From Methanocaldococcus jannaschii DSM 2661 (GTDB taxonomy: Archaea > AGJL01 > Methanococci > Methanococcales > Methanocaldococcaceae): DNA of 32,000 bases. How positions within the stretch are numbered: position 1 is the stretch's first letter; every line of letters starts with the position of its first letter. Positions 1 to 32,000 of this stretch are shown piece by piece. Both the position numbers and the translations under genes were made by a program. The notes beneath the pieces are model-generated. The model ran no database searches and had not been told where the DNA came from. It was given only the letters and a program-made list of their open reading frames with translations. Location: assembly GCF_000091665.1 (NCBI RefSeq), contig NC_000909.1, positions 1,576,838-1,608,837 of the forward strand, given 5' to 3'.

Positions 1-450
1 GTTGATATTGCCTTTGATGGAGCTGATGAAGTTGAGGAAACAACTCTCTTTTTAATAAAAGGAGGTGGAGGCTGCCATACTCAAGAAAAAATAGTTGATT
101 ACAACGCAAATGAATTTGTTGTTTTAGTTGATGAAAGTAAATTAGTTAAAAAATTAGGGGAAAAGTTCCCAATCCCTGTGGAAGTTATTCCTTCAGCTTA
201 TAGGGTTGTAATAAGAGCTTTATCAGAAATGGGAGGAGAGGCAGTAATTAGATTAGGAGACAGAAAAAGAGGACCTGTTATAACAGACAACGGAAATATG
301 ATTATTGATGTATTTATGAACATAGATGACGCTATAGAACTTGAGAAAGAAATTAATAACATTCCTGGAGTAGTTGAAAATGGTATCTTTACAAAGGTAG
401 ATAAGGTTTTAGTTGGAACTAAAAAAGGAGTAAAAACACTTAAAAAATAA
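1..450 (+). CDS. rpiA: ribose-5-phosphate isomerase A, C-terminal part (5' end lies outside the window)
   Basis: Frame 1 is open from nt 1 ([48 protein letters not shown]), which reads as RpiA-family motifs. The ORF-track start at 178 is only an internal GTG. Confidence 0.9.
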
Positions 451-461
451 AAAATTAGTTT

Positions 462-1880
<1,419 letters not shown>

Positions 1881-1893
1881 TTAGAAATATTAT

Positions 1894-3099
1894 TTATTGT
1901 TTAATCAATCTCCAGCAAATTTTTTTCTCCTCTTCAACTGCTGGTTGATTGTAGGCGTTTATATTGTAAAGCTCCCCCATAAAACCAACTTGCATCTCAT
2001 ACATGTATAGTAAAGCCCCCATAGCCATCTCATTTATTTCATCAAGGGTTATTCTTACATTTGGGACTCCATTATTTGTTAAAGCTATCTCTGTAGCTTT
2101 TTGTTGGCTCCTAATTATATCTGAATATCTGCAAGAAATTTTCTCATCATTTATGTCTTCAAATTCTATTTCTTCATCTAACCTATATTTTTTAGCAACC
2201 ATGAATGTTATAATCTTGTCTTTCTTCCCATCCATATACAACTGCAATAAAGAATGTTGGTCTTTGGCTCCAATTGATAATAAAGGAGTTATTCCATGCT
2301 TATTTTTTCCCAAACTTTCTCCAATAAGTTGTTTATACCAATCTCCAAAATATTTTAAGCTTTCAACATAACTCATAATAACTGAGATGTCCTTTCCTCT
2401 CTTATCATATAGGTAGTGTATAACCCCATTTAAAAGTGCAGGATTTTTTAAAATATCTTCATTTTGACAGATTTTGTCCATCTCTCTTGCTCCTTCTAAT
2501 ATTTTTGATATATCAACTCCTAAAGAATATAAAGGAGCTAAACCAACAGCAGTAAAGACTGAAAACCTTCCAGGGACATTTTCAGGAATTGAAAATATAT
2601 CATAGTTATTTTTCTCTGCCTCTCTCTTTAATTTCCCACCATTAGTAATAAAAACAAGTTTTCCTTTAAATGAATTTAATTTTTCAATTCTTTTTTTAAT
2701 TAGATAATAATTAACCAAAGTTTCCAATGTGTTGCCAGATTTACTAATAATATAAATTATAGATTCGTTTAAATCAACTTTTTTTAGTATTGAGAGGGTT
2801 TTTTCAGGGTCGCTGTTGTCTATAAAATAGGCATTATTGTTAAATGGTGAAATTGCATAATAAATAGCCATTGTTCCCAATATGGAGCCTCCCATTCCAA
2901 TAACTACAACATTTTCATATCCATTTAAAGATTTATATTTATCTAAGTTCTCATCATAAATAACATCTCTAAATCCTACAACTCCATTATCCAATTTCTC
3001 CATCAAGTTTGAATATGCATTTGCAAAATCTACTTTATTGATATCTTCAAGGCTTATTTCTCCAACTTTTAAAGCGTTTTCGTAATCATAACTTAGCAT
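1894..3099 (-). CDS. pgi: glucose-6-phosphate isomerase (SIS-domain PGI)
   Basis: Motifs IGMGGS, SKSGNTLET, GRFSVFTAVGL and GAKDQHS. Start set at ATG 3097-3099, preceded by a GGGGGG Shine-Dalgarno-like run. The longer ORF to 3174 would overlap the glgA 3' end. Confidence 0.85.
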   Translation of the reverse strand: MLSYDYENALKVGEISLEDINKVDFANAYSNLMEKLDNGVVGFRDVIYDENLDKYKSLNGYENVVVIGMGGSILGTMAIYYAISPFNNNAYFIDNSDPEKTLSILKKVDLNESIIYIISKSGNTLETLVNYYLIKKRIEKLNSFKGKLVFITNGGKLKREAEKNNYDIFSIPENVPGRFSVFTAVGLAPLYSLGVDISKILEGAREMDKICQNEDILKNPALLNGVIHYLYDKRGKDISVIMSYVESLKYFGDWYKQLIGESLGKNKHGITPLLSIGAKDQHSLLQLYMDGKKDKIITFMVAKKYRLDEEIEFEDINDEKISCRYSDIIRSQQKATEIALTNNGVPNVRITLDEINEMAMGALLYMYEMQVGFMGELYNINAYNQPAVEEEKKICWRLIKQ

Positions 3100-3136
3100 A
3101 TTTCCCCCCAAATCTTTTATTACATAAAGTGGAAAG

Positions 3137-4702
3137 TTATGGTTGTAGATAGTGATTATAAATTGCTCCTCCAAATAAGCCCTTATACTTTCTTATAGAT
3201 GGGGAGTTCTGCCAGCTTAAGTTTCTAAACACGTGATAGTAGCAGTTTTTCATCATCATAGATAATGGGGAGTTCTCATCATAAGGATGTTTAGGGCATT
3301 TATATCTTATATACTGCATAAACATACATATTTCATTAAGTTTATAGAATGTCCAATTTAATGCGTGCTCAACCCCCCACATAAACCCCACTTTATCTGG
3401 AACTTTAAATAAAACACCCGTTGCCTTATCAAAATTTGGATGTTCATAAGGATTTGGATGAAGAGGAATTATGGTATCTTTTAAACCTCCAGTTTCTGTA
3501 GCTATGACTGGAGTGCAGTATGCCATAGCTTCCATTTGCACTAAACCACACGGTTCCCAGTATGAAGGCATAATTATCCAATCACTCCCAGCAAATACTA
3601 AAGATGAGAGTGGGAGGGAATAGCCTATCAATGCCAAGATTCTTCCATCATGTTCATTTGCAAGATTTTTTAGTCTCTCTTCAATATCTCTATCCCCCTT
3701 TGTTAAAAATACAAATCTTATATCATGTTTTTCTAAAAGTTCTGGAATTGCTTCAAACATGGTGTTAAAACCTTTTTGATGTGTCGCCCTTCCAACAAAA
3801 CCAATTAATGGAGTTTCTATATCTCCATCTACCCCACCATGGACCTCAACATCAGTAGCTGATATTCCTTTATCAATCTTATTCCAATCTTCCACATATT
3901 CATAAACTCCTCCTCTATAAAACCATGAATATTTTATTTTTGGTTTTATATTATGGGAATCTTCAGCTGAATAGGGAGAGATATAAGCATAATTTCTTGG
4001 GTCAAGTTTGTTGTTTGAGAGGTTGCACATCCTTTCTATTATCTTCATGGGGTCGTATTCATCAATATCAATTCCATTTAAAATCCCACAGAATGGCTTA
4101 TTATTTAAGTATTTTTTTATATAAGGGTAGTTTTTTATTTCCTCAGCATGAGAAGGGCTTACTGTATTAACGGCATCTGCATACTTAATTCCTAACTCCA
4201 AAAATGTCATAACTTCCCCTTTATACTCAATCATCTCTCCTTTAAATGCCTCATTATGTATGGTTAAGGTTGTTGGTAAATCTAAAATATCGTTGCATTT
4301 GGCTATAGCTAAACCACACATCCAATCATGCCCAGACACTACATCAATATCTTTAACCTCATCTAAATATGTAATAACCAAATCAGCAAAAATTTCATAC
4401 TTAATAGGGTCCCAAACATTTAAGTTATTGACACTTTCATTACTAAATACAATTAAATCTACTCCTGTCGTTGGATGCTTTGTTCTTAAAACATCAAATG
4501 TAATTTTAGCTCCTTTATAGATAACAGTTATTTTTTTGATATCTTCATAGGGAAGAGTAAAATACCTATTATAATGGTTTAGAGTTAGAACAACTACTTC
4601 ATTACCTTTTTTTAAAAATTTTGGCAAGTCTCTCATTACATCCCCTAATCCTCCATAAGAGACAATAGGGGTTATTGTTGGAGCAAGGATGACTATTTTC
4701 AT
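3137..4702 (-). CDS. glgA: glycogen (starch) synthase, GT5-type, with long internal and C-terminal extensions
   Basis: N-terminal YGGLGDV motif. The C-terminal half has PSYWEPCGLVQMEAMAYCTPVIATETGGLKDTI (E-x7-E Rossmann signature). Confidence 0.85.
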   Translation of the reverse strand: MKIVILAPTITPIVSYGGLGDVMRDLPKFLKKGNEVVVLTLNHYNRYFTLPYEDIKKITVIYKGAKITFDVLRTKHPTTGVDLIVFSNESVNNLNVWDPIKYEIFADLVITYLDEVKDIDVVSGHDWMCGLAIAKCNDILDLPTTLTIHNEAFKGEMIEYKGEVMTFLELGIKYADAVNTVSPSHAEEIKNYPYIKKYLNNKPFCGILNGIDIDEYDPMKIIERMCNLSNNKLDPRNYAYISPYSAEDSHNIKPKIKYSWFYRGGVYEYVEDWNKIDKGISATDVEVHGGVDGDIETPLIGFVGRATHQKGFNTMFEAIPELLEKHDIRFVFLTKGDRDIEERLKNLANEHDGRILALIGYSLPLSSLVFAGSDWIIMPSYWEPCGLVQMEAMAYCTPVIATETGGLKDTIIPLHPNPYEHPNFDKATGVLFKVPDKVGFMWGVEHALNWTFYKLNEICMFMQYIRYKCPKHPYDENSPLSMMMKNCYYHVFRNLSWQNSPSIRKYKGLFGGAIYNHYLQP

Positions 4703-4869
4703 AATTACCCCTTTAAAGCAATTTCAATTTCAGATTTTAACAATAAATATTATATTATGATGTACATATATCACAATGTTTTTATATTATCTAATTTAAA
4801 GTATCTATTAGATAGTTTTTATACCTTTCTAAGATTTATACTATATTTAAAAATCTAAATGATGATATT
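4703..4869. promoter_or_regulatory. divergent promoter region between glgA (-) and the GT4 gene (+)
   Basis: 167-bp AT-rich spacer with TATA-like boxes facing both ways: TTTATACT at 4835-4842, about 28 nt before ATG 4870, and an AATATAATATTTATT block on the glgA side. AGGGGTAAT SD precedes the glgA ATG. Perfect palindrome TATCTA-T-TAGATA at 4802-4814. Confidence 0.4.
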
Positions 4870-6042
4870 ATGAAAATTGCTATGGTAACTTGGGAATATC
4901 CCCCAAGAATTGTTGGAGGGCTGGCAATTCATTGTAAGGGCTTAGCTGAGGGATTGGTTAGGAATGGGCATGAAGTAGATGTTATAACAGTTGGCTATGA
5001 CTTGCCTGAGTATGAGAACATAAATGGGGTGAATGTTTATAGAGTAAGACCAATATCTCATCCACATTTTTTAACTTGGGCTATGTTTATGGCTGAAGAG
5101 ATGGAAAAAAAGTTAGGAATTTTAGGAGTAGATAAATATGACGTTATTCATTGTCATGATTGGATGACGCACTTTGTTGGAGCTAATTTGAAACATATCT
5201 GCAGAATGCCGTATGTTCAATCAATACACAGCACTGAAATTGGAAGGTGTGGGGGGCTTTATTCAGATGACTCAAAAGCTATTCATGCAATGGAATACCT
5301 TTCAACTTACGAATCCTGTCAAGTAATAACCGTAAGTAAATCTTTAAAGGAAGAAGTTTGCTCTATATTTAATACTCCCGAAGATAAAGTTAAAGTTATC
5401 TACAATGGAATAAATCCATGGGAATTTGATATTAATTTAAGTTGGGAGGAGAAGATAAACTTTAGAAGGAGTATAGGAGTTCAAGATGATGAAAAAATGA
5501 TTTTATTTGTTGGAAGATTAACATATCAAAAGGGAATAGAGTATTTAATAAGAGCAATGCCAAAAATTCTTGAAAGACATAATGCAAAATTAGTTATTGC
5601 AGGTTCTGGAGATATGAGGGATTATTTGGAAGATTTGTGCTATCAGCTTGGTGTTAGGCATAAGGTAGTGTTTTTAGGATTTGTTAATGGAGATACGTTA
5701 AAAAAACTCTATAAATCTGCGGATGTTGTTGTAATTCCATCAGTTTATGAGCCATTTGGTATAGTTGCTTTAGAGGCAATGGCTGCTGGCACACCAGTAG
5801 TTGTTAGCTCAGTTGGGGGCTTAATGGAAATTATAAAGCATGAGGTCAATGGGATTTGGGTCTATCCAAAAAATCCCGATTCAATTGCCTGGGGTGTGGA
5901 TAGGGTTCTATCGGATTGGGGATTTAGAGAATATATAGTCAATAATGCCAAAAAGGATGTGTATGAAAAATATAGTTGGGATAATATAGCTAAAGAGACA
6001 GTAAATGTTTATAAAATAGCTATGGAGATGATGGGACGATAA
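4870..6042 (+). CDS. GT4-family glycosyltransferase (glycogen-synthase-like, retaining GT-B)
   Basis: N-terminal PPRIVGGLAIH. C-terminal PSVYEPFGIVALEAMAAGTPVVVSSVGGLMEII (E-x7-E). Confidence 0.85.
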   Translation: MKIAMVTWEYPPRIVGGLAIHCKGLAEGLVRNGHEVDVITVGYDLPEYENINGVNVYRVRPISHPHFLTWAMFMAEEMEKKLGILGVDKYDVIHCHDWMTHFVGANLKHICRMPYVQSIHSTEIGRCGGLYSDDSKAIHAMEYLSTYESCQVITVSKSLKEEVCSIFNTPEDKVKVIYNGINPWEFDINLSWEEKINFRRSIGVQDDEKMILFVGRLTYQKGIEYLIRAMPKILERHNAKLVIAGSGDMRDYLEDLCYQLGVRHKVVFLGFVNGDTLKKLYKSADVVVIPSVYEPFGIVALEAMAAGTPVVVSSVGGLMEIIKHEVNGIWVYPKNPDSIAWGVDRVLSDWGFREYIVNNAKKDVYEKYSWDNIAKETVNVYKIAMEMMGR

Positions 6043-6073
6043 TGTTTATTTTAAGACCTTTTGGGGGGATAAC

Positions 6074-6286
6074 ATGGAAGACATGTGGGGAAAAATAGGA
6101 GAAACTGCTGGAAAAATCTACCATTTATTAGAAGGAGGGGAAAAATCCCTCTCCCAGATAGAGAAAATCTTAAGAAAAGAGGGTTATAACTCAAATATTG
6201 TAAAGATGGCTATTGGATGGCTGGCAAGAGAAGATAAAATATTTGTGTTAAAAGATGATAAAAAGTGGGTAATTAAGCTGAAGTAA
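6074..6286 (+). CDS. small winged-helix protein (DUF2582-like wHTH)
   Basis: 70-aa ORF with a GGGGGGAT SD 4 nt upstream. The pattern GETAGKIYHLL..LSQIEK...AIGWLAREDKI resembles the small archaeal wHTH family; the assignment is from memory. Confidence 0.6.
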   Translation: MEDMWGKIGETAGKIYHLLEGGEKSLSQIEKILRKEGYNSNIVKMAIGWLAREDKIFVLKDDKKWVIKLK

Positions 6287-6324
6287 GTTAATAATATAAT
6301 TTTAAATATTTTTTTGGTGGAATT

Positions 6325-7449
6325 ATGAAATTCTTCAATAGAGAAAAGGAAATTAATAAAATCCTATCTATTATTGAAGGAGAACCAAATAATATTTATT
6401 TTATCTATGGTTCTTTAAACAGTGGAAAATCAACTCTAATGAGGGAAATAGTAGTTAATAGATTAGACATATCTAAGTATATTCCGTTTTTTATTGATTT
6501 TAGGACAAGGAATATTTTAAACGTTGATAATTTTATTGAATGTTTATTTGAAGTGGATGAAAAATCAGAAATAGACGATTTTAGGGAATATGCCAAATCA
6601 TTAGCTGATTTGTTGGTTAAAGGTAGTGAAGAGATTAGCAAATACTATTTGGGCATGCCCATTAAAATACCAAAACCATTTTTTGATAAGATTTTTAATA
6701 AAAAGGATAAATCAGCGGATGTTTATCAATATATAGAATATTTATTTGCAAAATTAAACGAAAAAGGTAAAAAACCAATTTTAATATTTGATGAGTTGCA
6801 AATGATTAAAGAGATAACTTTAAACGGAAATAGGAAGTTATTATGGAGTTTATTCCAATTCTTAGTTGCCTTAACTAAAGTCCAACATTTATGCCATGTT
6901 TTCTGCTTAAGTTCTGATAGTTTATTTATTGAATATGTTTATAAGACTGGAGAATTAGAGGGAAGAGCTGATTATATTTTAGTGGATGACTTTGACAAAC
7001 AAACGGCTTTAAAGTTTATAGATTTTTTAGCTAAAGAAATTTTAAATAAAAAACTCCCTAAGGATGAAAAAGAGTTGATATATAGTTATGTAGGGGGAAA
7101 ACCAGTTTTGATAATAAAAGTTATTGATAAGTTAAGATATGAAAATTTAAATGATATTTTGGACTTTATGCTTAAAGATGCCACTCAAAAGTTGAAGTAT
7201 TTCTTAAATGACTTGGATTATATAAAGCCAAAGGTTGAAGTTGGAGATGAAGTTATTGAACTTAAAAAAGAAGATATTGTTAAAGCATTAAAATTATTTA
7301 AGGATAGTTATGAAATTAGTGATAGTGAAGTAGCAAAGCCAATTTATGTGTATTTAGTTAAGAAAAATATATTATTTTTAAATCCTATTGAAGGAATTTT
7401 AAAACCGCAGAGCTTTTTAATCTGGAATGCTATAAAGAGATTATTGTAA
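6325..7449 (+). CDS. P-loop NTPase of the archaeal ATPase family (Arch_ATPase/ATPase_2-like)
   Basis: Walker [10 protein letters not shown], Walker [18 protein letters not shown] upstream, 374 aa. Confidence 0.75.
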
Positions 7450-7450
7450 A

Positions 7451-7630
7451 TAAAATTACACCTCCAAGCGTAAGCGAAGAGGTGTTAGTGGGTATCGCAG
7501 GACTTTCACAGAAATAAAATTCTATGACGAATAAAGATGCCTTTGGCATCAAAATTCCTTATATGTATAAGAGCTGTGAAAATCCTGTACCAATAGGGCG
7601 AAGCCCTATGGCTGTGAAGGCTATAAAAAG
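7451..7630 (+). repeat. GC-rich two-hairpin intergenic element (copy S) carrying a nested insertion
   Basis: Hairpin 1 is ACACCTC (7458-7464) / GAGGTGT (7479-7485) with apical AGC-GTAA-GCG. Hairpin 2 is ATAGGGC (7593-7599)-GAA-GCCCTAT (7603-7609). Tail CTGTGAAGGCTAT (7612-7624). It is collinear with the reverse complement of 29332-29440 once 7496-7588 is removed. Confidence 0.6.
7496..7588. repeat. nested 93-nt palindromic (MITE-like) insertion inside copy S
   Basis: Inverted ends CAGGACTTTCACAG (7498-7511) and CTGTGAAAATCCTG (7574-7587) pair at 13 of 14 positions. Central hairpin GATGCC-TTT-GGCATC (7536-7550). Removing 7496-7588 restores GGGTATACCAATAGGGCG exactly as in copy R. Confidence 0.5.
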
Positions 7631-7691
7631 AATATTGTAGGTTTTTCGCAAAAGGCAATAGAATATTAAAAAAATATATCGTGTGATTTAT

Positions 7692-9530
7692 ATGGGTGGA
7701 ATCGTTGGAAACAATAGTTTATTAGCCAAAATTGGAGATTATGGGGAAATTGAATACCTTTTTTATCCCCAAGTTGGTTATGAAACTCATTTCTTTGACT
7801 CTGCATTGGCAGTTTATGATAAAAAAGTAAAGTGGCATTGGGATGATGATTGGGATATAACCCAAAAATACATTGAGGAAACGAACATATTTAAAACTAT
7901 CTTAGAAGATGATAAGATTATATTAACCATTAAAGATTTTGTGCCAGTATCTCACAACGTGCTTATAAGAAGAGTGTATATAAAAAATAAACTCGATAAA
8001 AAATTAAATTTTAAGCTCTTTTTTTACGAAAATTTGAGAATTGGTGAAAACCCAATAACAAATACAGTTAAATTCTTAGAAGATGGTTGTATCGTTAAAT
8101 ATAATGGAAAATATATTTTTTGCATTGGAAGTGATAAAAGAATAGATTCATTTCAGTGTGGAAATAGATACAGTAAAACAAGTGCTTACATAGACATAGA
8201 AAATGGGATATTGAAGGAGCATAAAGAGAGTTCTGGATTATTAACCGATAGTGCAATATCATGGAATATAAAGATTGATGAAAAAAGAAGTTTGGCATTC
8301 AACATCTACATACTTCCACAAAGATTCGATGGAGATTTTTCAATAATAACTGAACAACTAAAGATTATAATGAATAACAGTGAAAACATTAAAAATCTCT
8401 CAATGAATTATTGGAAACATATTATAGGGGAGATAAATAGATTTATACATCCTGAGCTTAGGCAAAATAATAAGATTTATTCTATAACTAAAAGGGCTTT
8501 AATGACACTTTTAATGTTATGTGATAAGGAAGGAGGGATTATAGCGGCTCCATCTCTACATCCAGATTATAGATACGTGTGGGGAAGAGATGGAAGTTAT
8601 ATCTCAATTGCTTTGGACTTATTTGGCATAAGGAACATTCCAGACAGATTTTTTGAATTCATGTCTAAGATACAAAATGCAGACGGTTCATGGCTACAAA
8701 ATTATTATGTTAATGGAAAACCACGATTAACTGCAATACAGACTGACCAAATTGGTTCCATATTATGGGCAATGGATGTGCATTACAGATTAACTGGGGA
8801 TAGAAAGTTCGTTGAGAGATACTGGAACACTATAGAGAAAGCTGCTAATTATTTAAGGTTGGTAGCTTTAAACTTTACTCCATGCTTCGATTTGTGGGAA
8901 GAGAGGTTTGGAGTATTTGCTTATACAATGGGAGCTACTTACGCTGGATTGAAATGTGCATACAGCATGAGTAAGGCAGTGAATAAAAGGGATAAAGTTA
9001 AGGATTGGGGAAAAACCATAGAATTTTTAAAACATGAGGTTCCAAAGAGATTTTATTTGGAAGATGAGGAAAGATTTGCTAAATCAATAAATCCTTTAGA
9101 CAAGACGATAGACACAAGCATATTGGGTTTAAGTTACCCTTTCAATTTGATTGATGTTGATGATGAGAGAATGATAAAAACAGCCGAAGCAATTGAAAAA
9201 GCTTTCAAATATAAGGTTGGAGGGATTGGGAGATATCCAGAAGACATTTACTTTGGAGGCAATCCATGGATTATAACCACATTATGGCTTTCTTTGTATT
9301 ATAGAAGGTTATACAAGGTTTTAAAAGAAAAAGATGATAATGGGGCAGATATTTATCTACAAAAATCTAAGAAGTTGTTTAATTGGGTGATGAAATACAG
9401 CTTTGATGGGCTGTTTCCAGAGCAAATTCATAAAGAATTAGGTGTGCCAATGTCCGCTATGCCTTTAGGCTGGAGCAATGCAATGTTCCTCATTTATGTG
9501 TATGAGAATGATAAGGTCATAATACCATAA
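7692..9530 (+). CDS. glucoamylase (GH15 family)
   Basis: GH15 catalytic-domain motifs YRYVWGRDGSY, DLWEERFG and GNPWIITTLW. ATG 7692 is preferred over GTG 7683 because GTGAT sits just upstream as an SD. Confidence 0.85.
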   Translation: MGGIVGNNSLLAKIGDYGEIEYLFYPQVGYETHFFDSALAVYDKKVKWHWDDDWDITQKYIEETNIFKTILEDDKIILTIKDFVPVSHNVLIRRVYIKNKLDKKLNFKLFFYENLRIGENPITNTVKFLEDGCIVKYNGKYIFCIGSDKRIDSFQCGNRYSKTSAYIDIENGILKEHKESSGLLTDSAISWNIKIDEKRSLAFNIYILPQRFDGDFSIITEQLKIIMNNSENIKNLSMNYWKHIIGEINRFIHPELRQNNKIYSITKRALMTLLMLCDKEGGIIAAPSLHPDYRYVWGRDGSYISIALDLFGIRNIPDRFFEFMSKIQNADGSWLQNYYVNGKPRLTAIQTDQIGSILWAMDVHYRLTGDRKFVERYWNTIEKAANYLRLVALNFTPCFDLWEERFGVFAYTMGATYAGLKCAYSMSKAVNKRDKVKDWGKTIEFLKHEVPKRFYLEDEERFAKSINPLDKTIDTSILGLSYPFNLIDVDDERMIKTAEAIEKAFKYKVGGIGRYPEDIYFGGNPWIITTLWLSLYYRRLYKVLKEKDDNGADIYLQKSKKLFNWVMKYSFDGLFPEQIHKELGVPMSAMPLGWSNAMFLIYVYENDKVIIP

Positions 9531-9551
9531 ATAAATTTTTGAGATGAGAGT

Positions 9552-10955
9552 ATGTTAATAACGTTTAATTTTGAGGTGCATCAACCACATAGGCTAAATA
9601 AGGAGATAAACCAAAACGGAAATACTTTATGGGAAAAGTATGTAGATACAAAATTAAATAAAGAAGTTTTTAATAAAGTGGCTAATAAATGCTACATTCC
9701 TACAAATGAGTTGATATTGGAGCTTATTGATGAATATGATTTTAAAGTTAATTATTCAATTACTGGGGTTTTTGTAGAGCAAGCTTTGGAATTTAATGAT
9801 TACGTGTTGGATTTATTTAAGGATTTGGTAAAAACTGGCAATGTTGAGTTGATAGCTGAAACATATCATCACTCACTAACAAGTCTATTTGAAACTGAAG
9901 ATGAGTTTATTGAAGATATTGAGATGCATAGAAAGATGTACAAAGAAATATTTGGTTTTAAAGCCAAGGTGTTTAGAAATACTGAGCTAATATACAACAA
10001 CAGAATTGCAAAGATAGCAAAAGATTTAGGGTTTAAAGCGATATTTACTGAGGGAATTGAGAAAATCTTAGGCTGGAGGTCTCCAAACTATCTTTACCAA
10101 TCACCAGATGGTATGAAAATTCTGTTAAGGAATTATAGGTTGAGTGATGACATTGGCTTTAGATTTTCAGCAAGAGATTGGGACCAATATCCATTAACAG
10201 CTGATAAATATGCTATTTGGTTAGCTTCAACTCCTGGGGAAGTTATAAACATATATATGGACTATGAGACATTTGGAGAACATCACTGGAAAGAAACTGG
10301 AATATTTGAGTTTTTGAGATATTTGCCTATAGAGATAGCTAAGCATGAACATTTAGAGGTTGTTAATGTCAGTGAGGTTGTTGATAGATTAGAGCCAAGA
10401 GGAGAGATTTACGTGCATGAATTTGCCACGATATCATGGGCTGACACTGAGAGGGATGTAAGTGCATGGTTAGGGAATAAGATGCAAAGAATATCGTTTG
10501 AAAAACTAAAAGATATTGGTAAATTTATAAAAGAGAACTCAAACAAATTAAAAAAACTTAATAAATTTGATGAAATATATAAGATGTATAAGGTCTTACA
10601 GACAAGCGATAATCTTTATTATCAATCCATTAAGGGGCTTAGTGATATGAGTGTTCATAACTATTTCAGCCATTTTGACACTCCATTTGATGCCTATGCA
10701 AGTTATTTAAACATTTTATATGATTTTGAATATTATATAAAAGAATTGTTAGCTAAATCGGAATTTGATAAAAATAATAGACGGAAAGATGGACAAAAGC
10801 AATATGAAAAGGATGATGAAGTAAAAAAGGAAAGTTTAATAAATACAAATATTATAGTTGCAAAAGATGATAAAACAGAAAGTATTTATATTGAGGATGA
10901 AGAGGGTAAAAAGAATAAAAGATATGAAAGAGATGAAGGATTTATAATTGCATGA
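9552..10955 (+). CDS. GH57-family alpha-amylase with a Lys/Glu-rich C-terminal tail
   Basis: GH57 conserved regions FEVHQP, FRNTELIYN (nucleophile Glu region) and MDYETFGEHHW (acid/base Asp region). Last ~60 aa are low-complexity and charged. Confidence 0.85.
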   Translation: MLITFNFEVHQPHRLNKEINQNGNTLWEKYVDTKLNKEVFNKVANKCYIPTNELILELIDEYDFKVNYSITGVFVEQALEFNDYVLDLFKDLVKTGNVELIAETYHHSLTSLFETEDEFIEDIEMHRKMYKEIFGFKAKVFRNTELIYNNRIAKIAKDLGFKAIFTEGIEKILGWRSPNYLYQSPDGMKILLRNYRLSDDIGFRFSARDWDQYPLTADKYAIWLASTPGEVINIYMDYETFGEHHWKETGIFEFLRYLPIEIAKHEHLEVVNVSEVVDRLEPRGEIYVHEFATISWADTERDVSAWLGNKMQRISFEKLKDIGKFIKENSNKLKKLNKFDEIYKMYKVLQTSDNLYYQSIKGLSDMSVHNYFSHFDTPFDAYASYLNILYDFEYYIKELLAKSEFDKNNRRKDGQKQYEKDDEVKKESLINTNIIVAKDDKTESIYIEDEEGKKNKRYERDEGFIIA

Positions 10956-10964
10956 GGGAGAAAG

Positions 10965-12200
10965 ATGAAAAAGGGAAAGTGTGTAATTTTTATTATAGAT
11001 GGATTAGGAGACAGACCAAATGAGAAGGGTTTAACCCCTCTAAAGGAGGCAAAGACCCCAACAATGGATAAAATTGCCAAGGAAGGGATTTGCGGTTTAA
11101 TGAATGCCATAGATATTGGTATAAGGCCAGGAAGTGACACAGCCCACTTAGCTATCTTAGGCTACAACCCTTACGAGGTTTATACTGGTAGAGGACCTTT
11201 AGAAGCTTTTGGTGTTGGCTTAGATTTAAAGGAGGGAGATATAGCATTTAGATGTAATTTTGCCACTGTTGATGAGAACTTTGTTGTTTTAGATAGGAGG
11301 GCTGGGAGAATAAGCCCTGAAGAAGCTGAAGAGTTAGAGAAGGAGATTGATGGTTTAGAGATTGATGGTGTTAAAGTTATCTTTAAATCTTCTAAGGGAT
11401 ATAGAGGAGCTTTAGTTTTGAGAGGAGAAGGCTTATCATGCAGAGTTAGCGATGGGGACCCACATGAAGAGGGAGTTAAGGTTAGCGAGATAAAGCCATT
11501 GGATGATTCAGAAGAGGCAAAGAGAACAGCAGAGATTTTAAATAAATTATTAAAGATTGTTTATGAAAAGTTAAACAACCACCCAATAAATGAGGAGAGG
11601 AGAAAGAAGGGCTTACCTCCAGCTAACATAATACTGCCAAGAGGAGCTGGAGTTGTTCCAAAGATAGAGAAGTTCTCTGAAAAATACAACATGAAAGGGG
11701 CTTGTATCTGTGGAACTGGATTAATAAAGGGAATGGCTAAGATGATTGGTTTGGATGTTATAGAGGTTGAGGGAGCTACTGGAACACCGAAGACAAACTT
11801 CATGGGCAAAGCTAAAGCTTTAGTTGAGGCTTTAAAGGAGTATGATTTTGTTTTAGTGAATGTTAAAGGTGCTGATGAAGCAAGCCATGATGGTAACTAT
11901 GAACTTAAAAAAGAAGTTTTGGAGAAAATAGATGAGATGCTTGCCTATGTATTTGAGCACATAAATAAGGATGAGGTTTATTTTGTTTTGACTGGAGACC
12001 ATTCAACACCAATAGAGATGAAAGACCACTCAGCAGACCCTATTCCAATAGTTATCTGGGGAAAGAGTGTCAGAGTTGATGATGTTACAGAGTTTAACGA
12101 ATTTGCATGTGCTAAAGGAGCTTTACATTGGATTAAGGGAGAGCATGTAATGAAAATATTATTGGACTTAACTGGAAGAAATGAGAAATTTGGTGCTTAA
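10965..12200 (+). CDS. apgM: cofactor-independent phosphoglycerate mutase, archaeal type (alkaline-phosphatase superfamily)
   Basis: Motifs IIDGLGDRP, GSDTAHLAILGY, GADEASHDG and LTGDHSTP. GAGGGAG SD upstream. Confidence 0.85.
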   Translation: MKKGKCVIFIIDGLGDRPNEKGLTPLKEAKTPTMDKIAKEGICGLMNAIDIGIRPGSDTAHLAILGYNPYEVYTGRGPLEAFGVGLDLKEGDIAFRCNFATVDENFVVLDRRAGRISPEEAEELEKEIDGLEIDGVKVIFKSSKGYRGALVLRGEGLSCRVSDGDPHEEGVKVSEIKPLDDSEEAKRTAEILNKLLKIVYEKLNNHPINEERRKKGLPPANIILPRGAGVVPKIEKFSEKYNMKGACICGTGLIKGMAKMIGLDVIEVEGATGTPKTNFMGKAKALVEALKEYDFVLVNVKGADEASHDGNYELKKEVLEKIDEMLAYVFEHINKDEVYFVLTGDHSTPIEMKDHSADPIPIVIWGKSVRVDDVTEFNEFACAKGALHWIKGEHVMKILLDLTGRNEKFGA

Positions 12201-12211
12201 AATCTCTTTAA

Positions 12212-12979
12212 TTAAATTTTTATCTTATCCTGTTTTATTAATGCCTCAATCACACTCCTTTTAACTGCCTTTGCTATCATCTCACCCATCTTTGTATGTC
12301 CTCCGGTGTAATCTACTCCACTACCAAACCCTTTAACAACAACTATATTATCTGTTCCAGTTCCAGTAGCTTGAAGTTCTGGATGTTTTGTGCTTCTTAT
12401 ATTTAGCTCTTGGAAAGCGTTAGTTTTAGCTTCAGTTATTGTTATTATTGCCCTTGCCATAGCTCCATCGGTTAGATTAGCGTTTGTTATTAAAATGATA
12501 TTAACTGTCCCTATCTCTTCCTTAGGCACAATCTTTCCATCAACTATTTTGTAGGTTTTGAAATCCTTTTCAATATAATCAGCTTCTTCATCTCCTAATC
12601 TTATAGCGTTATGCTTAGCTCCTGCAGTTGTAAAAGCAACGACATAGAATTCATCAAACTCTTCCTTTGCAACTGCCAAGTTATCCATATTCGCTCCAGT
12701 TGATAACAATGCTATATCTTCCTTTTTAATACCAATTTTATTTAAAACCTGATTTTCATAGTCCTTGTAGTTATGAACTTTGTCCCAAAATGGAACAGGG
12801 ATTGAGTGATTTCCTACATATTTAACCTCTTTAAATCCTTCTCTTGTTGATAAAACCTTCCTTTTATTTTTAAACTCAATTATTAATGTTTTTGTTTCCT
12901 CAACCATGCCATCAATCTCTACTGTATGAGGAATTTTGTATGCTTTCCAGTCATCCATCTCTAAAACTTTTTCTATCAT
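12212..12979 (-). CDS. CbiZ-like protein (putative adenosylcobinamide amidohydrolase family)
   Basis: 255-aa ORF. NIILITNANLTDGAMARAIITITEAKT and ATGTGTDNIVV resemble the CbiZ family as I remember it; not verified. Confidence 0.5.
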   Translation of the reverse strand: MIEKVLEMDDWKAYKIPHTVEIDGMVEETKTLIIEFKNKRKVLSTREGFKEVKYVGNHSIPVPFWDKVHNYKDYENQVLNKIGIKKEDIALLSTGANMDNLAVAKEEFDEFYVVAFTTAGAKHNAIRLGDEEADYIEKDFKTYKIVDGKIVPKEEIGTVNIILITNANLTDGAMARAIITITEAKTNAFQELNIRSTKHPELQATGTGTDNIVVVKGFGSGVDYTGGHTKMGEMIAKAVKRSVIEALIKQDKIKI

Positions 12980-12983
12980 GCTA

Positions 12984-13739
12984 TTACCTCAAAATCTCTT
13001 TTAAATTATCTATACATAAGTCTAAATCATCAATGCTTTTATTCTGCAACTCTATCATCTTTATGGCATTAATCTTTTTTAAATCTTTTTTAAAATTATT
13101 AAAGTTAATTTTTCCTTTGCCAATGCATAGATGTTCATCGAACTCTCCGTTGTTATCATGAATGTGGATATGAGCTATTTTATCAGAGATTTTTAAAAAA
13201 TTCTCAATATTTTTGTTTAAAAAAGAGTGTCCAATATCTAATGTAATTTTCAACTCCCCTAAATTTTCAATAATCTCTTTATCTGGGTTTCTGAACATGA
13301 ACATATCGTAAGATGGCATATTTTCAATAGTTATCTGAACGCCAAATTCTTCTTGGATGTTGTTTAAATCGTTTAAGCTCTTTATTAATGAGTTTAATGC
13401 CTTTTCATAATCATATTTAAAAACACAATAACCAGGATGTAAGACTATTAATTTGGCATCAACTTTTATAGCCACTTCTAAGACATCTCTAACAAAATCT
13501 AAGCTAACCTTTCTTATCCTCTCTCTATAAGAAGATAAATTTAAATCAGTTATAGGGCAGTGTAGAGTATATTTTAAATCATAAGATTGAGCTAATTCAA
13601 TATTTCCGTCAGACATTACATTTAAATTTCCATCGCATCCTAATTCAACATATTTAACCCTCTCCTCTAAAATTTCAAGAGCATCAGATAAGTTTTTATC
13701 AGTATCTAAAAATAAACTTGTTGATACTCCCAGTTTCAT
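12984..13739 (-). CDS. xylose-isomerase-like TIM-barrel protein (sugar-phosphate isomerase/epimerase or AP-endonuclease-2 fold)
   Basis: Metal-ligand pattern typical of the fold: LHCP, VLHPG, ITIENM, LDIGH and HIHIHDN. 4-nt gap to the downstream gene and 0-nt gap to the upstream gene. Confidence 0.7.
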   Translation of the reverse strand: MKLGVSTSLFLDTDKNLSDALEILEERVKYVELGCDGNLNVMSDGNIELAQSYDLKYTLHCPITDLNLSSYRERIRKVSLDFVRDVLEVAIKVDAKLIVLHPGYCVFKYDYEKALNSLIKSLNDLNNIQEEFGVQITIENMPSYDMFMFRNPDKEIIENLGELKITLDIGHSFLNKNIENFLKISDKIAHIHIHDNNGEFDEHLCIGKGKINFNNFKKDLKKINAIKMIELQNKSIDDLDLCIDNLKEILR

Positions 13740-14507
13740 CTATTCCACCGTTTCCTGAAGATAACGTAAAATTCCAATATATTTGTAATCCAGCAGTATT
13801 ACCATGTATCTAAGTATAAATAATCTCACCTTTTTATCCTTAGTGTAGAGGTAGGATATTATATCTTTTCCATCTTTTACCTGCAGTATCTTTAACACAG
13901 GTTCTATTTCTCCATCCACATCTTTTTCTTCTATTTCAACATCTTTTATATTGCTAAATATATCGTATATTTTAGAATCCTCATTGTCTAATATCTCAAC
14001 AACTAATCTGTATTCTATCTTTGTTACTAACCCATCCTTAATACGTTTTTTAATAAATGTTAAAAATCCATTCTCCCATTTAGTATTTTCACTATTTTCT
14101 CCAGCGTTATACAATATCTTTACTTCTTTTTTATTTAACAGGATATAGAACAGTTTTCTTAAGAAATTGTCTATAGGAGCTTTTCCATAGATTGATGTCT
14201 CTGGTGCAAACCCCACCATTACATTACCAAACTCTTTAGATTTGATGATTATTGATGAGTGGTAAGTGATGTCTTCCAATGTGGATTTAGCAATATCAAT
14301 GACTTTTTTTGGTAACTCTGCCCCCACGTCTTCAATATCTTCTACCCCCACTTCAATTGTCTTATCTACAAATTCAAATACAATTTTATCTTTATAAAGT
14401 ATTATTTCCAGTTTTTCCCACTTTAACAATGGTTTTTCTAAAGTTTTTGGGGTAATTAATATCCCTTTACCTGAAAATCTTGCAATTTCTGAGGATTTGT
14501 CTATCAT
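13740..14507 (-). CDS. conserved hypothetical protein (no family assignable from sequence alone)
   Basis: 255-aa ORF. Its stop codon (13740-13742) directly abuts the start codon of the next gene (13737-13739). Lies downstream of a long AT-rich promoter region. Confidence 0.6.
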
Positions 14508-14683
14508 CCCATCACCTAACTTTCATAGAATATTGCAGAACTAGATAATTATTTTATTTTTTGTCAATCAATTTTTATATTATTGATGCCCCCATATATT
14601 AACTTTATTTTATTTTTTATTGAATTAATGTTAAGTTCATAAACTATTTAAATAATCATATACTCAAGGGCATCATATAAAAA

Positions 14684-14693
14684 GTATAAATAC
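14684..14693 (+). promoter_or_regulatory. candidate TATA box for guaB
   Basis: AAAAGTATAAATAC lies about 45 nt upstream of the TTG start. SD AAGGTGA at 14725-14731. Confidence 0.3.
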
Positions 14694-14714
14694 CCCTCTT
14701 CTAAATATAGTTAA

Positions 14715-16226
<1,512 letters not shown>

Positions 16227-16259
16227 ATCTAAATTTTATTTTTAATTTTTAAAAAAGGG

Positions 16260-16541
16260 ATGATTATGAAGCCAATATTAATATTTTTAGGGATTATTTT
16301 AATGTTTATTGGATTTTTTATGATAACTTTAGGAATGATTCTACCAAGTTCTCAAGAAAATTACGAAAAACCAGAAACTGAAAAAACTGAAAGTAGTGTG
16401 GAATATTCTGGAATTGTAATGATAGGACCTATACCAATTGTCTTTGGGAATTCTCCTGGTTTGATGATTCTATCTGTATTAATAGCAATATTGATGATTA
16501 TCTGGATGTTTTTATTTGCTTTTGGGATAAGAATAAAATAA
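16260..16541 (+). CDS. small integral membrane protein (2 predicted TM helices)
   Basis: 93 aa with hydrophobic N- and C-terminal segments flanking a polar loop. ATG 16260 or ATG 16266 are both possible starts. Confidence 0.6.
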   Translation: MIMKPILIFLGIILMFIGFFMITLGMILPSSQENYEKPETEKTESSVEYSGIVMIGPIPIVFGNSPGLMILSVLIAILMIIWMFLFAFGIRIK

Positions 16542-16550
16542 TAAGTAAAT

Positions 16551-16919
16551 TCATTCTAATATTTCTGTATCTTCATGAGAATATGGAGGATAACTACAGC
16601 ACAATATCTTTAAAGGGACATTACCTATATTTTCAATCTTATGGGGAGTTTTTGGAGGGATATATATAGTATCTCCTTTTTTAACTTCAAATTTTTCATT
16701 ATCTAAAGTCATTAACCCTCTTCCTTCTAAGATATAATATATCTCTTCAGATGTGTAATGTTTATGTAATAAAGTTTTAGAGCCGACTGGAACTATAGCT
16801 TCTGCTAAACTTTGTTTTACACCTTTATAGATGTTTGGATGCAGTAATTCTCTAATTATTGAGCCATCTTTAGTAATATAAGGCTTAATTTTGTCATATT
16901 CAGTTTTTATTATTTTCAT
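16551..16919 (-). CDS. cupin-domain protein (mannose-6-phosphate-isomerase-like cupin_2)
   Basis: Cupin motifs HKHYTSEEIYYILEG and GDTIYIPPKTPHKIEN. ATG 16919 is preferred over TTG 16928, with GGTTGATAA as an SD-like element upstream. Confidence 0.75.
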   Translation of the reverse strand: MKIIKTEYDKIKPYITKDGSIIRELLHPNIYKGVKQSLAEAIVPVGSKTLLHKHYTSEEIYYILEGRGLMTLDNEKFEVKKGDTIYIPPKTPHKIENIGNVPLKILCCSYPPYSHEDTEILE

Positions 16920-16938
16920 GGTTATCAACCAAAAATTT

Positions 16939-17667
<729 letters not shown>

Positions 17668-17726
17668 TTAAATATCATCCTAAATAATATTTTGTTAGTT
17701 TAGATATTTATGGGTTAAGTGAGAAA

Positions 17727-19244
17727 ATGAAAGCATTAATTATTGATTGTTTAGCCTCTGGTGATGGGAAAAGAATTTTAGCAAGGGACGTTATTGGAGC
17801 TGGGCCAAGAACAGTTAAAGGTATTTTGCAAAGTGAAGGTATTGAAGCTAAGATAACACCAGTAGAGGACTTAGATATTAAAGATATAAAAAAATACAAC
17901 CTAATTTTTATTAGTGCAATGACCTCTGACTTTAAATGTGTTAAAAAATTAGTAGAAAGAATTAGATTAAAAACAGACAGTAAGATAATTGTTGGAGGCC
18001 CTATAGCTAACGACATAAACATTTTGGAAAAAATAGAGGCGGATATAAGTATAGTTGGAGAGGGAGAGATAACAATAAGGGAATTAATAAAAAAGGATTT
18101 TGATGCTGAAGATGTTAAAGGAACAACATATTGGGATTATAATGAGGATGAGTTAAAAATAAATCCCCTAAGGGAAATTTTAACTGATTTAAAGCTAATA
18201 ACTCCCTCAACTGAAATTAAAGATTATAAAAACTACTTCTCTGCGAGAGTTTATGTTGAAGTTGTTAGAGGTTGCAGCAATTTTAAAAGACCTCTATTAT
18301 TATGCACTAACAAAAAATGTAACCTATGTGAAAATGGAACATTAAAATGCCCTTTAAATATAAATCCGGGATGTGGTTTCTGCTCTGTCCCTTCTGTCTT
18401 TGGATATGCAAGAAGTAGGGATGAGGAAGATATATTAAAAGAAGTTGAGGCATTATTAAAGGAAGGAGTCAATAGAATTGTTTTATCAGCCCCAGATTTT
18501 TTAGATTATAAAAGAGGAGAGAAATTAATAAACCCTTATTTTCCAGAACCAAATTATGAAGCAATTGAATCTTTATTATCAAAGTGTAAAGATTTAGCTG
18601 ATAAATATAACGCAAACGTATTAATTGAGAATATAAAAGCAAATTTGTTTAATGAGAAAGTGGCAGAGATATTTAGCAAATATCTAAAAACCCCAATTTA
18701 TATTGGTTGTGAGAGTGGGGATAAAAATCACTGCAAACTATTAGGAAGACCTACGACACCAGATGATGTTTTAAAAGCTGTAAAGATAGCAAAAAAATAC
18801 AATTTAAAGGCACAGGTTTATTTTATCTATGGATTGCCAGGAGAAAATGAAGAGACAGCAAAAAACACAGTTAATTTTATGCATAAGATTAAAAATTATA
18901 TTGATAAAATAACCGTCTATAAATTTAGACCCCTTCCAATGTCTGCATTTCAAAACTTTAAACCAAATATTACGAAATATTCTCTACTAATTAGGGAAAC
19001 AGCCAATAAAATAAATTTAGAGATAAAGAAAAAATATATTGGAAGAGTTTTAGAGGTTATAATATCAGAGAGACACTTTAGAAATAAAAGAGATGCTATT
19101 GGCTATCTTCCAGATAGTGGGTTGATGGTTGTTGTTAAAGATGGAGCTAAATTTATTGGAAAAACAAAGAAAGTTAAAATAATTAAAGCTTATGAAAAGT
19201 ATTTAGAAGGAAGAATTTTAAAAACTTGGCTATGTAAATATTAA
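17727..19244 (+). CDS. radical-SAM protein with N-terminal B12-binding-like/flavodoxin-like domain and C-terminal TRAM-like domain
   Basis: VVRGCSNF...GCGFCSVP cluster region, GCESGD, YFIYGLPGE, and a C-terminal YIGRVLEVIISE...KVKIIKA (TRAM-like beta barrel). GTGAG SD upstream. Confidence 0.75.
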   Translation: MKALIIDCLASGDGKRILARDVIGAGPRTVKGILQSEGIEAKITPVEDLDIKDIKKYNLIFISAMTSDFKCVKKLVERIRLKTDSKIIVGGPIANDINILEKIEADISIVGEGEITIRELIKKDFDAEDVKGTTYWDYNEDELKINPLREILTDLKLITPSTEIKDYKNYFSARVYVEVVRGCSNFKRPLLLCTNKKCNLCENGTLKCPLNINPGCGFCSVPSVFGYARSRDEEDILKEVEALLKEGVNRIVLSAPDFLDYKRGEKLINPYFPEPNYEAIESLLSKCKDLADKYNANVLIENIKANLFNEKVAEIFSKYLKTPIYIGCESGDKNHCKLLGRPTTPDDVLKAVKIAKKYNLKAQVYFIYGLPGENEETAKNTVNFMHKIKNYIDKITVYKFRPLPMSAFQNFKPNITKYSLLIRETANKINLEIKKKYIGRVLEVIISERHFRNKRDAIGYLPDSGLMVVVKDGAKFIGKTKKVKIIKAYEKYLEGRILKTWLCKY

Positions 19245-19261
19245 AGCATTAAAGAATAAAT

Positions 19262-20040
19262 TTATAATAACTTCTGGAAACTAAGCCATCAATATTGCTA
19301 TTGGTAGAACTAAAACAAAAGAATATAGGCAAATTTTCTCAACACCATAACCCAACGCCTCTCTATAACCCTTCTCCCATAACTCAGAACTCATTGGGAA
19401 TAAAACAGCTTCAACAGAAAAGGCAAAATAACTTAGAATATTAACAGTTGGCATAGCAACATTCCTATAATCAGCAACAGCATTTAAAACCTGTAAAGTA
19501 AGTTAAGTAAATTCCATCAATATATCCTAAAACCAAACTTCCAGCACTACCCATCATAACGGGTAATCCATAAGAAAATAAATCCCTAATTAATTTTTTG
19601 AAAATAAAAATTTCTCTCTAAAGAAATCTGGAAAAATCCTTTTGATAAATATGTATTCATAAATTAAAATCATTAAAACTGGACTAACGTGTATGCATAC
19701 GTTGGAACAAAAACATCATGCACCCCAAAAATATAGATAAATATAGATAAATACTGCAGATAAAACCAAAATTAAGAAATTTTAACAAAATTTTATTGTT
19801 CCAAAATATTTCTGATTTTGAAAGCCCAATATGCCATTAGAGATGATATCCATTATATATCCAATTATTAAAATTACTAAAACATTAACAACTAAATCTA
19901 AATGTCCATAAATTGTCCTTGATTATTTATATAAAACTCTGCAATAAATGGAGCTAACAAAATTATCAAAATCGTTATAACCTTAGTTCCCATCAAATAG
20001 ATAAATATATAAACTCTTAACTTTAATATATCGATAAAAA
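19262..20040 (-). pseudogene. fragment of a MOP/Wzx-type polysaccharide flippase gene, multiply frameshifted and truncated at both ends
   Basis: Minus-strand reading needs at least 5 frame changes and 1 in-frame TAG. Pieces: MGTKVITILIILLAPFIAEFY, GHLDLVVNVLVILIIGYIMDIISNGILGFQNQKYF, KKLIRDLFSYGLPVMMGSAGSLVLGYIDGIYLTYFTG, LNAVADYRNVAMPTVNILSYFAFSVEAVLFPMSSELWEKGY..VLVLPIAILMA*FPEVIINLFF. No ORF of 60 aa or more is called in the track here. Confidence 0.6.
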
Positions 20041-21006
20041 ATAGTGGAGGTGATAGCGTTATCAAAAAATCAAAAATTCCGAGAGTTAAGCGTTTAATAA
20101 AGCTTATGCGAGCTAAGTTTTATCCGATAGTTGCAAAGTATAAATCACCCTATATCCTTAGAGAGATAATCTCTCTAATCGACTTAATAATCTTTTCGGT
20201 TTTATGCATGATATATTTTGCAGGAGTGTATAAATGTGGATATGAGTTTTTAATTGAATATTTACAATTATTAGACGAAATCACTTTGTGATTTCGTTGC
20301 TCTTCGCTTCGCTCCGATTCCCAAAATGTTGTTCATCGATGCAATGCCAATTAAAACAAAAGAGCTTGTGAGGAAAACTCGACATGAGAGGATAGGAATT
20401 TCAAAGCTTATTAAAAAAACAGTAGTATTGGTTACAATCCATCGAAAAAATGTTGGTATTTTGGATATAAAGCAACTTTCATTACCGATGGGAAGTATTT
20501 AATGTTACTGTTTATAAATCCAGCAAATCAGCACGATAAGGATATTTTAGAGGAAAATTATAAAGAAATCATTAGGGACTTCAAAAACTGTGTAATAATC
20601 GGAGATAAGGGCTATATTGATAAAGGTCTCCAAAATCTATTTAAACTCGGAGGCGTTTATTTCATCCCAATAAAAAGAAAAAACATGATAAAACCGAATG
20701 AAGAAGCTAAAAAATATAAAGAGCTGAATAAATTAAGAAAGGCAATCGAAACAAACTTATCCAAATTGGCAGAGTCATTCCCAAGGCACATCCGAGCTGT
20801 AAGCAAGAAAGGTTTAAGTGCTAAGCTTTTACTCTTCACAATCGCTTACAACATACAACATAAAAGAATCAATAAATGAATAAAAACATTTAAATGTGTA
20901 ATGAGAACTACGGTTATATTAAATTATAAACACATGTCTCAAGATTTATACTATAATACATAAATATTTAATAGTAATATATTTATTAATAGTAGCTACC
21001 ACTAAG
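20041..21006 (+). mobile_element. degenerate insertion sequence (IS4/IS5-superfamily, IS982-like; probably the ISAMJ1 family of M. jannaschii); ends not defined
   Basis: Contains the broken transposase gene (20106-20879). The flippase-like reading stops near 20040. The only possible terminal inverted repeat I found (TAGTGG..TAGC at 20042-20057 against GCTACCACTA at 20995-21004) is weak. Confidence 0.4.
20106..20879 (+). pseudogene. DDE transposase, disrupted (internal deletion plus frame changes)
   Basis: Three frame segments. Segment 1 is 20106-20291 (MRAKFYPIV...). Segment 2 is 20326-20414 (MLFIDAMPIKTKELVRKTRHERIGISKLIKK). Segment 3 is 20415-20879 (NSSIGYNPSKKCWYFGYKATFITDGKYLMLLFINPANQHD..IIGDKGYID..RKAIETNLSKL). 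DDE-like triad: FIDAMP / GDKGY / AIET. Confidence 0.7.
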
Positions 21007-21095
21007 TTATTACGTCCTTATTAAGCTAAGTCAATATTTTTTAGTATTTATTTTCTTAATTTCTAAGAAAAAGCTAAATATATCTGGGGATTATA

Positions 21096-22634
21096 ATGAT
21101 ATACATTCACAAAAAAATAAAAAATCCTATAAAAGATGGAATTGAAATTGGAGAAGAAATAAAAAGAAATGTGGGAAGAGCATCTTTAATAATATTTATA
21201 ACGTCAATATTAGAGAGAGATAAACTAAAACAGGTATTTGATGGAATGAAACAACATATTCCATTGGATAATCTCATTGGATGTTCTACAGGAGGAACAT
21301 TTAGCGGAAAAGATTACATAAAAGAAGATGGGGTTTTAATATTAGCTTTTGATGAGTATTACAAAAGTGCAATATCTTGTGAAAAAGTAGATAGGGAGGC
21401 TGAATATGTAGGTAAGAAGATAGCCGATAAAATAAAAACCTGTATCAGAGATAAATATCCAAAATTGGATATAGATGATAATTTTTTAGGATTCGTGTTT
21501 TTTGATTGGAATGTAGATAGTGAGCAGGAGATATTAGATGTTTTAGGGAGAGAACTTACAATCCCAATTATCGGAGGGACTGCTGCAGATGATGGTTCAT
21601 TTGATAAGTTTTTCCAAATTTACAAAGGGGAGGTTGTTAAAGATTGCTGTGTATTTGGAGTTGTTGGAGGAAAATTAAAGTTCGATTTAATTTATGGACA
21701 TGGATATGAGCCAACAGATATATATGCAAGGGTTACTAAAGCTGAGGGGAAAGTAGTTTATGAATTAGATGGAAAGCCAGCTTATCAAAGATATTTAGAG
21801 ATGCTCTCAGAATATACAAAACTACCAATGGATATTATTAAAAAATATTTCTACAGAGATTTAAGGCGTTTAGATTTTTACTTAGTGCATCCTCTTGGAT
21901 TTATGGACATTAATGGGAATTATATCACTGCTTTCTTGGAAAGAGTTGAAGAAAATACTTTAGTATTTAGGAGGGATATATTAGAAGGAAGTTTCCTTGT
22001 ATTAATGAAAACGGATATTGAAAAGCAGGTAAAATCAATTGTTGATGAACTAAAAAAGGCTGAAGATTTTGAAAATCCACTAATATTTATAAATGAATGT
22101 TATGGAAGAGAAGTGCTAAAAAACTCAATGTTTAGGGAGTTTGAAGAAGATATTCTTAAATATTTCCTAAATTTCTATAAAGCAGGTAAAAAAGTTGAAG
22201 AGTATGTTATAGAGGACAATTGCATTGGCTGGCTAAGTTATGGCGAAACCATAGCAAAGGACTTAATAAGATTCCACAATAATTTATCATTTACTGGAGT
22301 TATATTTGAATTATCGCAAAGTAGTAATATAAACTGGAGAGAAGAGTTAAAAAATTTCAATTTTGAAGATGATGAGATAGAAGTAATTGTTAATCTAATT
22401 AATAAACAGCTAACAGCTAAAGAGTTATTGCAATTAACGAACTTGTCTCAAACTAAGCTTTACCACATACTAAACAAATTAGAGAAAGAGGGGATTATAA
22501 AGTCTGTAAGTGGGAAACCAAAGTTATATTATATTGATAACATAAAGGAGATTTTACAAAAAACTCATGAAAAAATAGAGCATGAAAACATGGTTAAGAA
22601 AATTAAAAGGAAAAAGTTATTAAGATTACTTTAA
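21096..22634 (+). CDS. FIST-domain sensor fused to a C-terminal TrmB/MarR-like winged-helix DNA-binding domain
   Basis: N-terminal FIST_N/FIST_C-like architecture (LIGCSTGGTFSG, IIGGTAADDG, GWLSYGE). C-terminal LTAKELLQLTNLSQTKLYHILNKLEKEGIIKSVSGKPKLYYI. Confidence 0.7.
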   Translation: MIYIHKKIKNPIKDGIEIGEEIKRNVGRASLIIFITSILERDKLKQVFDGMKQHIPLDNLIGCSTGGTFSGKDYIKEDGVLILAFDEYYKSAISCEKVDREAEYVGKKIADKIKTCIRDKYPKLDIDDNFLGFVFFDWNVDSEQEILDVLGRELTIPIIGGTAADDGSFDKFFQIYKGEVVKDCCVFGVVGGKLKFDLIYGHGYEPTDIYARVTKAEGKVVYELDGKPAYQRYLEMLSEYTKLPMDIIKKYFYRDLRRLDFYLVHPLGFMDINGNYITAFLERVEENTLVFRRDILEGSFLVLMKTDIEKQVKSIVDELKKAEDFENPLIFINECYGREVLKNSMFREFEEDILKYFLNFYKAGKKVEEYVIEDNCIGWLSYGETIAKDLIRFHNNLSFTGVIFELSQSSNINWREELKNFNFEDDEIEVIVNLINKQLTAKELLQLTNLSQTKLYHILNKLEKEGIIKSVSGKPKLYYIDNIKEILQKTHEKIEHENMVKKIKRKKLLRLL

Positions 22635-22658
22635 ACTAATTAATCTATTTGCTCTTTA

Positions 22659-22700
22659 TTAAAATAACCTTTTATTTACATACGAAAATAAGCTTTCTAT
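22659..22700 (-). pseudogene. relic of a second Toprim-gene 3' end (13 codons plus stop)
   Basis: Minus strand reads ATA GAA AGC TTA TTT TCG TAT GTA AAT AAA AGG TTA TTT TAA = IESLFSYVNKRLF*. This is identical in amino acids to the end of the intact gene (22756-22797) but differs at 8 of 14 codons. Confidence 0.8.
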
Positions 22701-22725
22701 CAACCTTTTTAGAAAAAAGGTTGAT
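22699..22725. repeat. hairpin repeat copy B (ATCAACCTTTTT-AGA-AAAAAGGTTGAT)
   Basis: 12-bp perfect stem with a 3-nt loop. Shares CAACCTTTT / AAAAGGTTGATCAAAA with copy A at 23150-23177. Confidence 0.75.
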
Positions 22726-22755
22726 CAAAAACTAATTTAGCGGTTTCCTTATTTA

Positions 22756-23148
22756 TCAGAATAATCGTTTATTCACATATGAGAATAGGCTTTCAATATC
22801 TCTAATACCACTATTTGTATAGATAAATATCTCATGCCTAATTTTTGTATTTACTTTAATTCCTCTATGTCTAAACTCCTCTATTATGGCTTTAGCCAAC
22901 ATTCTGCCTCTTCTATCAAAGTCAGTTAATAGAATAACTTCTTTAACTCTTTTCCTTACAAGTTCATCAGCTATTAAATAAATAGGAGTTTTAGCTATTA
23001 TAATAAAAGTTCCTTCAACTCCTAACTTCTCTAAGCTTTCAACATCTCTCTTTCCTTCAACAATAATTGGTTTTTCCTCTGCTTCAATCTTTAACTCCTC
23101 AATAACTTCTAATAATTTTTCAAAGTATTCATCCCTTCTCATAGCCAT
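22756..23148 (-). CDS. small Toprim-domain protein (UPF0292-like, RNase M5/primase-type Toprim)
   Basis: Toprim signature: IIVEGKRDVESL (catalytic Glu) and VILLTDFDRRGRMLA (DxD). Start set at ATG 23146-23148, because the upstream 9 codons of the ORF are just the hairpin repeat. Confidence 0.8.
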   Translation of the reverse strand: MAMRRDEYFEKLLEVIEELKIEAEEKPIIVEGKRDVESLEKLGVEGTFIIIAKTPIYLIADELVRKRVKEVILLTDFDRRGRMLAKAIIEEFRHRGIKVNTKIRHEIFIYTNSGIRDIESLFSYVNKRLF

Positions 23149-23149
23149 C

Positions 23150-23170
23150 CAACCTTTTACTAAAAGGTTG
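23150..23170. repeat. hairpin repeat copy A (CAACCTTTT-ACT-AAAAGGTTG), abutting the Toprim start codon
   Basis: 9-bp perfect stem with a 3-nt loop. On the mRNA (minus) strand the 3' arm AAAAGGUUG is followed by G-AUG. Confidence 0.75.
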
Positions 23171-23177
23171 ATCAAAA

Positions 23178-23217
23178 CGGATGCACTACCTCGCTACGCT
23201 CGGCAGTGCCTCTTAAT
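23178..23217 (-). repeat. truncated copy (T) of the two-hairpin element: hairpin-1 module only
   Basis: GGATGCA-CTACC-TCGCTACGCTC-GGCAG-TGCCTCTTAA aligns with 29398-29435 (GGATGCA-TCATC-TCGCTACGCTC-GATGA-TGCCTCTTAA). Flanks and loop are identical and the stem differs by paired substitutions. Confidence 0.6.
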
Positions 23218-23240
23218 TATGCCTATGAAGGTAACGGAAG

Positions 23241-25313
23241 TTATAAATCCCCAATTATCGGTTTTAAGATTAATTTTTGTTCTTCAGTAGTAATATTTTT
23301 CAAAATCTTCTTTATTAGCTTTTTATCCTCTTCATTTGCAGAACTATACATTCCAGCAAGCAAATATATAAAATCTTCTAAAAGCTCTGGTCTTTTCTCA
23401 CTAACTTTAAGCAGTATTTTTAAAGCAGAGTTTCTCTTATCTGTATTCAACAACTCCCTAATACTATGTATGTTATTCGGATATTTAAATATAACGTTTG
23501 ATATAACATCTATCATTAATTTATCCTCTCCCCTATAATTACCAATTTCATTAATCAATATTGGAAGAACAAGCTCATTTGGGTAGTTTTTAAAAAATTC
23601 CAAAGCCATTAGTCTTAATTTCTTTGTTGAGTATATCATTTCAGCAATCTTTGGAATTAATAAATTTATTTTTTCTTCATCTAACAATTTCTCATCAATA
23701 AACTTTTTAACCCCATTGATAAAAGCTAATTTTGAATAATAACCTTCCGCCATATTTATAATCTCTCCAATCTTATCAACTCTATTTAAAGATGCATAAA
23801 TCATAATTTTGTTTGCATTTAATACATCTTTATCTTCCATCTCTGCCTTTTCAGTTACCTCCAAAATTTTCTTAGCTAAATTATCATCTATTTTATTGTT
23901 GTTAATCACAATCCCAGACAAATAAGTTATAAGTTCTCCATCTCTTTTAACATCTTCTAAAAACTCATGAATATCTATTAGGTTTAGATTTTTAACCCCT
24001 ATTAATTCCATTGTTCTATAAAATTCATAACCAAGTTTTTCAGATATCTTTAAATCATTATAATGGATATCATTTTTTAAACAAATCTCTGCTACAATCT
24101 CCTCTATCAATCTCATGGCAACATTGCATTTCCTTATTTCCTCTTCCATCATTAACAAATGTCTAAATCCTCCCATAAATTTCTCTTCTTCTAATTTATA
24201 AACTAACTCTTTCAATCGCTTATGTTCATTAATTAAAAATTCTAAATGCTCTTTTTTTGCAAATTCTTTTAATATTCTTAGAGATGATATTTTTAATCCT
24301 AAATTCATCTTTTTTGCATACATCAATGTTTTATTTTCTATATATTTTTTTAACTCATTATTATTTTGAGCTATCTTCTTAAGTTCTCTTATGGCAGCGG
24401 TTTTTGCTTTCCCATATCCATAATTTAAAAATCTAAATAATAAATCAACCTTCTTTTTTGAATCTTTTTTTAATGATATTAATTTAACTCCAACAAACTG
24501 CTTCTCTTCATCCCCAGTATATAAAAAGTCTTTTAAAAACTCTCTATTGTAAAAGTTAGCAGGAAGTTTGATATTTTCTCTTAAAATTATATTTAGGGTA
24601 GTTTTTCCATGAGATTTTAGTAGTGATTTTATTTGCTCATCTGATAACTCAGCTGGAATATCCAATTTTTCAAATAGCTGTTTAAATTTTCTATATAGCT
24701 TCTTATCTTCATCCCCCAATAAGGAGACACTTAAATGACCCCTTAGGATATTTTTTTGTTCGTCAGTTAAAGAATCAACTATATTCAACAATATATTTAT
24801 TGTAAGTTCCCTCTCATCTTTTTCTGAGGAATATAACTTATTAGCTAAGATTTTTAATATCATCTCTGAATTATAATTTTTTAATAAGATTTTTATACTT
24901 TCTTCCATGTTTTTACTTTTTGTATGTTCAAGGATGGCTCTAAAGAAAATATTTCCTTCTTTCATATTTTGTAGGAATAAATAAACTATTTTTTCATCCA
25001 AAGGTTTTTTTGCAATTTCAAGTATTGCCTCTTCAACACTCTCTTTGTTGGTTATTTTCTTTAATATTTCTTCCGCCTCTTTGGCTATAATTCTTTTTTC
25101 ATTTAAATTTAAGAGGATATAATATAGATATCTCTCAATTACCTCGTTATCTAACCTTTTTAAAACCAACAATGCTCTTCTTACATCATCTTTTTTGTTA
25201 GATGTAAATAACTCATCTAAAAAACTTAAAATATCTGAATAACTATTAATTAACTTAGCTAATTTATCATATTTCCCCTGTCTTAAATACTTTAAAAACT
25301 CTTCCCTCTCCAT
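23241..25313 (-). CDS. 690-aa all-helical repeat protein (HEAT/ARM-like), function unknown
   Basis: Start set at ATG 25311-25313 (MEREEFLKYL) with a GTGATAAT SD. Sequence is K/E/L/I-rich repeated amphipathic helices with no catalytic motif recognised. The longer ORF to 25538 overlaps the divergent NFACT gene. Confidence 0.75.
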   Translation of the reverse strand: MEREEFLKYLRQGKYDKLAKLINSYSDILSFLDELFTSNKKDDVRRALLVLKRLDNEVIERYLYYILLNLNEKRIIAKEAEEILKKITNKESVEEAILEIAKKPLDEKIVYLFLQNMKEGNIFFRAILEHTKSKNMEESIKILLKNYNSEMILKILANKLYSSEKDERELTINILLNIVDSLTDEQKNILRGHLSVSLLGDEDKKLYRKFKQLFEKLDIPAELSDEQIKSLLKSHGKTTLNIILRENIKLPANFYNREFLKDFLYTGDEEKQFVGVKLISLKKDSKKKVDLLFRFLNYGYGKAKTAAIRELKKIAQNNNELKKYIENKTLMYAKKMNLGLKISSLRILKEFAKKEHLEFLINEHKRLKELVYKLEEEKFMGGFRHLLMMEEEIRKCNVAMRLIEEIVAEICLKNDIHYNDLKISEKLGYEFYRTMELIGVKNLNLIDIHEFLEDVKRDGELITYLSGIVINNNKIDDNLAKKILEVTEKAEMEDKDVLNANKIMIYASLNRVDKIGEIINMAEGYYSKLAFINGVKKFIDEKLLDEEKINLLIPKIAEMIYSTKKLRLMALEFFKNYPNELVLPILINEIGNYRGEDKLMIDVISNVIFKYPNNIHSIRELLNTDKRNSALKILLKVSEKRPELLEDFIYLLAGMYSSANEEDKKLIKKILKNITTEEQKLILKPIIGDL

Positions 25314-25368
25314 ATTATCACAATAATAAAATATCCTAAAGAAAAATATAATATTTTCTGGTGAGATT

Positions 25369-27384
25369 ATGAAGAGTGAGATAACTAATGTTGATGTGTG
25401 CTGTGTTGTGGATGAATTACAAAACCTCATTAACGGTAGATTAGATAAAGCGTTTTTGATTGATAATGAGCAAAACAGAGAGTTGATATTAAAAATCCAT
25501 GTTCCTGAGGGCGGGAGTAGAGAGCTTGTTATAAGCATTGGTAAATATAAGTATATAACTTTAACAAATTATGAGAGGGAAAAACCAAAACTTCCACCCT
25601 CTTTTGCCATGTTATTAAGAAAATATTTAAAAAATGCCAAATTAATAAAAATTGAGCAGGTAAATTTTGATAGAGTAGTTATTTTCCACTTTGAAACAAG
25701 AGATGGGATTTATAAATTGGTTGCTGAGCTGTTTGGGGATGGAAATATCATATTTTTAAATAATGAGGATACAATTATAGCTCCGCTTAGGGTTGAGAGA
25801 TGGAGTACGAGAAATATAGTCCCTAAGGAAAAATACAAATTCCCTCCACAAAAGCCACTAAATCCATATAATTTAGAGTTTTCTATCGCCTATGAGGTTT
25901 TTAAAGATTATTTCTTGAATAATAAAGGGGTTGAATGCGTTAGATTAATATCAAGAGTCTTTGGTATTGGAGGACTTTACGCTGAAGAGATTTGTGAAAG
26001 AGCTGAAATAGACAAGAAAAAGAGAGATTTAAGTGAAGAAGAAATTAAAAAGCTCTTTGAAGCTTCTAAAAATCTATTTGATGAAATTTTTAACAATAGA
26101 AAGCCACAGATTGTTTTAAAGGATAATGAATACTTTGACGTTGTGCCTATTGATTTAAAAAAATACAAAGGTTTAGAGAAAAAGTACTATAACAGCTTTT
26201 TAGAGGCTGTTGATGACTACTTTGCCAAATTTTTAACAAAAGTTGTAGTTAAAAAAGAAAAATCAAAAATTGAGAAAGAAATTGAGAGACAAGAAAATAT
26301 ATTGAGAAGGCAGTTAGAGACATTGAAGAAGTATAAAGAAGATGCAGAGAAAAACCAAATTAAAGGGGATTTAATTTATGCAAACTATCAAATTGTTGAA
26401 GAATTGCTGAATGCTATAAGGCAGGCAAGAGAAAAAATGGATTGGGCAAGAATAAAAAAGATAATTAGAGAAAATAAAGAGCATCCAATTTTAGGATTGA
26501 TTGAAAATATAAATGAAAATATTGGAGAGATAATTATTAGATTAAAATCTGAGGTTGATGATAAAGTTATAGAAGAAAGAGTTTCTTTAGATATAAGAAA
26601 AAATGCATTTGAAAATGCTGAAAGCTACTATGAAAAGGCTAAAAAGTTGAGAAATAAAATTGAAGGAATAGAAAATGCTATTGAGCTAACTAAAAAGAAG
26701 ATAGAAGAGCTTAAAAAGAAAGGAGAGGAAGAGTTGAAAGAAAAAGAATCCATGCAGATGAAGAAAAAAATTAGGAAGGAAAGAAAGTGGTATGAGAAAT
26801 TTAAATGGACTGTTATTAATGGATTCTTAGTTATTGCTGGAAAAGATGCAATAACAAACGAGATTATTATCAAAAAATATACTGATAAAGATGATATTGT
26901 ATTCCACGCAGATATCCAAGGGGCTCCATTCACAGTTATAAAAACTCAAGGTAAAGAGGTTGATGAAGAGACATTGGAAGAGGTTGCTAAATTCTCCGTC
27001 TCTCATTCAAGGGCTTGGAAGCTTGGATATGGGGCTATAGATACCTACTGGGTTAAGCCAGAGCAGATATCAAAAACAGCTGAGAGTGGGGAATATTTAA
27101 AAAGAGGGGCATTTGTAATTAGAGGAGAGAGGCATTATTATAGAAATACACCTTTAGAATTAGGTGTTGGAGTTATTGAATACGATGGAGATGTAAAAAT
27201 AACAACAGCACCTCCAAAAACTTTACAAAAGAGTTTTATTAAGTGGGTTTTATTAAAACCTTCAAATAAGGAGAAGGGAAAGGTTGTTAAAGAGTTAAAA
27301 GAGATATTTAAAGATTACGGAATTGATGATGAAGATATTTTGAGAGTTCTTCCTCCCGGGGGATGCGAAATAGTTAAAAAATAA
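25369..27384 (+). CDS. NFACT-family protein (archaeal Rqc2/NEMF/RqcH/FbpA homologue)
   Basis: N-terminal NFACT-N (VVDELQNLINGRLDKAF..., FGDGNIIF), long central coiled coil (KKEKSKIEKEIERQENILRRQLETLKKYKEDAEKN...), NFACT-R/DUF814 core (GFLVIAGKDAITNEIII..DIVFHADIQGAPFTVIK) and a C-terminal domain. GGTGA SD. Confidence 0.85.
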   Translation: MKSEITNVDVCCVVDELQNLINGRLDKAFLIDNEQNRELILKIHVPEGGSRELVISIGKYKYITLTNYEREKPKLPPSFAMLLRKYLKNAKLIKIEQVNFDRVVIFHFETRDGIYKLVAELFGDGNIIFLNNEDTIIAPLRVERWSTRNIVPKEKYKFPPQKPLNPYNLEFSIAYEVFKDYFLNNKGVECVRLISRVFGIGGLYAEEICERAEIDKKKRDLSEEEIKKLFEASKNLFDEIFNNRKPQIVLKDNEYFDVVPIDLKKYKGLEKKYYNSFLEAVDDYFAKFLTKVVVKKEKSKIEKEIERQENILRRQLETLKKYKEDAEKNQIKGDLIYANYQIVEELLNAIRQAREKMDWARIKKIIRENKEHPILGLIENINENIGEIIIRLKSEVDDKVIEERVSLDIRKNAFENAESYYEKAKKLRNKIEGIENAIELTKKKIEELKKKGEEELKEKESMQMKKKIRKERKWYEKFKWTVINGFLVIAGKDAITNEIIIKKYTDKDDIVFHADIQGAPFTVIKTQGKEVDEETLEEVAKFSVSHSRAWKLGYGAIDTYWVKPEQISKTAESGEYLKRGAFVIRGERHYYRNTPLELGVGVIEYDGDVKITTAPPKTLQKSFIKWVLLKPSNKEKGKVVKELKEIFKDYGIDDEDILRVLPPGGCEIVKK

Positions 27385-27840
27385 TTATTTATTTTCAACT
27401 AACTCAACTATAACTTTTTTTAATGAGTTTCCAAATGGACAGTTTATTTTCTCATTTAAAACCTGTTTTATTTTGTATTTTTCCCCTTCTTTTATTCCCT
27501 CGGAATTGCAAAAACTATAATACTCGCAATCAAAGTTATCACAAGTTATTGGTTCATGATTTAAAACAACTCCTTCAAGTGCCTTTTTTGACTCAATCAT
27601 AATTGTCAAATCAGCTAACACTACTTCAACAACCTTAACTCCTCCCTCATGAACTATACAAGGATGATTTGCTGACCTAACTGAGACTATCTTATATTTC
27701 CTTCCTACTTCCAAATTTCCATGGCATAGTCTTTTAAACTTGCAATTTTTACACTCTTCAATCTCGCCTAAGTATATAAACTCTCCTCCCGTCTTTGCTA
27801 ATTTACTACCAATTAGAGTTATTTTGCTCTCTTTGCTCAT
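27385..27840 (-). CDS. Cys-rich small protein (UPF0179-like)
   Basis: 151 aa with clustered Cys/His: [36 protein letters not shown]. Its stop codon directly abuts the NFACT stop codon on the other strand. Confidence 0.7.
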
Positions 27841-27937
27841 AATTATCCCAATCAGAATTAAATGTTAAATGTTGATAACGATACAAAATTAATATTTACT
27901 TCATTATTTAAAATAAATGTGTTTCTATGACAAAAAT

Positions 27938-29284
27938 TCATTCCCGTATTTTTACTCCAATAAACTTAGATGCCAACTCTAAATAATATCTCCCCAACTC
28001 CTCCCTAAAATAAGTTAAGTCAAGATATTTAGCTTTATGGTCTTCTAAGTAAATAGCCCTATCTCCCAAAGCAGTTAATAAATCCAACGAACTTGTAACT
28101 ATAATAAAAGAGCTATCTCCTAATTTTTCTCTATCTTCCATAATTATCTCAGCCAACGATTTAACTCCTTCAAACCACTTACTTAAGACACCACTAACTA
28201 ATAAATTAACCGCTGAATTATCCTCATCTATTAAAATAAGCTTAGTTTTATTTTTTATAGCTCTTTGTATCTGATAAGCCATATACATTGAGCCAGAGGC
28301 AGTTCCATAAACTGCTTTAGGGCTTCCTTTAATTCCTGGAGGGAGTTTTTGGAAAAATAGGCTTATATCCTGCCCACTCATTTCCATACTCCCAGTTGAT
28401 GCCTTAGATAAACTTTTAGTGGTTATTATAAATTCCCTCCCATCTCCAATTAAATGGTCGTCTCTCCCACTATCTATTGCCTGCAGAAGGGTTGTTTTTC
28501 CCTGAGCATTTCTTCCGGTTATTATAAATATCTCCTTCTTTTTTATCCCTAATCCTTTAACTTTTTTACCATATTTAAGCTCTATCTCTATAGGTTCAAG
28601 TTCTTCTGGACATTCAAAAGGAATATTTACATCTTTAGGCCCTGCTATCCTATAATGCCTTCTAACTTCAGTGTATTTCCTTGCCGGCTTTGAATTATTT
28701 GCTATAAAGCAAACTAAACCAAGCTCATCCAACTTGTCCCTAAGGTATTTTTGATTTATTATATTTTTAGCTTCATCAATTAATAAATCAATTGGAATTT
28801 TTTTAATGAACTTATCTAAGTCATTACAAAGTTCATTGATTTGTTTAACAATTTCTTTACTGTCTTTTTCTTTAAAAATCATTCTAAGCATTAAATAAAT
28901 TTTATCTCCTTCGATGTAGTTGTATTTATCAACTTTCCACAAGTCATAACCCAAATTTAAATTACAATTGACTACTGTTAAAGGTTCATAAAGAGCTTTA
29001 TATATTCTACCAAAATATCCAGCTAAAGGAAGAAATCTCTTTTTCTTAATTATTTCCTGCTTTATCTCTTCAATAACTCTTTGTGTAGCTCCTTCTATTC
29101 CATCCTTATATTCAGAAAGTTTTAAAAAATTTTTATTTTCAAAAACAAAGGGAAGAACTACTTTTATATTACCATCTGGCTGTTTTACTGCATAATATAG
29201 CTTATTTTTATTACTTTTAGTTAAAAGAGTGGTGTTTAGAAATTCATTTCCTTTTAAATTGTTTATAACCTCATCTACAAACAT
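27938..29284 (-). CDS. predicted ATPase of the ABC class (ABC_ATPase/COG3044-like)
   Basis: Walker A GRNAQGKTTLLQAI, Walker B KLILIDEDNSAVN, with a long non-ATPase N-terminal region. Confidence 0.75.
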   Translation of the reverse strand: MFVDEVINNLKGNEFLNTTLLTKSNKNKLYYAVKQPDGNIKVVLPFVFENKNFLKLSEYKDGIEGATQRVIEEIKQEIIKKKRFLPLAGYFGRIYKALYEPLTVVNCNLNLGYDLWKVDKYNYIEGDKIYLMLRMIFKEKDSKEIVKQINELCNDLDKFIKKIPIDLLIDEAKNIINQKYLRDKLDELGLVCFIANNSKPARKYTEVRRHYRIAGPKDVNIPFECPEELEPIEIELKYGKKVKGLGIKKKEIFIITGRNAQGKTTLLQAIDSGRDDHLIGDGREFIITTKSLSKASTGSMEMSGQDISLFFQKLPPGIKGSPKAVYGTASGSMYMAYQIQRAIKNKTKLILIDEDNSAVNLLVSGVLSKWFEGVKSLAEIIMEDREKLGDSSFIIVTSSLDLLTALGDRAIYLEDHKAKYLDLTYFREELGRYYLELASKFIGVKIRE

Positions 29285-29331
29285 AAAAATCCCTAATAAT
29301 TTTTAATTATAAAGATAATAAAATTTAAAGA

Positions 29332-29440
29332 TTTAATAAATAACGCCTCTCAGACAGTGCCGGAACCATAGGGCTACCGCCCTATTGGTATACCCAGGGA
29401 TGCATCATCTCGCTACGCTCGATGATGCCTCTTAAAATTT
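29332..29440 (-). repeat. two-hairpin GC-rich element (copy R), complete, immediately 3' of the C/D sRNA
   Basis: Minus-strand sense: TTAAGAG-[GCATCATC-GAGCGTAGCGA-GATGATGC]-ATCCCTGGGTAT-[ACCAATAGGGC-GGTA-GCCCTATGG]-TTCCGGCACTGTCTGAGAGGCGTTATTTATTAAA. The last 31 nt repeat the sRNA 3' end. Confidence 0.65.
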
Positions 29441-29453
29441 TTTAATAAATAAT

Positions 29454-29520
29454 ACCTCTCAGACAGTGCCGATTTCTTCATCCCAAAAAGGTCAGTGGGG
29501 GTAACTTTCATCATCGAGGT
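29454..29520 (-). ncRNA. C/D box sRNA (2'-O-methylation guide), dual 12-nt guides
   Basis: Minus strand: ACCUC-G-AUGAUGA(C)-AAGUUACCCCCA-CUGA(D')-CCUUUUUGGG-AUGAAGA(C')-AAUCGGCACUGU-CUGA(D)-GAGGU. Perfect C and D boxes, both spacers exactly 12 nt, and a 5-bp terminal stem ACCUC/GAGGU. Confidence 0.8.
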
Positions 29521-29571
29521 TAAAATATTTGGTAGTTATACCGTAATAACTTTATTCTTATTCTTGATGTA

Positions 29572-30450
29572 TTATCCAAACAACTCATTAATATCTTTTC
29601 CTTGCTTAATCTCTTTTCTATATGCCTCTAACAATAAATTCTTTTCTCCTAAAAATTCAGCAACTGTTTTAAAATCAACATTAATCTTTTCTCTAAACTT
29701 TTTATCCCTCAATAAATGGTGGTCAATTATAAGTTCAGCCCCAGTATTTTCAACTATATATTTTAAGTTTTCGTTTGTCTTTTCTAAATTCTTTTTTCCA
29801 TATCTATGCATCAAATATGTTGGCGGGCCTCCCATAAGTATTAGATTAGGTTTTTCTTTAATTATGTAATCTCTAATATCATCAAATATTATTCCCTGAG
29901 TATCAGAGGTGTGCATAAATTTAAACTTCCCCTCTTTAACTGTTGTTATTAAGACATATCCCAATTTATCATCCCTACCATGTGGGAATGGAGGGGAAAA
30001 TTTTATTTCTGTCTTCCCAAATTTAAATGTTTTGTTGTCAGCAAATTCAATCTTTTTTGCAATATCTTTAACGCTCTCTAAGAATTTTTTTGCCCTATTC
30101 ATCTGACTTTTATTTATAAACTCAGTTGGATGTTTTATTAATAGAATTTTGTCTTTGTATAGTTCTTTAGCATAATCCTTTGATTCCAAGTATATATCAT
30201 CAAAAAATGGAGTGTAGTGGTCGTAATGGTAATGGGAGATAGTTATAACATTAGATTTTTTCGCATAGTCGTTGATTTTATTTCTCATCTCTCTCAATTT
30301 TTCAAATTCTATATCATTTGGCTTTAAACCATATCTATCTGGAGCTAAGGCAACTCCTGGGTCTATTAAAATCCCCACATCCTTTGTTTTAACATAGGTT
30401 GCTAAAGACCTAACCCCCAAGCTTTCAGAAGCTAAGGGAATGACTTTCAT
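29572..30450 (-). CDS. metallo-beta-lactamase-fold protein (UPF0282-like)
   Basis: ILIDPGV, ISHYHYDH (HxHxDH zinc motif), and downstream HTSDTQG and DHH. Confidence 0.8.
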   Translation of the reverse strand: MKVIPLASESLGVRSLATYVKTKDVGILIDPGVALAPDRYGLKPNDIEFEKLREMRNKINDYAKKSNVITISHYHYDHYTPFFDDIYLESKDYAKELYKDKILLIKHPTEFINKSQMNRAKKFLESVKDIAKKIEFADNKTFKFGKTEIKFSPPFPHGRDDKLGYVLITTVKEGKFKFMHTSDTQGIIFDDIRDYIIKEKPNLILMGGPPTYLMHRYGKKNLEKTNENLKYIVENTGAELIIDHHLLRDKKFREKINVDFKTVAEFLGEKNLLLEAYRKEIKQGKDINELFG

Positions 30451-30483
30451 AGTTCCACCACTTTTTTAGAAAAATTTAAAAAT

Positions 30484-32000
30484 TTATCCTATCTTAAAGA
30501 AGTCACTCAACTTAACCTGTCTGCTTTTTTCATTTTCAAATATTGAATTAATCCCCTCTTTAATAATCTTTAATCTTTGTTTTATATAATCATTTACATT
30601 ATATTCCTCAGCCATCTTCTCTGCAACATCCATATACTTCTCAACAGCTCCCTTTGAGACAGTTAATATTAAATTAGAGCCACATTTTGGACACTTCCCT
30701 TTCAAAGGTATTCTTCTATACTTAGCTCCACATTTACATCTAACTGCCTGCCTTGAGAAAGCCCTTAAATTCCCAATTAAATCTGGGATGAAGTGGGATT
30801 GAATAACCTTCTCAGCAACATCTCTTTCATCTGTAGCCCTAATTTTCTTAGCAACTGATAATTGGGAAGTGGTTTTTTCTAACATTGAACCTAATGTTTT
30901 ATAAGCACAAACCTTCGGCCCTAAGTCAATTCTTGATGTTTCGTGAGTATAGCCAATACCTTCATACTGCTCTGGCTTTCCTAATCTATCTTCAACTGTC
31001 TCCATAAACTCCTTAACTTCTTTCGGTGAAGGCATTTCTAAGGTTTTTTCATAAAACTCTAATGGATAGCTCCACATTGTATCCATATTATGAACTTCTC
31101 CATCAACTTCCTTTGGGTCTAATATGGTTGTTAAGACTAATGGGGCATCCATCTGTCCTCCTCTCTTATCTGGTAGGAATTTTTTGGAGAAGTTCAAAAA
31201 CGCGTCTAATAGCAAAAAGAAAGAATCTTCGTCCCCGTCACAGTTTCTTCTCTTTGCAGCATGGAAATAAGGATGAGCATAACCAACATTTGCTTTTGTA
31301 TAACCAATTATTCTTCCAACCATTCCAGCAGATGTGTGGGGAGCCATTCCAATGACTAAATGCCCAATTAAATCCTCTTTTTTCTTTACGTTGTAAAACC
31401 TTTCAACTTTATAAAACTTCTCCAATAAATCATCTATAAAATTAGCTACCTTAACAAAATACTCTGCACAACTCTCTGGGATGATAACATCTTGTGGTTT
31501 TAGCTCAACGACCTGCTCCCCATCAACTAACTCATTGCCATAAATATCTTTATCATAGCCAAGCTCTCTCAATTTTTCAACAGTAACGTTTATCTCATTT
31601 GGTTTAAAGTGGGTTACTGGCACATCTGTGCAATCAAACCTTGTAGTTCCGTCTTTAAAGACATAAACCTCATTTATCGCCCTCAATATAGCTTTTTCTA
31701 ATGGTTCAACAATCTTCTGCTTGGATGTCATCCCTTTAATACACTTAACATCTCCTGGCTTGTTTATACCCAATCTCTTTAAAGCGGCATACCAATAATC
31801 TTTTAATGGAGCTTTAATTCTTCCAAAGTTATCTAACTCTACCTTAGTTCCACAGAATGGGCAAACTCTATATAATGAAATTTTTCCACAATTTGGACAT
31901 CTTGTGTAAGAAACATCAACATCATCTGTATTGTTTTCCTCAACTGCCTTGTTTATCAATCTCACTTGCCCTCCAGCATTACCTATTGGGAATAAACCAT
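30484..32000 (-). CDS. polC: DNA polymerase II (PolD) large subunit DP2, C-terminal part (5' end lies outside the window)
   Basis: The reading frame stays open to nt 32000 (..[17 protein letters not shown]..). Zinc-finger modules CPNCGK..CPFCG and [20 protein letters not shown], plus the conserved GMAPHTSAG and [10 protein letters not shown] catalytic region of DP2. Confidence 0.9.

Follow-up and report, generated by a model that had tools for sequence, protein, structure and literature searches.

Homology-facilitated illegitimate recombination, as found in naturally transformable bacteria, anchors incoming DNA by homology at one side and joins it through a microhomology of a few bases at the other, and it can leave behind a duplicated stump of the resident sequence; we know of no demonstration of this route in a hyperthermophilic archaeon. 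Further systems to which the present locus can be compared are xenologous gene displacement in situ, the attL/attR duplication at the 3' end of a gene, and partial tandem duplication with decay, resulting in a gene-fragment pseudogene. Bacterial REP/BIME elements, which bear on the hairpins found here, are hairpins with a conserved 5' tetranucleotide that are mobilised by RAYT enzymes.

We analysed a stretch of 32,000 nucleotides (nt) of Methanocaldococcus jannaschii DNA, referred to as the window, in which the end of a Toprim gene is present twice. The features discussed are as follows.

21096-22634, plus strand: convergent FIST-TrmB regulator gene
22633-22658, minus strand: tail 2, the 26 nt after the relic stop, its final 2 nt within the FIST stop codon
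22659-22700, minus strand: relic (S2), 13 codons plus TAA, not translatable
22699-22730: hairpin B, a perfect 12-bp stem (22714-22725 / 22699-22710) with a 3-nt loop and a 5' TTTTTG flank
22729-22755, minus strand: tail 1, the homologue of tail 2: 27 non-coding nt that follow the live stop
22756-22797, minus strand: live end (S1), the last 13 codons plus TGA, with TAA next in frame
22756-23148, minus strand: live Toprim gene, UPF0292 family (ORF list; Pfam Toprim, Toprim_4, Toprim_2)
23150-23177: hairpin A, the same motif (TTTTGAT CAACCTTTT AGT AAAAGGTTG), abutting the Toprim ATG
23179-23216: GC-rich hairpin element that relatives lack, inserted in the interval from the upstream gene to hairpin A

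The Toprim product comprises 130 aa from the ATG at 23148 (another possible ATG lies at 23142), and its homologues are named UPF0292 or toprim domain protein. As in xenologous displacement, the two copies of the gene end differ as two functional alleles would; the locus departs from that model in that no donor was found, the join falls at a hairpin foot, and only about 100 nt are demonstrably different. As in an attL/attR duplication, the replacement end lies upstream and the native end downstream as an untranslated direct repeat, but the inserted block is just 97 nt. Moreover, no integrase or recombinase gene was found within about 3 kb of the repeats, a region that holds the genes for NFACT, an unassigned 690-aa protein, Toprim and FIST-TrmB, as well as a DDE transposase fragment; nor is there an identical core at the gene-proximal edge (GAAAGC only), the longest identical run being 9 nt (AATTAGTTT) at the distal edge. 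With a gene-fragment pseudogene the locus shares an untranslated direct repeat of the gene end adjoining the gene; in contrast, the relic is without replacements or indels although the tail has diverged by 26 percent.

The family to which the two hairpins belong is like bacterial REP/BIME in its short covarying stem with an invariant single-stranded 5' TTTTGAT, and in its intergenic copies that occur in either orientation and sometimes in arrays. It differs in keeping nearly the same sequence across archaeal phyla, in having 2 copies in the 32 kb studied here, and in that no Y1 enzyme (RAYT or TnpA) was seen among the 25 Pfam families matched most often by 100 proteins neighbouring hairpins. 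The MJRE repeats, whose mean length is reportedly about 100 nt (141 elements, 14.3 kb in all), differ from hairpin B (27-53 nt) in this reported size. MJRE1-3 are palindromic repeats of M. jannaschii (Suyama, Lathe and Bork 2005, FEBS Lett 579:5281; cited in PMC2229807 and PMC2996958) and resemble hairpin B in being palindromic and intergenic within the same genome, with some merged with coding sequence.

Read on the minus strand, the live end (22797-22756) is ATT GAA AGC CTA TTC TCA TAT GTG AAT AAA CGA TTA TTC TGA and the relic (22700-22659) is ATA GAA AGC TTA TTT TCG TAT GTA AAT AAA AGG TTA TTT TAA, and both translate as IESLFSYVNKRLF*. A previous sequence-only reading of this DNA had reported such a second copy at 22659-22700, with the same translation as the live end and with differences in 8 of the 14 codons that are all synonymous or stop-to-stop; we confirm each of these observations, the codon differences amounting to 9 nt (CGA/AGG accounting for 2 positions). 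That reading had also seen the similarity continue past the stops, which it does for 27 nt, and its count of 17/27 is lower than that of a gapped alignment: aligned with one gap, the tails are identical at 20/27 positions and end in the exact 9-mer mentioned above. The similarity between tail 1 and tail 2 is significant when taken alone (p = 0.004), and the whole repeat unit of 69/68 nt (42 coding nt plus a tail of 27/26 nt) scores 56 in local alignment, where 500 shuffles gave 18.7 on average and 29 at most. On the left the unit is bounded exactly at codon -13; on the right it takes in 2 nt of the FIST stop codon. Three points go beyond the earlier description: a hairpin (B) lies exactly between the two repeat copies, where it overlaps the first 2 nt of the relic; it has a twin at the gene start; and the relic is nearer to the relatives than the live end is and sits on the FIST side. 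At the FIST stop (22631-22639), TTAGTTTAA matches the Toprim end TTATTTTAA at 8 of 9 positions, just where the two genes overlap in the relatives; the match is positionally suggestive, and the ancestral overlap position itself appears to be preserved there. Treated as an older, decayed gene end, the tails scored no better than shuffles (p 0.66-0.84).

An assembly artefact, raised earlier as something that re-sequencing might reveal, is ruled out by a 169-nt stretch that is byte-identical in nine independently assembled contigs (Logan, JGI, ENA). The other doubt raised was that the 42 nt might be part of a repeat family unrelated to the gene. The relic peptide is the native C-terminus of the Toprim family in all relatives, and no further copy of the relic occurs in the 32-kb window with up to 3 mismatches allowed; the relic thus appears to be derived from the Toprim gene, and the window lends no support to a repeat family of which it would be a property; the hairpin does belong to a family, but the 42 nt lie outside it. 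Translation of the relic was rejected as well: relative to the live end it is shifted by 97 nt and so stands in the +1 frame, its own frame is closed by a TGA 7 codons upstream, its only possible start is a directly abutting TTG, and no ORF of at least 30 aa in the ORF list covers it. A selenocysteine or read-through extension of live Toprim would be ended at once by the TAA after TGA, and bypass or frameshifting into the relic would yield a protein no different.

The comparison drew on complete genomes, MAGs and vent metagenomes, which gave about 20 related Methanocaldococcus loci. None of these loci has the relic, the tails, the hairpins or a Toprim paralogue; they show only a compact arrangement, in which the Toprim stop overlaps the convergent FIST stop by 4 nt. 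The relic differs from the relatives at 6-8 of 42 positions and the live end at 10-13 of 42, the closest match to the relic being the L017-type allele (6/42 differences, with the last 18 nt identical). Judged by these alignments, the live end, and not the relic, is the odd one; it is also GC-enriched (G+C 12/42 versus 8-9 in the relic and the relatives). Parts of the live-type end (CTATTCTCATATGTGAATAAACGATTATTCTGA) occur elsewhere, namely, ATT GAA AGC CTA TTC at locus L163, CTA TTC at L003, and CGA and TGA at L004. An alignment across relatives had been proposed as a means of finding the lineage that matches the codon choices, but it yielded no donor lineage in the about 20 loci: no relative has the full live-type end, and neither these loci nor a genome scan gave a donor or an intermediate. 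Likewise, no foreign tract was seen in the gene body or in the flanking genes.

Outgroup polarisation places most of the nine differences on the live copy (TTC twice, TCA, CGA and TGA), where their silence is guaranteed by selection, and assigns 1-3 private changes only to the relic (TCG, perhaps ATA and GTA). The probability that all relic changes are silent by chance is 0.23, 0.05 or 0.011 for 1, 2 or 3 hits, respectively. A rate argument, which is simple arithmetic from the coding-end and tail differences, is the stronger one. More specifically, the non-coding tails differ at 7 of 27 positions (26 percent), so a relic that had been neutral over the time of tail divergence would be expected to carry about 7 hits, of which about 5 would be replacements, whereas none is observed (P about 0.005). 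That both copies were once functional is therefore supported at about P 0.005-0.05 but not proven, the sample being 14 codons. The sequence-only reading had concluded that the copies must have diverged while both were functional genes; the tail rate favours that conclusion, but "must" is too strong for a relic with 1-3 private changes.

The best explanation of the locus is one of the two put forward at the outset, xenologous replacement or a tandem duplicate later deleted, which the available genomes do not separate. We favour the former, at a probability of roughly 45 percent: the 3' end, tail and hairpin of a divergent Methanocaldococcus allele would have recombined into the locus and displaced the resident end. 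The relic would then be what is left of the resident Toprim gene's own 3' end after its displacement, and the incoming DNA would have consisted of the other allele's last 13 codons, stop, 27-nt tail and hairpin, joined on the left by homology within the Toprim gene and on the right illegitimately at the hairpin foot, immediately upstream of resident codon -13. Alternatively, a whole allelic copy (hairpin, gene and tail) may have been added in tandem, with most of the resident copy then deleted. As a result, the Toprim gene would end with incoming codons, while the resident last 42 nt and tail would persist downstream in untranslated form, now probably as part of the FIST 3' untranslated region; for both convergent genes, oligo-T termination signals may be supplied by hairpin B. 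The complete lack of replacements in both copies is better explained by a gene that was the sole copy in each of two lineages than by redundant paralogues. Allelic replacement is further supported by the unusual live-end states found as alleles at L163, L003 and L004, by the position of the relic on the FIST side together with its greater likeness to every relative, and by the compact overlapping arrangement that is the only one in the relatives. Several observations count against it: (i) no relative sampled is a donor with the full live-type end; (ii) homologous tails are present in both copies and in no sampled relative, so donor and recipient would be close sisters, yet the coding ends are 9/42 apart, like those of separate species (6-10/42); (iii) the gene body and flanking genes are without a foreign tract; and (iv) the sample is small, both in codons and in private changes of the relic. 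If allelic replacement is correct, the 42-nt stump is a rare physical record of inter-lineage recombination in Methanocaldococcus, resolved to a single junction, where most of what is known of gene exchange in the organism comes from phylogenies. Two convergent genes whose ends overlap in all relatives have in this one lineage been separated and given a shared hairpin with oligo-T on both strands; the relic itself is small and non-functional and would be a fairly ordinary trace of recombination.

Somewhat unlikely, in our estimate, is a tandem duplication, within the M. jannaschii lineage, of the whole unit of about 545 nt (hairpin, Toprim and tail), which would have produced a long-functional pair that diverged silently until the downstream copy suffered a deletion that began just past its hairpin and ended at codon -14. 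Two events would suffice for the geometry, as hairpins A and B are direct repeats, each right before Toprim-derived sequence, and the tails are homologous; the two hairpin copies lie 447 nt apart and the motif is rare here, which suggests one duplication. Microhomology was also found at the would-be endpoints, GTTT standing before hairpin A (CCGTTT/TGATC, the slash marking the endpoint) and ending both tails (TTAGTTT), and this match, together with hairpins in the same relative position, would fit tandem duplication more naturally than allelic replacement; GTTT is nevertheless weak evidence, because GTTTT belongs to the conserved flank of the hairpin family. A second copy is present in no relative, however, and one of two redundant genes would be expected to come under weaker selection, yet both ends are free of replacements. 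The silent divergence of 9/42 is at the between-species level, which would require the duplicate to have survived in a compact genome for roughly as long as the lineage is old. Moreover, no similarity to the 5' end of the gene is seen to the right of hairpin B, which directly abuts codon -13.

A local tandem duplication of 97 nt (end, tail and hairpin) is a more doubtful account, in which the relic has been neutral ever since, its few hits being silent by chance, and the live copy has changed through selection or a biased process, the candidate drivers being removal of early-terminating T-runs or lower identity between the repeats. The polarised differences suit this account, since most are derived on the live copy, where five of six are AT to GC and break both TTATTTT runs, a pattern that looks directional and not clock-like, and since so few private changes in the relic could be silent by chance at the probabilities given above (0.23 to 0.011). 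The last 13 codons are, besides, a silent-site hot spot in all lineage pairs, comparisons of the L017-FS406 type giving 5.5-6.5 silent differences over about 7 sites (0.79-0.93 per site) versus about 0.35 in the gene body. The tail calibration, in contrast, predicts about 7 hits and 5 replacements on a neutral relic, other lineages share several states of the live copy, which is easier to understand as allelic variation, and selection on the live copy is without independent support.

A further account turns on the hairpin. Hairpin B folds as RNA at -12.4 kcal/mol (z = -3.5), its complementarity extends to 21/25 per arm, and the T5/T6 runs on both strands, as read from the sequence, come from it; these runs are located 5' of the stem and inside it, and 22400-23400 contains no site for a bacterial-type intrinsic terminator (GC-rich stem plus T-run). 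The right arm of hairpin A is also the ribosome-binding region, and the L017 lineage has this right arm only (AAAGGTTGG ATG), a clean 17-nt indel. Derivation of a hairpin arm from the FIST 3' end was rejected, the similarity being weak (score 9-11). Rfam gave no gathering-score match in the window, with a chance-level match only in 22550-23300, and the hairpins at 8 metagenome loci matched none of its families. Motif scanning found 2 copies in the 32 kb; roughly 60 kb of sequence from relatives contained none. The family is nevertheless widespread in archaea, where it is intergenic and consists of TTTTGAT and a covarying stem around CTTTT-loop-AAAAG; it is multi-copy and dispersed in many archaea, with one copy inside a tRNA intron, and its sequence is nearly unchanged across distant groups and phyla. 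TTTT precedes about 125 of 132 exact matches, though it was absent from the search pattern, and half-sites of the form TTTGAT-N4-CTTTT with other stems have a perfectly complementary partner in 21 of 30 cases. A link to tRNA genes was rejected (just 12/132 lie within 150 nt of a tRNA), as was a role as promoter or terminator element, orientation and distance preference not being clear; an IS200/IS605 end was rejected because no transposase family is among the 25 Pfam families that 100 neighbouring proteins matched most often. A literature search with sequence strings and keywords gave no match to anything described.

On a reading that we regard as speculative and improbable, the hairpin would represent a new kind of small element, mobile or recombinogenic and spread across the archaea, that here mediated capture and insertion of a neighbouring gene end. 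Slightly more doubtful still is an account in which the hairpin is a small mobile element that brought the adjoining 69 nt along from the same locus of another strain, the 97-nt block (gene end, tail and hairpin) being an insertion with its own replacement end. Such an insertion would explain why the anomalous sequence coincides exactly with a hairpin-bounded block, and the dispersed, multi-copy nature of the family, including the copy in a tRNA intron, is in keeping with mobility. The locus, however, has no integrase or Y1 enzyme nearby, only the DDE transposase fragment within about 3 kb, and no transposase, integrase or Y1 family is among the 25 families most often matched by the 100 hairpin-neighbouring genes; the two copies share no identical crossover core, their longest common run of 9 nt being at the far end, and flank transduction was not seen at other hairpin loci. 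If the hairpin does act as such an element, hairpin-bounded blocks would be a route for 3'-end swaps between archaeal lineages and would also uncouple overlapping convergent genes. The recurrence of the family in distant archaea, with no described match, may make it of wider interest.

Selection on the relic itself, as peptide or as nucleotide sequence (FIST 3' UTR, or antisense partner of the Toprim mRNA end), is highly improbable: it would explain the zero replacements, the first 15 nt of the relic do pair with the end of tail 1 as the outer portion of a longer palindrome (11/15, background P 0.001), and the complement would be transcribed if FIST transcripts reach hairpin B, but the relic has no usable frame, its TTG start lacks spacing to a ribosome-binding site, the live TGA followed by TAA stops read-through or selenocysteine decoding at once, selection for RNA pairing would not keep codon identity, and the relic is absent from all relatives.

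Apart from hairpins A and B, the GC-rich element at 23179-23216 has a second copy in the window, at 29398-29435, and the stem changes between the two copies are compensatory.

The last 13 codons and stop codon of the Toprim gene (UPF0292 family) are present twice, the second copy (the relic) lying 97 nt downstream of the live end. The features of the locus are as follows:

21096-22634: FIST-TrmB gene, convergent with the Toprim gene
22700-22659, minus strand: relic, ATA GAA AGC TTA TTT TCG TAT GTA AAT AAA AGG TTA TTT TAA
22699-22725: hairpin B, perfect 12-bp stem preceded by TTTTTG, fold of -12.4 kcal/mol
22797-22756, minus strand: live end, ATT GAA AGC CTA TTC TCA TAT GTG AAT AAA CGA TTA TTC TGA
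22756-23148, minus strand: Toprim gene (Pfam Toprim, Toprim_4, Toprim_2)
23150-23177: hairpin A, TTTTGAT CAACCTTTT AGT AAAAGGTTG, with the motif of hairpin B and abutting the Toprim start codon
23179-23216: GC-rich hairpin element just upstream of hairpin A

As the sequence-only reading had stated, the second copy is real: both copies translate to IESLFSYVNKRLF*, and their 9 nucleotide differences, in 8 codons, are all synonymous or stop-to-stop. The alignment scored 56, and none of 500 shuffles scored above 29. Since similarity extends 27/26 nt past the live and relic stops (tails 1 and 2; 20 identities in 27 positions once one gap is allowed, and an exact AATTAGTTT at the far end; p = 0.004 for the tails taken alone), the repeat unit measures 69/68 nt, with its left edge exactly at codon -13 and its right edge overlapping the FIST-TrmB stop codon. 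An assembly artefact, which the sequence-only reading had named as a refuting outcome, is rejected: the 169-nt stretch is identical across nine contigs that were assembled separately and come from three sources. As judged from its sequence, the relic is non-translatable: it lies in frame +1 relative to the Toprim gene, with an in-frame TGA seven codons upstream, and its sole possible start is an abutting TTG. A TAA directly follows the live TGA, so that selenocysteine decoding or read-through would add nothing.

We compared the locus with approximately 20 related loci, including Methanocaldococcus sp. FS406-22, sp. 28A, and sp. 16A, several MAGs, and vent-metagenome contigs (proteins 81-99 percent identical). 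None of them carried the relic, the tails, either complete hairpin or the GC-rich insert. In every relative with a FIST neighbour, there is a 4-nt overlap between the Toprim and FIST stops, so the 121 nt of extra spacer are peculiar to the M. jannaschii genome. The string TTAGTTTAA (22631-22639), which spans the FIST stop and is separated from the relic stop by 19 nt, shares 8 of its 9 positions with the relatives' Toprim end TTATTTTAA, in a register that overlaps the FIST stop as theirs does, and may be a trace of where the Toprim gene originally ended.

Hairpin B sits exactly between the two repeat copies, and its T5 and T6 runs provide oligo-T tracts on both strands. Beyond the perfect stem, the palindrome continues (22686-22738; 21/25 per arm), and thus most of the relic's first 15 nt can pair with the end of tail 1 (11/15; background P ~0.001). 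Upstream of the Toprim gene, the lineage of L017-L020, L005/6, and L150 (related loci) has AAAGGTTGG ATG, the right arm of hairpin A only, so some form of hairpin A is probably older than the split from the L017 lineage. In the sister loci L017-L020 and L005, GTTTAAAGGTTGGATG stands against GTTT[TGATCAACCTTTTAGTA]AAAGGTTGGATG in the window, a clean 17-nt indel. The 38-nt GC-rich element occurs twice (23179-23216 and 29398-29435; GGATGC-stem-CTCGCTACGCTCG-stem-GCCTCTTAA) with compensatory stem changes (CACTACC/GGCAGTG versus CATCATC/GATGATG); no relative compared has the one upstream of the Toprim gene. At related loci L024 and L163, the usual upstream 690-aa gene is replaced as neighbour, and a GC-rich hairpin, CACCGCCCTAAAGGGCGGTG, stands in its place, which suggests a different local arrangement.

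Between the Toprim gene body and its closest relatives, 21-23 of 345 nt differ, which amounts to ~0.3 silent differences per silent site. When 22756-22797 was compared with loci L001-L025 and L146-L163, these last 13 codons proved to be a silent-site hot spot for every pair of lineages (6-10/42 nt); L017-FS406-type comparisons place 5.5-6.5 silent differences on ~7 silent sites, versus ~0.35 per site elsewhere in the gene. Replacements in these codons were seen in the FS406-type lineage (L/M at the penultimate residue), in L002 and L003 (one additional Ser), and in the more distant lineages L004 and L163 (further changes). The relic lies nearer to every relative (6-8/42 nt) than the live end does (10-13/42); the proposed alignment across relatives showed the relic's last 18 nt to be identical to the L017-type allele. 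By outgroup polarisation, derived states lie mostly in the live end (TTC twice, TCA, the rare CGA, and TGA), where AT-to-GC changes make up five of six and both TTATTTT runs are broken. Private to the relic are TCG, clearly, and perhaps two other changes. Because most derived states belong to the live end, the earlier argument, by which a decaying fragment should also be hit at replacement sites, reaches just 1, 2, or 3 relic hits (chance of all being silent, 0.23, 0.05, and 0.011, respectively). Using the tails as a local clock (7/27 differ) is stronger: a relic neutral throughout would have taken ~7 hits with ~5 replacements, and no replacement was observed (P ~0.005 by our arithmetic on this clock). 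From the tails, ~3 silent differences would be expected, which is also fewer than the 8 (plus the stop) observed. The sequence-only conclusion that the copies diverged while both were functional was largely right, if overstated.

We favour, tentatively (probability about 0.45), the explanation that the relic is a stump from allelic replacement of the Toprim gene end. The live end, tail 1, and hairpin B would have come from another lineage, joined on the left to the resident gene by homology and on the right by an illegitimate junction at the foot of the hairpin. Another route would be the tandem addition of an entire allelic copy, with later deletion of most of the resident one. What remains of the resident would be its last 42 nt and tail, as the stump. 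This reading accounts for the lack of replacement changes in either end and for the relic's likeness to the relatives. Some live-end states recur elsewhere (ATT GAA AGC CTA TTC in L163, CTA TTC in L003, CGA and TGA in L004), so allelic variation fits. Against allelic replacement, the tail is present on both copies and on no relative, and no foreign tract was found in the Toprim gene body or flanking genes. Also against it, no donor lineage for the live end was found among the ~20 loci. A gene-end stump is of a general kind already known; the main interest is a dated recombination trace at a convergent gene pair, with a hairpin marking the junction.

The main rival, in which hairpin, gene, and tail were duplicated in tandem within the genome and a deletion followed, best fits the geometry, placing two rare hairpins (2 in the 32 kb window, 0 in ~60 kb of relatives) at equal relative positions with GTTT at both endpoints; we nevertheless hold it unlikely. 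It requires purifying selection to have maintained both members of a redundant pair for roughly as long as a species lasts, and no intermediate was seen among the related loci. Considerably less probable is a local 97-nt duplication, which needs a relic silent by luck and a directionally recoded live end. Slightly less credible again is that a mobile hairpin transduced the gene end, a reading that overlaps with allelic replacement: hairpin B does lie at the junction, but hairpin neighbours elsewhere are housekeeping genes, with no transposase among the 25 Pfam families most often matched by 100 such neighbours, and no enzyme acting on the family was identified. Selection on the relic itself, a non-translatable copy although free of replacements, is highly improbable.

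The exact hairpin pattern occurs in at least 120 stretches of metagenome contigs (L026-L145, considered together with window 22699-22730 and 23150-23177), and TTTT, though not part of the pattern, precedes ~125 of the 132 matches listed. The contigs checked were archaeal (Diapherotrites, Altiarchaeales, Methanobacterium, and a Euryarchaeota MAG), and variants with other stems occur on the same contigs. An unbiased test of 30 TTTGAT-N4-CTTTT half-sites found a perfectly complementary partner for 21; pairing is therefore selected. TTTTGAT and CTTTT/AAAAG are fixed, and the stem covaries around CTTTT-loop-AAAAG. Sites are mostly intergenic, in either orientation, with no clear orientation or distance rule among the hairpin loci; arrays occur at L056, L059, L089, and L107. 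At L099, a 139-nt tRNA match (447-585; Rfam tRNA, 50.5 bits) holds a copy inside its intron, and at L073 a tRNA-like 5' half abuts a copy. The family is alike in form to bacterial REP elements; it had no Rfam match, and literature searches returned nothing on it. Eleven viral-collection contigs (L151-L161), including giant-virus MAGs, also carry the exact pattern; L041 and L156 are both 28,722 bp. In AT-rich contigs, the motif is often TTTGGATCAACC..., in tandem arrays or inside ORFs; this slightly different form, some of it in giant-virus MAGs, may be a separate class.

Elsewhere in the window, 29456-29518 (minus strand) gave sub-threshold archaeal C/D box sRNA matches (sR12, 24.4 bits, E = 0.004, and others) and is probably an unannotated C/D box sRNA; it lies within a GC-rich intergenic region (29285-29571) that also has a 31-nt direct repeat (29332-29362/29441-29471, 94 percent). 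Just upstream of the FIST gene, 20326-20879 contains adjacent short ORFs (58 and 125 aa), the 125-aa product bearing DDE_Tnp_1, and we read this stretch as a fragmented insertion sequence.

Follow-up and report, generated by a model that had tools for sequence, protein, structure and literature searches.

In the chromosome of Methanocaldococcus jannaschii DSM 2661, two nearly identical 31-nt segments enclose a pair of hairpins beside a gene for a C/D box sRNA, and one of the two segments is the 3' end of that gene. The locus (positions 29332-29519 of the window, that is, of the 32,000-nt stretch C1:1576838-1608837 that was analysed) raises the question of whether the repeated segment belongs to the hairpin element or to the target into which the element was inserted. 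The original prediction offered two readings, namely that a dispersed, SINE-like repeat family arose from or recombined with the 3' end of a C/D sRNA, or that the element integrates site-specifically at sRNA 3' ends and duplicates them.

The sRNA gene and the repeated segment

A repeat search recovered the direct repeat pair at 29332-29362 and 29441-29471, with a start-to-start spacing of 109 nt and identity at 29 of 31 positions (94%). The pair scored 25, a value well above that of the controls: of 570 flank pairs taken at shifted positions and scored identically, only 4 reached 18 or more. A chance origin is therefore unlikely. The 78 nt between the repeats (29363-29440) form two hairpins, with folding z-scores of -4.2 and -5.3 on the two strands that none of 200 shuffled sequences equalled. 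Both the 29/31 repeat and the 78-nt two-hairpin core described in the original prediction were thus borne out. On the basis of its fold and of family matches within the genome, the core was classified as an MJRE-type modular hairpin element, read on the plus strand. It comprises an anchor hairpin, A, of the type CCATAGGGC-N4-GCCCTATGG (approximately 29365-29389), a second hairpin, B, with the structure GCATCATC-N11-GATGATGC (approximately 29397-29433), and a terminus consisting of CCTCTTA followed by a short AT tail.

The C/D box sRNA lies on the minus strand at 29455-29519 and was delineated by boxes read from the sequence and by sub-threshold matches to C/D families in Rfam. Its 5' half contains the stem strand CCUC (29519-29516), one unpaired G, the C box AUGAUGA (29514-29508), the D' guide (29507-29496) and the D' box CUGA (29495-29492). 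Its 3' half contains the C' box AUGAAGA (29481-29475), the D guide (29474-29463), the D box CUGA (29462-29459) and the stem strand GAGG (29458-29455). The spacing of the four boxes (AUGAUGA-12 nt-CUGA-10 nt-AUGAAGA-12 nt-CUGA) within a CCUC/GAGG closing stem is that of a C/D box RNA. At gathering thresholds, Rfam gave no matches in the window. In a relaxed search all sub-threshold matches over the sRNA stretch were to C/D sRNA families, the best being sR12 (E = 0.0033; 24.4 bits versus the 38 required), which has the D-guide core CGGCACUGU in common with the window sRNA. Full-length sub-threshold matches were to sR12, snoPyro_CD and sR1 (E = 0.003-0.006), and no M. jannaschii-specific sRNA family was seen among the relaxed matches.

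Both guides have complementarity to 23S rRNA. The D' guide forms a perfect 10-nt complement of positions 2012-2021, and the core of the D guide pairs with positions 1959-1968 through nine Watson-Crick pairs and one G-U pair. These two predicted targets, which are positioned according to the box D+5 rule, are approximately 50 nt apart and are present in both rRNA operons; the sRNA is thus a predicted guide for 23S rRNA methylation. The sRNA region was matched in 15 of 16 congeners, and the genome in which no match was seen (G012) has a contig that ends short of the site. The boxes, the Rfam matches, the pairing with 23S rRNA and the conservation together indicate that the sRNA is real and that the right 31-mer is its true 3' end plus a 14-nt trailer. 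A second candidate C/D sRNA with an identical CCUCG...GAGG terminal stem was found elsewhere in the chromosome (C1:441360-441412).

The right 31-mer (29441-29471, minus strand) is unbroken with the sRNA and is regarded as the functional copy. As had been predicted, the minus-strand sequence of the repeated segment takes in the final 9 nt of the D guide (29471-29463), then the D box, the 3' half of the terminal stem and the trailer, that is, the last 17 nt of the sRNA and 14 nt of AT-rich sequence. The left 31-mer (29332-29362, minus strand) repeats the same parts as an orphan, with no C box read in the adjoining sequence, and is located 47 nt upstream of the start (29284) of a gene encoding an ABC-class ATPase (PF09818). 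The two copies differ by two adjacent substitutions (CG for TA); the functional copy keeps AAUACC, a spelling common to G002 and to both copies in G011, and the orphan reads AACGCC. A candidate chimeric C/D RNA, combining the orphan tail with GAUGAUG of hairpin B, was dropped, its sole basis being an sR44 match of 13.8 bits (E = 0.49).

Orthologous sites and the repeat family

The comparison with relatives that the original prediction had called for, a search for an empty orthologous site, was successful. Seven Methanocaldococcus genomes (G006, G014, G001, G002, G010, G009 and G005) contain the sRNA, one 31-mer and the flanking ATPase gene, with no hairpin core between them. A tandem duplication of the 31-mer without the hairpin core, which had been named as the finding that would point to a merely local duplication, was not seen in the relatives, which have both features or neither. 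In these empty sites, loci L003 and L005 among them, the sRNA is located approximately 30-50 nt upstream of the ATPase start codon; the corresponding window positions are 29285-29331. Since the start codon is so near the sRNA stem, the sRNA may be produced out of the ATPase transcript leader, or one promoter may serve both genes.

One relative, G011, has an element at the same junction (GAACCATAGGGC...) together with both 31-mers, hairpin 2 being largely deleted. Four of 31 positions distinguish its two copies, and three of these fall in the part derived from the guide; GUGCCG, the spelling common to all empty-site relatives, is retained there by the sRNA copy alone. All outgroup genomes in trees of the two flanking genes are empty, and M. 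jannaschii (G000), G006 and G011 form an unresolved group; a single insertion in a common ancestor of M. jannaschii and G011 is therefore possible. Alternatively, given that the closely related G006 is empty, the element may have been lost precisely by recombination between 31-nt repeats, or there may have been a second insertion at the site.

Two other insertions were observed around the sRNA in relatives. In G013 (L006:1298-1520) the sRNA trailer contains a different element of approximately 115 nt with terminal inverted repeats (ATAGTTGTGTG...CACACAACTAT), an internal hairpin and a flanking TA duplication. This element is a classical MITE, and the corresponding spot in the sister genome G014 is empty. 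In G011 (L002:1106-1501) approximately 400 nt separate the sRNA from the gene for a metallo-beta-lactamase-fold protein, compared with approximately 50 nt in M. jannaschii, and something else is inserted there.

BLAST searches with the 78-nt core and 13 other inserts identified approximately 100 merged elements in the M. jannaschii genome, 6.8 kb in total and all chromosomal, 93 of 100 having their midpoint outside ORFs. The elements are mosaics of a few hairpin modules; the seven-module scheme (A-G) derived by BLAST is rough, and hairpins B and F are perhaps confused in it. Family matches were found in 13 of 16 congeners, with 10-30 copies per genome across the genus. Suyama, Lathe and Bork reportedly described palindromic repetitive elements of M. 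jannaschii, MJRE1-3, in FEBS Lett in 2005, a work cited in PMC2229807. The abstract of that report reportedly characterizes them as short, GC-rich palindromic repeats of about 100 copies, mostly extragenic with few in genes, old and diverged, and it is not known to mention long flank duplications, polarity or a link with RNA gene ends. The present family is very probably the same, as judged by description (the same organism and multicopy, GC-rich, mostly extragenic palindromic units). In the literature searched, no account of these elements having long target duplications came to light, which is not proof of absence.

Long flank duplications are the rule for this family. A flank-repeat score of at least 14 was obtained for 38 of 95 elements, compared with 8 of 570 shifted controls, and the flank repeats of different copies are mutually unrelated sequences. 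Examples include 35 of 35 matching positions at C1:459181/459292, 33 of 33 at 904075/904192 and a 50-nt repeat at 1446256/1446377. The best flank repeats (n = 35) have a median length of 31 nt, an interquartile range of 27-37 nt and a range of 16-50 nt, one value of 60 having been set aside as over-extension into the element; the 31-nt duplication at the sRNA locus equals the family median. Approximately 60% of the copies have no clear flank repeat, either because they may be old and decayed or because their element boundaries may be imprecise.

The copy designated S (element at approximately 7449-7614) is an instance of the same arrangement. The stretch on its right (7615-7639, plus strand) had been read as a degenerate version of the sRNA tail, from which the tail was taken to be intrinsic to the family. 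That claim is refuted: this stretch matches the left flank of the copy (7424-7448, plus strand) at 21 of 24 positions, a score that none of 500 shuffles reached, and the ending "CTGTGAAGGCTAT" derives from this repeat. Among other family members, copy T (window 23151-23216, modules D+B) abuts a gene start, and no flank repeat was detected for it. An element with a 32-nt flank repeat (C1:343720-343904) is located approximately 90 nt upstream of the sole cas1 gene (343948-344748), and element matches lie within approximately 90 nt of cas1 in both G011 (C39) and G012 (C125).

Gene ends, polarity and the mode of insertion

A census with a relaxed box pattern yielded about nine convincing C/D sRNAs, including one at C1:260398 that we take, from its sequence, to be sR8. 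Only one of these, the window sRNA, has an element nearby, and integration is therefore not specific to sRNA ends. For tRNA genes the association was strong. A family element is present within 35 nt downstream of the 3' end of 8 of 36 tRNA genes, compared with 0.31 expected, and random placement, which was limited to non-ORF sequence, never gave more than three (0 of 2000 trials reached the observed number). In seven of the eight cases the element is followed by an orphan copy of the last 11-22 nt or so of the tRNA, mostly with its trailer, and six of these orphans (Sec, both Val, Cys, Ile and Gly) begin just 3' of the T loop. Empty sites with a single tRNA end were found for tRNA-Ile, tRNA-Leu and tRNA-Sec in G001, and for tRNA-Ile also in G013. 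Accordingly, of the second reading in the original prediction, the duplication on insertion is upheld by the empty and filled sites, and the specificity for sRNA ends is not. What survives is a broader version, in which elements are strongly enriched downstream of tRNA genes and duplicate tRNA 3' ends. This enrichment may stem from a preference for such targets or, should the hairpins act as 3' structures, from better retention of the elements.

Within M. jannaschii, a divergent tRNA-Sec/tRNA-Leu pair (C1:97150-97860) has an element downstream of each gene, and both of these sites are empty in G001. The element following tRNA-Sec is a composite of approximately 230 nt with at least five hairpins, after which comes the orphan copy of the tRNA-Sec 3' end.

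In the majority of simple elements, one end is formed by an anchor hairpin (A, CCATAGGGC..., or D, AACCTTTT...), and the opposite end consists of a second hairpin, then CCTCTTA, then 4-26 nt of AT-rich tail; hairpin A is present at both ends of some composite elements only. Polarity was assessed on informative copies, defined as those in which exactly one flank copy carries a gene 3' end, with a mechanical set of ORFs of at least 90 aa that used no annotation. The anchor hairpin adjoins the orphan copy in 18 of 21 such elements (p = 0.0015), among them those at the sRNA locus and at tRNA-Leu. The element is thus polar, with the anchor toward the orphan copy and the AT-tailed end toward the intact gene end. 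In several protein-gene cases the insertion point lies at most a few nucleotides from the stop codon. The junctions were also inspected for microhomology shared by element ends and target, and nothing convincing emerged beyond the recurring start of tRNA orphans after the T loop.

The 8-bp stem of hairpin B covaries through paired substitutions among 16 copies, the variants being GCATTGCC/GGCAATGC, GCACTGCC/GGCAGTGC, GCATCACC/GGTGATGC and, at the sRNA locus, GCATCATC/GATGATGC. In the two imperfect copies among these, an A.C mismatch on the anchor strand corresponds to a G.U pair on the other strand, which in the usual arrangement is the gene-sense strand. These two cases hint that hairpin B may act as a structure at the RNA level, in read-through transcripts.

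Genome searches gave no dedicated enzyme for this process. No reverse transcriptase (RVT_1) match was obtained in the M. jannaschii genome, which is 99.9% complete, under a search that gave matches in control genomes; no match to a Y1/HUH transposase (Y1_Tnp) was found in it, and it has one Cas1 gene only.

Several explanations for the locus were weighed against these results. If the family had been derived from the 3' end of a C/D sRNA, or carried such an end as an intrinsic tail, the 31-mer would be part of a SINE-like element. The left 31-mer does directly abut the element with its D box and stem half, and the variable AT-rich end tail, variable flank repeats and polarity are SINE-like traits; however, the flanks of the 99 other copies are as unlike the sRNA tail as controls are (mean 4.8 versus 5.0, maximum 9 versus 10), the flank repeat differs from copy to copy, the tail of copy S is a copy of its own flank, the sRNA tail is present in relatives that lack the element, and the genome lacks an RVT_1 match. 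This first reading of the original prediction is left unsupported, and its probability is close to nil. Site-specific integration by an integrase-like enzyme, with the 3' ends of stable RNA genes as attachment sites, would agree with the tRNA genes and the window sRNA with their duplicated ends, and with the six tRNA orphans that begin at about the same place. Nevertheless, it is improbable, as the majority of copies lie at ends or junctions of protein-coding genes, where the target sequences are unrelated, only one of about nine C/D sRNAs is occupied, the 35 flank repeats have no common motif, and elements of 60-170 nt have no integrase gene. Moreover, the duplicated sequence always matches the local gene, and the element therefore has no attachment copy of its own.

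When Cas1 inserts DNA, a target stretch as long as the repeat is duplicated. Off-target integration by the CRISPR adaptation enzyme Cas1(-Cas2) would account for the agreement of the duplications (median 31 nt, interquartile range 27-37) with the CRISPR repeat of this genome, which is 30 nt long, as well as for a duplicate-insert-duplicate structure that is the structure of a new spacer. Cas1 is present in all 14 genomes that carry the family, M. jannaschii included, and absent from two of the three family-free genomes; yet the family-free genomes are the most distant, so that this co-occurrence is confounded by phylogeny, and one of them (G004) has two Cas1 genes and no elements. Since, in addition, the spread of 16-50 nt is unlike a molecular ruler, and inserts of 60-170 nt greatly exceed the spacers of 35-45 nt implied by repeat periods of 65-75, Cas1 is a long shot. 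A larger, though still minor, share of probability goes to an origin without transposition, through errors of replication or repair (template switching, an unprocessed flap or filler DNA at a staggered break) or through recombination or gene conversion between copies. The variable duplication lengths (16-50 nt), the few extra nucleotides that vary at both junctions, the variable length of the AT tail, the mosaic shuffling of modules and the lack of an enzyme in the genome searches are all consistent with such errors. Against them stand the recurrence of the same composites at unrelated sites with clean junctions (A-C-B-D after tRNA-Ile and after tRNA-Gly), the polarity of 18 to 3 and the copy number of 10-30 per genome across the genus; this strong polarity and genus-wide copy number point to a directed process. 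Repair errors share the fill-in step with the explanation that we prefer, and the difference between the two lies mainly in the existence of a dedicated enzyme.

The preferred explanation, which we consider highly probable, is that an MJRE-type, non-autonomous hairpin element was inserted behind the C/D box sRNA and that the 31-mer is a long target duplication. The 31-mer is assigned to the target because the relatives are empty, because the flank repeats are unrelated across the family, and because the sRNA tail is unlike the flanks of other copies. The element would have entered 14 nt downstream of the conserved, 23S-targeting sRNA, and the 31 bp between two strand breaks, comprising 17 nt of the sRNA end and the trailer, would have been copied to both sides of it. 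The comparison of empty with occupied sites shows that insertion was accompanied by duplication; the breaks themselves are inferred, for the family as a whole, to lie 16-50 bp apart and to be filled in by synthesis. With the segment present on both sides, one copy leaves the sRNA its D box and terminal stem, and the second copy, now a drifting orphan, leaves the ATPase gene its former upstream sequence. A transposase with a fixed stagger is hard to reconcile with the threefold spread of lengths, the AT tail of variable length at one defined end, the few variable nucleotides at the anchor junction and the polarity, which favour a process of break-and-copy or target-primed style; insertion thus resembles a target-primed or repair-coupled process.

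On this account the sRNA is a bystander whose 3' end was copied when an element landed, and not the seed of the repeat family. An insertion without a long duplication would have cut into the sRNA D box and stem or into the ATPase leader. A duplication of approximately 30 bp across a gene end leaves both the end of the upstream gene and the leader of the downstream gene intact, which may help small elements to survive in compact genomes. The link to tRNA and sRNA gene ends provides a handle on the mechanism, as these targets are short, well defined and conserved, with empty and filled alleles among sequenced relatives. For annotation, orphan 3' fragments of tRNAs and sRNAs in these genomes are, on the same account, insertion footprints and not pseudogenes.

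Comparison with known mobile elements

The element resembles MITEs in that it is small, non-coding and multicopy, with target duplications and with empty and filled sites between relatives. MITEs have short, fixed-length duplications (2-10 bp) set by a transposase, and terminal inverted repeats that match an IS. In contrast, the duplications of the present family are 16-50 nt long with a median of 31, and the two ends of the element are unlike each other, a CCATAGG hairpin at one and CCTCTTA with an AT tail at the other. The likeness to REP/BIME sequences and REPINs consists of GC-rich hairpins, module mosaics, location at gene 3' ends and compensatory changes in stems. The difference is that the Y1 (RAYT) transposase with which REP sequences are associated was not found in the genome; in addition, REP-type insertion, an IS200/IS605-like single-strand transposition, is not known to duplicate its target.

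With SINEs and LINEs the element shares variable flank duplications, a variable A/T-rich tail at a defined end, polarity and landing sites in T-rich tracts just past genes. It differs from them in that a reverse transcriptase was not found in the genome, no internal promoter or master gene was identified, and its duplications exceed the typical SINE length. CRISPR adaptation and casposons resemble it in making a long target duplication. That duplication is of fixed length, approximately 30 bp for the CRISPR repeat and 14-15 bp for casposons, whereas the duplications of the present family vary threefold, its inserts are not spacer-sized and it has no casposon-type gene set.

To our knowledge, no described prokaryotic transposition pathway makes duplications so long, variable and polar. 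In conclusion, and only tentatively, as a possibility that falls well short of an expectation, we suggest that these elements, with no transposase, reverse transcriptase or Y1 enzyme to account for them, spread in a manner not yet described for prokaryotic mobile DNA, a polar and possibly target-primed or repair-coupled process that would act just past gene 3' ends, preferring markedly those of tRNA genes and, at this locus, taking that of an sRNA gene, and would copy 16-50 bp of the gene end in such a way that both neighbouring genes remain intact.
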